From NCBI GenBank assembly GCA_050014495.1, contig JBEKDF010000021.1:1-49177 (forward strand): 49,177 bases of DNA. Reading direction: 5' to 3'. Position numbers and translations under genes: made by a program. The notes beneath the pieces were generated by a model. The model was not told the origin of the DNA, did not search any database, and worked only from the letters and a program-made list of their open reading frames with translations. The DNA is from Candidatus Bathyarchaeia archaeon. GTDB lineage: Archaea > Thermoproteota > Bathyarchaeia > TCS64. Position 1 is the first letter of the stretch. Each line of letters begins with the position of its first letter. Positions 1 to 49,177 of this stretch are shown in pieces.

Positions 1-413
1 AGGTAAAGAGACTAAGTGAACATGTCGTGACTCCACCTAAGCTCAAAAATAGTGTGGGTAACGATTTCTTGTCATTTATCGAGGCGGCGAGTAATGCTTA
101 CACCAAGTTGGTCAATGAAGGCATACCCCGGGAAGATGCACGTTTTGTCTTGCCTAACGCAACTGAGACGAGTCTGCTTCTGACGATGGATGGCAGGAGC
201 CTTATGCACTTCTTCGGTTTGCGATTGTGTAATAGATCTCAGTGGGAAGTCAGGGAGGTGGCTGAAGAAATGCTAAATCAGGCAAGAGTGACTGAACCAG
301 AATTATTTGGGGGGACAGGTCCAAACTGTGTTCAGCTTGGTAAATGTCCGGAGGGGCGTTTCAATTGCGGAAGAGCCATGGAAATGATGACTCGTTACCA
401 TAAAGTCAAGTGA
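1..413 (+). CDS. thyX: FAD-dependent thymidylate synthase, 5'-truncated by window edge
   Basis: REDARFVLPNAT..., LRLCNRSQWEVRE and C-terminal GPNC-x4-CPEG motifs typical of ThyX; frame is open back to the window start. Confidence 0.9.
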   Translation, partial: VKRLSEHVVTPPKLKNSVGNDFLSFIEAASNAYTKLVNEGIPREDARFVLPNATETSLLLTMDGRSLMHFFGLRLCNRSQWEVREVAEEMLNQARVTEPELFGGTGPNCVQLGKCPEGRFNCGRAMEMMTRYHKVK

Positions 414-564
414 AGCATTTTATTCACAACAGAATAGACTTGCAAAAATCATTCAAACAAGTGTGCCAGAAACAAAAGTGAGAATTACCGCGTACGAAAT
501 TCAGTCACAGTTTACAACATTTTCTAGGTTTATTAATTAATGAGCAAAGAGCTCGACAAGAAGT

Positions 565-1644
565 TTAGTCGCATGGTTCCGGATCGCGCTCAAGGCTTCC
601 ACTAGTGCAATGGATGCTGCCACTGTTCCTCGGTCTTACCAAGCTGCCACACTCGACCTCAGTGACATCAACGCCTATGGATTCTAGCCACTTGACGTTC
701 TTAGGGTTCCCCATTGGGACCAAGATCTTCATGGGTCCAAGGACGACGCCTGTATCGGGGCCCTTCTTGAAGCCTCGTGAGTCGATGCTAACGAGGTCTT
801 CGGGTGGTGTGATAAAGTTCCACTTCATTTCTCTCCGCATCCATTCGACTAGATAGGGGTCATAGAAGCTAGGGTCAGCGACACTTGTATGGCGATCGAT
901 CATGCTATAGTGAATAGTACCCTTACGGGTACCATAACCCGGGCCGAGTCGGATGTCGACCTCTGGATCCTGTTGTTTGACTATGCGAGCATATTGTTCG
1001 TGTCCGGATTCATTAGCACGGTGGATATCAGGGTCAGCTGTGTTCCCACGTGGGTAGTGTACCTCAATGAGTAGGTGCTTCTCATCAAGCCATCCACATG
1101 GACCTCCCTCAACCATACCATTGCCCGTGATCATGCCGACGACTGGACAGCCTATCTTAGCTAGGGTCTGGTAAGTAGGCTTCTCCTCCCCTTTTCTGAT
1201 CCAGTCATACATACGGAGAATAACTTGGCCATAGACAGCGGGATGGCAGACATCATCTGTGTAGATAGCCTTAATCTGGTATGGAGGGTTGTTAGGGTCG
1301 GGTTCCCTGAAAATTACTCTGATCCCATTATCTTTATAGGCTTTGACTATGTTCTCGTGGTGCTCCGTGAGTTCTTTGAGGTCGGGTTTGAATGTCATGC
1401 GCCATGCGGCTAGACTTGTTTCGTGTGGTGGCCAAGGCGTTTTCTTGCCTACACTTAGGAACTCATTTCCTGGGCGATGGACGAGGACCGTGCGGAGTTT
1501 CCCTATACTCGTGTTAGCCTTCCATTCGCTTCCCCAGTATTTCGTCATTTCTTCCTCGAACTCGGAGAGGACCTGAGGGTGGAGCCTCGTGTAAATATCC
1601 TTCAATTCCTCCTCCGCATTCATCTTTTTCTTTATAGTAGGCAT
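565..1644 (-). CDS. Amidinotransferase / arginine deiminase / DDAH (pentein) superfamily protein
   Basis: IGKLRTVLVHRPG N-terminal motif, VEGG, C-terminal GSIHCTS catalytic Cys motif. Confidence 0.8.
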   Translation of the reverse strand: MPTIKKKMNAEEELKDIYTRLHPQVLSEFEEEMTKYWGSEWKANTSIGKLRTVLVHRPGNEFLSVGKKTPWPPHETSLAAWRMTFKPDLKELTEHHENIVKAYKDNGIRVIFREPDPNNPPYQIKAIYTDDVCHPAVYGQVILRMYDWIRKGEEKPTYQTLAKIGCPVVGMITGNGMVEGGPCGWLDEKHLLIEVHYPRGNTADPDIHRANESGHEQYARIVKQQDPEVDIRLGPGYGTRKGTIHYSMIDRHTSVADPSFYDPYLVEWMRREMKWNFITPPEDLVSIDSRGFKKGPDTGVVLGPMKILVPMGNPKNVKWLESIGVDVTEVECGSLVRPRNSGSIHCTSGSLERDPEPCD

Positions 1645-2116
1645 TTCAATCGGATAGATGTGCTGAGGAGTGCTTAAAACACCTGTCCTTTCGAGGTAAG
1701 ACTGTAACGTGTAGCAGGGTTGAATGGGATGTACCTTTTTGAAGGATTATTAATTAGTTTATGCGCGCATTGGCATTCGCGTTGAGATTCATGTAAGAAA
1801 GGGGGATGTCACGGGAGTTGCTTATTCTTTTGAATGATTCGTAGCACTGCATCCATTCATAGGATGATCTTACTCCACTGGATTTGGTTCCCGAGTGCTT
1901 GTAGTGGGAGGATTGAGATCTTCTTTTTTGCATTGATATCAAATTTGTAAGGCGTTGTTCACCACTTGACCACTGGTAAATGGATTGTAGTTTTAGTGGT
2001 ATTCGGTGAATCTTCATTTTTATGTATCTGGGGGATAAAATGCGATTTAAAGTATGCATAAAATTCACCGCTTGAGAAATAATTAATGATGAGTAAATGA
2101 TGACGGCCTTGTTTTT

Positions 2117-2566
2117 TTAAACGACTGGAATATCCAGTGGCCAGGCTTCTCCAATTTGTTGTCCAAATGCTGGAAGTGATGCATGCCAATGCAAAATCTT
2201 CCATTCCTTACCCAATTTTTTCATGATGATTGTAAGCCTAGTTGGTAGGTGAATCTCCCTAGACCCTAATCTAGCATAGAAGGCAGCCTCTACCGTAGCC
2301 CATGCGAATTTCCTCTCAGCAGAGATCGACTTCCAATTGTAGACGATTGAACTTGCCTCCGATTGGGCCCAGTCACGTTTAAACAAGGATCTCACCTCGC
2401 TTTTTCCGACCTTCTTCTCATCAGTACCAGTTCCTATAACTATAATATCCTCATCATTGGAGAAGAGAGACATCATCTTATCCAGATCCCTTTCCTCGAA
2501 AGCCTCAGCAACCTTATCTAAAGTTGATAATACCCCTAACTCCGTTTCCTTTGTCAGTTTCATCAT
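2117..2566 (-). CDS. SnoaL/NTF2-like protein
   Basis: DLDKMMSLFS..D..VIGT pattern and C-terminal WKILHWHAS. Confidence 0.8.
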   Translation of the reverse strand: MMKLTKETELGVLSTLDKVAEAFEERDLDKMMSLFSNDEDIIVIGTGTDEKKVGKSEVRSLFKRDWAQSEASSIVYNWKSISAERKFAWATVEAAFYARLGSREIHLPTRLTIIMKKLGKEWKILHWHASLPAFGQQIGEAWPLDIPVV

Positions 2567-2777
2567 ATACCTCCTCAGCTACACTACTATCCCTAAGGAT
2601 AATCAGTTTAAACGCCAACACGCTACCCGATTAAACATAAGCTTCAGCCGAGGATAAGATTATCTAGGTAATCATAGTCTCCGTTCTAGATCTTAATTAC
2701 GGCTCGTAAAAATCGGTGTATTACGCACGTAATTTTGTATCTCCACGCTTTTAACCGTCTAGCAACACTCATCCCTC

Positions 2778-4235
2778 ATGTCTCTGGGAATTAGGGGTAA
2801 ATTCGTCATTGGATTCGATGGCGTCGAGCACAGGATAATACACAACGGAGTTGTGGTCGTCGAGGGAAAGAGGATCAAGCACATTGGAAGAGGCTATGAT
2901 GGAAAGGTCGATAGATGGATCGACGCATCAACTGGGCTCGTGATACCGGGACTCATAAATACCCACATTCATGCAGCGACAGCACCAAAGGATAGAGGCT
3001 TTATCGATGACACTGGCGCCCGCCACTTCTACATGAGTAGCCTCGGTGAAAACCTCTCCGCCCTTGGTGATGCCATGAGAGGATCCGACTATGAGATATT
3101 CGCAAGGTTCAGTTTAGCAGAGTGCCTCAAGAGTGGGAACACTACGATCGTCGAGATCAGCATGGTGCCGAACCTCGGCGCTGATAAGGCGGTTAAAATC
3201 ATCGATGAACTCGGCATAAGAGCAACTGAGAGCCCTATTGTTGCAGATGGTGTTTGGGATAGGAGTCAAGCCGCTGACCTCCGGACAAGGTGGATCGGTC
3301 TGGAAACGGGGCTAAAGAAGCTCGATGAGGCGGAGAGATTCGCCAAAACTTATGCAGGCGCATGCGAAGGACGCCTTATTCCAGCAATCTATGGTGATAC
3401 TGTCGATAAGTGTAGTGCTGACCTCCAAAAAGCGATTCGTGCTAAGGTAAACGAGTTGAAAGTACCTGTAACAATTCACGCAGGACAGTGGGTAGTGGAG
3501 TTTAACAATATGCTTAGAATGTATCGCAGGACGCCCATAGAATTCCTCAGTGACACAGGGCTTCTAGCTCCCGACTTAATAGTTGGCCACGGTTGGGCAA
3601 TTGCGGGTCACCCACTGGTTAGTTATCCACCAGTCGATGGTGGGGACCTCGGTATCCTGGCAAGAAGCGGAGCGACTGTGAGTCACGACCCCCTCGTCTT
3701 CGTCAAGCGTGGGAACAAGATGCACAGCCATACCGCATACCTCAAGGCAGGTGTCAATGTCAGCATAGGAACGGACACCGTACCTCAAGATCTTCTCAAT
3801 GAGATGAGAATGGCAAGTTATATGTCGAAACTTGCGGATTGGGACTGCCATAGTGGAGCTAGCAAGGATATATTCAATAGCGCTACCCTCGGAGGAGCTA
3901 ATGGCTTGGGCAGGAGCGATCTTGGTCGCCTAACACCAGGCGCACTAGCCGACATCACCATCGTTGACATGGAGACCTTCAACGGCGTCCCCTACCGCGA
4001 TCCCATAAAGAATCTAATAAACAGCAACCAGCGCAGCGATGTCAAATGGGTTATAGTTGATGGAAAAATAGTTGTTGAAAACGGTAAGCTCACAACGATA
4101 GATGAGAGGAAACTTCTAAGGGATGTCCAGATGGCTGGAGAAGACATCTGGGCTCGAATACCTGAGCACCACTACCTAAAACAAACTGCTGACGAGGTTT
4201 CTCCGCTCAGCTTCAAACTCTGGGAAGAAGATTAA
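2778..4235 (+). CDS. Metal-dependent amidohydrolase (chlorohydrolase/deaminase-like)
   Basis: PGLINTHIH metal motif, IHAGQ, VSIGTD, GRLTPGALADI. Confidence 0.85.
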   Translation: MSLGIRGKFVIGFDGVEHRIIHNGVVVVEGKRIKHIGRGYDGKVDRWIDASTGLVIPGLINTHIHAATAPKDRGFIDDTGARHFYMSSLGENLSALGDAMRGSDYEIFARFSLAECLKSGNTTIVEISMVPNLGADKAVKIIDELGIRATESPIVADGVWDRSQAADLRTRWIGLETGLKKLDEAERFAKTYAGACEGRLIPAIYGDTVDKCSADLQKAIRAKVNELKVPVTIHAGQWVVEFNNMLRMYRRTPIEFLSDTGLLAPDLIVGHGWAIAGHPLVSYPPVDGGDLGILARSGATVSHDPLVFVKRGNKMHSHTAYLKAGVNVSIGTDTVPQDLLNEMRMASYMSKLADWDCHSGASKDIFNSATLGGANGLGRSDLGRLTPGALADITIVDMETFNGVPYRDPIKNLINSNQRSDVKWVIVDGKIVVENGKLTTIDERKLLRDVQMAGEDIWARIPEHHYLKQTADEVSPLSFKLWEED

Positions 4236-4242
4236 ATGGGAG

Positions 4243-4845
4243 TCACTGAGACTCCCTGAAAGCCTCAGCTCCAAGCCTGAACGCTCTCATATTCAGCTCT
4301 AGGAACCTCGATGAGATAGACTCTTTCATCCTTGTGGTTATCTCCTCGTCCTCGAATGGTAGGATGTGCGATTCAGCGAGTGCTCCCAGCATCACAATAT
4401 TCGTGGCAATGGGATCACCAGCCTTCTCGGCGATGCTCGTTGCATCGAAGACAGCCACCTTGCTTGAAACCTGTCTGAGGAGTCTTAGCAACTCCTCCTG
4501 CTTAGGGTATTTGCGAATCCCACTTATCACCTCGACTGGGGGTATCTTCTTACTATTTACTATGGCGAGTCCCCCCTGCTTGAGATAGGTGATTCCCCTC
4601 CTTGTGGCTTCAGCGAGCTCAAATCCTAGGAGTGCATCCGCTTCACCCGGCCTGATCTGGGGGGAGTATACATCACCAATCTGAATGTGGCCCATTACCG
4701 GACCGCCCCTCTGTGCCATACCATAGGTCTCGCCTATGCGGACTCTGAGCCCCTTCTTTATGGCTGTCTCCGCGATGAGTCGCGTCGCCAGCAGGGTTCC
4801 TTGGCCACCGACGCCAGCGATTACTACGCGAGTCGTCTTCATCAC
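4243..4845 (-). CDS. iorB: Indolepyruvate:ferredoxin oxidoreductase beta subunit
   Basis: GVGGQG, ETYGMAQRGG, NIVMLGAL; 4-nt overlap with iorA. Confidence 0.93.
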   Translation of the reverse strand: MMKTTRVVIAGVGGQGTLLATRLIAETAIKKGLRVRIGETYGMAQRGGPVMGHIQIGDVYSPQIRPGEADALLGFELAEATRRGITYLKQGGLAIVNSKKIPPVEVISGIRKYPKQEELLRLLRQVSSKVAVFDATSIAEKAGDPIATNIVMLGALAESHILPFEDEEITTRMKESISSRFLELNMRAFRLGAEAFRESQ

Positions 4846-6734
4846 TCGTCCCTCTCATGAATGCAGCCGACACTGCAAACTTGGGCGCAGACGCCGCATC
4901 CCATACAGATCGTCTTATCGATGCTCGCCTTCTTCTTCTCCTCATCAAAGTTGAGTCCGGGGCATCCAAATGTGTTCAGACATATCTTGCAACCGACGCA
5001 CTCAGATTCGTTAACCTCGTATGGGATGGGACGCTTCGGTCTCATCCGTCTGATTGCCTCGGTGGCGCAGATACGCCTGCTGATGACCAAGGCGACTCCT
5101 TCAGTCTGAAGCATTCTCTTGAACGCTGCTTCGGTTGCCGTTGTATCATATGCGTCCGTGACCTCGATATGCTCTACACCCACAGCCTTGGCGATGGCTT
5201 CGATAGAGATACTCTTCGTGGTTTCACCCGTCGCCGTCTTTCCTGATTGAGGGTTAGGCTGGAACCCTGTCATTGCAGTGACACTGTTATCAGCGACCAC
5301 CACCTTGATGTTCGTCTTCGTTTGCACAGCATTCATAAGGGCGGGTATGGCTGCGTGGAAGAAAGTGCCATCACCTATCCAAGCAATGGTGTCAACTCCG
5401 ACCTGACTCATTCCCTGGCTGACTCCTATACTTGCGCCCATGCAGAAGTAGGTATCCTCGTAGTTCATTGGCGGTGCCCATGCCAGGCCATAACATCCGA
5501 TGTCCCCGTTTATGACTACTTTATGTATGTCTCCCTTAACAGCCTTGACAGCGCGCTTGAGGGCGTAGATGCTCGATCTGTGTGGGCACCCAGCGCATAC
5601 CGTGAGCATCCTCCCGAAGATCATATCATTCGCCTCCTTCTCTAATTCCGCACGTGGACTAGGAGGCAGCTCCTCACCAAGCATTTCGGCTATCGCATTA
5701 TCAACCATAAGGGGCATCAGCTCACCTTCACCTGGGAGTTTACCATTGAGGCGCCCATAGAGCAAGACCTTCGGATTCACGTCCTTCGCAAGCGCCTTCA
5801 CGTGTAACTCAACGAATGGGTCCGGCTCTTCGGTAACTAGGAGCTTGTTCACACCCTTGAGGAGTTTCGAGATGAGTCCCTCGGGGAGTGGGTTCGAGGT
5901 GCCGAGTTTGAGAACTGCGACCTTATCCTTAGCTCCGATCTTAATGAGAGCGTCCATAACGTAGTTGTAGGTCTGTCCTGTCGCAATGATACCTACTTTC
6001 TCTTTCCCCGACATCGTCAGTTTGTTCAGCGGAGAGGAATCGAAATCTACCATGATCTTAGCGATCTTCTCGTTCGCTTCCTTCTCTCTGCCATAGAAGA
6101 GCTTGTCAAAACCTGCAACGACATAGCTGAACTGTTCAAAATCAAACTTCGCCTCTCTGTCTAATCTCTGGAGCTTTCCTAGTACGACGTTACTCCTCAT
6201 GTGACTGACGCGGGTCACTGTGCGAAGCATGACGGGGAGCCGATACTTCTCGGATAACTCATATGCGTATAAAGTGAAGTCTTTTGCATCCTGTGGATCG
6301 CTAGGCTCGAGAGAGGGGACACAGTTCTGCTTCGCTAGCCACCTCTGGTCCTGCTCCTGCCCGCTGCTATGTTGGCTGGGGTCGTCAGCTGAAACAAAAA
6401 CGAGACCTCCCTTAACTCCACGTAGTGCTGCCATCTCCAGGATGTCTAACGCCACGTTAAGACCAACATGTTTCATGCTCACCATGCTACGCTGGTTGCA
6501 CATTGAAGCCCCGTAAGCTACCTCAAAGGCAACCTTCTCGTTCGTCGACCACTCGAAGTGGATACCCATCTCCTTAGCAACCTCAGCGAAGGTGTTCCCT
6601 ATCTCAGAAGCCGGTGTCCCCGGGTACGATGTCGCGATCCTAATACCCGCCTCCAACGCACCACGGACAATCGCCTCATTACCCATGAGGAGAACCATTT
6701 CACCCACCTTATCCAAGGTTACTGGGTTACTCAT
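4842..6734 (-). CDS. iorA: Indolepyruvate:ferredoxin oxidoreductase alpha subunit
   Basis: GNEAIVRGA, YPGTP, NEKVA, MKHVGLNVA, CAGCPH, TPP motif GDGTFFH, C-terminal 2x[4Fe-4S] motifs. Confidence 0.95.
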   Translation of the reverse strand: MSNPVTLDKVGEMVLLMGNEAIVRGALEAGIRIATSYPGTPASEIGNTFAEVAKEMGIHFEWSTNEKVAFEVAYGASMCNQRSMVSMKHVGLNVALDILEMAALRGVKGGLVFVSADDPSQHSSGQEQDQRWLAKQNCVPSLEPSDPQDAKDFTLYAYELSEKYRLPVMLRTVTRVSHMRSNVVLGKLQRLDREAKFDFEQFSYVVAGFDKLFYGREKEANEKIAKIMVDFDSSPLNKLTMSGKEKVGIIATGQTYNYVMDALIKIGAKDKVAVLKLGTSNPLPEGLISKLLKGVNKLLVTEEPDPFVELHVKALAKDVNPKVLLYGRLNGKLPGEGELMPLMVDNAIAEMLGEELPPSPRAELEKEANDMIFGRMLTVCAGCPHRSSIYALKRAVKAVKGDIHKVVINGDIGCYGLAWAPPMNYEDTYFCMGASIGVSQGMSQVGVDTIAWIGDGTFFHAAIPALMNAVQTKTNIKVVVADNSVTAMTGFQPNPQSGKTATGETTKSISIEAIAKAVGVEHIEVTDAYDTTATEAAFKRMLQTEGVALVISRRICATEAIRRMRPKRPIPYEVNESECVGCKICLNTFGCPGLNFDEEKKKASIDKTICMGCGVCAQVCSVGCIHERDE

Positions 6735-6788
6735 GGGTGTAGCCTAACCACTGAACTATTTATTAATCCACACCCCCCACCTCCCCAT

Positions 6789-7835
6789 ATGGTACTAAAG
6801 AAGAGAAGACTTGGAAAGACCGGTCTTCAGGTCACCAAGATTGGCTTCGGCGGTATACCCATACAAAGGGTCTCCGAGGAGGAAGCAATCAGAGTCGTCA
6901 AGCGGTGTTATGAGTTAGGCATCAATTATTATGACACGGCCCGCGGCTACACTACAAGTGAGGAGCGAATCGGAAAGGCCCTCGATGGTGTGAGAGATAA
7001 TATCTTCATAGCAACGAAGAGCCATGCTAGGACGGCGAAGGAACTTCGTGAGAACCTTGAGACAAGTCTCAGAAACCTCCGGACAGACTACCTCGATCTT
7101 TACCAGCTCCACAATGTTACAGATGATGTGTGGAAAACAATTAACGCCTCAGGCGGGGCTTTCGAGGAGATCTTGAGGATCAAGGAGGAGGGAATTGCCC
7201 GTCATATAGGTGTGACAAGCCACAGCCCCACTTTCCTAACTAGAATTGTTGGAGAGGGTAGCCCATTTGAGACCGTCATGGTCGGTTACAATTACATCGC
7301 TCTTGAGCCCTCGAAGGAGCTTCTCCCCACCTGTAAGAAGATGGATGTTGGCACAATTATAATGAAGCCGTTCGGGGGTGGAGCGTTTACAAACGCGAAC
7401 ACCGCCCTCAAGTTCGTGCTTGCTAACGAAAATGCGGACTGCACAATCCCCGGAATGCAAAGTGTCTCTGAGGTTGATGAGAACGTCGCCGTCTGCGGTG
7501 GAAGTCTAAACCTCGCGAAGGATGAGCTCGACTCAATAGAGATGGACCGAGCCGCGCTAGGTGAAGAATTCTGCGCTGCCTGCGACTATTGCCAGCCCTG
7601 TCCGGTTGGTATTCCAATCAGCTTCGTACTTCGTACCGAGATGAGCAGCCTAAGGCGTATGGGTTGGACTGAAGGCACAGTAAAACAAACAAGGGAGACC
7701 GCACTAAAGGTAACGGCCTGCCTCGACTGTGGAGCATGCGAGACCAGATGCCCTTACCAACTCCCAATCAGGAAACTGCTTCCTGAAAAGATGGACGCCT
7801 TACTCAAACGCCTTGAGGAGCGGAGCATACCCTAA
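6789..7835 (+). CDS. Aldo/keto reductase with C-terminal Fe-S domain
   Basis: RLGKTGL..IGFGG, YYDTARGY, ATK, DLYQLH; CxxCxxCxxCP and CxxCxxCxxxCP at the C-terminus. Start set at ATG 6789 because the longer track ORF overlaps iorA. Confidence 0.9.
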   Translation: MVLKKRRLGKTGLQVTKIGFGGIPIQRVSEEEAIRVVKRCYELGINYYDTARGYTTSEERIGKALDGVRDNIFIATKSHARTAKELRENLETSLRNLRTDYLDLYQLHNVTDDVWKTINASGGAFEEILRIKEEGIARHIGVTSHSPTFLTRIVGEGSPFETVMVGYNYIALEPSKELLPTCKKMDVGTIIMKPFGGGAFTNANTALKFVLANENADCTIPGMQSVSEVDENVAVCGGSLNLAKDELDSIEMDRAALGEEFCAACDYCQPCPVGIPISFVLRTEMSSLRRMGWTEGTVKQTRETALKVTACLDCGACETRCPYQLPIRKLLPEKMDALLKRLEERSIP

Positions 7836-8021
7836 AAATAAATTTTTAAAAACTGCTAATTTTTAATGGACTTATTATTTAAACAATAGACCATTAACAG
7901 AATACCAGGAAAAACCTAGTTTTTTTTAAAGAGCATTGGCTCAAGGTTGCTTAGGCTCACACAGACCCAATGCTTTCGAATGGGGAAGGTGATAAAACCA
8001 CCCTCCACCTCTTTTTACAAT

Positions 8022-9317
8022 ATGAGCATCTCAAAGGTTTTAGCAGAAGCCGATAAGGCATCAAAAGAAGTGGCCGAACTCACATCAGGGCTCGTTAAGT
8101 TCAATAGCGCTCACCCAGATGGGCGCACCGACGAGATAGTACCCTACATAGCCGAGTATCTCGACAAATACGGGATCGCACATGAGGTTCATGCCAAAGA
8201 TCCTAAGAAGCCTAACATTGTGGGCAAACTTGCGGGTAAGTCTAATCATAAGATTCTCTGGGTGGGGCACATGGATGTTGTCCCCGAGGGAAAACCAGAG
8301 GCATGGAAGTACCCCGCCTACGATGGTGTGATAAAGGGCGGCAACGTCCACGGCAGGGGTAGCAGCGATATGAAGGGGAGCTGTGCAGCTGCTATGGTCA
8401 GCGCTCGGATACTCAGTAAGATGAAGATCCCCAATCCTATCGAGTTTTGGTTCACGGCCGATGAGGAGATCGGTGGTGGAGCTGGGGCAAAATGGCTCGC
8501 CGAGTCGGGTCGCTTTAAAGGTGAGGTATGTGTCATAGGCGATGGCAATGGAGGTAGCGCTGAGAATCCGAGCATCGACCTCGGCTGTAAGGGTGGCGCG
8601 CAGACACGGTTAATCGCAAAGGGTAAGACCGCACATGGCAGCACACCTTACCTCGGAGACAACGCGATCACCAAACTCATCAAGGTTATCCCCGAGGTCT
8701 ACAAGATAGGTAACTTCAGGCTTGAGCTACCCGAGGATCTAGACAAGCCAATCAGGGATAGTGTGAAATTCTATATTGGTGATGCGAAGACACCAGAGCT
8801 ACAGAAAGCTGTGAGGCGACTCTTCAATTATCCAACAGTGACATGCAACATAATCAATGGCGGCGTCAAGATTAACGTCGTCCCAGACTATGCTGAAGCG
8901 GAGTTCGACATTCGCTTAACACCTGGAGCCAGTGTCTCAGCTGTAAGAAAGGAGATCGATCGCATAGTGAAAGCAGCGGGGGTCTCCGGCGTCGAGGTAG
9001 CTGCTGGGAGTGAAACACACGCGAAGGCCTCGGGCAAGTCAGGCGATCAAGCCGGGTTCTACGAGAGTCCAGATACCGTCTTCGCCAAACAGCTCTCTAA
9101 AACGATAAGAAAGGCTATAGGGAAAAAACCGGGCATGAAGATTCTCACGGGTGGGACTGACGGCATAAGCACGAGCAAGATTGCAGGAATACCCAGTCTT
9201 GGCTACGGTACGAGCCTCAATGGTGTCGCTCATCAACCTAATGAGTACATAACCATAGAGAACCTCGTCCTAGGTATCAAGGTCTACTCAGCCTTCCCCT
9301 ATTTCTATAAACCATAA
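8022..9317 (+). CDS. M20 family metallopeptidase/deacylase (ArgE/DapE-like)
   Basis: GHMDVVP, GRGSSDMKG, DEEIGG, GGTDG, AHQPNE; likely start ATG 8022. Confidence 0.9.
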   Translation: MSISKVLAEADKASKEVAELTSGLVKFNSAHPDGRTDEIVPYIAEYLDKYGIAHEVHAKDPKKPNIVGKLAGKSNHKILWVGHMDVVPEGKPEAWKYPAYDGVIKGGNVHGRGSSDMKGSCAAAMVSARILSKMKIPNPIEFWFTADEEIGGGAGAKWLAESGRFKGEVCVIGDGNGGSAENPSIDLGCKGGAQTRLIAKGKTAHGSTPYLGDNAITKLIKVIPEVYKIGNFRLELPEDLDKPIRDSVKFYIGDAKTPELQKAVRRLFNYPTVTCNIINGGVKINVVPDYAEAEFDIRLTPGASVSAVRKEIDRIVKAAGVSGVEVAAGSETHAKASGKSGDQAGFYESPDTVFAKQLSKTIRKAIGKKPGMKILTGGTDGISTSKIAGIPSLGYGTSLNGVAHQPNEYITIENLVLGIKVYSAFPYFYKP

Positions 9318-9460
9318 CTCTCCACGCACAACCATTATCCAAATTTTTATTATTCCCGACTATTTTCGATTAAATGGAATTAAGTCGATAACACTGTGAA
9401 CGAGTAAAAGTTTTTTTAAATACTTGATTAACGGAAAGAACCTTAGTCTAAAGAAAATAG

Positions 9461-10036
9461 TCAGCTGAGGCTTCGAGGTTTTGCAACTATCTCTCTAATC
9501 TCCATCTCATAGAACTTCCTAGGGTATGCAGGTTTCACAATTATACATGTGTCGGAGCCCTCAGATGTGCCGGCGATAGCCATAACTTCCCTATCCACCG
9601 GGATCAGCCCGGCGTCCGCTGCCATTAGAACGATCTCTACGCAGACCTTCATCCCCTGCCCGAACCGATAAAGGGTATCTCTTACGATCTCCTCGATGCT
9701 TTTCCCACCACTTTTCTCAGTGAAGCTACTCGCAACACCATCGCCGAGGGCGTGGCTCGCAACAAGAGGTATAATTCCCGACTTTTGCAGCCGCTTCTTT
9801 TCAGAATCGGTGAAGCACCAGCCATTTTCCTTATAACCATGGGCTATCCCGACAGCAACAAAGTTCAGATTAGGGTTAGCAAAAACCTCCTTCGCTCTGA
9901 TGGCAGTGCCACCGTGTGTGGATGCGATGACCACATCTTTGATTTTTAGCTCCTCCGCGCGTTTTTTAGCCGCGGTGAGCACAAGTTCAGTGTTGTTTCT
10001 GCCAGTCGACTCAAAGTACAAAATCGTCTTCTCCAA
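9461..10036 (-). CDS. Archaeal pyruvate-kinase C-terminal-like domain protein
   Basis: YF...G..NT, VVIASTHGGTA, FGQGMKVCVEIVLMAADAG. Confidence 0.8.
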   Translation of the reverse strand: MEKTILYFESTGRNNTELVLTAAKKRAEELKIKDVVIASTHGGTAIRAKEVFANPNLNFVAVGIAHGYKENGWCFTDSEKKRLQKSGIIPLVASHALGDGVASSFTEKSGGKSIEEIVRDTLYRFGQGMKVCVEIVLMAADAGLIPVDREVMAIAGTSEGSDTCIIVKPAYPRKFYEMEIREIVAKPRSLS

Positions 10037-10088
10037 ATCTGTTACACCTATTGTATGAACATTGATACCGCTGATAAGTTAATTGAGG

Positions 10089-10164
10089 TGGCGCGGCCGG
10101 CAGGATTCGAACCCGCGACCATGGGCTCCGAAGGCCCACGCTCTATCCGCTAAGCTACGGCCGC
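10089..10164 (-). tRNA. tRNA-Arg(TCG), CCA encoded
   Basis: Reverse complement folds as a cloverleaf: GCGGCCG acceptor stem, TGGGC-CTTCGGA-GCCCA anticodon arm, GGTTCGAATCC T-arm, ends GCCA. Confidence 0.95.
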
Positions 10165-10230
10165 ACCAGCAGGGATGGAAGCCCCAACACAGTTAAGCGT
10201 TACCACCGCAGGAGAACCCATAATAAGTCA

Positions 10231-10719
10231 GTGTCGGACGAATACACCGAAAAGGGAACTCTGATGCACGAGGAGAGGCTCGCGAAAGCTGCGGAGATAA
10301 GAGTCTTCGCCTATGCCACTGAGGATGAGGAGAAGGTCAAACAGGCTGTAAAGATAATAGCCCCGTACGAGCATATATTCGAATCTCAGCGCCTCTCAGG
10401 TCACTTTGAAGATCCAATAATTCTTCTCATATCTAAGACAAAAAAGAAGCAAGACGCTATAGTTCTACTAGCTAACGTAATCAATAAGCTCTCAAGTCTC
10501 GACAAGCAGATCCTTTTAGACGAGCTCTCAAATCATTTGGATCCTCAGGGTAATCTCTACATAAGGCTCGATAAACAGAAAGCATACAATGGCAAACTTA
10601 CCCTTCATGAAAATGACCCCATACGCATTAAGATTAAATTTCAGCTTCCCCACAAGGCTGACCACGTTGTCGTTATAAGGGAGCAGATCATCAATCTGGA
10701 GGATAACGATAAAGAATGA
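10231..10719 (+). CDS. Predicted RNA-binding protein (DUF54/UPF0201-like)
   Basis: ATEDEEKV, GHFEDPI, LYIRLDKQ motifs; usual position before rnp3. Confidence 0.8.
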   Translation: MSDEYTEKGTLMHEERLAKAAEIRVFAYATEDEEKVKQAVKIIAPYEHIFESQRLSGHFEDPIILLISKTKKKQDAIVLLANVINKLSSLDKQILLDELSNHLDPQGNLYIRLDKQKAYNGKLTLHENDPIRIKIKFQLPHKADHVVVIREQIINLEDNDKE

Positions 10720-11372
10720 GGAACTTTATTGATCTTCACCTCAAGCCTTCGACTCCAGAGCAAGCGGGACAGATGGTCAATCTCGCTTACCAACTCGGTT
10801 ATAAGTACGTCGTCTCAACCCAACCCATTTCATATTCAGAAAATAATATAACTGTGGCGACCCGTGTTGACATCGAAGCAAAAAGAGGAAAAGAACTAAT
10901 CGACGCACTCAAGAATTGTCGCCGGATATATGATATCATCGCGGTCAAGTGCCTTTCCAAAGAAGTGGCGAGGCAGGCGGCTAAGGACGACAGGGTAGAC
11001 ATACTTCTATTTAGCGACGACCCTGCACAAAGGAAGTATAACTGGCTCGACCACCATGAAGCTGAGCTAGTCAAAGGTACTGGGCGTGCATACGAAGTAG
11101 ATGCCTCAGAGCTCTTGGCCACGAGCCCCACGCACCTATCTAAGATGATAACACTGATAAAACGTGATCTATCGGTTGCAGTGAGGTATGACGTACCTGT
11201 TGTGCTGTCGAGTGGAGCAACTACTCTTCACACTATGAGGGAGCCGAGAGCACTTATCGCTCTCGCTAGCCTCCTCGACATAGATGAGGAATATGCCATA
11301 GATATGATTTCTAAAATACCTGAAGCTATTATCAAGAGAAACTACACCAGAATTAACAAGGAGGTACATTAA
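10716..11372 (+). CDS. rnp3: RNase P protein component 3 (Rpp30)
   Basis: FIDLH, VDIL, VVLSSGA...MREPR motifs; operon context. Confidence 0.85.
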   Translation: MRNFIDLHLKPSTPEQAGQMVNLAYQLGYKYVVSTQPISYSENNITVATRVDIEAKRGKELIDALKNCRRIYDIIAVKCLSKEVARQAAKDDRVDILLFSDDPAQRKYNWLDHHEAELVKGTGRAYEVDASELLATSPTHLSKMITLIKRDLSVAVRYDVPVVLSSGATTLHTMREPRALIALASLLDIDEEYAIDMISKIPEAIIKRNYTRINKEVH

Positions 11373-11695
11373 TGCCAGTCAGAGGAATTAGGCGTAGATA
11401 TATACTATTCAACGTGGTTGGAGAATTCTCCCCTATCGAAGAGGCGATCTGGGACACTGTGAAGGACTCCATTTTAACACTCTATGGGGTGAAGGGGCTT
11501 TCACTCATAGATCCCAATCTAATAGAGTATAACAAGGAAACTAGAAATGGTATCATAAGATGCACACACGATACAGAGATGTTTCTAAGAGCTTCTCTTG
11601 CCTCAATTATGAACGTCTCTGGGGTACCTACCACCTTCAGAGTCCAGAGAACCAGTGGTACAATTAAGGCACTCCGCAGGAAAGCTAGAATTTAG
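11372..11695 (+). CDS. rnp2: RNase P protein component 2 (Pop5)
   Basis: RRYILF, LYG..G, GIIRC, TSGTIKALR. Confidence 0.88.
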   Translation: MPVRGIRRRYILFNVVGEFSPIEEAIWDTVKDSILTLYGVKGLSLIDPNLIEYNKETRNGIIRCTHDTEMFLRASLASIMNVSGVPTTFRVQRTSGTIKALRRKARI

Positions 11696-11800
11696 AAATC
11701 AAAAAAAGATGTCGGATGACTAATTAGAGAAGTATTTTTATTCCTCCTGATAGTTGACAAGGTGGAATCGCAGCAGAGACGTGGGAAGGAGACTGAAAGA

Positions 11801-12022
11801 ATGATAATACCCGTGAGATGCTTCTCATGCGGGAAAGTAATAGGCGACAAGTGGGAACCATTCAAAAAACGCGTTGAGGCAGGTGAGGAACCTGGTAAGG
11901 TTCTTGACGACCTTGGCGTCACCCGTTATTGCTGCCGCCGAATGATACTCTCCCATGTCGAGATCATAGACGACGTGATCAAGTTCCATGAAGGACAGAA
12001 AAGCCTAGAGGTCAAGGGGTGA
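11801..12022 (+). CDS. rpoN: RNA polymerase subunit N (Rpo10)
   Basis: [12 protein letters not shown]...LDDLG..RYCCRRM. Confidence 0.97.
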
Positions 12023-12028
12023 AACTAG

Positions 12029-12655
12029 TTGGAACCAGAGAATGAGGCACAGCAGCCGATCAACGAGAACCTACTGCTACCGCAAGAGGTCCTACTATCA
12101 GCAGGCGTCCACATCGGGACACGCGTCAAGACAAAAGACATGGAGCCTTTCATCTATAAAGTCCGACCGGATGGTCTATATGTACTCGACATGGAGCAGA
12201 TGAATGAGCGCATTAAAGTAGCCGCGAAGTTCCTCAGTCGAATGAACCTCAGTAAGCTAGTCGTCGCTTCGAGCAAGCGCTATGGCAGAAGCCCAGTTGA
12301 GATGTTCTGTGAAACAGTTGGGTGCAAAGCCATAACAGGCAGATTCACCTCCGGCACATTCACAAACCCGGTGTATGCTGGATTTTTCGAGCCAACAGCT
12401 GTTATAGTCACTGACAGCCTCGCCGATGACCAGATAGTCATTGAAGCGAGTCAGATTGGTGTGCCAGTCATCGCCCTTGCGAGCACGGACAACAGTAAGA
12501 GTAACGTCGATCTAGTAATCCCAATGAACAATAAGGGCCGTCGCGCCCTTGCTATAGCCTTCTGGCTAATCGCCCGCGAGATACTCAGGGAGCGCAATGA
12601 GTTGCCCGCTAGCGGCGATATGAAGAATAGTATCGACGATTTCGAGACCAGTTAG
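12029..12655 (+). CDS. rps2: 30S ribosomal protein S2
   Basis: AGVHIGT, GRFTSGTFTNP, IPMNNKG. Confidence 0.96.
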   Translation: MEPENEAQQPINENLLLPQEVLLSAGVHIGTRVKTKDMEPFIYKVRPDGLYVLDMEQMNERIKVAAKFLSRMNLSKLVVASSKRYGRSPVEMFCETVGCKAITGRFTSGTFTNPVYAGFFEPTAVIVTDSLADDQIVIEASQIGVPVIALASTDNSKSNVDLVIPMNNKGRRALAIAFWLIAREILRERNELPASGDMKNSIDDFETS

Positions 12656-12667
12656 GAGGAACAAAAG

Positions 12668-13522
12668 TTGTCGGTGAGGCGCCCCTATGTTGCGGGGAGC
12701 TTCTACTCCCGCGATCCACAGCGCCTCAGAAGAGATATTGAAGCATGTTTTAAACACGCTTTAGGGCCTGGAAGACTGCCAATTGAGGGTGATAAGCCGC
12801 GGACTATCACCTCCTTAGTTTGCCCACATGCTGGTTATATTTATAGTGGCCCTGTCGCTGCACACAGCTACCTAGCATTATCTGAAGAGAAAAAACCAGA
12901 TACAGCCATTATACTTTGCCCAAACCATACTGGGATAGGCAGTGCTCTCTCTCTGATGGGTGAGGGCGTCTGGGAGACTCCACTTGGGAGAGTCAAAATC
13001 GACGAGGAGATCTCAAGATCAATATTCAATGCGTCTGGGATGGTCGATATGGATGAGACTGCTCATGTCTACGAGCACTCTATCGAGGTTCAGCTCCCCT
13101 TCCTCCAGTATCTCTATGGATCAATGTTCCAGTTAGTTCCTATATGCATGGGGCTTCAGGATCTCGATGTCAGCAGAAATCTTGGCGAAGCAATAGCTAA
13201 AGCAACTGCATCTAAAAACACCGTCATAATCGCCTCAACTGATATGACTCACCAGGAACCCCAACAGTCCGCTTCGTATAAGGACCATCTTGTTCTCGAT
13301 GCAATCGTAGCCATGGATGAGGAACTCGTTCAGAAAACCATCCAGAATCATAGAATCACTATGTGTGGGTACGGCCCAGTTTCTGCTGCCATAGTCGCTT
13401 CCAAGAAACTTGGCGCTAACAAGGCAGAAATCTTATCATATCACACGAGTGGGGATATGACGGGTGACTTTGAGGCGGTGGTCGGATACTCCTCTGCAAA
13501 GATCACTCGAGCGGTGCAATAG
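12668..13522 (+). CDS. MEMO1 family (AmmeMemoRadiSam protein B)
   Basis: RRPYVAGSFY, PHAGYIYSG, EHSIEVQLPFLQ, MCGYGP. Confidence 0.92.
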   Translation: MSVRRPYVAGSFYSRDPQRLRRDIEACFKHALGPGRLPIEGDKPRTITSLVCPHAGYIYSGPVAAHSYLALSEEKKPDTAIILCPNHTGIGSALSLMGEGVWETPLGRVKIDEEISRSIFNASGMVDMDETAHVYEHSIEVQLPFLQYLYGSMFQLVPICMGLQDLDVSRNLGEAIAKATASKNTVIIASTDMTHQEPQQSASYKDHLVLDAIVAMDEELVQKTIQNHRITMCGYGPVSAAIVASKKLGANKAEILSYHTSGDMTGDFEAVVGYSSAKITRAVQ

Positions 13523-14518
13523 ATGAGCGCAGAGGCGACTGCTCCGGGAAAGATAATCCTATTCGGAGAACATAGTGTGGTCTACAAAGGGCCAGCTATC
13601 CTCCTTGCCATCGACAGGCGTGCTACAGTAATCGCATCCAGACGAGACGATAAAAGAATCTATGTAGACTCCGAGGATCTCGGATTCTCCGGATATTTCG
13701 AAAACGACGAATACACAGCACTCACTGGAAAGGTGTGGAGGGGGAGAAACATGGCAGCTCTCAATGTAGCTGCCCGAAGGGTCATGGCATACTTGGGTAT
13801 AGAGAAGGGGGTCAACCTGAAGGTCAGAAGCATGATACCCATCGCCGTAGGCCTTGGCTCCTCCGCCGCTGTTTGTGTAGCCACGACCGCTGCTGTTGGT
13901 GAGTTATTCGATGGTAATCTCACGAAGGAGAAGATAGCTGAGCTGAGCTTTGAGGGTGAGAAGGTTATTCATGGTAACCCGAGCGGTGCCGATAACAGCA
14001 TAGCTACCTACGGTGGCATAATGAGGTACGAGCGTGGCACAGGACTTAAGAGGCTCCAGATGGAGCAACCCCTTCCTTTTATCATTGGGAACACTCGTAA
14101 AAAGCGCTCAACACGTAACATGGTCGAAGGCGTCAGGGTACTCAAGGAAAGAAACCCAGAAGTTGTTGATCCAATAATATACACGATGGCGGGGTTATCC
14201 CAAACTGGTCTAGATGCACTCCTCCGAGGCGATAAGGAGAAACTGGGGGACCTCATGAACATTAACCATGGGCTGCTTTCAGCCATTGGTGTCTCAACAA
14301 TCGAACTAGATGACTTAGTTTATGCCTCAAGACGCGAGGGAGCGCTCGGCGCAAAATTAACAGGCGCTGGAGGAGGGGGCTGCGTTATAGCCCTCGCAAA
14401 TGAAGAGAACCTTAGCCAAATCGAGAAAAGCATCAGGGCATCGAGAGGCCATTCGATGAGGGTGAATATTACTGACGAGGGCGTTAAGACGAGGAAGATC
14501 AAGGATGGAGATTCTTAA
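13523..14518 (+). CDS. mvk: Mevalonate kinase
   Basis: APGKIILFGEHSVVY, GLGSSAA, HGNPSGAD, KLTGAGGGG. Confidence 0.95.
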   Translation: MSAEATAPGKIILFGEHSVVYKGPAILLAIDRRATVIASRRDDKRIYVDSEDLGFSGYFENDEYTALTGKVWRGRNMAALNVAARRVMAYLGIEKGVNLKVRSMIPIAVGLGSSAAVCVATTAAVGELFDGNLTKEKIAELSFEGEKVIHGNPSGADNSIATYGGIMRYERGTGLKRLQMEQPLPFIIGNTRKKRSTRNMVEGVRVLKERNPEVVDPIIYTMAGLSQTGLDALLRGDKEKLGDLMNINHGLLSAIGVSTIELDDLVYASRREGALGAKLTGAGGGGCVIALANEENLSQIEKSIRASRGHSMRVNITDEGVKTRKIKDGDS

Positions 14519-15284
14519 ACTCGGCGGCTCAGTCGTCACACATAAGGATAGTCTGCGAACCCCTAATGCCGAGGCAATAAATCGACTTGCCACTGAGGTC
14601 GCCACCGCTGGACCGAGGAAACTTATAATAGTCCATGGTGGAGGCTCGTATGGTCATCCTCTCGCCAAGGAGTACGAGATATCCACGGGGTATAAATCGC
14701 CTAGGCAACTAGCTGGCTTTTCATTGACGCACCAGGCGATGGTTGAGTTAAACATGCTTATAGTGACGGCATTCCTCGAAGTCGGCGTTCCCACAATCTC
14801 GATTTCGCCATCATCATTTATCATAACTGAAGATCAAAGGATGACTACAGTCGACTTCAGCGTCGTATCCCAAGCTGTTGATTCTGGTTTTGTTCCAATT
14901 CTTTATGGTGACGCTGTTTTGGACTCAGTGCTTAGATTCACGATCCTCTCCGGGGATCAACTCGCGGCAAGGCTTGCCATCGACCTAGGCGCGAGTAAGA
15001 TTATTTTTGGTGTCGATGTAGACGGTGTCTACACCACCAATCCTAAGCTAGTAAAGGAAGCCCAGTTGATAGATGAGCTGTCCTTCGGGCAGATGAGGAG
15101 TATGATAAAAGTCGGTGAGGCACTTTCAACGGACGTAACTGGTGGTATGCTTGGAAAGATAAGGGAAGCTGGAGCAGCTGTAGAGGCGGGAGTAGATGTC
15201 CAGCTTGTAAACGCTCTTAAGCCCGGCATGGTTCACGATGCACTTCGCGGAGAGAAAGTAAAGTGCACTTGGCTCAGGAGATAA
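14505..15284 (+). CDS. ipk: Isopentenyl phosphate kinase
   Basis: LKLGGSVVT, HGGGSYGH, SGD, DVTGGM..K; lies between mvk and fni. Confidence 0.92.
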   Translation: MEILKLGGSVVTHKDSLRTPNAEAINRLATEVATAGPRKLIIVHGGGSYGHPLAKEYEISTGYKSPRQLAGFSLTHQAMVELNMLIVTAFLEVGVPTISISPSSFIITEDQRMTTVDFSVVSQAVDSGFVPILYGDAVLDSVLRFTILSGDQLAARLAIDLGASKIIFGVDVDGVYTTNPKLVKEAQLIDELSFGQMRSMIKVGEALSTDVTGGMLGKIREAGAAVEAGVDVQLVNALKPGMVHDALRGEKVKCTWLRR

Positions 15285-15288
15285 AGAA

Positions 15289-16380
15289 ATGAGCATAGGA
15301 AAGAGGAAACAGAGACACATCAGAATCAGCCTCGAAGAAAACGTGGAGTCGGATATACCAACCGGCCTGAACGATGTAAATCTAGTCCATAGGGCCCTCC
15401 CGGAAATCGACCTCAAAGACGTTGACACTAGTATCGAGCTCTTTGGGAGGAAGCTCTCCGCGCCGATCATTATATCCGCGATCACCGGTGGCACTGAGTA
15501 TGCCGAGAGAATAAACTGTACACTAGCCAAAGTTGCACAGAAGACCGGGATTGGAATAGGTGTAGGAAGCCAAAGAATAGCCATTCAGCAGCCAGAGGTC
15601 GAAAGGACGTTTCGTGTCGTTAGGGACAATGCCCCCAATTCCCTCGTAATAGGTAATCTAGGCTGTCCTCAACTAAGTCTAGGTTGGGGCTTCGATGAGG
15701 CAAAAAAAGTCGTTGATATGATAGAAGCTGACGCACTAGCTATCCATATGAACCCTCTGCAAGAGGCGGTCCAAGTCGGTGGAGAGACAAACTATCGAGG
15801 GATTCTGAAGAAGATCGCGTCCCTCACATCGTCTCTCAGAGTCCCAGTCATCATGAAAGAAACTGGGGCAGGAATCTCCTACGAGGACGCCAGGAGGCTC
15901 GAGAATGCAGGGGTCTCAGGTTTCGAGATAAGTGGCCTCGGAGGGACAAGCTGGGCCGCAGTGGAGCATCATATTGCTAAGGAAGTCGACGATACTCTCC
16001 AGGAGTATTTGGGGAAATCACTATGGAATTGGGGCATACCAACCGCTTGCAGTCTAGTCGAGGTCAGAGCCGCCTCTAAGGGCAAGATAATCGCCTCGGG
16101 AGGACTCAGAACCGGCTTAGACATAGCTAAAGCACTGTCGCTCGGGGCTGACGCAGTTGGGATCGCTAAACCATTCCTCCAGAAGGCGATCGAGGGAGAA
16201 GACGCACTAGAAAAACATGTTGAAACTATTATAACCGAGGTCAAAACCTGCATGTTCCTCATCGGCGCCCAAAATGTAGCTGAGATGAAGAGTGTCCCAG
16301 TAGTCGTCTCGGGGTGGACCGCCGAGTGGCTAAGGGCGAGGGGGTTCAACACCGATCATCTGGCTATAAGGGGGAGGTAG
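15289..16380 (+). CDS. fni: Type 2 isopentenyl-diphosphate delta-isomerase
   Basis: RKQRHI, ITGG, GVGSQR, HMNPLQE, KETGAG, GGTSW. Confidence 0.96.
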   Translation: MSIGKRKQRHIRISLEENVESDIPTGLNDVNLVHRALPEIDLKDVDTSIELFGRKLSAPIIISAITGGTEYAERINCTLAKVAQKTGIGIGVGSQRIAIQQPEVERTFRVVRDNAPNSLVIGNLGCPQLSLGWGFDEAKKVVDMIEADALAIHMNPLQEAVQVGGETNYRGILKKIASLTSSLRVPVIMKETGAGISYEDARRLENAGVSGFEISGLGGTSWAAVEHHIAKEVDDTLQEYLGKSLWNWGIPTACSLVEVRAASKGKIIASGGLRTGLDIAKALSLGADAVGIAKPFLQKAIEGEDALEKHVETIITEVKTCMFLIGAQNVAEMKSVPVVVSGWTAEWLRARGFNTDHLAIRGR

Positions 16381-16405
16381 GACAATTTTTATCTCCGATA
16401 AATAA

Positions 16406-17428
16406 GTGCTACCAGTGGTCGGCATGTACAGTGACGACAAGATAAAGAGGAAGCTAATTGAGAGCGTTAAACCTGTAGATTCTTTAATAGACGAGATTCT
16501 CAAACCTAGGAGACCTGAAGTACTTTACGACGCATCGAGACACCTCGTCATGGCGGGTGGGAAGAGACTCCGCCCTTTCCTTACTATCAAATCATGTGAG
16601 ATCGTCGGAGGTAACGCTAGTGATGCGATCCCTTTCGCTGCTGCGTTCGAAATACTCCACAACTTCACTCTAATTCATGACGATGTAATGGATAATGACG
16701 CGATGAGGCGCGGAGCACCGACTGTACACACAAAGTGGGGCATCCCCATGGCTATAGCCGCTGGAGATCTGCTCTTCGCCAAGGTCTTCGAGGCGATGAC
16801 ACTTTACGCACCTAAAGGAATGAATGCTAAGCGTATAAAAAATTGTATAGAGATCGCTTCGACTGCAACCACAGAGTTATGTGAAGGCCAGGTTCTCGAT
16901 ATTTCGTTCCCCAATACCTCAGAGGTTACTGAAGACGATTACATAACCATGGTTGGCGGCAAGACTAGTGCCCTCTTTAGAGCTTGTGCGGAGGTAGGAG
17001 CAATTGCAGGAGGTGGAAAGAAACGTCAGATCAAGGCGATGGGCCAGTTTGCATGGGATGCAGGCATCGCATTTCAACTCATGGATGACTACCTTGGTGC
17101 TACAGCTGACGAGAAGACACTCGGGAAACCCGTTGGAAGCGACCTTAGGGAGGGGAAGAAGACGCTCATTATAATTCATGCCTTACGGAAAGCGAAACCA
17201 CGTCAGAAGGAGAAGATACTTGCTGTCCTTGGGAATCCATCAGCGACGAAACAGGAAATAGATGAGACAAATAATCTCCTTAAGGAAATTGGTTCAATCG
17301 ATTATACTCTGAAGAAAGCTGACAGATACATCACGACCGCTAAGAGACACATAAACGTACTTCCCGACTCTGAGGCAAAAAGTGACCTACTAGCGCTTAT
17401 TTATTACTTCACGAATAGACAGTATTAA
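16406..17428 (+). CDS. idsA: Geranylgeranyl diphosphate synthase (polyprenyl synthetase)
   Basis: GGKRLRP, FTLIHDDVMD..RRG, FQLMDDYL, GSDLREGK; true start may be ATG 16424. Confidence 0.92.
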   Translation: MLPVVGMYSDDKIKRKLIESVKPVDSLIDEILKPRRPEVLYDASRHLVMAGGKRLRPFLTIKSCEIVGGNASDAIPFAAAFEILHNFTLIHDDVMDNDAMRRGAPTVHTKWGIPMAIAAGDLLFAKVFEAMTLYAPKGMNAKRIKNCIEIASTATTELCEGQVLDISFPNTSEVTEDDYITMVGGKTSALFRACAEVGAIAGGGKKRQIKAMGQFAWDAGIAFQLMDDYLGATADEKTLGKPVGSDLREGKKTLIIIHALRKAKPRQKEKILAVLGNPSATKQEIDETNNLLKEIGSIDYTLKKADRYITTAKRHINVLPDSEAKSDLLALIYYFTNRQY

Positions 17429-17538
17429 AAAAAAAGGTGCGCTCGATACTCGTTTTTTCCTAATAAGGATAAATCTAAATAGTTTATCTGGGAAAAGGAT
17501 ATAGTTTTGCACCTGCTTTAAGGGCGTAGTGGTCTCCT

Positions 17539-19263
17539 GTGGAGTTTGATGTGGAAAGAATCAGGGAATCTGCGGTCAAGTACACTGTCTTCAATGCATC
17601 CCAATACGGTGGAAAGGCAAACCCTGGCTCGGTAATGGGGAGGATATTCGCAGAATTTCCTGAGGCGAAGGCTAACGCTAAGGATGTTCAATGTCTGATA
17701 GTAGGAGTCGTAGCGGATGTGAACTCTTGGCCATTAGATAAGATCATGGAGACCGTGAAACAGTGGCCAGAGCTTTTTGAGGCGAAGAAGATCGAGGAGA
17801 AAAAGACCTTACCCCCGTTGAAGAATATCGATGCGTGGCCACTAGTGAAGGTGCGATTTGCCCCTAATCCCGACGGGCCTCTTCATCTCGGAAGCGCTGA
17901 GTCAATTATCTTCAGTGATGAGTACTCCAAGATGTATAAGGGGCATTTCATCCTTCGCTTCGAAGATACTAGCGCCGACGTCAAACCACCGATCCTTAAG
18001 ATGTATGAGTGGATACTGGAGGACCTCAATTGGTTGGGTGTCAAGGTTGATGAGAAGTATATTCAGTCAGAGAGGCTCTCCATTTATTACGAGTACGCAG
18101 AAAAGCTCTTGACTATGGGATCTGGCTACGTCTGCACATGCGAATCTGAGGAGTATAAGAGACTCTACATGTCAAAAGAGCCTTGCCCCTGCAGGGATCT
18201 ACAGCCAGAGGAGCACCTTAATCGCTGGAAAATGATGCTAGACGGCGACTATAAACGAGGGGAGGCCGTGGTCAGGGTGAAAACAGAAATAACTCACCCC
18301 AACCCAGCAATACGCGATTGGCCGGCACTTAGGATATCTACTCGATCCCATCCCCTGCAAAAGAGGAAGTATCGTGTTTGGCCCCTTTACAATTTCAGTT
18401 GTGCGGTCGACGATCACTTGATGGGTGTAAGCCATGTGATTAGGGGTAAGGAGCACGAAGTAAACAGCACACGCCAGAAGTACCTCTACGACCACTTCGG
18501 TTGGCAATTTCCAGAGATTATCAACGTGGGACGTCTCGGATTAGAAGCGGGAATTCTTAGCAAGTCAAAGATACGAGCTGGTGTTGACAGTGGAATCTAC
18601 TCAGGCTGGGACGATCCGAGACTCGGAACACTAAGGGCGCTAAAACGGAGAGGTCTCCAACCTGAGACTATTAGAGAGATCATGTTACAGGTGGGGCCAA
18701 AGCCTATCAATGTAACCATCAGCTGGGGAAATTTTGCAGCGGCGAACAAAAAGATAATCGATCCACATGCGAACCGGTATTTCTTTGTCAATGACCCGAT
18801 AGAACTTAGGGTGATTGGGGTCCAGGAGAAGTTAAGAGCTAAGCTGCCGTTACACCCCGATCATCCAGAAAAGGGGTACAGAGAATATACTGTTGACCCC
18901 GAGGATGGGGAGTGTACTTTCTTGGTCACTTCCAAGGACCTATGCGAAGCAGAGGGCAAGCTGATCCGTCTGATGGGGCTTGTAAATATTGAAGTAACAA
19001 AGACTGGAAAAGACGCCGAGGCCAATTTCCATTCGAAGGAACACCAAGTCGCCCGTGAGAATGGGGCCACATTCATACAGTGGCTCACCAAACAAAACTC
19101 TGTGGATGCTGAGGTTGTTATGCCCGATGCATTCATCGCGAGGGGTAAGGCTGAGAAACTCGTATCCGATCTTAGGGTCGACGATATGCTTCAGTTCGAA
19201 AGATTCGGCTTCGTCCGAGTCGATTCGAAGAGGCCACTTCGTTTCTATTACGCCCACGATTAG
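17539..19263 (+). CDS. gltX: Glutamyl-tRNA synthetase (archaeal type)
   Basis: RFAPNPDGPLHLG, LRFEDT, HVIRGKEH, LSKS, QFERFGF. Confidence 0.96.
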   Translation: MEFDVERIRESAVKYTVFNASQYGGKANPGSVMGRIFAEFPEAKANAKDVQCLIVGVVADVNSWPLDKIMETVKQWPELFEAKKIEEKKTLPPLKNIDAWPLVKVRFAPNPDGPLHLGSAESIIFSDEYSKMYKGHFILRFEDTSADVKPPILKMYEWILEDLNWLGVKVDEKYIQSERLSIYYEYAEKLLTMGSGYVCTCESEEYKRLYMSKEPCPCRDLQPEEHLNRWKMMLDGDYKRGEAVVRVKTEITHPNPAIRDWPALRISTRSHPLQKRKYRVWPLYNFSCAVDDHLMGVSHVIRGKEHEVNSTRQKYLYDHFGWQFPEIINVGRLGLEAGILSKSKIRAGVDSGIYSGWDDPRLGTLRALKRRGLQPETIREIMLQVGPKPINVTISWGNFAAANKKIIDPHANRYFFVNDPIELRVIGVQEKLRAKLPLHPDHPEKGYREYTVDPEDGECTFLVTSKDLCEAEGKLIRLMGLVNIEVTKTGKDAEANFHSKEHQVARENGATFIQWLTKQNSVDAEVVMPDAFIARGKAEKLVSDLRVDDMLQFERFGFVRVDSKRPLRFYYAHD

Positions 19264-19326
19264 CCTCGCATTTTACATAACGTTTAAAAACAATGAGTCG
19301 GCGTACACTATGCACAACTGGAGGAA

Positions 19327-19713
19327 ATGACAATGTCCGATCCTTCGAAGCCGTTCTATGTTAAATTCGAAGTCCCCAAGGAAGTAGCTGAGGCCGCCTA
19401 TGAAGCCCTCAAGGTCGCCCGTGAGACGGGCAAGATCAGGAAGGGCACAAACGAGACGACCAAAACGATCGAGAGAGGTAAGGCGAAGCTCGTTCTTATT
19501 GCCGAGGATGTAAACCCCCCAGAAGTGGTTGCACACCTACCTCTTCTCTGCGATGAGCGTAAGGCACCCTATGTATACGTTCCCGAGAAGCAGCGTATAG
19601 GCGAAGCCCTCGGCTTGACTGTAGGAAGTGCCGCTGCCGCAATCGAGGAGACTGGAGACTCTGAAAAGCTCGTCGCCGAGATCGTCGAGAAGCTCAAAGG
19701 TATAGTAAAGTAG
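19327..19713 (+). CDS. rpl7ae: 50S ribosomal protein L7Ae
   Basis: [29 protein letters not shown]. Confidence 0.97.
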
Positions 19714-19724
19714 GGTGAACCTCA

Positions 19725-19937
19725 GTGTCCGAGGAACAGGAGAGCCTGACGCAAGCAACGGTCATCCAGATATTGGGTAGGACCGGTCTGACTGGTGAGG
19801 TTATGCAGGTCCGCGTCAGGATAGAGGATGGTAAGGACAAGGGTCGCATTATCACTAGGAATGTTAAAGGCCCTGTGAGAATAGACGACCTACTGCTGCT
19901 ACGTGAGACTGAGCGCGAGGCTAGAAAGATTAGGTAG
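19725..19937 (+). CDS. rps28e: 30S ribosomal protein S28e
   Basis: [30 protein letters not shown]. Confidence 0.96.
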
Positions 19938-19946
19938 GTTTAATGT

Positions 19947-20132
19947 ATGCCGACTGTCTACAAATGCGCGTTCTGTGGGAGCGATATAGCCCCTGGCACC
20001 GGGATAGGATTCGTCCGTAGGGACGGTCGTGTCCTAAGGTTCTGTGGCAGCAAGTGCAGAAAGAGTAGTCTAAAGCTGCGTAGGGACCCTAGGAAATTTA
20101 AGTGGACCAAGGCTTGGGGCCAGCAGCGGTAA
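19947..20132 (+). CDS. rpl24e: 50S ribosomal protein L24e
   Basis: CAFCG..I.PGTG...DG....FCGSKC...PRKFKWT. Confidence 0.96.
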
Positions 20133-20249
20133 AATTTCTATTTTTCGTTTACTCTTTCAAATAAGTAATTTCATAGATAAAATATGCATTTTTAAAATCA
20201 GAATTGCGCGCACGGCATCTCCCTCTTAGCTGAGAAGCAATGAGTAAAT

Positions 20250-20334
20250 TGGTGCAGGGGGTGGGGTTCGAACCCACGGAGGACTAACCATCAGGTCCTG
20301 AACCTGACCCCTTTGGCCACTCGGGAACCCCTGC
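20250..20334 (-). tRNA. tRNA-Leu(CAG), long variable arm, CCA encoded
   Basis: Reverse complement: GCAGGGG acceptor stem, TCAGG-TTCAGGA-CCTGA anticodon arm, GGTTCGAACCC T-arm, ends ACCA. Confidence 0.95.
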
Positions 20335-20349
20335 CCATAAATTTGGTGG

Positions 20350-20754
20350 CTAGTGCTTGAGCGTCGCTATGTGCTGTTTATACTTTTCGGCATCCATCAG
20401 TTTCGTGACGTTAGCCTCCCAATTGCTGGGCTTCACTTTCGCGATCCAGCCCTCACCATAGGGGTCGCTGTTGATCTTTTCGGGGCTGTCCAAGAGGGCG
20501 TCGTTTACCTCAACGACGGTTCCGGTTATTGGGCTATAGAAGTCGGACACGGCCTTGACCGACTCAACCGCGCCAATTGCCTCGCCTTGAGCGATGGAGG
20601 CGTCTTTCTTTGGGAGTTCCACGTATACTATTTCATGTAACTGTGCCTGGGCGTAGTCGCTGACGCCAATAATGACAAATTCGCCGCTAGGCTTCGCCCA
20701 CTCGTGCTCGCTAGTATAGAATAATCCGTTTTCAACCTTGACTTCATCTGTCAT
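20350..20754 (-). CDS. gcvH: Glycine cleavage system H protein
   Basis: HEWA, GVSDYAQ, VESVKAVSD lipoyl-Lys motif, DPYGEGW; ATGA overlap with gcvT supports start 20754. Confidence 0.95.
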   Translation of the reverse strand: MTDEVKVENGLFYTSEHEWAKPSGEFVIIGVSDYAQAQLHEIVYVELPKKDASIAQGEAIGAVESVKAVSDFYSPITGTVVEVNDALLDSPEKINSDPYGEGWIAKVKPSNWEANVTKLMDAEKYKQHIATLKH

Positions 20755-21875
20755 ACCTTTACCCTCTTCCAACCGTACTTAGACTCATCATAAAATGGGT
20801 GATGCTTAACTATCTTTCCCTTCACCATATTAGACCTGATCTTGACCTGAACCTCCTTTCCAATCTCCTTGTATTCGAGTGGGAGGTAGGCCAGGGCGAT
20901 GCTCGCGTCAAGTGTTGGAGCAACGCCTCCACTTGTTATTACACCGATCTTCTTCTCGCCGTCGTATACTTCGTAACCATGGCGTGGAATGCCGCGCTCC
21001 ATGAGCATTATGCCCACTAACGTGCGTGGCACACCCTTCTCGATGATTCCCTCGAGAGACTTCTTGCCGTTGAAATATGGCTTCTTCATCTTGACAACCC
21101 ACTTGAGGCCAGCCTCAACTGGGTTAGTACTCTCATCGATGTCGTTGCCATAGAGCCACAGACCAGCCTCTAGGCGAAGGCTGTCCCGGGCACCGAGGCC
21201 ACAGGGCTTGGCCCCAGCTGATACTAAGTCGTTCCAGATCTTTAACGACTTTGAGGGCTCGCTTACTGGATCATCGGGGATGAAGACCTCGAAACCATCC
21301 TCGCCCGTGTATCCGGTTCGTGCTGCTAAGCAGTCTATGCCACTGATTTTAAGCGGAGCAATATTGAATCGCTCGATGGCGTTAGGGTCTGTCTCACTTA
21401 TCTTACTGAGTATTTCAGCCGCCTTGGGTCCCTGCACTGCGATCATTCCCATGTTGTCGCTCATATCAGTGAGCTTGACCTTGAATCCCTTCGTGTTTTT
21501 GAGGAGCCATGCGAAATCTTTAGCGCGGTTCCCTGCATTGTAGACAACAAGAAACTTTTCAGCACTTCTCCTATAGACAATCAGGTCGTCGACTATACCG
21601 GCATCAGGTTTGCACATGACGCCATAAACACCCTTTCCGTCTGTAAGAGCGGATACATCGTTCGAGTCGACATAGTCAAGGAACTTTACGACTTCGGGGC
21701 CTTCAGTGTAGACCCTGCCCATGTGACTTGTGTCAAATATTCCGCACGCTTCTCGTACAGCCTTGTGCTCGGGGATGATGCCCTCATACCAGACAGGCAT
21801 CGCGAATCCACCGAAGTCAACGACATTGCCGTGCTCAACGTGGTATTGGTAGATATGTGTCTTCCTGAGCTCCAA
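20751..21875 (-). CDS. gcvT: Glycine cleavage system aminomethyltransferase T
   Basis: FDTSHMG, RTGYTGEDGFE, GLGARDSLRLEAG. Confidence 0.95.
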   Translation of the reverse strand: MELRKTHIYQYHVEHGNVVDFGGFAMPVWYEGIIPEHKAVREACGIFDTSHMGRVYTEGPEVVKFLDYVDSNDVSALTDGKGVYGVMCKPDAGIVDDLIVYRRSAEKFLVVYNAGNRAKDFAWLLKNTKGFKVKLTDMSDNMGMIAVQGPKAAEILSKISETDPNAIERFNIAPLKISGIDCLAARTGYTGEDGFEVFIPDDPVSEPSKSLKIWNDLVSAGAKPCGLGARDSLRLEAGLWLYGNDIDESTNPVEAGLKWVVKMKKPYFNGKKSLEGIIEKGVPRTLVGIMLMERGIPRHGYEVYDGEKKIGVITSGGVAPTLDASIALAYLPLEYKEIGKEVQVKIRSNMVKGKIVKHHPFYDESKYGWKRVKV

Positions 21876-21938
21876 ACCGGATTACCAGTTAGATATGCAA
21901 TGGGGGGATGGTTAAAACCCTATCTGGAATGTGAGGTA

Positions 21939-22106
21939 CTATTTCTCACAAGGTCGGACCTCAACACCCTCCGTCGAGAATTTTAGGTCCTTTTTGCACT
22001 TCGGGCACTTTCCCTCGTACTTTTTGATGATATCTTGAGGAGATTTCAAGAGGTCTCCCTCGTAGAGGATCTCCTTACACGATTTACAGACAATCTTCTG
22101 AGGCAT
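21939..22106 (-). CDS. Small zinc-ribbon protein
   Basis: MPQKIVCKSC...GKCPKC, two CxxC pairs in 55 aa. Confidence 0.7.
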   Translation of the reverse strand: MPQKIVCKSCKEILYEGDLLKSPQDIIKKYEGKCPKCKKDLKFSTEGVEVRPCEK

Positions 22107-22215
22107 TTGCGCCCACCGTCTTAACAAGCTCCAAGCCGAGGGCATATAAACCTCATCATTCAGGAGCCCTTTTTCAATTATCTTAAGAGGAGATAAAAGG
22201 ATATATTGGTATCCG

Positions 22216-22641
22216 GTGCATCATTCCGAGAAGGAGTCTGACATGGCTCACACTACAGGTAAGGCAAGGGACTTTTCAAAGATCCGCAGGAATAAACAGC
22301 TCGAAACGATCTCAGGTTACGCCGGTTTAGTCATGGTTATCTTCATTATATTCCTGCTCGGTGGAGGGGTCTACGACATCATAAACACACCAGCAGCCGT
22401 GCTCCAAACTTCGAGTGGTTCCTATACATCGATCAATCCTTATGCAGGGGAGCAAACTATCAACGAAAGCATCGTCAGTATGTTTCTATTCGGCTTCTGC
22501 ATTGCCGGCCTATTTCTAGCTTATAGGAGTGCCCATGTATTATACGATAAATCGAAGGCGAATCTATATTTAATGATAGGTTTAAGCCTTGCAATCATAG
22601 GGTTCGCAGGTGCATACGTTATGCTCTTGTTGAAGGGCTAA
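22216..22641 (+). CDS. Three-TM membrane protein resembling oligosaccharyltransferase subunit OSTC/DC2 (OST3/OST6 family)
   Basis: FLLGGGVYDII..P and Q...ESIVSMFLF....G motifs resemble eukaryotic DC2 (FLITGGIIYDVI.EP; QYIMEGL.SSFLF) as recalled from memory; start may be ATG 22243. Confidence 0.65.
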   Translation: MHHSEKESDMAHTTGKARDFSKIRRNKQLETISGYAGLVMVIFIIFLLGGGVYDIINTPAAVLQTSSGSYTSINPYAGEQTINESIVSMFLFGFCIAGLFLAYRSAHVLYDKSKANLYLMIGLSLAIIGFAGAYVMLLLKG

Positions 22642-22756
22642 CCCCAGAATCACTTCTTTTCTAAAAGCACGCGCACGCGCGAAGCGAGACTCGTAAAATA
22701 TGTCACCACTCATCAGTTATACATATCATTTTTAAAAAGGTCTTATCTTCGAACCT

Positions 22757-23665
22757 GTGCGTAATGCTATCGTGAATCTGTTGAAGCGGATTGGTTTCAT
22801 CGGTCTGGGTCTCATGGGTAGCGGCATGTCCTTGAACATCCTCAAAGCGGGATTTCCATTGACGGTTTGGAATCGAACTACTGTAAGAACGGAGCCGCTC
22901 GCCAAGGCTGGGGCCAAGGTAGCAAAGTCACCGAGGGAGGTCGCTGAGCAGAGCGATATTATCATAGATATAGTAACCGACTCTAAAGATGTTGAGGAGG
23001 TCCTGCTTGGACCCAACGGCGTCATCTACGGAGCGAAGTCTGGGACGATCGTCATAGACATGAGCACAATAAGTCCCATAAGGACGCGGGAGATGGCGGC
23101 TCGGTTCAAAGAAAAGGGGATCAGAATGCTAGACGCCCCGGTCAGTGGCGGAGATGTAGGTGCTCGAAACGGTACTCTAAGCATCATGGTCGGTGGTGAT
23201 AAAGACGCTTTTGATGAAGCAGTACCTGTTTTTCAAGCGATGGGAAAAACTATAACTCACATCGGCGGACAAGGGGACGGCCAGATCTGCAAAGCTGTGA
23301 ATCAGATTCTCGTTGGCATGAACATACTTGGGGTTGCGGAGGCACTCGTCTTTGCTCGGAAAGCAGGGGTCGACGTAAAGAAGGTCTACACTGCCGTTGC
23401 GGGGGGTGCTGCTGGGAGCTGGCAGCTCACAAACAACGGAGCGAAGCTCCTCGTGGGGGACCACGAGCCCGGCTTCAAAGTGAAGGATTATCTCAAGGAC
23501 CTCCGTATAATCATGGAGACGAGTGACAACCTCAAGATGCCACTTGCAGGGACAGCAATTGTCCAGCAGATGTTCAAGAACCTCGACGCTGAGGGGCTGA
23601 GAGACAAGGGTACGCAAGCAGTTGTAGTCGCTGTAGAAAAGTTAGCAAATGAGAAACTCGTCTAA
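22757..23665 (+). CDS. NAD(P)-dependent beta-hydroxyacid dehydrogenase (3-hydroxyisobutyrate / tartronate semialdehyde reductase family)
   Basis: IGFIGLGLMG, DAPVSGG, LSIMVGG, K.VNQ. Confidence 0.9.
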   Translation: MRNAIVNLLKRIGFIGLGLMGSGMSLNILKAGFPLTVWNRTTVRTEPLAKAGAKVAKSPREVAEQSDIIIDIVTDSKDVEEVLLGPNGVIYGAKSGTIVIDMSTISPIRTREMAARFKEKGIRMLDAPVSGGDVGARNGTLSIMVGGDKDAFDEAVPVFQAMGKTITHIGGQGDGQICKAVNQILVGMNILGVAEALVFARKAGVDVKKVYTAVAGGAAGSWQLTNNGAKLLVGDHEPGFKVKDYLKDLRIIMETSDNLKMPLAGTAIVQQMFKNLDAEGLRDKGTQAVVVAVEKLANEKLV

Positions 23666-23738
23666 TCAAGCCTCGATAAGCCAGAGAACTTGAAGTGAAT
23701 ATTACTTCTAAATGATAAAAGTAGCAGTTTGTAAAGAG

Positions 23739-23855
23739 TGGTCCCGCCTCCGGGATTTGAACCTGGAACCACTCGGTGTCTGCTCAAGGCCTGATTGCCT
23801 TCGCCCCACAGGGCGGAAGCTACAGCCGAATGCTCTACCATTGAGCTAAGGCGGG
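23739..23855 (-). tRNA. tRNA-Tyr(GTA) with a 42-nt intron (23778-23819) at position 37/38, CCA encoded
   Basis: C1:G72 acceptor pair (CCCGCCT/AGGCGGG), TTCGG-CTGTAG|intron|A-CCGAG anticodon arm, bulge-helix-bulge junction. Confidence 0.93.
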
Positions 23856-23897
23856 CTCCGCCAAAAGGAATCTGTCCCGAAAATATAAGCTGTATGG

Positions 23898-25001
23898 TCA
23901 GATAATCTTACCCTTCCCGGGGCGAAGTGCTTCCCGGATACTTCTCCTGTACGGCGGCCTGAGGACGCCGACATCGGTGATGAACCCCGTAATATACTTG
24001 GCGGGGGTGACATCAAAGCTTGGGTTCTTAGCGAATGTACCTCTAGCGGATATCCTTACTCTTGTGTAATTTCCATTTTCGTCAGCGCCCCAGACCCAGT
24101 TGATCTCATCAGGACTCCTCTCCTCGATCTCGATTCCATTCCCCGTTGTGCATTTTAGGTCGAAGGTCATTCTAGGTGCTGCAATGTAGAAAGGTATCTC
24201 ATTCTCCCGAGCTAGGACAGCCTTCTCATAGGTGCCTATCTTGTTTGCAGTGTCTCCATTCGCAGCGATCCTGTCAGCGCCTACGATGACAAGGTCGACT
24301 TCACCATTATGCATGAAGTGGCCGGCTGCGTTGTCCACAATGAGGGCGTAGGGTATTCCCTCCTGCTGTAGCTCCCATGATGTGAGTTTCGCTCCTTGGC
24401 TGCGTGGACGGGTTTCATCGACATAGACGAAGATGTGTTTCCCTGATCTGTGAGCAACTCGTATAGGGGCAAGGGCGGAACCGTTGTCGATGAAGGCGAG
24501 GGCACCCGCATTACAATGTGTGAGTATCTGAAACCCATCTTTGATGAGGAGATTACCGTACTCACCCATCTTCTTTGAAGCATCGAGGTCCTCAAGGGCA
24601 ATCCTATCTGCTTCAGTACAGGCAGCTGCAACTCGCTCGGCGATACTTCCCTTCGAAACAGCTTTTAGGCACCTGTCTATGGCGTGGAAGAGGTTAACCG
24701 CAGTAGGGCGTGTATTCCTGAGCATTTCAGCGGCTTCGGAGACATAAGCCTTGAATTCTCTTTGGTTCTTTTCCTGTGCCTCCAGTACAGCCTGTGCGAC
24801 GCCATATCCACCAGCTACTCCTATGGCTCCTGCACCCCTGACTGCCATGTCCTTTATAGCCTTCGCCGTTTCCTCGTGGTTTCGCAGTGTTAGTATCTCG
24901 AACCTATGGGGGAGAAGACGTTGATCGATCATCTTCACATTGGCTTCCTCTCTCCAGAGAGTCCAAAGTTCTTTAGACTCGCCATCAAATTTGACTCTCA
25001 T
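23898..25001 (-). CDS. mtnA: Methylthioribose-1-phosphate isomerase (eIF-2B alpha-like family)
   Basis: IDQRLLP, VRGAGAIG, TRPTAVNL, LTHCNAG, DETRPRSQGAKLT, GADRI..NGDTANKIGT. Confidence 0.88.
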   Translation of the reverse strand: MRVKFDGESKELWTLWREEANVKMIDQRLLPHRFEILTLRNHEETAKAIKDMAVRGAGAIGVAGGYGVAQAVLEAQEKNQREFKAYVSEAAEMLRNTRPTAVNLFHAIDRCLKAVSKGSIAERVAAACTEADRIALEDLDASKKMGEYGNLLIKDGFQILTHCNAGALAFIDNGSALAPIRVAHRSGKHIFVYVDETRPRSQGAKLTSWELQQEGIPYALIVDNAAGHFMHNGEVDLVIVGADRIAANGDTANKIGTYEKAVLARENEIPFYIAAPRMTFDLKCTTGNGIEIEERSPDEINWVWGADENGNYTRVRISARGTFAKNPSFDVTPAKYITGFITDVGVLRPPYRRSIREALRPGKGKII

Positions 25002-25002
25002 T

Positions 25003-25659
25003 CTATTTGATTACCTCACCACTCTTCTTCGCCCAGAGGTAGAGATCCATCTGACCCAAAGGCATTCCAAGCATATCCGCGATTTGCTTTAGGACACCCT
25101 CGTACTCCAAGTATCTCTTTCTTGTTACCGTCTTTGGGCGCTCATCTATAATCCCCTGCTCCACCATATGGGAGAGAATGTGCTTATCTACTATTGCGAG
25201 ATCGAGGTATCCAACGTTTCTAAGGAAATGACTCGCCTCCTTCATTCCTAGACCCGTGACATTCTCAACGAGCCAGTCCCTAGCAGCTTGACTGCTTAAC
25301 TGGGACGTGATTATCTTTTTCAGGTCGTCCCTGTGAGCGCGTGCCTTAAAGATGAACTCGGCCCTCTTGCTAGGGAACCTGTGTCTGTGTTCGAGACATT
25401 TTCTTAATTGTTCTAAGCTACCTTCGTTTATAATGTTGTCCTCGTTCAGGGCAGCAATGCATGCAATTGCTCCTCTCGCGCTATAATTTGCAGTGAGAAG
25501 ACAGAAGACAAGCTCCTCGAACCACCTCTCATTTCCCTCCCCCTGCGCCACCCGGAACCCTTTGATCCTCTCCTCCACCTTCCTACAGGTCTCAAGTTTC
25601 TCAGCCTCTGCCCTCACAAGTGCTGCAAGCTGCTCAAGGCTTCTCACATCAGGTTGCAC
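25003..25659 (-). CDS. ogg: 8-oxoguanine DNA glycosylase/AP lyase
   Basis: ELVFCLLTAN, HRFP..RA, GLGMKEASHFLRNVG, AIVDKHIL. Confidence 0.92.
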   Translation of the reverse strand: MQPDVRSLEQLAALVRAEAEKLETCRKVEERIKGFRVAQGEGNERWFEELVFCLLTANYSARGAIACIAALNEDNIINEGSLEQLRKCLEHRHRFPSKRAEFIFKARAHRDDLKKIITSQLSSQAARDWLVENVTGLGMKEASHFLRNVGYLDLAIVDKHILSHMVEQGIIDERPKTVTRKRYLEYEGVLKQIADMLGMPLGQMDLYLWAKKSGEVIK

Positions 25660-25780
25660 GATTCTTATCCTCAGTTAGGCCCCTCTTAAAGACATGTAGG
25701 TCATTTTGCTTCCCCGGTGTAAATCAGGATGATGGATATGGTTATACTCGCAGCCACCGGGCTTATCTTCTGCGGGTGCC

Positions 25781-26323
25781 ATGAGCTTGTCTTTGGATGT
25801 GAATCTCCTCGAATATGAGAACACACCCGTCAAGTTAGTGGCACTCAGGAAGAACTCGAAGATTGAGACCCCTGGGCTCACAATTGAGGAGGTGGATGAG
25901 AGAGAGGAGTTCTCCGTACCATTCTGGGTTGCTGGTATTCTTGTCGAGGCAGGACTCGCCAAATATGGTGAGGAGGGGCTCACAATGGAAGAGTGGACCT
26001 CCACTCACTTCAAGGAGCGCTTCAACCCCGGTGGAGCCCCAGGTGCACTACCGAAGGATTTCTATGCTAAAGCCTATGTCAGCCTCACACTCGCTGCAAG
26101 AGCAGTAAGCGGTGACGTCACGAAGGCGGAACAGATCAATAGGCTTCACGCCCGCTTCAGGGAGATCGTCGATAGCAGAGTGGGAAAGGTTACACGTATC
26201 GCTACGACTGAAACAGCCCCTCAGCCCGGTATTCTCCAACCCGAGGAACAAGCGCTCTATCAGGAGCTTGAGCACATAGTTACAATGTGGCGCCATGAAA
26301 TCAGGAGGTTGAGCACTAGGTAA
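25781..26323 (+). CDS. GINS complex subunit (Gins23-like)
   Basis: N-terminal beta domain with VPFWVA..L, LPKDFY, R..K, PEE..LY; TAATG overlap with mcm. Confidence 0.75.
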   Translation: MSLSLDVNLLEYENTPVKLVALRKNSKIETPGLTIEEVDEREEFSVPFWVAGILVEAGLAKYGEEGLTMEEWTSTHFKERFNPGGAPGALPKDFYAKAYVSLTLAARAVSGDVTKAEQINRLHARFREIVDSRVGKVTRIATTETAPQPGILQPEEQALYQELEHIVTMWRHEIRRLSTR

Positions 26324-28368
26324 TGGCAACGCAGGTCAGCCATGAGGAGGTATTCACTCGATTCGTCGAGGATTTCCGTAATGCTGATGGTGTAATCAAG
26401 TACGAGCAAGCAATACAGGAAATGCCCATAAAGGGAATAAGATCGCTCCTAGTCGACTTCAACGATCTCTACAACTACGACATGGAGCTCGCCGCTGAAG
26501 TAATGAAGGACCCTGATAGAATACTCGAGCTCTTCAGCAGAGTCGTATACGATAAACTCAGACAACGTGATCTAATCTACGCTGAGGCTCAGAAGAAGAT
26601 ACACGTCCGCTTTAGGGCGCTCCCCTCCGTTACACAGCTCAGGAAGATAGGTTCTGAGCATATTGGGCGCCTCGTCATGCTACAGGGTATAATCGTTCGT
26701 GCATCCGCAACGACGCCACTGGTGATGAAAGCCGTCTTCCGATGTAGCAACTGTAACGAGCTTAACTACGTCGAGCAGGACGGAGAGACACTCAAGACTC
26801 CTATAAAGTGTGAGCACTGCGACAGCAAGACCCGATTCGATTTAGTGCCAAAGCTCTCGGTCTTTATGGACTCACAAAGGGTCACAATCCAGGAAAGGCC
26901 GGAGGACCTCCCTCCAGGACAGTTACCCCGGAGCCTACATGTCGACCTCAAGGATGACATCGTCGACCAGGCCCGCCCAGGAGACAGAATCACAATTGTG
27001 GGCAGCATTGATCTTCTCCAGCGCTTCGGTCGTGGAGGGCAACTCCGAATCTTCGACATGGTGATGGAAGCGAGTCACGTAGAGGTAAGCGGCCGCGATT
27101 CGGAGATGACCGACATCTCCCCTGAAGATGAATTGAAAATAAAGGAGATAGCCTCGGACCCTTGGGTTCACCGTCGCCTCCTCCAGTCCATAGCACCTAG
27201 TATCTATGGCCACGAGAACGTCAAAGAGTCTATTCTTTACCTCCTATTCGGTGGCATCAACAAGGATCTTCCCGACGTCAGAATCAGGGGGGATATAAAT
27301 GTCCTCCTCGTCGGCGACCCAGGTACGGGTAAGAGCCAGCTTCTTCAATTCGCAGCGAAGATAGCGCCAAGGGGGCTTTTGACAACAGGGAGAGGGAGTA
27401 CAGCTGCGGGCCTCACCGCCGCCGTAGTCAAGGAGGGGGGTACTGGCAATTTCGTTCTAGAGGCCGGAGCTCTTGTCCTCGCCGACCAAGGAATCTGCTG
27501 TATCGACGAGATCGATAAGATGAGGGAGGAGGATAGGGGTGCGATACACCCAGCGATGGAGCAGCAGATAGTCGCAATCGCAAAAGGTGGCATAGTTGCT
27601 ACCCTAAATGCCCGCACGAGCATCCTTGCCGCTGGGAACCCAACGCTTGGCAGATACAATCCATACCAAACTATCGGGCAGAACATCAACCTCCCGGTAA
27701 CAATACTCAGTAGGTTCGACGTCATATTCGTTCTCAAAGATGTCCCAGACGCGGAAAGAGACGCGACGATGGCGGAGCACATACTCGGTCTCCATAGATC
27801 AGGAGGCTCGACAATCACCTCCCCAATTGACCCAGAACTCTTCAGGAAGTACATCAGCTACGCCAAGACTCGTGTTCGCCCTCTCCTTAACGAGGAAGTC
27901 ATCAACCGATTCAGGGACTTCTACGTCAAGATGAGGACCGCCAGCGTTGAGGGCGGCGAAGCCTCAGCTGTTAGCATTACGGCTCGCCAACTAGAGAGCC
28001 TCGTAAGGCTCGCTGAGGCAAGGGCCAAAGCCCACCTACGAAACGAGGTCACGAAGGAGGACGCTGAGGCCGTTATTACACTCATGCAAGCCAGTCTAGA
28101 GCAGGTAGGTATTGACGTCTCCACCGGCCAGATAGACATTGACATACTTTACACAGGCAAGCCAAGGAGTCTACAGACTCAACTGCAGAAGGTTCTTGGT
28201 AAGATCGTTGAGTTAGAAAGGACAGGTCCTGTGAAGGATGACGACCTCTATGAGGCGCTCGCTGAGGAGGGTATAAACAGGAGCGACGCAGCGAAGCTTA
28301 TAAGCACCCTAATGAGAGACGGAACAATCTTCTCTCCACGCCCAGGCACATATAGGCGTACCTCATAA
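26323..28368 (+). CDS. mcm: Replicative helicase MCM
   Basis: Zn finger CxxC..CxxC, GDPGTGKSQ Walker A, IDEIDKM Walker B, SRFD Arg finger; no intein. Confidence 0.97.
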   Translation: MATQVSHEEVFTRFVEDFRNADGVIKYEQAIQEMPIKGIRSLLVDFNDLYNYDMELAAEVMKDPDRILELFSRVVYDKLRQRDLIYAEAQKKIHVRFRALPSVTQLRKIGSEHIGRLVMLQGIIVRASATTPLVMKAVFRCSNCNELNYVEQDGETLKTPIKCEHCDSKTRFDLVPKLSVFMDSQRVTIQERPEDLPPGQLPRSLHVDLKDDIVDQARPGDRITIVGSIDLLQRFGRGGQLRIFDMVMEASHVEVSGRDSEMTDISPEDELKIKEIASDPWVHRRLLQSIAPSIYGHENVKESILYLLFGGINKDLPDVRIRGDINVLLVGDPGTGKSQLLQFAAKIAPRGLLTTGRGSTAAGLTAAVVKEGGTGNFVLEAGALVLADQGICCIDEIDKMREEDRGAIHPAMEQQIVAIAKGGIVATLNARTSILAAGNPTLGRYNPYQTIGQNINLPVTILSRFDVIFVLKDVPDAERDATMAEHILGLHRSGGSTITSPIDPELFRKYISYAKTRVRPLLNEEVINRFRDFYVKMRTASVEGGEASAVSITARQLESLVRLAEARAKAHLRNEVTKEDAEAVITLMQASLEQVGIDVSTGQIDIDILYTGKPRSLQTQLQKVLGKIVELERTGPVKDDDLYEALAEEGINRSDAAKLISTLMRDGTIFSPRPGTYRRTS

Positions 28369-28402
28369 CTCCTCTTATACCCAATCAACTAACGTCTCAT
28401 CT

Positions 28403-29581
28403 ATGGACATTTCCAAACACTTAGAAGAGATCAGGGCCGAGTTCCCCATACTCTCATATCTAAGTTACATGAACAGCGCTGCCCATGGCCCCGCTCTTGC
28501 AAGGGTTCAGGAGAAGACCATGGACTGGTGGAGATTTTACACCTATGAGAACAATTCCATGAAAGCACCTGATACAAACGGGGAGGTTGCAAAAGCCCTT
28601 GGCGTCGACAAAGGTGATGTAACCTGGGTCAACAGAGTGAGCCAGGCAATCAACACGATCTCGAGTATGATCTCACTCAAGAGTGGGGAAAACATAGTAA
28701 TCACAGACTTAGGCTATCCGACTGGCTCCTACCCCTTCCTTCCTTGGAGGGAGAGTGGTGTTGAGATAAGGAGCGTCAAACATAGTAATGGTAATATTAC
28801 AACTGATGACTTCGAGGCAGCAATTGACGACAAGACTCGCATCCTCTCCTTAAGTCACGTCGAGTGGACCTCCGGGTTACTCCATGACGTGAAAGTAGTG
28901 ACTCAGATAGCCCATGACCACGGTGCCCTCGTAGTCGATGACGGCTACCAGAGTCAAGGAAATGTCCTCGTGGAACCCGCAAAGGATGGTGTTGACTTCT
29001 ATACCTTCGGCTCCCAGAAGTGGATGTGCTGCCCAGCAATGGCGGGAGTCCTCTACGTCAATAGGAAAATCGCTAACAAATACGAGCCCAAATATAGGTG
29101 CTATAACCAAGTAGAGGCTGCTTTCAAGGACGGGCAGCCTTGGGAGAAGCCGAGCCATGACAACATAGTCTCTTGGGATCATCCCCTCTACCAGGGAGCA
29201 GAGAAGTTCAACCAAGGCCTACTCTCCTCCGAGGCGATCTGGGGTTTCTACGCAGCTCTCAAATACTTCAACGACCTTGGCCTCAAGAACATCGAGGAAA
29301 GAAATAGAGAGCTCGCAGAAAAGCTGATGGAAGGGCTCAAGGAGTTCAAAGTGAGAGTAAACACCCCCGAGAAGCCACAGAGGCACACTGGACTCGTCAC
29401 ATTCAACACTGGGAGACACGAAGAGAACCAAAGGCTCTATGGAGCCCTCACGAAGGAGGGCATAATCGTCGCCCTTAGATACGCCGCTGGCATCGGAGGA
29501 ATACGCGTCTCCTGCCACTTCTTTAATACCGAGGAGGAGATTGAGGCCGTCCTCCGCATAGTGAAGAAGACATTATCCTAA
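28403..29581 (+). CDS. PLP-dependent class V aminotransferase-fold enzyme
   Basis: YMNSAAHGP, LSHVEW.SG, VVDDGYQ, GSQKW PLP-Lys, IRVSCHFFNT. Confidence 0.85.
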   Translation: MDISKHLEEIRAEFPILSYLSYMNSAAHGPALARVQEKTMDWWRFYTYENNSMKAPDTNGEVAKALGVDKGDVTWVNRVSQAINTISSMISLKSGENIVITDLGYPTGSYPFLPWRESGVEIRSVKHSNGNITTDDFEAAIDDKTRILSLSHVEWTSGLLHDVKVVTQIAHDHGALVVDDGYQSQGNVLVEPAKDGVDFYTFGSQKWMCCPAMAGVLYVNRKIANKYEPKYRCYNQVEAAFKDGQPWEKPSHDNIVSWDHPLYQGAEKFNQGLLSSEAIWGFYAALKYFNDLGLKNIEERNRELAEKLMEGLKEFKVRVNTPEKPQRHTGLVTFNTGRHEENQRLYGALTKEGIIVALRYAAGIGGIRVSCHFFNTEEEIEAVLRIVKKTLS

Positions 29582-29662
29582 CCCGGCCGAGTTCACTGGG
29601 AAACCCTTAAACGGTTATTACCTCAGCCTATTGATAACGCGGGCTCTAATGGAGGAACGAAA

Positions 29663-30733
29663 ACGGTCATCAAAGTAGCCATTGTCGGTGTTGGCAATTG
29701 CGCCTCCGCCCTAGTTCAGGGTGTTGAGTTCTATAAGAACGTCGAGAAGGACGAGGACATACCAGGCGTCATGCACGCCTACTTCGGAGACTATCACATA
29801 CGGGACGTAAAGTTTGTTGCTGCATTCGAAGTTAACAAGGAGAAGATAGGAAAGGACCTCGCGGATGCCATTTGGGCTCATCCTAACTGCTGTGCAAAGT
29901 TCAGTGATGTTCCAAAGACTGGTGCTAAGGTCTACGCTGGTCCCATAAGCGATGGTGTAGCACCACATATGTACGAGGCCTTTCACGCCGACAACAGTAT
30001 CGAGGCTGTCGATGTCACCCAGATACTGAAAGAGACGGACGCTGACATGCTCGTCAACTACCTCCCCGTTGGAAGCGCAAAGGGCACACAGATCTACGCT
30101 CAGGCTGCCTTAGACGCGAACTGTGCTTTCGTAAACTGTATTCCAGAGTTCATCTGCAGTGTTCCAGTTTGGGCGGAAAAATTCGAAAAGAAGAGCCTCC
30201 CAGTCGCAGGTGATGATATAAAGAGCCAAGTCGGTGCAACAATTGTCCACCGCGTTCTCGCGAAGCTATTTTATGACCGTGGCGTAAAGATTGACTCCAC
30301 TTACCAGCTAAACATCGGTGGAAACACCGATTTCTTAAACATGACCGTCGAGAACAGACTCAAGACGAAGCGCATCAGTAAGACGCAGGCTGTCCAGAGC
30401 CTCATTCCCTACGATGTCCCTACGAGAATAGGACCATCCGACTATGTCCCCTTCCTGCAGGATCACAAGGTCTGCTACATCAGGATTAATGGCAAGGCCT
30501 TCGGGAACCTCCCGTTGCTTTTAGATGCGAAACTCCTCGTCAATGATAGCCCAAACAGTGGGGGCGTCGTAATCGACGTCGTCAGGGCAGTTAAGATTGC
30601 ACTAGACCGTGGCATAGGCGGGCCACTACTCGGGATAAGTAGCTACAGCTTTAAACACCCACCACAACAGGTCCCAGATGACCAGGCGCATCAGTGGGTT
30701 GAGGACTTTATAGCGGGTAAGAGGGATCGTTAA
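29663..30733 (+). CDS. ino1: myo-inositol-1-phosphate synthase; start uncertain (ACG at 29663 proposed)
   Basis: In-frame IKVAIVGVGNCASALVQG upstream of the track start at 29771; NYLPVGS, GDDIKSQVGAT, NIGGNTDF, DSPNSGG. Confidence 0.9.
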   Translation, partial: TVIKVAIVGVGNCASALVQGVEFYKNVEKDEDIPGVMHAYFGDYHIRDVKFVAAFEVNKEKIGKDLADAIWAHPNCCAKFSDVPKTGAKVYAGPISDGVAPHMYEAFHADNSIEAVDVTQILKETDADMLVNYLPVGSAKGTQIYAQAALDANCAFVNCIPEFICSVPVWAEKFEKKSLPVAGDDIKSQVGATIVHRVLAKLFYDRGVKIDSTYQLNIGGNTDFLNMTVENRLKTKRISKTQAVQSLIPYDVPTRIGPSDYVPFLQDHKVCYIRINGKAFGNLPLLLDAKLLVNDSPNSGGVVIDVVRAVKIALDRGIGGPLLGISSYSFKHPPQQVPDDQAHQWVEDFIAGKRDR

Positions 30734-30806
30734 CCCTAAAATCTATACTGGTTCTATTTCCTCTCTGTTAAAGCACGCGATGGGCTTTTGTGATCTAAGA
30801 AATATT

Positions 30807-31307
30807 TTATTCATTAAACCAGAGGGCGAGCTCAGTCTTCGCTTCTTCCGGGTTACCTGACGCGTGTACAAGGTTCTCGCACGCCCTGTTCTCGGCATTG
30901 CTTCTAGCGATTGAGTCGACGCCGAAGTCGCCTCTTATGGTTCCCTTCTCCGCTGTCGTAGGGTCTGTGTATCCAGTTACCTTCCGTACCATCTTTATGG
31001 CGTCATCACCGCTGAACCTTATGGCTATGACGGGATTCCTGATGAAGTACTTTCTAAGTCTCTCTAAGACTTTTAAGCCATGGGCAACCGGGTCTCTGAT
31101 CTCTGGTGTGGCGAGTTGCGCTTTATTCCCAAGGCTCTCCGCCATAGAAGCGGGGTAATGTTTTCTCAAAAGCTCCTCATTCACTTTACGATAGTACTTG
31201 ATGTCGATAATCTTTAGGCCAGCTTTCTCGAATCTATCGATAATAGCCCCAACGAGGTTTCTCTCAAGGGCATCGGGTTTCAGAATGACGAGAGTTTCTT
31301 GATACAT
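30807..31307 (-). CDS. ndk: Nucleoside diphosphate kinase
   Basis: TLVILKPDA, GTIRGDF, NLVHAS catalytic His. Confidence 0.93.
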   Translation of the reverse strand: MYQETLVILKPDALERNLVGAIIDRFEKAGLKIIDIKYYRKVNEELLRKHYPASMAESLGNKAQLATPEIRDPVAHGLKVLERLRKYFIRNPVIAIRFSGDDAIKMVRKVTGYTDPTTAEKGTIRGDFGVDSIARSNAENRACENLVHASGNPEEAKTELALWFNE

Positions 31308-31423
31308 CTCTTCCCCGAATATTGCAAGATCAATACCCTATAACGCCTTCGCCATCAAGAGGCGAGTCAATAATAAGCGATAAACAATTTAATGACCTTG
31401 ACTCAGATTCTTTGGTGAACAAT

Positions 31424-31909
31424 TTGTCAGCAAAAGCACAGATACTAAAAGAACTCGCGGAGTACCACTTCAACTCGTTGGAGGAGACCCTAAAGGGACT
31501 CGACGAGAAGGAGGCAAGCTACAAACCAACAGAGGAGTCCAATAACATCGAGTGGATAGTTAATCACCTCTGCAGAATAAGTAACACAGCCATCCCGCGT
31601 ATACTCAAGGGAGACCCAAATTACAAGCCTATGGGGTGGCCCGATGACTATAAGGACAGGTCCTACAGCCTAACGAAGTATATGGAGGATCTCGCGACTG
31701 GTAAGAAGATTGTCCTCGATGGTATCGGAAAACTCACGGACACCCAGCTCGAGGAGGAGATCCCGCTTTGGGGCGGGACTAAGAAGAGAAAGGTCGGACT
31801 CTTCGCATACATAGGTGAGATAATTCATCACAAGGGGCAGATTGCCTACATTCGAGGAACTGTGAAGCGCTTCAAGGAGAAGGATCCCAACTTCCTCGAC
31901 AATTGCTAA
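31424..31909 (+). CDS. DinB/YfiT-superfamily protein (candidate thiol S-transferase), paralog 1
   Basis: The track labels it minus, but the translation reads on + (TTG CAA GAT CAA at 31322, TAA ending 31909). Motifs NNIEWIVNHL and EIIHHKGQI; GGTGA RBS before TTG 31424. Confidence 0.8.
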   Translation: MSAKAQILKELAEYHFNSLEETLKGLDEKEASYKPTEESNNIEWIVNHLCRISNTAIPRILKGDPNYKPMGWPDDYKDRSYSLTKYMEDLATGKKIVLDGIGKLTDTQLEEEIPLWGGTKKRKVGLFAYIGEIIHHKGQIAYIRGTVKRFKEKDPNFLDNC

Positions 31910-32290
31910 ATGGTGTCTGAAACGTGCATAAATACGTAGTAATATCTAATGTTTTCTTTAGAAGATTGTTATAATATCTAAAAACCTTTAGTGATAAAAC
32001 AATTTGATCTTAAGAATTCACCTGCTCCAAACGGATACGACCAAATTACTCTTCAATACCGATAATATCAGTAAGTTTAAGCTCTTTTACCAAACAGACC
32101 GATATTTCTGCCCGAATGGATACTGATATACTGATCACGCGGGTATAGGCCAGAAGAATACGTTAGGGAAAAAGGGATTAGTTAATGAATCTTACAGATA
32201 AAAATGCGCGCGCGGGGGGTTCATCCAGGCTCTTAATACCTACGCATATCGGGGGAGGAAGCAGTTGAATGAATATAGTAGACATATAAC

Positions 32291-32674
32291 CTAAGTGAGT
32301 GAAATCGGGTAAGTGAACAAAGCAAGCGCAACGACTTCAATAAATAGAAATACGCCACACAAGACAAATGCGAGAAAACTCCTCTCAGCAGTCGGCGATT
32401 CCTCTTCATCCTTCACACCACCCGAAGGTCGCCTAAAGTAAGAGGTAATAGCCGAAGCCCACTTCTCGGTCCACGTAAACTGGTTAGCACTTCCGAAGAG
32501 CAAAGCGATAAAAGCCTCAACGCCTGTGATGTCGCCAAAATATCCGTTTATCTCGCTGATTGAGAGACCTCTAGGGAAAAAAGTCGATAAAATTACGCTA
32601 AAGATAACGGTGATAACGTTCAAGATAATTGTGAGTCGAATGGATCTTATTATTATCTGCTTTACAGTAAGCAA
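32291..32674 (-). CDS. Small membrane protein (about 3 TM)
   Basis: Three hydrophobic segments; 6 nt downstream of the preceding membrane gene. Confidence 0.6.
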   Translation of the reverse strand: MLTVKQIIIRSIRLTIILNVITVIFSVILSTFFPRGLSISEINGYFGDITGVEAFIALLFGSANQFTWTEKWASAITSYFRRPSGGVKDEEESPTAERSFLAFVLCGVFLFIEVVALALFTYPISLT

Positions 32675-32680
32675 ATTACT

Positions 32681-33784
32681 TCACTTCGTGCTCGCGCTTA
32701 AATTGGAAGCTTTGTGAGAAGCGGGGTAACATAGAGAAAAGTCCTGAACACCATCCGAGGTAATTGTTGACCGTGACTTTGAAACTTTAATCTCCGGAGT
32801 ATCGTGGACGTTCTCCCCGATTTTGAATCTCATGGGTAATAACGCGGCAACTATTATCCCAAGGTATAGAGCGTAGTTCAATATTGCGAAAATGTTCCAT
32901 GAAAACAGGGCACTTAAATTCCCATTTAGAATGAAACGTCCTAGACCAAGAGAGGACAGTGCCCAGAGAACGATTATGCCGCGAACGTATTTAGGCAAAG
33001 ACAATTCGATGCTATGGGTTCTTCGCAGATTACGATATACCCTGAAACAGAAAATGCCAGCGACCAGATAGACGAACGTATCAAGAAATTGGCCCGTTAC
33101 AAGACCAATGTTCACCAGGTTCTCCCAATCTGGAAAAATGAAAATTTGCTGTGTCGATCTCATGATTGAAATTGGTCGCAGAAAGATCATCCATGGAAGT
33201 ACCATAGAGGCGACGAACACTACTGATAGAAGTATGAACATATTCCTGCTGAGCACGTTCCTGTTAGACAGTAGTTTATAGGCCATATAGAGTAAGAAGA
33301 TCGCCTGGACGATGCCGAGCAGTCCCAGACTATACCACCAATCTAGTACGTACATTCCCCAATCGGTGAGGATGTTCGTTAACCCAACGGGTAAGAGGAG
33401 CCAGTACATGGCCTCTGTGATGAGTAGTGCGGAGAGTTCTATCCTGTGTCTCCTCAGGATTCTTCTTGAGACGATGAAGTCGGCGAGCAATACGATTAGT
33501 ATCGCTGCTGATGCAGCTTGGGCTACGAGTGTGAGAAGATACCCAATGAGCTGAGGGTCGGTTAAACCGAGGGAGAGGAGTAGCCTGACCTGGCTCAGAT
33601 TGGAGGGGATCTGTATTTGGCTGGCATATAGGTTGATGGCTCCCCATGCTCCTAGGAGGGTCAGTATGGCCACTTTGCCGATTGTTGAGAGGGATGTTAG
33701 GGGATTCGGTGTTGTCTGCGGTGTGTTAGAATTGTACCTCGGGCACCATCCGAAGTATGTGTTGAGGATCTCGAAGAAGATCAT
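32681..33784 (-). CDS. Polytopic membrane protein with N-terminal GWCP motif (DUF1673-like N-terminus)
   Basis: YFGWCP at the N-terminus, many hydrophobic helices; TAATG overlap with the upstream HTH gene. Confidence 0.7.
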   Translation of the reverse strand: MIFFEILNTYFGWCPRYNSNTPQTTPNPLTSLSTIGKVAILTLLGAWGAINLYASQIQIPSNLSQVRLLLSLGLTDPQLIGYLLTLVAQAASAAILIVLLADFIVSRRILRRHRIELSALLITEAMYWLLLPVGLTNILTDWGMYVLDWWYSLGLLGIVQAIFLLYMAYKLLSNRNVLSRNMFILLSVVFVASMVLPWMIFLRPISIMRSTQQIFIFPDWENLVNIGLVTGQFLDTFVYLVAGIFCFRVYRNLRRTHSIELSLPKYVRGIIVLWALSSLGLGRFILNGNLSALFSWNIFAILNYALYLGIIVAALLPMRFKIGENVHDTPEIKVSKSRSTITSDGVQDFSLCYPASHKASNLSASTK

Positions 33785-34248
33785 TAACCCAACTCCGGTA
33801 TTAGTCTTGAGAAAATGATGTGCGCAAGTTTCGACGGCGAAAACGCTCTCTGTTCCAAGCTGATCTCGACGTCCCTCTCCTTCGCCTCGTCGATTAAGCG
33901 CTCAGTGCAACGTTTGGCATATCTACAATCACCGCAGTTGGGCTCCTCAAAGTGCCATGTCTGGATACCATGCTTTCGTGAGAACGTTATTATCACTTTG
34001 CTCGAGTCTATCGGCATCTGACCGAGAAGTATGCCATTCTTCGTGTCTACCCTGATGATCTCTATCGAGCTTGCATCAGCAGTCTGCCTGAGTGCAGCAT
34101 CAACCTTCACCATCGAGATCTTCAGAGCATCGTAGACCGCCTGCCTAGTGAAACCAAACCGTTCACCTATCTTGGATCGTGGCTCGTCTCTCCGGTTCAT
34201 ATCCCATATGTCGAGCTGTCGGCTTGTCAGATAGGCAGAGGATATCAT
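33784..34248 (-). CDS. HTH DNA-binding protein (sigma-70 region-4-like) with C-terminal Cys cluster
   Basis: LTSRQLDIW...SKIGERFGFTRQAVY HTH; WH...CGDC-x5-C. Confidence 0.75.
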   Translation of the reverse strand: MISSAYLTSRQLDIWDMNRRDEPRSKIGERFGFTRQAVYDALKISMVKVDAALRQTADASSIEIIRVDTKNGILLGQMPIDSSKVIITFSRKHGIQTWHFEEPNCGDCRYAKRCTERLIDEAKERDVEISLEQRAFSPSKLAHIIFSRLIPELG

Positions 34249-34464
34249 AAAGTTCTACGTGAATATAACGTGTAAAGTATAAAGACTTTACTAAATAATG
34301 ATTCTGCGTGCGAAGACCCCTGTGTCCACCCTTGCCAGTTGTTTCTGTAAGAGAATACATGTGAAAAAATAAATGCGCGTATATTTCCATTAATATTGTA
34401 TACACAATAACTTACTCTGTTTACAATAAATAGAAATTGTATACACAGAGTTAAGTGCCATATT

Positions 34465-35127
34465 ATGAGATTAAATATTGATGAAAATAATTTGAAGCGA
34501 TTAATCATCATCGCCACCTTCTTATTCATCATAACAGCCTGTACTTTGACCGCTTTCCTTCCCTCTACTCATGCTCAGCTAGCTCCAGCTACTAATTCGA
34601 CAGTGGCTGCCCAAACCGGTTCGCCTACGCAACTATCCCTAAGGTACATAGAATTTTCCTCCGACATATTCTTCGTTGGGGAACCCATCACGATGCGTGT
34701 GGGGCCGATAAGGTCTAACCAGACTGGGGAATACAGTGCTACAGCTGTAATCACGCCTCAGATAGGAGGTGTTGAGCCCTTCTACGAGAGCTATGCCTTA
34801 TACAGTGCAGACTCAAACTGGTTTACCTTCAATTTCGTTTTGGGGGAAGCGGGTAACTACTTAATCACGGTCTGGCAGGGCGGCGTAAAGCAGCTGACCC
34901 GCGAGATATCCGTGTATCCACTCTCATCTACATCTACCGGTGGGGGTCCCGCTAATCCTGATACGTCTGTTGAGATTGCGCGAACTGCTGCGGAGGCGGC
35001 TGGGGCGGCCCAGGCACAATCAGAGTCCCCAGGAATTTCATCTCAAATAGACGTCCAATGGGTCTTCATCCTGTTAATCATAGTCGCAAGCTCAATCTGG
35101 TTTCTAAACACAATAGTCAAAAGTTAG
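34465..35127 (+). CDS. Secreted/membrane-anchored hypothetical protein
   Basis: Signal-like N-terminus (..THA/Q), beta-rich middle, Ser/Thr/Ala linker, C-terminal TM helix. Confidence 0.65.
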   Translation: MRLNIDENNLKRLIIIATFLFIITACTLTAFLPSTHAQLAPATNSTVAAQTGSPTQLSLRYIEFSSDIFFVGEPITMRVGPIRSNQTGEYSATAVITPQIGGVEPFYESYALYSADSNWFTFNFVLGEAGNYLITVWQGGVKQLTREISVYPLSSTSTGGGPANPDTSVEIARTAAEAAGAAQAQSESPGISSQIDVQWVFILLIIVASSIWFLNTIVKS

Positions 35128-35421
35128 AAAACAACTTCGTGCGCTGGGTAATCAACTAGAATGGGATAGCGCACCGACCAGACCAGCCTGAGCCTCACTG
35201 GCGCGATCGTATGCGCGCGCATTGTGAATATTCTGGGGAGTTTACTGGGATTCTGACCCGTAGTCGGCGAAGACTTACTCCCCAGAGGGACGCGCGCGCC
35301 CGTGATACTGGCTGTAAAACGATAAGATCAATCAATCGAGTTCACGAGTAGCACTCAGGTGGAACCGAGGATAAGGCTATGGCCCCAAACCCAAAATACA
35401 TCTTTAATATTAAAGTAAACT

Positions 35422-35595
35422 ATGGGTCTAGGCAGAACTTTCTTAGGCATATTATTATGCCTATTTGGACTCCTTTTTTTATTTAATGGCCTATTTAGTG
35501 GTTTTACCATGAATTATGTTACAGGGCTAATACTCGGAGTGATTGTGATGGCTGGTGGAATTAGATTGATTAAAAGTAGCAAAAATGCAGATTGA
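35422..35595 (+). CDS. 57-aa two-TM small membrane protein (below the track cutoff)
   Basis: MGLGRTFLGILLCLFGLLFLFNGLFSGFTMNYVTGLILGVIVMAGGIRLIKSSKNAD; AT-rich TTTAATATTAAA element just upstream. Confidence 0.5.
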   Translation: MGLGRTFLGILLCLFGLLFLFNGLFSGFTMNYVTGLILGVIVMAGGIRLIKSSKNAD

Positions 35596-36534
35596 ACATT
35601 CACTCGGCTGCCTCCTGTCCTGATGTGCCTAGGTTTTAAGAGGCTGAACTAAACCGTGATGCTTTGAGGTTGGGTTTACTCTCACCCTGAGCCTCATCTG
35701 ATGAGGCGGTGATATTGGCGCATAAAGAGGTAGGGTGGAGCGAGGGTGAGGCCGTGAGGCCCCACGACATCTACGCGTGCTATAATTGCGAGTTGAATAA
35801 AATCACCCCTTGTAGATATCTGAGGCGTGCTAAATACATGAGCAACCTAGACCAATGGACTAAATGCCCACGCATGAAGTAGCGCATATTCACATATCCC
35901 GTGTTGGGTAATGCTTCTTAGTCCCGCGAACGTCCTTCAATGCATCTCGTAGTTTATTGTCCCGCTTCTCGGATTCGGTAAATAGCCTGTAACCCTTCTT
36001 CTCCTCTTTCATCTTCATTGACTTGTCTACTCCACTAATCTACTTGGGAAGCGGGGTTAAAGAACCCCAAAATCCCTAATATATACGGTATGCACGTGCA
36101 CGGGCTCCCATCCTCATGAGGTAAAGTGGAAACACTGTCCAATGTTCATAATTATGAAAATCTTCGAATCTTCCCCTGTCAGGTTTCAGATACTCTGAAA
36201 AACTAAAGGACCATTTTCACCCGCTGCTCCTCTTAGGTCCTGAACCTATAATAGCCACGCACGCGTAGATATCATGAAAGAGTGAATTGAAAGTATGCCC
36301 ACGAATAGAATGACGAAGAAGAAGGATCATGATAGAAAAGCCCATAAGAAGGAATTGAAGGGGGATAGGCTCCGACGCGCGCCCAAAAAGATCGAAGATG
36401 CCCCGATAAAAGCTTAATTTTTTAAGGATCACATTTTAAACCGTTATGCGCGCGCACAACCGCCAAATGTCCTAGCTCATGTAGTGGTATAAGCAGGATG
36501 AAGAGGGCGAAGTATCCCAGCCACCACATTCGGC

Positions 36535-37249
36535 TCATGCATTCACCGCCTGATCTCTGAGTAGTTCAGCGAGCTTTTTCTGACGAGCTTGGTATTGTGA
36601 TAGGTCGAAGTTCACTGGGACATGGACGGGCTCGCTTAAGTCCTCAACCGGAACCAATGGGCGTGACTCTACAATCATCTCGCGGATGGACTCAATCCAC
36701 TTAGCTTGTTCAGATTGTAGTACTTGGATAAACTGGTCGTGGTCGGTCTTGATCTGGCCTCTGACCTCTTCAAGCTCATTTTCCAGTTTATCTGTCCTGA
36801 CAGTCATGCTTCGAATAACTATATCCATGTCATTGTTCTGCTTCTCGACTTTCTCTCTAAGATCAATGACTGTCCTGCTGCCCTTATGGATGCTCAAGAA
36901 CTTCTCTGCGTACTGGAGCTCTTCTTCGACCTGCCTTCGACTGAGATGCTTTCTTCTGTGACTCTAGGTAGTTTCGGAAAGAGGTGAGATCTGAGAGGTA
37001 GTCCCTGCTCTCTGTCAGGTATCTAACGCTGGCCTCTTGTAGCACTTCTTCAACCTCCTCGGTGTAATCTAGATACTTCTTGCCATTCCTCAACCGTTCA
37101 AGTTCAGGGTATATGAAAATGAGGTAGGATGTAAGTGCAGTTCGGTAGGTGAGTAAAGAGTTTCTCTTATAGTGTGAGAGATATTTATTGTAGCCTATAA
37201 CCACATCATTTGTCTTGACCGAATTATCATAATGTGCCTGAGTGGTCAT
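36535..37249 (-). pseudogene. Probable tyrosine integrase remnant: N-terminal SAM-like domain joined out of frame to the post-catalytic helix and coiled-coil tail, catalytic core absent
   Basis: ORF 36884-37249 has S..TYRTAL..YL..I and DL..F..YL patterns; the alternative frame reads RQVEEELQYAEKFLSI into a coiled coil; no R-K-HxxR-H-Y residues. Confidence 0.55.
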
Positions 37250-37357
37250 ATATTAATGAGATTTGGAGCAGATATAAATATTATCTAAAGAAAGATTTTT
37301 TTAGGTAGTATTATATATTCATTAAAACTGATTTTAGAGTGGAATTCTGGTGGTTAG

Positions 37358-37816
37358 ATGACAGTAAAGACGAAGATGATAAAGGACTTTGCACAAATCG
37401 GGTTCGATAGACTCGGTGGCGCCACAAAAAACCTCACGCCCGAGCAGCTAGATTGGAAGAGTTGCACTCAGGCCAATACGATTAGGTGGATACTCACCCA
37501 CTTGAGTGAGGAGCTGAATGTTTCTCTCCCAAAGTTCTTGGGTGTAGAGCAGCCGAAAGATTGGCCTAAGGATTACGTTGGTAACCCTAAGTACAAAATG
37601 GAGAAAATCATGGCCGACATCGAGAAGGGTCATAGGAAGCTAAACGCCGGTCTCAACAAGCTGACGAACGACAAGCTCGATGAGCCTGTGGAGGCTTGGG
37701 CGGGAAAGAAGCCGCGCGAGTTCTATGTGATGCTCATGGTAAGTGAGATCGTTCACCATGAGGGACAGATAGCTGCCATCCTCGGCGTGGAAAAGAGGAT
37801 AAAGGGTACAAAGTAA
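37358..37816 (+). CDS. DinB/YfiT-superfamily protein (candidate bacillithiol S-transferase), paralog 2
   Basis: LTPEQLDWK, NTIRWILTHL, EIVHHEGQI; directly upstream of bshA. Confidence 0.8.
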   Translation: MTVKTKMIKDFAQIGFDRLGGATKNLTPEQLDWKSCTQANTIRWILTHLSEELNVSLPKFLGVEQPKDWPKDYVGNPKYKMEKIMADIEKGHRKLNAGLNKLTNDKLDEPVEAWAGKKPREFYVMLMVSEIVHHEGQIAAILGVEKRIKGTK

Positions 37817-37873
37817 TCGTTTACACTTTTATTCTACCTTTCTAAACACCCTATCTGTTGGGGGTTTACTTAC

Positions 37874-38989
37874 ATGAAGATTGGAATAAGTTGTTATCCT
37901 GGAGTCGGCGGTAGTGGTATACTCGCAACACGCCTTGGTGTTGAGTTCGCCAAGCGGGGCCACGATGTCCATTTCATAACATATGAGCGCCCATTTGCTG
38001 TCCAAGGGATAGATCAGGAGAACGTCCATGTTCATCTAGTCAACGTTCTTGAATACCCTCTTTTCAAGTACCCCCCGTATACGGTAGCCCTAGGATCTGA
38101 AATGGCAAGGGTGTCAGAAAATGAAAATTTAGATGTTCTCAACGTCCACTACGCTATCCCTCATGCAACGGCAGCCTTTCTTGCTCGAGAAATAACCGGG
38201 GTACCCTATGTGGTCACTCTTCACGGAAGCGACGTAACGATACTCGGGAGCGACCCGAGCTACAAGATCGTTAACAATTACAGCGTAGAGAAAGCTGATG
38301 CTGTCACAGCAGTTTCAAAGTTCATGCAGAGGGAGGCGTATGAGAGGTTAGGTATCGAGCGGGGGGTTGATGTAATACCGAATTTCGTCGACACTGAAAC
38401 CTTTACCCCGGCTCCTTGCGAGTCGGTCGAGGTTAATGATAGCGAGTGCGGTGGCATTATTCATGTGAGCAATTTTCGACCTGTGAAGCGTGTGACTGAT
38501 CTTGTTTACGCGATGGCGATAGTGACGAAGGATGAACCCAACGCTAAACTTACGCTTGTAGGTGATGGTCCCGACAGGCATAATGTCGAGAAATTAATAG
38601 ATACTCTTGGGCTCCATAGAAATGTTATTCTTACTGGGTTTAGGAGCGACATACCAAACTTAATGCGCTGTAGCGACATCGGTGTCCTCTGCTCCGAGAC
38701 TGAGAGTGCTCCACTGACTCTTCTCGAAGGGATGAGCACGGGGCTTCCCATGATTGCAACAAAGGTCGGTGGCGTTCTAGAGATCGTTGAGGATGGTGAG
38801 AACGGGCTTCTCGTGCCACCGAGACACCCTGAGGAGATCGCCAAAGCAATCCTTCGCCTCATAAGAGATCCAAAGCTTAGGCGCGATCTTGGCGAGAGGG
38901 CCCGTAAGATCGTGCTAGAGAGATACACTGCGGAGAAGGTCGTCAATCAGTACATCGAGATATTCGAAAAGGTTATGCGAAAACCCTAA
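37874..38989 (+). CDS. bshA: N-acetyl-alpha-D-glucosaminyl L-malate synthase (GT4)
   Basis: MKIGISCYPGVGGSG..AT.LG, YPLFKYPPY..AL, VHYAIPHA, TLHGSDVT, HVSNFRPVKRV are BshA-specific signatures rather than generic GT4 motifs. Confidence 0.9.
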   Translation: MKIGISCYPGVGGSGILATRLGVEFAKRGHDVHFITYERPFAVQGIDQENVHVHLVNVLEYPLFKYPPYTVALGSEMARVSENENLDVLNVHYAIPHATAAFLAREITGVPYVVTLHGSDVTILGSDPSYKIVNNYSVEKADAVTAVSKFMQREAYERLGIERGVDVIPNFVDTETFTPAPCESVEVNDSECGGIIHVSNFRPVKRVTDLVYAMAIVTKDEPNAKLTLVGDGPDRHNVEKLIDTLGLHRNVILTGFRSDIPNLMRCSDIGVLCSETESAPLTLLEGMSTGLPMIATKVGGVLEIVEDGENGLLVPPRHPEEIAKAILRLIRDPKLRRDLGERARKIVLERYTAEKVVNQYIEIFEKVMRKP

Positions 38990-39052
38990 ATAACTTAGAG
39001 GTCGCGCGCGCTACGCTCGCATGAAAGTGGACGAAAGTCTTATTCTCATTTC

Positions 39053-39928
39053 ATGCCAACACACATACTTGATGATATCATGGCTAATGTGAAAACGGTG
39101 CAAAGCCTATGCTTCTCCCCAACCGACACAACACGAAACATCCTATCAATCATTGAAACGAACATAGGCCTACCCCAAGCCACTAAAATCGACGTGACAC
39201 TCCCTCATCAAAGAGATTCCTTTAATGGAAAAGTCCAGGGAGACCTCCTCCTAGTAGGGTCACCGGTATATGAGGGATCAATACCATGGCCCATGATGGA
39301 GCCACTTAGACGAATTGAGGGAGAGGGTAAATACGCGGTATCTGTTGCTGTCTACGGTAACCGCTCCCCTGAAACCTGTGTGGAGGAGATGACTAAACTT
39401 CTGAGGAAGAGGGGATTCAAGATACCGGCGGCCGCATCTTTCATAGCCGAACACTCTTTCGCGAGGGAGAGAGTCCGGTGGGGCTTTGGAAGGCCGGATC
39501 AACATGAACTGGAGATCGCGGCGAGGTTCGGTGAACAGATCAGGAGGAAGATATCCTCGGATCCATCGGAGATCCAGATCTCGGGGCTTCTGAATAACCA
39601 CTTCAGCAATGAGAAGGTTGAGAGCTTACCCGATGGCTATCATAAGAAGGTTTTAGGTAATGTGAGGGGGCTCATGCGGGTTGAGTTCTCGAAGGAGGTG
39701 GAATGCACGGATTGTGGGAGATGTGCTGATGTTTGTCCGACTGGTGCTGTGAAGGTGGATTCTCGGGAGGTTGATGATGGGTTGTGTATACGGTGTACTG
39801 CTTGTATTCGTGCTTGTTCGGGGGGTGTTCTAGGGGCTCAGGTTGATGATACCCCGGGTTCTCGTGAGAGGCTTGAGAGGATTGATAAATTATTCACTGT
39901 CCGCAGGGAACCCATTATCTATATCTGA
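39053..39928 (+). CDS. Flavodoxin-like plus 2x[4Fe-4S] ferredoxin fusion (EFR1-like)
   Basis: FSPTDTT, GSPVY, VYGNR, AASFIAEHS; CxxCxxCxxxCP and CxxCxxCxxxC. Confidence 0.85.
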   Translation: MPTHILDDIMANVKTVQSLCFSPTDTTRNILSIIETNIGLPQATKIDVTLPHQRDSFNGKVQGDLLLVGSPVYEGSIPWPMMEPLRRIEGEGKYAVSVAVYGNRSPETCVEEMTKLLRKRGFKIPAAASFIAEHSFARERVRWGFGRPDQHELEIAARFGEQIRRKISSDPSEIQISGLLNNHFSNEKVESLPDGYHKKVLGNVRGLMRVEFSKEVECTDCGRCADVCPTGAVKVDSREVDDGLCIRCTACIRACSGGVLGAQVDDTPGSRERLERIDKLFTVRREPIIYI

Positions 39929-40224
39929 TAAGCGAAATGTGTGCGAGCTACGTTTACGCGCGCGATTTCGTATCGGAAATTGTGGAATACCCCCACAGCT
40001 GCGGAGTACGTTGAGTATCTCTACGGTGTGGTTCCCGAGATTTGGAGGCAGCAGCACCCGGGGTACGAGAAGATGACCTTATCTCAATTGTCTTATCCTC
40101 AGCTCTACCTGATATTCAACGATTCATGAATAGTTCTAAGCATGATCCCCTCGTACGGTGACTCAATTAATTACAGTAAGTGTTATACATACTGATGATT
40201 AGTTTCTGTTTCAGGTGAACAAAC

Positions 40225-40638
40225 TTGAAGGATGGCGCTAAGTTCCTGGTAGCATACGACGGCTCCGAGTACTCGAATAGGGCGTTGAGCGAGGCAGCGG
40301 ATCTCGCCAAGAAGTTCAACGGATCAGTCACTCTGCTCCACGTCTCCTGGGATGATCAGGTGAAGAAGCTTGAGGGAACCGAGATTCGTGATCAGCCGAC
40401 GATGCAGCTGCTGGCAGATGCTGAGAAGAGCCTCAAGGCCTTGAATGTCAAGTATGATGTGAGGAGTGAGAGGAGTAATGATCCGCCGTACGTTATCTTG
40501 AAGACGGCTAAGGATGAGGGCTTTGACTGCATCGCTATGGGTAGTAGGGGGAGGGGTGGGGCGAAGGCTTGGATACTTGGCTCTGTGTCGAGTAGGGTCG
40601 TCGCTGAGTCGTCGTGCCCAGTGATCGTGGTAAAGTAA
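40225..40638 (+). CDS. Universal stress protein
   Basis: LVAYDGSEYS, MGSRGRG....LGSVS..V...CPVIVVK. Confidence 0.92.
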   Translation: MKDGAKFLVAYDGSEYSNRALSEAADLAKKFNGSVTLLHVSWDDQVKKLEGTEIRDQPTMQLLADAEKSLKALNVKYDVRSERSNDPPYVILKTAKDEGFDCIAMGSRGRGGAKAWILGSVSSRVVAESSCPVIVVK

Positions 40639-40654
40639 CTTATTTTCCCACATG

Positions 40655-40671
40655 GCCTTATCCTCACTTCC
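40655..40671 (+). repeat. Dispersed intergenic repeat GCCTTATCCTCACTTCC; identical copy at 48845-48861, related reverse copy at 35361-35380
   Basis: Direct sequence comparison. Confidence 0.75.
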
Positions 40672-40754
40672 ACTTGACTGTGCGCGAACGCGATTAGGGC
40701 AGCTGGTAACACTTTTAATAACCCCAACTTGATACTCGACCAAGGAATACCACT

Positions 40755-41534
40755 TTGCTATACTACACAGAGTCGGGCCCCTCCGACGCCCCCATGATCC
40801 TCTTCCTCCCCGGCGGCGGTATGAGTGGTTGGACATGGCTCCCACAAGTCACGAGACTCCTAGACTACCACTGCATAGTACCCGACCTACCAGGACATGG
40901 AGGGAGCCACGCTGACGGCCCCATAAAAATAGGCACAGCAGCCGAGGAGGTAGCCGAACTCATCAGAAGTAGGGTCACCTCAGGCCGAGTTCACGTCGTC
41001 GGCCTCTCCATGGGGGGCCAGACGGCCTTACAGCTCCTGAGCACACACCCGGAACTTGTAGACCGAACAATCGTAAGCGGAACCAACGTATCGCCAAACA
41101 ACGGTATACGGCTCCTATCCCCCTTTCTGAAGCTCTTGATGATCCTCTACAGTCCACTCCAGAATACAGATTACATGATCCGCGCCAACATGAGGCAAAT
41201 CAAAGTCCCGCCTGAATACGAGGCTGATTTCAGGAATGATACCAGGCTCATGACACCCGACTTCTATACTCAGGTAGTCGTTGAAAGTATGACCTACTCG
41301 TTGCCTTCTGTTGCCGATGCTTCTAGGCTACTCGTAGCTTGCGGTGAGAATGAGCCAGAGTTGATCAAAAAGTCTGCTCGTATGATACGTGGAAAATATC
41401 CTAGAGTACCCTGCTTTGTCGCCCCAGGTACAGGCCACAACTGGGGCATGGAGAAGCCTGATCTCTTCGCTGACATGATCCGGTCGTGGATTGAGCGGAC
41501 ACCCTTGCCGGGAGAGCTACTTCAACTACCCTGA
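40755..41534 (+). CDS. Alpha/beta hydrolase
   Basis: PDLPGHG, GLSMGG nucleophile elbow, GH near the C-terminus. Confidence 0.88.
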   Translation: MLYYTESGPSDAPMILFLPGGGMSGWTWLPQVTRLLDYHCIVPDLPGHGGSHADGPIKIGTAAEEVAELIRSRVTSGRVHVVGLSMGGQTALQLLSTHPELVDRTIVSGTNVSPNNGIRLLSPFLKLLMILYSPLQNTDYMIRANMRQIKVPPEYEADFRNDTRLMTPDFYTQVVVESMTYSLPSVADASRLLVACGENEPELIKKSARMIRGKYPRVPCFVAPGTGHNWGMEKPDLFADMIRSWIERTPLPGELLQLP

Positions 41535-41598
41535 ACATCGGAGAAGAAACCCAGAGTCATATTCTCACTTTCACCTGAATATAATGCATGCGCTAAGA

Positions 41599-43338
41599 TT
41601 AGAGGTTGACGAAGAAGATCGTGGAGTTAGGCGTCCAACCCCCATATAGTCTCCTGTATATCTCAACGTTCTCCCCGATGCCCGAGACGGATGCCAAATC
41701 GATCCATAACCAGCTGACCTCCTGCCCATACTTCTCGGGAGCGAAGTGTCCGAAAGAGTAAGATAGGTAATTATCCAGCTGTTGAACCATAATCTGCTTC
41801 GTCTTCATCTCCTGCATTAGAGTCGATCTGGTCGAGGGTTCCCCAAGCTTTCCTTTAATGACGTCAATCTCAGACTCGACCTCCGTCTTCACATTAATCA
41901 ACTCCGTGTAAGTCTCATCAATAACTTTCCTGATGAGGGCATGTGCCTGCGCGATACTCTCAACATTGTTAGCCTTTTTTGCTTCCACCCACTTCGCTAT
42001 GGCCTCGAATAACTCCCTTCGAGATAGGGTATTGAAACCATTCGCCTCAACACTTTTACCCGCAACCTCATTCCAAGGGGTGTTATAGAAGACTCTGGCA
42101 TAGCGAGTGTACATCGGAAACGGTATTTCGAGCCTCGAAACCCCGGGGATAACCTCTGCGTAGTAACCTGTCTCCCCCGGTCCACCAACATGTGAAACAA
42201 CGGGGATAACGGAGTCAACGACCACCTGACGTGAGTCGACTCTTGGAGTTATTATTTTTGCAATCTCCTCAATGTCCGGCTTATCCGCTGAGAATGAGTA
42301 ACTGTATTCCTGTTCGCATCTCTGGCACTTACCCCCCACGCTAGCGGTGGAGCCTGATCCAGCCCTGTACTTTAACTCAATCCTGCTCCCATGGCAGCTC
42401 GGTGTCTGGCACTCAAGGAAAAAAGGCACATAGTCGTCGGACCTTTTCCCTATCTGTGCTCTATAACCAAGTCTCTCGATGAGGTCGACGGCATCATTAG
42501 ATGCATGAACGAAGTTACTACGGTTTGGTTCAGATAGAAGTATCTCGTATCCGTGCTTAAAGGAACCCCTGATAGTCGGATCTGTAGCTGATAACATCGG
42601 AACCCCTAAGTTTGCTTCGAGGTTTACAATTGTACCTAAAATCTTCGTTGAAAAGTCAGCTACGTTATTCGTCGAATAGTAGGCTCCCTTGAGGATTGTG
42701 AAGATGTGGGAAAGGTTTTGAATTACCTTTTCTTGCTTCGCTGGCTCCACACCCTTGAGAAGGCCACGGTAGTTGCTTTCTATCTTTTCGAGTGTTTTTC
42801 TGAGCCACTCTTCATCCGGGTTAGGTAATCGGCGTATCGGTGCCCCATCGTACCCCGGCGGAGATGGGTAGGTGATTAACATTCCTTTCGCTGAGGGGCT
42901 CGGTATTCGGATGTTAAGTAGCTCCGCTTGGACACTGTCATAGTCCCCGACGTAGTAAAGTGGAACATATTTTCCTTCCAGACCAGCAAGGATCGAAACA
43001 TAGGTTATCTTATTAAAGATGAAGCTGGGTCCTCCAAGGCAGTTAGGTTGTTGTCCTGTTTCGACCGAACCTCTATCTAGTGAGTCGATATGCTTCGAGA
43101 CTTTAGAGGTGAGAATACCCAACTCCCTCATCTGGTTTTTGATAGCCTTCTTCAGTCCCTCAAGCTCATCTGGCATTACACCATAATTCGCTCTTATATG
43201 TCCAAAATACCCATGGCACTCTGCCATATTATAGGGAATCTTACCCCAGAGACGTGTAGCATATTCGCCACTAGGTTCTTTTTCCGTGTACTTTTGATAC
43301 AATATTTGTACTGGGGGAATAACACTCATTCTATTCAC
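41599..43338 (-). CDS. bshC: Bacillithiol biosynthesis BshC-like protein (putative cysteine-adding enzyme)
   Basis: TGQQP...GGP.F...K, YYVGDYD, VGGPGE..Y motifs, C-terminal coiled coil; GTGA overlap with the upstream PIG-L gene. Confidence 0.8.
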   Translation of the reverse strand: MNRMSVIPPVQILYQKYTEKEPSGEYATRLWGKIPYNMAECHGYFGHIRANYGVMPDELEGLKKAIKNQMRELGILTSKVSKHIDSLDRGSVETGQQPNCLGGPSFIFNKITYVSILAGLEGKYVPLYYVGDYDSVQAELLNIRIPSPSAKGMLITYPSPPGYDGAPIRRLPNPDEEWLRKTLEKIESNYRGLLKGVEPAKQEKVIQNLSHIFTILKGAYYSTNNVADFSTKILGTIVNLEANLGVPMLSATDPTIRGSFKHGYEILLSEPNRSNFVHASNDAVDLIERLGYRAQIGKRSDDYVPFFLECQTPSCHGSRIELKYRAGSGSTASVGGKCQRCEQEYSYSFSADKPDIEEIAKIITPRVDSRQVVVDSVIPVVSHVGGPGETGYYAEVIPGVSRLEIPFPMYTRYARVFYNTPWNEVAGKSVEANGFNTLSRRELFEAIAKWVEAKKANNVESIAQAHALIRKVIDETYTELINVKTEVESEIDVIKGKLGEPSTRSTLMQEMKTKQIMVQQLDNYLSYSFGHFAPEKYGQEVSWLWIDLASVSGIGENVEIYRRLYGGWTPNSTIFFVNL

Positions 43339-43988
43339 CTTAGTAGATTCTTAGTTGTCTTCACTTCGTAGAATGGCCCATTTTTTTTCAGCGACTCTTC
43401 CTCGAAGGCTTCTGCGTAGACGCAGTTCGCCTGGGTTCCTCTAAATTTAGCCTTTTGATCGTTAAATCTTTGATAATATCCCCATGGGAACTTTGCCAAC
43501 TGGGAATTGTAAGCCTCCACCGCGGCTTTCTTCCTTACCATCGTTTCGGAGACGTCGACTAAGATTTTGGGGTCGGGGATCAATGTGTTTACCTCCATGA
43601 GTAGTAAACGTTCTACGAGGCAGGGTTTCTCATATGTGGTCGTATGAGCTGCCCACTCAATCGCCTCTTTTACGACATTGTAGGTCGTTCTATGGTCGGC
43701 GTGGTAGTCGAACGGAAGGTGAGTTATGACTATGTTTGGCTTCGCTATCACAATAACGTCAGCAACCTTCTTGACTAATTCACCTGAATGGACTAAGTTG
43801 CTCTCCATGAAGACTATTGGCTCCATAAGCCCAAGTGATTTACATGCATTCTCGAGCTCCTCTCTGCGGTCCCTTGGGTTACATGTTAGACACAAAACCC
43901 TCGACGCCTCTGCATGCAGCGCAAGAGTTCCGCCACAACCGAATGTCTCATCATCGGGGTGGGAGACAATAGCAAGAATTACGCCCAT
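43335..43988 (-). CDS. bshB: PIG-L/LmbE family deacetylase, BshB-like
   Basis: HPDDE..GCGGTL, R.EE..A...LG, HADH, K..A...Y.SQ, YAEAF; coupled to bshC. Start set at ATG 43988 (track start is 44066). Confidence 0.75.
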   Translation of the reverse strand: MGVILAIVSHPDDETFGCGGTLALHAEASRVLCLTCNPRDRREELENACKSLGLMEPIVFMESNLVHSGELVKKVADVIVIAKPNIVITHLPFDYHADHRTTYNVVKEAIEWAAHTTTYEKPCLVERLLLMEVNTLIPDPKILVDVSETMVRKKAAVEAYNSQLAKFPWGYYQRFNDQKAKFRGTQANCVYAEAFEEESLKKNGPFYEVKTTKNLLR

Positions 43989-44166
43989 AGAGTTCAAACG
44001 AGTAGGGATAACAAGGAATAAAAGGGGTTCCCCGAAGACATCTATTACTTTTTTGTACATATCCAAATTATTAGATTATGTGCACACTGAAGATGCATTA
44101 GATATTAAGCGCGCGTACCTACATCACGAAAATAATTTCTCTAAGAACTAACAGATACAAGTCAAC

Positions 44167-45051
44167 TTGGCTTCAATGGTACCGGTCGCTACATCAAGCG
44201 GAGTTACAATTTACTGCCCCATCGATGGGAGATATGCCTTTTACAATAGCCCGTATCCAGCACATCACCTGATGAGTGGTATTGACATATATCCTAACCC
44301 GATAATCAATGAACCAATGCCATCTCCAATCGATGGCAAGGTACTTCTTGTAAGATATGTAAAAGCGCCATCCGGGCACGGCTTTGAGGCGCCCAAATTC
44401 GATGTTGTAACAATAATTAAGAGCATTATAGACCCAAAAAGTGTCATCAAGATTCTTCATGTCGAAACAAAGGCTAAGGAAGGAGAATCTGTCGCCTTAG
44501 GGGAGGCTCTAGGTCCTCTCATTCGCTCTGGGTACTTTGGATATCAGACGCCGCTTCACGCTCACGTTGAGGTTAGACCTGTAGGAGACCCATTACGAGT
44601 TCGGGGAGGATATCCTATCGATAGCCTATTTTATTTAAATGATCTCGATTTGACCGAAGAAATTACAGGAGTTGTGACCTCCTCTCGATTGGGATACGCA
44701 CTGATCAAGTTGAATCTAACGACCCCAGGGGTTGTTGCCGATATAGGTGGTATACCAGGAATACTTGATGGCGGGATGCCAATTTATGGTTGGTTCGGTG
44801 CACATCTGAAGAACCCAAAAAAGAATACACCTGTCAAATTGCTCGGAAAAAAAATAGGAAACGTGACTGACATACGACCTAGGACCTGCGTCGCTGATTG
44901 CACTGACTTCGAGTTGATGATCGAGTCCACGCACGTCGATGCATTCTTCATATTTCTCCCCGGCGGAGAACCCACCCTTGCAATAACATCTAGAAAACTT
45001 GGCGAACTCGACCTCGATGTGAACTCTGAGGTCTCCCTGATGGTAAGGTAA
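44167..45051 (+). CDS. Hypothetical protein with peptidase M23/LytM-like fold
   Basis: NSPYPAH...GIDIY, SPIDGKV, LHV, HAHVEVR. Confidence 0.55.
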   Translation: MASMVPVATSSGVTIYCPIDGRYAFYNSPYPAHHLMSGIDIYPNPIINEPMPSPIDGKVLLVRYVKAPSGHGFEAPKFDVVTIIKSIIDPKSVIKILHVETKAKEGESVALGEALGPLIRSGYFGYQTPLHAHVEVRPVGDPLRVRGGYPIDSLFYLNDLDLTEEITGVVTSSRLGYALIKLNLTTPGVVADIGGIPGILDGGMPIYGWFGAHLKNPKKNTPVKLLGKKIGNVTDIRPRTCVADCTDFELMIESTHVDAFFIFLPGGEPTLAITSRKLGELDLDVNSEVSLMVR

Positions 45052-45107
45052 GCCGCCACGCCCAATAGATATAAGGGGAAGGGCGCAACCTAAACAGACG
45101 AATCCAG

Positions 45108-45473
45108 ATGTCTGACATTAGTCAGTTCCCCCCGAACGTTCAGGAGAGAATCGCACGTCTCCAACAATTACAAAACACAATGCAGCAACTTCAGGCTCAG
45201 AAGCAAAGGCTCGATGCTGAGAAATCTGAGACCGAAAGGGCGCTGACGACCCTTAACGAGACACCCGAAGGCGTCAAAGTATACAAGTCTGTTGGCGCAG
45301 TGCTAGTAGAGAAAGATAAGGCAACAGTCGTCAAGGAACTCGCTGAGCGGAAGGATTTTCTCGAAATGAGAGAAAAAGTTCTAGAGAAGCAGGAAGAAAA
45401 GGCTAAAGAGAAACTCCAGGGTTTACAGGAGACACTGCAGAGGGAGCTTGGCCTCCCACAGAAGCAGGATTAA
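45108..45473 (+). CDS. pfdB: Prefoldin beta subunit
   Basis: PP.VQ..I..LQQLQ, VYKSVGAVLV hairpin between coiled coils. Confidence 0.93.
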   Translation: MSDISQFPPNVQERIARLQQLQNTMQQLQAQKQRLDAEKSETERALTTLNETPEGVKVYKSVGAVLVEKDKATVVKELAERKDFLEMREKVLEKQEEKAKEKLQGLQETLQRELGLPQKQD

Positions 45474-45771
45474 CTTTAATTAATCTACTGAACTCTGTTT
45501 GCCTCTTTTCGATCTTCTGAGTTTTCTCACTCCTCGGAGTTTGAAGAAGCCAAATCCAAGTTTAAACAATTTATTCATCATCCCCAACCGTATTAATGGA
45601 GTAAGTATAATCGATACTCGCGTACTGTCATTTCTAAAATATAGCTAGATTTTATATAGCCTATTAAGTGCGAGCATGGTTATTTTTCAGTTATTGCTTG
45701 AAGTGGATTTAAAATGAATCTTCCTCATCCAAGAAGTCGATTATGTAGAGGTTAATCCGCTTTAATACATC

Positions 45772-46791
45772 GTGTGTAAAGTGTTTCCAGGGATGTTAGA
45801 GGCCGTGGAACTTAACCAGCTCAAAAACTATCTCAAAGGCAAAGTCTCTATTTTATGTCATCATAACGCAGATCCCGATGCTATTGGTGCAGCGTATTCG
45901 ATCGATCGACTGATCCACACTCTCGATCAACAAGCAGTGACAGAGATCCTCTACCCTGATAGCGCAAGCTCGTTAGCTAATCGAATGATAAGCCACTTTG
46001 GAATTGAAACTTCGACACATTCGAAAATCATGGATGCAAACACGATAATAGTCGTTGACACAGGGAGCCTGATCCAGTTAGGAGTGCTCCAAACTATGCT
46101 GAAGACTGACGCCACAAGGGTCTTCATAGATCACCACAACAGAGACGATGAAATTTCACGGATTGCTAAAATTTATCTAGTAGACGATTCAACAGTCGCC
46201 ACTTGCGAGATCATTTACCAAATATGGCTCTCATTCGGACTTATTCCGCCAAAAGATGTAGCAGAAACACTGTTGTTGGGAATATCATTTGACTCGAAAC
46301 ATTTTGCAATAGGTAATCCCGGAACATTCAGGATTATTGCGGAGCTACTAGAATTAGGCGCAACACTTAGTGGAACTCAGGAAATTCTTCAAGGTGTGAT
46401 GGATGTCTCTGAGAGACTGGCTCGCCTCAAGGCCGCACAAAGATTGACAATATACCGTATAGATCCATGGATCATTGCGACATCGAGTCTGGGCTCTTTC
46501 CAACCCTCTGCCGCTAGAGGTATACTAAACCTAGGGGCGGACGTCGCTATCATTGCAGGGAATAATAAAGAAAAATTAAAAGCAAGCCTTCGATCAACTG
46601 AGGAGTTCTACAAGATCTCCGGAGTTCATCTTGGCCAGGATATTACAAAGCCACTTTCTGAGCATTACAAAGGAGCGGGAGGAGGTCATCCGACTGCCGC
46701 TGGGATAAATGGCCTCGGCGAGGCGAAGCAGTTCCTAACAGAGGCGGCTGAAATTATTAAAGCGAAACTGAGTCAACCAAAAAAGGTGTAA
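45772..46791 (+). CDS. DHH/DHHA1 family phosphoesterase
   Basis: HHNADPDA, VVDT, IDHH, GGGHPTAAG; true start may be ATG 45793. Confidence 0.9.
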   Translation: MCKVFPGMLEAVELNQLKNYLKGKVSILCHHNADPDAIGAAYSIDRLIHTLDQQAVTEILYPDSASSLANRMISHFGIETSTHSKIMDANTIIVVDTGSLIQLGVLQTMLKTDATRVFIDHHNRDDEISRIAKIYLVDDSTVATCEIIYQIWLSFGLIPPKDVAETLLLGISFDSKHFAIGNPGTFRIIAELLELGATLSGTQEILQGVMDVSERLARLKAAQRLTIYRIDPWIIATSSLGSFQPSAARGILNLGADVAIIAGNNKEKLKASLRSTEEFYKISGVHLGQDITKPLSEHYKGAGGGHPTAAGINGLGEAKQFLTEAAEIIKAKLSQPKKV

Positions 46792-47015
46792 TCCTCTAGG
46801 GACGCCTCCCAATGCGCGCGAGCATTATATTCAGCAGCTTCTCAACTTGGCACTGACTCAATGTGACCATTACACTCAACGTTGGAACCCCGAGGCTTCA
46901 CGATTCTTCACGCCTCATAAAGCCTCGGCACACCAGAATAGGAGGCGGTTGAGTGAATATTGGCTCAATAATCTTATCTACACTTCAAGCTAACTAATTC
47001 AATCGTGATAATTCT

Positions 47016-47990
47016 TTGAACGATTGGATGAAGGAATCTAGAAACCCAAAACACAGACCAACACTCAAAGACTTCCGTGAAGCCGCATCTAGAATAGAGG
47101 GTATCTCACTACACACACCCCTACTACCATTAAGATGGTACAAGGAAGAGGACACACAGATACTCCTCAAACCCGAGATGCTACAATCCGTAGGCAGCTA
47201 CAAGATCAGAGGAGTCTACAACTGGGCAGCACAGATACCAGCAAAAGAGAGGAGAAAGGGGCTTTCAACACTCAGCGCGGGAAACATGTCGCAGGCGCTG
47301 GGATACGTGGCAAACATGTTCGGAGTCCCAGCTAGGGCAATAATGCCTGACTACGCACCCAAGTCAAAGATAGAGGCAAGCAGAAAATACGGGATAGAGG
47401 TCCAGTTGATGCCACTGGATGGGCTAATCCGATACGTCAATAATCCTCCCAGCGACTACTGCTTCCTTCACCCACTAGCCGACTTCGGATTACTGGATGG
47501 GCATGGAACCATCGGGGTTGAGGTGATGGAGGATGCCCCTGAGACGGATACCATCTATGTTCCCTTGGGGATGGGCTTCCTATCTTCTGGTGTTGCTCTC
47601 GCGGCTAAGGCGTTGAAACCCTCCGTCCGCGTCATCGGGGTTAACGCTGAGTACTCGCCGCACTTCTACGAGAGTCTTAGACAGGGCAGGGTAGTTACGA
47701 TTTAGCATAGAGATACTATCGCTGATGCAATCAACGACTCGGTTTCCGAAGACACGTTGAGGCTGGTGAGGGAGACGCTGGATGATGTGGTGCTCGTTTC
47801 TGATGAGGAGATTGAGAAGGCTATCCGTTTTCTTGCACTTGAGAATAAGTTAGTTGCTGAGGGTGCTGGTGCGATTGGTTTGGCAGCGGCTCTGGCTACT
47901 CCGAAGGAGAATCGTGGCAAGAGTGTGTGCGTTCTCTCGGGTGGAAGCATTGACGGTGAGAGGCTTGCACACATCCTTGTTACTGCGTAG
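47016..47990 (+). pseudogene. Threonine/serine dehydratase-like PLP enzyme interrupted by in-frame TAG (47703-47705)
   Basis: TPL, LKPEMLQ..GSYKIRG, SAGN; after the TAG the same frame continues HRDTIAD...VSDEEI...EGAGA...SGGSID. Confidence 0.8.
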
Positions 47991-48001
47991 ATAGGTGATG
48001 T

Positions 48002-48817
48002 ATGATGGTCTTTCTCGAAGTAAACGGTGATAAATGTATAGAGTGCGGAGTCTGCTCCGAGGAGTGCCCGCACCGACTAATAGAGACCTCTGCTGGGATA
48101 CCGATTGCCAAAGCGGACGCCGAAGAGTACTGCATGGACTGCGGACACTGCGTAGCAGTCTGCCCCACCGGAGCACTAACGCATAGATCAATGAATCCGA
48201 GTAGCCTCACACCGCTGAGAAGAGAGCTTCTCCCAAACTACGAGCAAGTAGAACATCTGCTCAGGTCTCGCAGATCGGTGAGAAGCTACGAGGACAAGCC
48301 TGTTCCAGTTAGACAACTTGAGAAAATCATTGACGTGGCGAACCACGCGCCGACAGGTTTGAACTCTCAGGCTGTGAAGTGGCTGGTTATCAAGGATCGA
48401 TCTGAGGTGAAGAGATTTGCCAGTATGGCTGCAGAGTATCTGAGGTCGATGATCACGGATAACCCTGAGAGGGCTAGGGCGATAAACGCGGCGAAGTGGG
48501 TGGGGAACTGGGACGCAGGCGTTGACTCCATCACGTGGGGTGCTCCACACGTTGTGGTAGCCTACGCTGATGATGCGAGGTGGGATTGGGAGGCGCAGAT
48601 CGCGTTGACGTTCCTCGACTTGGCTGCGTACTCGGCTGGGCTGGGGTCGTGTTGGGGTGGTCTGTTCACCATCGCTGCTAGGAGTTCTGAGCCGATGTTT
48701 GCAGCTCTGGGGATTCTTGAAGGAAGTATACCTCTTGGAGCAATGATGATTGGTTACTCCAAGAACGAGTTCCATGGGATTCCCCAGCGTAGAAAATATG
48801 AGGTTCTATGGCGGTAG
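48002..48817 (+). CDS. Nitroreductase family protein with N-terminal 2x[4Fe-4S] domain
   Basis: Two CxxCxxCxxxCP motifs, RRSVRSY, APTGLNSQ, GLGSCW. Confidence 0.9.
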   Translation: MMVFLEVNGDKCIECGVCSEECPHRLIETSAGIPIAKADAEEYCMDCGHCVAVCPTGALTHRSMNPSSLTPLRRELLPNYEQVEHLLRSRRSVRSYEDKPVPVRQLEKIIDVANHAPTGLNSQAVKWLVIKDRSEVKRFASMAAEYLRSMITDNPERARAINAAKWVGNWDAGVDSITWGAPHVVVAYADDARWDWEAQIALTFLDLAAYSAGLGSCWGGLFTIAARSSEPMFAALGILEGSIPLGAMMIGYSKNEFHGIPQRRKYEVLWR

Positions 48818-48967
48818 GTTTCCACTAATCTGATTTCCTCAATAGCCTTATCCTCACTTCCCTCTGATACTGAACTGTACGCAACCATTAAATATCCAAG
48901 AGGGAGAAATAAAAAACGGTTCTACCTTCACCATTCAGTGACTGCAGAATCATAAGGAGGAGCTAAC

Positions 48968-49177
48968 ATGATTGTGAGGAGAGTCACATACACTAGCCAG
49001 ACGGGCAAAGACATGATGAAGTGGATGAAAGCCAACAGCCAGTGGCTACGGGGAGTCGACGGCATGCGTAGGGTCGAGTTCATCAGGTCGAGGGACAACA
49101 CCGGGCTCTGGGGCGCCTACTTCTACTTCAACGACTATAAGGACCTGGAGAGGTACAAGGAATCTGGTCCATACAAG
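48968..49177 (+). CDS. Hypothetical protein, possibly ABM-like dimeric alpha/beta barrel; 3'-truncated by window edge
   Basis: AAGGAGG RBS at 48954-48960; open frame MIVRRVTY...LRGVDGM.RVEF...WGAYFYF..YKDLERY to the window end. Confidence 0.6.
   Translation, partial: MIVRRVTYTSQTGKDMMKWMKANSQWLRGVDGMRRVEFIRSRDNTGLWGAYFYFNDYKDLERYKESGPYK

Follow-up and report, generated by a model that had tools for sequence, protein, structure and literature searches.

Does an archaeon from peat make bacillithiol, the cysteinyl-glucosaminyl-malate thiol of several bacterial phyla, or a thiol of its own? The question is raised by a locus of a Candidatus Bathyarchaeia archaeon (assembly GCA_050014495.1) lying in the window, by which we mean the whole stretch of 49,177 nucleotides of contig JBEKDF010000021.1 that was analysed. 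A sequence-only reading of this DNA had proposed a complete bacillithiol-type pathway making "BSH or a BSH variant, with its own transferases". As an inference the second statement stands. BshA is the one enzyme that scores above its curated family cut-off; BshB and BshC score below theirs and fall in an archaeal clade of their own.

Organisation of the locus

All the open reading frames placed earlier have been recovered (Table 1), together with the GTGA overlap that joins the PIG-L and BshC-like genes. The extent first given to the cluster is correct as to genes and wrong as to span, since an insertion is the only reason for its length of 6.6 kb, and a second DinB gene lies outside those limits. 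For the PIG-L gene the ATG at 43988 is preferred to the TTG at 44066 chosen by the ORF finder; the relatives are 217-225 residues long. Many BshC homologs have 576 residues, and the true bshC start may therefore be an ATG three codons past the GTG.

Table 1. Features of the bsh locus, in window coordinates
Feature	Position	Strand	Basis or remark
DinB2, second cluster transferase	31424..31909	+	89% identity to tandem DinB2 of G012; MST/DinB_2 Pfam
Second insertion, between DinB2 and DinB1	31910..37300 (ends approximate)		multicopy accessory genes
DinB1, DinB/YfiT-superfamily putative S-transferase	37358..37816	+	PF12867 (DinB_2) 48.1 vs 24.8
bshA, GT4 glycosyltransferase, archaeal type, 371 aa	37874..38989	+	TIGR03999; PDB BshA E 3e-94; residue mapping
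8-bp direct repeat TTAGAGGT, left copy	38995..39002	+	flanks insertion
Insertion between bshA and bshC, whose 3' ends converge	39003..41598	+	three genes, next three lines
EFR1-like flavodoxin/4Fe-4S ferredoxin	39053-39928		within insertion
USP	40225-40638		within insertion
Alpha/beta hydrolase	40755-41534		within insertion
8-bp direct repeat, right copy	41599-41606		overlaps bshC stop
bshC-like amino-acid ligase, archaeal clade, 579 aa	41599..43338	-	PF10079, AF2 fold, hhalign, tree
bshB-like PIG-L/LmbE Zn deacetylase, 217 aa	43335..43988	-	PF02585; PDB 6P2T, 2IXD; alignment

The insertion between bshA and bshC has been seen in this genome only and is absent from that place in 63 of the 63 related loci with both genes. 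In the relative G012 the ends of bshA and bshC overlap at a single copy of the 8-bp repeat. Each inserted gene is followed by a copy of a 26-nt repeat (at 40087, 40652 and 41553) that occurs genome-wide, and the second insertion carries one more (35355-35380, minus strand). DinB2, which adjoins DinB1 in relatives, has been displaced by this second insertion to a distance of 5.4 kb. The flavodoxin-ferredoxin, USP and hydrolase had been included in the gene set and are now placed outside the pathway: none of the 77 related loci has EFR1 or USP, and for the hydrolase there are just 21-24% matches, located elsewhere in 8 Thorarchaeia-type loci.

BshA and its donor motif

The glycosyltransferase scores 396.3 bits against TIGR03999, 123 bits above the cut-off of 273.7, and the next family reaches 164.9; its assignment to BshA, well ahead of other GT4 families, is thus upheld. 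Mutation of any of five residues (H118, T120, K209, E280, E288) is known to kill the S. aureus enzyme. Four are kept and Thr120 is conservatively replaced by Ser. In its own numbering the archaeal protein retains H117, N170, VSN198-200, K205, E277 and E285, with Ser119 for the threonine, a change in LHG(T/S)D seen in all archaeal BshA copies.

The GlcNAc-binding motif ESFG is absent and is replaced by ESAP at 277-280 (Pro280 codon 38711-38713). Proline occupies this position, EX7E+3, in 46/46 BshA of the Bathyarchaeia group, 17/17 of the Thorarchaeia group and 29/30 sampled from Asgard archaea, a total of 92/93 in which two genomes are counted twice. The lone ESFG copy of the Asgard sample (L238), which clusters with bacterial sequences, adjoins a bshC of the canonical type. 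Bacterial BshA has glycine in all 79 sequences with the motif covered and proline in none, in a sample (80 kept of 583) biased towards sequences that best matched a single Bacteroidota protein; glycine is likewise present in the structures from B. anthracis and B. subtilis. The positions flanking the archaeal proline vary (ESAP, ENAP, ESTP, EGAP, EGMP), and its fixation among varying neighbours points to selection on the proline. The archaeal copies form one clade, so that the 92 prolines may represent one event.

In the Neisseria W polymerase, a Pro310 to Gly change at this position, which has been aligned to the ESFG glycine of BshA, switches the donor from UDP-Gal to UDP-Glc (PMC10361700). 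The GalNAc transferase PglA (8DVZ) has EGFP at the same motif. Proline accordingly accompanies galacto-configured donors in PglA and in the Neisseria meningitidis W/Y capsule polymerases (Pro310/Gly310), but their acceptors are unrelated to that of BshA and the rule is carried over by analogy. Its weak point is that it draws on a single published donor switch plus one example from PDB, and glycosyltransferase specificity is said not to be predictable from sequence alone (PMC10653937). By this analogy Pro280 would remove the main-chain NH by which the C3/C4 hydroxyls of a gluco sugar are read, which makes UDP-GalNAc the predicted donor.

The deacetylase and the ligase

The PIG-L protein scores above the cut-off of PF02585 (71.2 vs 28.2) and below those of TIGR04001 (76.7 vs 182.5) and TIGR04000 (66 vs 195.25). 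It belongs to the LmbE/PIG-L family, with the HxDD plus His metal site and the equivalents of Arg53 and His110/Asp112 present; the site reads H10-P-D12-D13, R41 and H96-x-D98-H99, of which H96 and D98 are variable in relatives. Arg109 of Bacillus BshB, a substrate contact by docking (PMC4101496), is replaced by Tyr95, and tyrosine is invariant there in 25/25 aligned sequences. A 7-residue loop is also missing.

The 579-residue protein, earlier taken as BshC-like, does match the BshC domain of Pfam (PF10079, 55.6 vs 27) and the BshC fold, without reaching the curated cut-off of TIGR03998 (62.1 vs 265.8). Its AF2 model (pLDDT 93.4) aligns with 4WBD over 478 residues (Z 32.5, rmsd 3.6), and hhalign gives 100% with an E-value of 3.5e-44. 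The single sequence finds 4WBD at E 0.61 in a phmmer search of PDB and the profile finds it at 7.5e-11. In the tree it lies outside the canonical clade, in a separate archaeal clade (SH-aLRT 99 vs 100). The canonical EDHD motif reads YDSV, of the form YDxV, and specificity for cysteine is for that reason not assured. An insert with four cysteines (C310, C315, C338, C341) is invariant in the archaeal BshC-like proteins.

At the time of PMC5790435 the BshC reaction had yet to be reconstituted, even for the bacterial enzymes. The catalytic domain of class I LysRS (1IRX) ranks second among the structural matches, both for the archaeal model (Z 19.9, 298 aligned, rmsd 3.3) and for a bacterial BshC model (Z 22.2, 290 aligned, rmsd 3.5), whereas MshC and CysRS give Z of about 11-12 or less. 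As modelled, this much closer likeness to class I LysRS may be a lead on why the reaction has not been reconstituted. The archaeal form has its four cysteines at the aligned place, but the profile-profile match is non-significant (E 0.23) and the alignment ends at residue 319 of 1IRX. The idea that the archaeal protein in particular is a step on the way to class I LysRS is not supported, the bacterial control scoring as high. The LysRS likeness may already stand in papers on BshC/BshA structures.

Neighbouring genes and precursor supply

DinB1 is present in 34/77 related loci and has a DinB_2 match and no BstA equivalog. Its triad H48, E130 and H134, kept in 62/62 aligned DinBs, is nearer to the two-His-plus-Asp site of MST than to the three-His site of BstA/YfiT. 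The clustered redoxin of relatives is a WCGDC thioredoxin-fold protein (Thioredoxin_9), conserved as a neighbour along with the tandem DinB genes. An amidohydrolase lies within the cluster in 39/77 loci, and a PGM/PMM-family mutase stands beside bshB in Thorarchaeia loci. No YpdA/Bdr disulfide reductase scores above the cut-off in this 96% complete genome (best 64.3 bits vs 339.9).

The genome encodes CysRS, GlmU, malic enzyme, a class I fumarase-type enzyme and two Ldh_2 enzymes. No 4-epimerase gene is conserved within the cluster among the 77 related loci; three NAD-dependent epimerase/dehydratase genes occur in the genome, UDP-GlcNAc activity being assigned to none of them. Malate dehydrogenase of PF00056 is absent from this genome and over the cut-off in just 21/51 family genomes.

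Comparison with known thiol systems

The bacillithiol system of Bacillota, Bacteroidota, Chlorobiota and Deinococcota (PMC5790435, PMC6282198, PMC10950700) employs the same three enzyme families, and the likeness extends to the BshA score, a full-length BshC fold including the C-terminal QE motif, and DinB-superfamily neighbours. The differences lie in the substitutions and inserts described above for BshA (ESAP, LHGSD for LHGTD), BshB and BshC, in the H/E/H triad of DinB, in the lack of a YpdA above the cut-off, and in a Thioredoxin_9 protein as the clustered redoxin of relatives. Mycothiol synthesis by MshA, MshB and MshC follows the same order of glycosylation, deacetylation and cysteinylation and is accompanied by DinB transferases with two His and one acid ligand, but the MshA model gives only 68.7 bits on the BshA of the window against a cut-off of 462.5.

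Predicted product of the pathway

We suggest, with a probability of about 0.45, that this inherited archaeal pathway makes a cysteinyl-aminosugar-malate thiol in which the sugar is predicted to be galactosamine, a C4 epimer of bacillithiol. BshA would transfer HexNAc from a UDP-sugar, predicted to be UDP-GalNAc, to L-malate with retention. The Zn deacetylase, whose metal ligands are seen in the sequence, would free the amine, and the BshC-fold ligase, judged from its computed fold and core residues, would add cysteine. From their neighbourhood, the two DinB proteins may conjugate the thiol to electrophiles, and the WCGDC protein and amidohydrolase may recycle mixed disulfides and conjugates. 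The divergence of BshB and BshC suggests a fit with what a changed substrate would require. That the product is a cysteine thiol is suggested by the 25/38 canonical-conserved BshC columns kept in the archaeal clade and by the DinB and thioredoxin neighbours. The absence of a clustered 4-epimerase, of YpdA/Bdr and of a PF00056 malate dehydrogenase, and the tyrosine at the docked Arg109, would count against this reading.

It is rather unlikely that the cluster makes bacillithiol itself (Cys-GlcN-L-malate), with the substitutions as lineage drift that leaves donor choice unchanged. In favour of it, BshA scores above the equivalog cut-off, 102/150 columns invariant among three bacterial BshA are kept, and so is Ser278 of the motif, said to contact the acetyl group; 14/15 invariant columns of canonical BshC match, and GlmU is encoded. 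Yet a glycine universal in the bacterial sample is replaced in nearly every archaeal BshA amid varying neighbours, and BshB and BshC remain below their cut-offs. The fixed substitutions in all three enzymes, sharpest in the Gly to Pro change, favour a variant over bacillithiol.

A cysteinyl-aminosugar thiol with another hydroxy-acid aglycone, such as tartrate, lactate or sulfolactate, or one modified further, is improbable, whichever the sugar. The Thr to Ser change in BshA, the Arg109 to Tyr change in BshB, the amidohydrolase, whose role is not assigned, and the missing malate dehydrogenase would accord with it, but alternative malate routes exist, which leaves the last a weak sign, and the GGSG, YPPY, HYAIPH and SNFRxVKRV segments are common to this and bacterial BshA.

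We consider it very improbable that some residue besides cysteine is attached by the ligase and the product is an osmolyte or glycan building block, as may be the case for relatives of BshC fold in surface-glycan clusters. The loss of EDHD would allow it, and the Cys4 insert is also present in a third clade of the BshC fold, of which one member lies beside a PIG-L gene in a glycan cluster that lacks bshA. Against this, the clade of the window's protein keeps GGPGE..Y, K110, D134, E139 and Q539-E540, mostly absent from the glycan-cluster clade (9/38 conserved columns), and has the DinB and thioredoxin neighbours.

Origin and distribution

The bsh genes of this archaeon are real, native and inherited, an archaea-specific version of the bacterial three-gene set. 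The contig encodes GluRS, uS2, L7Ae, IPK and prefoldin beta above the cut-offs of archaeal models, and close homologs of its proteins are titled Bathyarchaeota/Bathyarchaeia. Contigs of an independent run (X5), one not marked as a possible source, match 35956-38736, 40033-41908 and 41881-45600 with zero changed letters and one 3-nt gap; the last links bshC-bshB to prefoldin beta, although none of these contigs alone reaches across the entire stretch. A misbinned, chimeric or recently transferred bacterial fragment, a reading to which a contamination estimate of 7.5% and bacterial titles on four short contigs among the homolog matches might lend colour, is rejected by orthologs of 50-82% identity in 20/24 and 44/50 family genomes, synteny with prefoldin beta and DHH, a segment GC of 0.47-0.49 vs 0.493 for the genome, the bridging contigs, and BshA and BshC trees that place the sequences among archaeal ones.

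The survey and phylogenies proposed by the sequence-only reading reveal conserved loci in both Bathyarchaeia and Asgard archaea and an archaeal clade with vertical conservation. The set is found in 44/50 genomes of this Bathyarchaeia family and BshA in 62/151 Asgard genomes; at 29/30 Asgard bshA loci, a bshC and a bshB of archaeal type lie no more than about 1.5 kb away.

The surprise attached to the finding had been overrated: Rawat and Maupin-Furlow (2020, PMC7278568) had reported archaeal matches, 39 each for BshA and BshC and mostly from Asgard archaea, and "bacillithiol biosynthesis BshC" is a name already in use at NCBI for such proteins. The portions of that report considered here give InterPro counts only, with no Bathyarchaeia, bshB, synteny or residue analysis, and state that up to 2020 bacillithiol was undetected in archaea. 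With a filter of 25% identity and 80% coverage, Hammerstad et al. 2025 (PMC12719100) saw no RefSeq archaeon with the complete pathway. The occurrence of bsh-like genes in archaea is thus already known, and what is new here, at the level of sequence, is the fixed proline in the BshA donor motif. Among the matches listed in a search with most subscription journals outside its range, no paper on this proline, a galactosamine bacillithiol or the BshC-LysRS likeness was found.

Implications

Asgard archaea and one Bathyarchaeia family may, as a tentative proposal that we hold possible, share an undescribed thiol, cysteinyl-galactosaminyl-malate, made by co-evolved Pro-type BshA, Tyr-type BshB and Cys4-type BshC and serving as the main redox buffer in about 40% of Asgard genomes. 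One fixed residue sharpens "BSH or a variant" into a specific UDP-sugar prediction. The galactosamine thiol would be isobaric with bacillithiol and hence easily misidentified by mass alone; if the prediction is true, mass spectrometry would take a new thiol for bacillithiol, and a BshC whose cysteines stand at the places they have in class I LysRS could help to explain the unsolved BshC reaction. If it is wrong, the locus would be the first case of a functional bacillithiol pathway in archaea, and the Pro/Gly rule of GT4 enzymes would have an exception. The identity of the Asgard and Bathyarchaeia thiol matters for understanding redox chemistry in the closest relatives of eukaryotes.

Identity of the bsh-like genes

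The seven ORFs proposed in the sequence-only reading are all present at their positions, and the GTGA overlap of the PIG-L and BshC-like genes is seen in the sequence. The BshA assignment is borne out: the protein scores 396.3 bits with TIGR03999, above the cut-off of 273.7 and ahead of the next family at 164.9, and matches Bacillus BshA structures in the PDB search (E 3e-94). The other two assignments hold at the level of the broad family only. The 579-aa BshC-like protein passes PF10079 (55.6 against 27) but falls short of TIGR03998 (62.1 against 265.8), and the PIG-L protein passes the PF02585 cut-off but scores 76.7 against 182.5 for BshB1 and 66 against 195.25 for BshB2. The DinB protein lies above the DinB_2 cut-off and passes none of the transferase equivalog models. 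A 294-aa protein that adjoins bshB within the genus has no Pfam or NCBIfam match. A threonine dehydratase-like PLP enzyme is seemingly split into ORFs of 229 and 77 aa.

Features of the window
Feature	Position	Strand	Remark
DinB2	31424-31909	+	
(GC)n tracts	35213-35219, 35291-35299, 36376-36381, 36448-36455, 39003-39011, 39957-39964 (approximate)		at insertion ends and internal joints
26-nt repeat	35355-35380	-	
26-nt repeat	40087, 40652, 41553, 48842	+	
Two unannotated ORFs	36535-37249		right end of 5.4-kb insertion
DinB1	37358-37816	+	
bshA	37874-38989	+	
Three-gene insertion	39003-41598		flavodoxin-ferredoxin, USP, hydrolase; 8-bp direct repeat on both flanks
bshC-like	41599-43338	-	
bshB-like PIG-L	43335-43988	-	
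294-aa protein	44167-45051		adjoins bshB in 11/77 loci
PLP enzyme, 229 aa	47016-47705		
PLP enzyme, 77 aa	47757-47990		

A proline in the EX7E motif of archaeal BshA

The BshA of the window retains 102 of the 150 columns invariant in three named bacterial BshA, including the equivalents of H118, K209, E280 and E288, with T120 replaced by Ser. Its EX7E motif reads ESAP instead of ESFG. The proline is conserved in all 46 loci of the Bathyarchaeia group (one has a bacterial title and lies on an 8-kb contig), in 17/17 of the Thorarchaeia group and in 29 of the 30 best loci of an Asgard sample (30 of 66 matching genomes), at least two genomes of which also belong to the Thorarchaeia set. It occurs in none of 76 metagenomic and three named bacterial BshA in which the motif is covered (4/80 metagenomic loci being too short), a sample that is biased. 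The exceptional Asgard BshA with ESFG (L238, G328:C20) clusters with bacterial sequences, on a long branch, and adjoins a canonical-type bshC; either contamination or a separate acquisition may explain it. The remaining 29 loci have archaeal-type bshC and bshB at about 1.5 kb or less, and the proline-type BshA therefore travels with divergent BshB and BshC.

In the available part of PMC10361700 the glycine of BshA is aligned with Pro310 of the W polymerase from Neisseria. The P310G exchange is reported there to make the polymerase use UDP-Glc in place of UDP-Gal, the proposed reason being a bond from the glycine NH to the glucose C3/C4 hydroxyls. At this motif, PDB alignments show EGFP in the GalNAc transferase PglA, whereas Alr3699 and 5I45 have EPFG and EGFG. 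From these sequence features the product is tentatively predicted to be a galacto-configured thiol, the galactosamine epimer of bacillithiol (rough probability 0.45), which would be equal to bacillithiol in mass. The genes, the fold, their conservation and the substitutions are observed, with donor, acceptor, amino acid and use of the product all being predictions.

Several points weigh against this reading. The archaeal proline-type BshA are kin, so that a single event may account for the proline; the bacterial BshA were a biased sample; sequence alone does not reveal GT specificity (PMC10653937, in the part available); and the cluster has no conserved epimerase, although the genome encodes three PF01370 proteins with unassigned substrates. 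Bacillithiol itself, with which the retained BshA residues are consistent and against which the proline speaks, is the less probable product. In an unrooted FastTree phylogeny of 71 rows the Bathyarchaeia BshA form a clade (99) whose neighbour is a single Asgard subclade (95), which is compatible with a putative transfer from Asgard archaea.

The BshB-like and BshC-like proteins

In the BshB-like protein the metal ligands and the base (H10, D12, D13, H99) are present, as are R41 (equivalent to Arg53), H96 and D98, residue roles being taken from the available part of PMC4101496. It differs from Bacillus BshB in the replacement of Arg109 by Tyr95, seen in 25/25 aligned sequences, and in the lack of a 7-residue loop.

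The AlphaFold model of the BshC-like protein (pLDDT 93.4, 100 sequences) matches the BshC structure 4WBD (Foldseek E 9.7e-21; Z 32.5 over 478 residues), and the archaeal profile aligns with 34 canonical BshC at 100% probability (E 3.5e-44, 491 columns). Homologs were searched among 1.84 billion representatives, of which the best 150 of 2755 matches were considered and 84 scored. A quick-mode, midpoint-rooted tree of 78 rows, with the canonical set thinned from 35 to 18, reveals three groups, namely canonical (100), an archaeal clade including the window protein (99) and a third BshC-fold clade, HQPN (100). Four of ten archaeal-clade clusters looked up carry taxon names: Ranarchaeia, Promethearchaeota and, twice, Heimdallarchaeota. 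Canonical BshC share 38 columns at a conservation of 88% or more, and the window protein keeps 25 of these; at the 70% level the archaeal clade keeps 19 of them and the HQPN clade 9. The canonical EDHD is YDSV in the window protein. A Cys4 insert, invariant in 100/100 and 42/42 aligned sequences, is common to the archaeal and HQPN clades and absent from canonical BshC. A different aglycone or modification, with which Ser for T120 in BshA and Tyr95 for Arg109 in BshB may be compatible and against which the segments shared with bacterial BshA argue, is considered unlikely. A non-thiol product is considered improbable.

The second structural match is class I LysRS (1IRX), with Z 19.9 for the archaeal model and 22.2 for the bacterial BshC control P0253. 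It is by far the aminoacyl-tRNA synthetase closest to BshC; scores against CysRS and MshC, about 11-12 or less, are far below this range (20-22). MshC is derived from CysRS. Class I LysRS requires tRNA for amino-acid activation, and because of this a tRNA requirement may be offered as a speculative, rather improbable lead for the BshC reaction. The reaction is described as unsolved in the available part of PMC5790435.

One HQPN-clade locus (L152 6442-8758, G139:C31) encodes a PIG-L protein and a 571-aa BshC-fold protein, followed by GT2, oxidoreductase, GT2, GT4 and methyltransferase genes, with no bshA; the locus may serve to amino-acylate a glycan.

Precursors and recycling

The genome encodes CysRS and GlmU above cut-offs; no YpdA/Bdr is found there at cut-off. 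PF00056 malate dehydrogenase is not found in this genome and is above cut-off in 21/51 family genomes; a malic enzyme, a class I fumarase-type subunit and two Ldh_2 enzymes are encoded.

Arrangement in relatives and insertions

The 77 related loci, many of them cut by contig ends, encode bshA (66), bshB (60), Amidohydro_2 (39), DinB1 (34) and DinB2 (32). The distance from bshA to bshC was measured in 63 loci: in 25 the two genes are tail-to-tail (-22 to +4 nt), in 20 a single WCGDC Thioredoxin_9 gene separates them, in 17 (Thorarchaeia-type) they are co-directional, and one locus is frameshifted. The flavodoxin-ferredoxin, USP and hydrolase genes, which the sequence-only reading noted as lying in between, are accessory cargo: they occur between bshA and bshC in none of the 63, and their 8-bp flanking repeat is single-copy in a related genome (G012). 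DinB2, which shares 89% identity with its tandem counterpart in G012, has been displaced by a second insertion. Short AT-rich inverted repeats seem present at the ends of the 5.4-kb insertion, and the two ORFs at its right end have paralogs on contigs C56 and C14. A run X13 contig omits 39071-40158, and its joint reads CGCGCGC.

Each of the three cargo genes is followed by one copy of a non-palindromic 26-nt repeat with 172 copies in the genome (at most 5 mismatches); five shuffled patterns gave none. The copies form co-oriented arrays spaced about 0.6 kb apart. For 101/172 the distance to a stop codon on the same strand is -15 to 60 nt, against a random mean of 17 copies. Of 98 repeat-unit proteins, 54 belong to a single membrane-protein family that begins with MVD, mostly 17-22 nt past the repeat. 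The repeat is found in 11/17 genomes of the genus and 0/23 others.

Elsewhere in the genome lie three genes homologous to the thioredoxin of the clusters (51-66%) and a counterpart of the cluster amidohydrolase (65-78%), divergent from an adjoining further DinB, and DinB homologs number eight in total. A second DinB1 copy (87.5% identity to that of the window) lies on a small contig (G000:C62:4474-4929).

Distribution and archaeal origin

The cluster is real and native to the archaeal genome. It lies on contig C21 of a 3.1-Mb genome (completeness 96%, contamination 7.5%) with archaeal housekeeping genes on either side, and close homologs have Bathyarchaeota/Bathyarchaeia titles. The best-matching sequencing runs are peat metagenomes. 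Among 24 other genomes of the family, 20 carry a BshC-like gene and 18 a BshA, the latter always above cut-off; neither is found in 16 genomes outside it. Across 200 genomes sampled from the whole class, each at least 80% complete, the BshC-like profile matches 44/50 genomes of the family and 1/150 elsewhere, weakly (E 1.9e-15). In a sample of the phylum to which a Thorarchaeia genome belongs, 62/151 genomes have a BshA above cut-off. A chimeric bacterial fragment, named as a danger in the sequence-only reading, is contradicted by the relatives' genes, by composition (GC 0.47-0.49 against 0.493 for the genome; tetranucleotide correlation 0.73, median of random 3.5-kb pieces 0.68) and by run X5 contigs that link DinB1 to bshA, the insert to bshC, and bshC-bshB to prefoldin beta with zero changed letters, none of them spanning the whole stretch; four of 24 listed runs were compared, and X5 is not flagged as a possible source. 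An artefact is thus extremely improbable.

An archaeal bsh-like cluster is largely anticipated. The available part of PMC7278568 gives 39 archaeal matches for BshA and as many for BshC, most of them Asgard, with bacillithiol not detected in archaea; that of PMC12719100 gives none in RefSeq archaea, and the word 'archaea' is absent from the main text of PMC6282198 as available. The archaeal BshA proline is not mentioned among the best 10-30 literature matches listed, most subscription journals lying outside. If the galactosamine reading is true, these archaea could reveal a new thiol.
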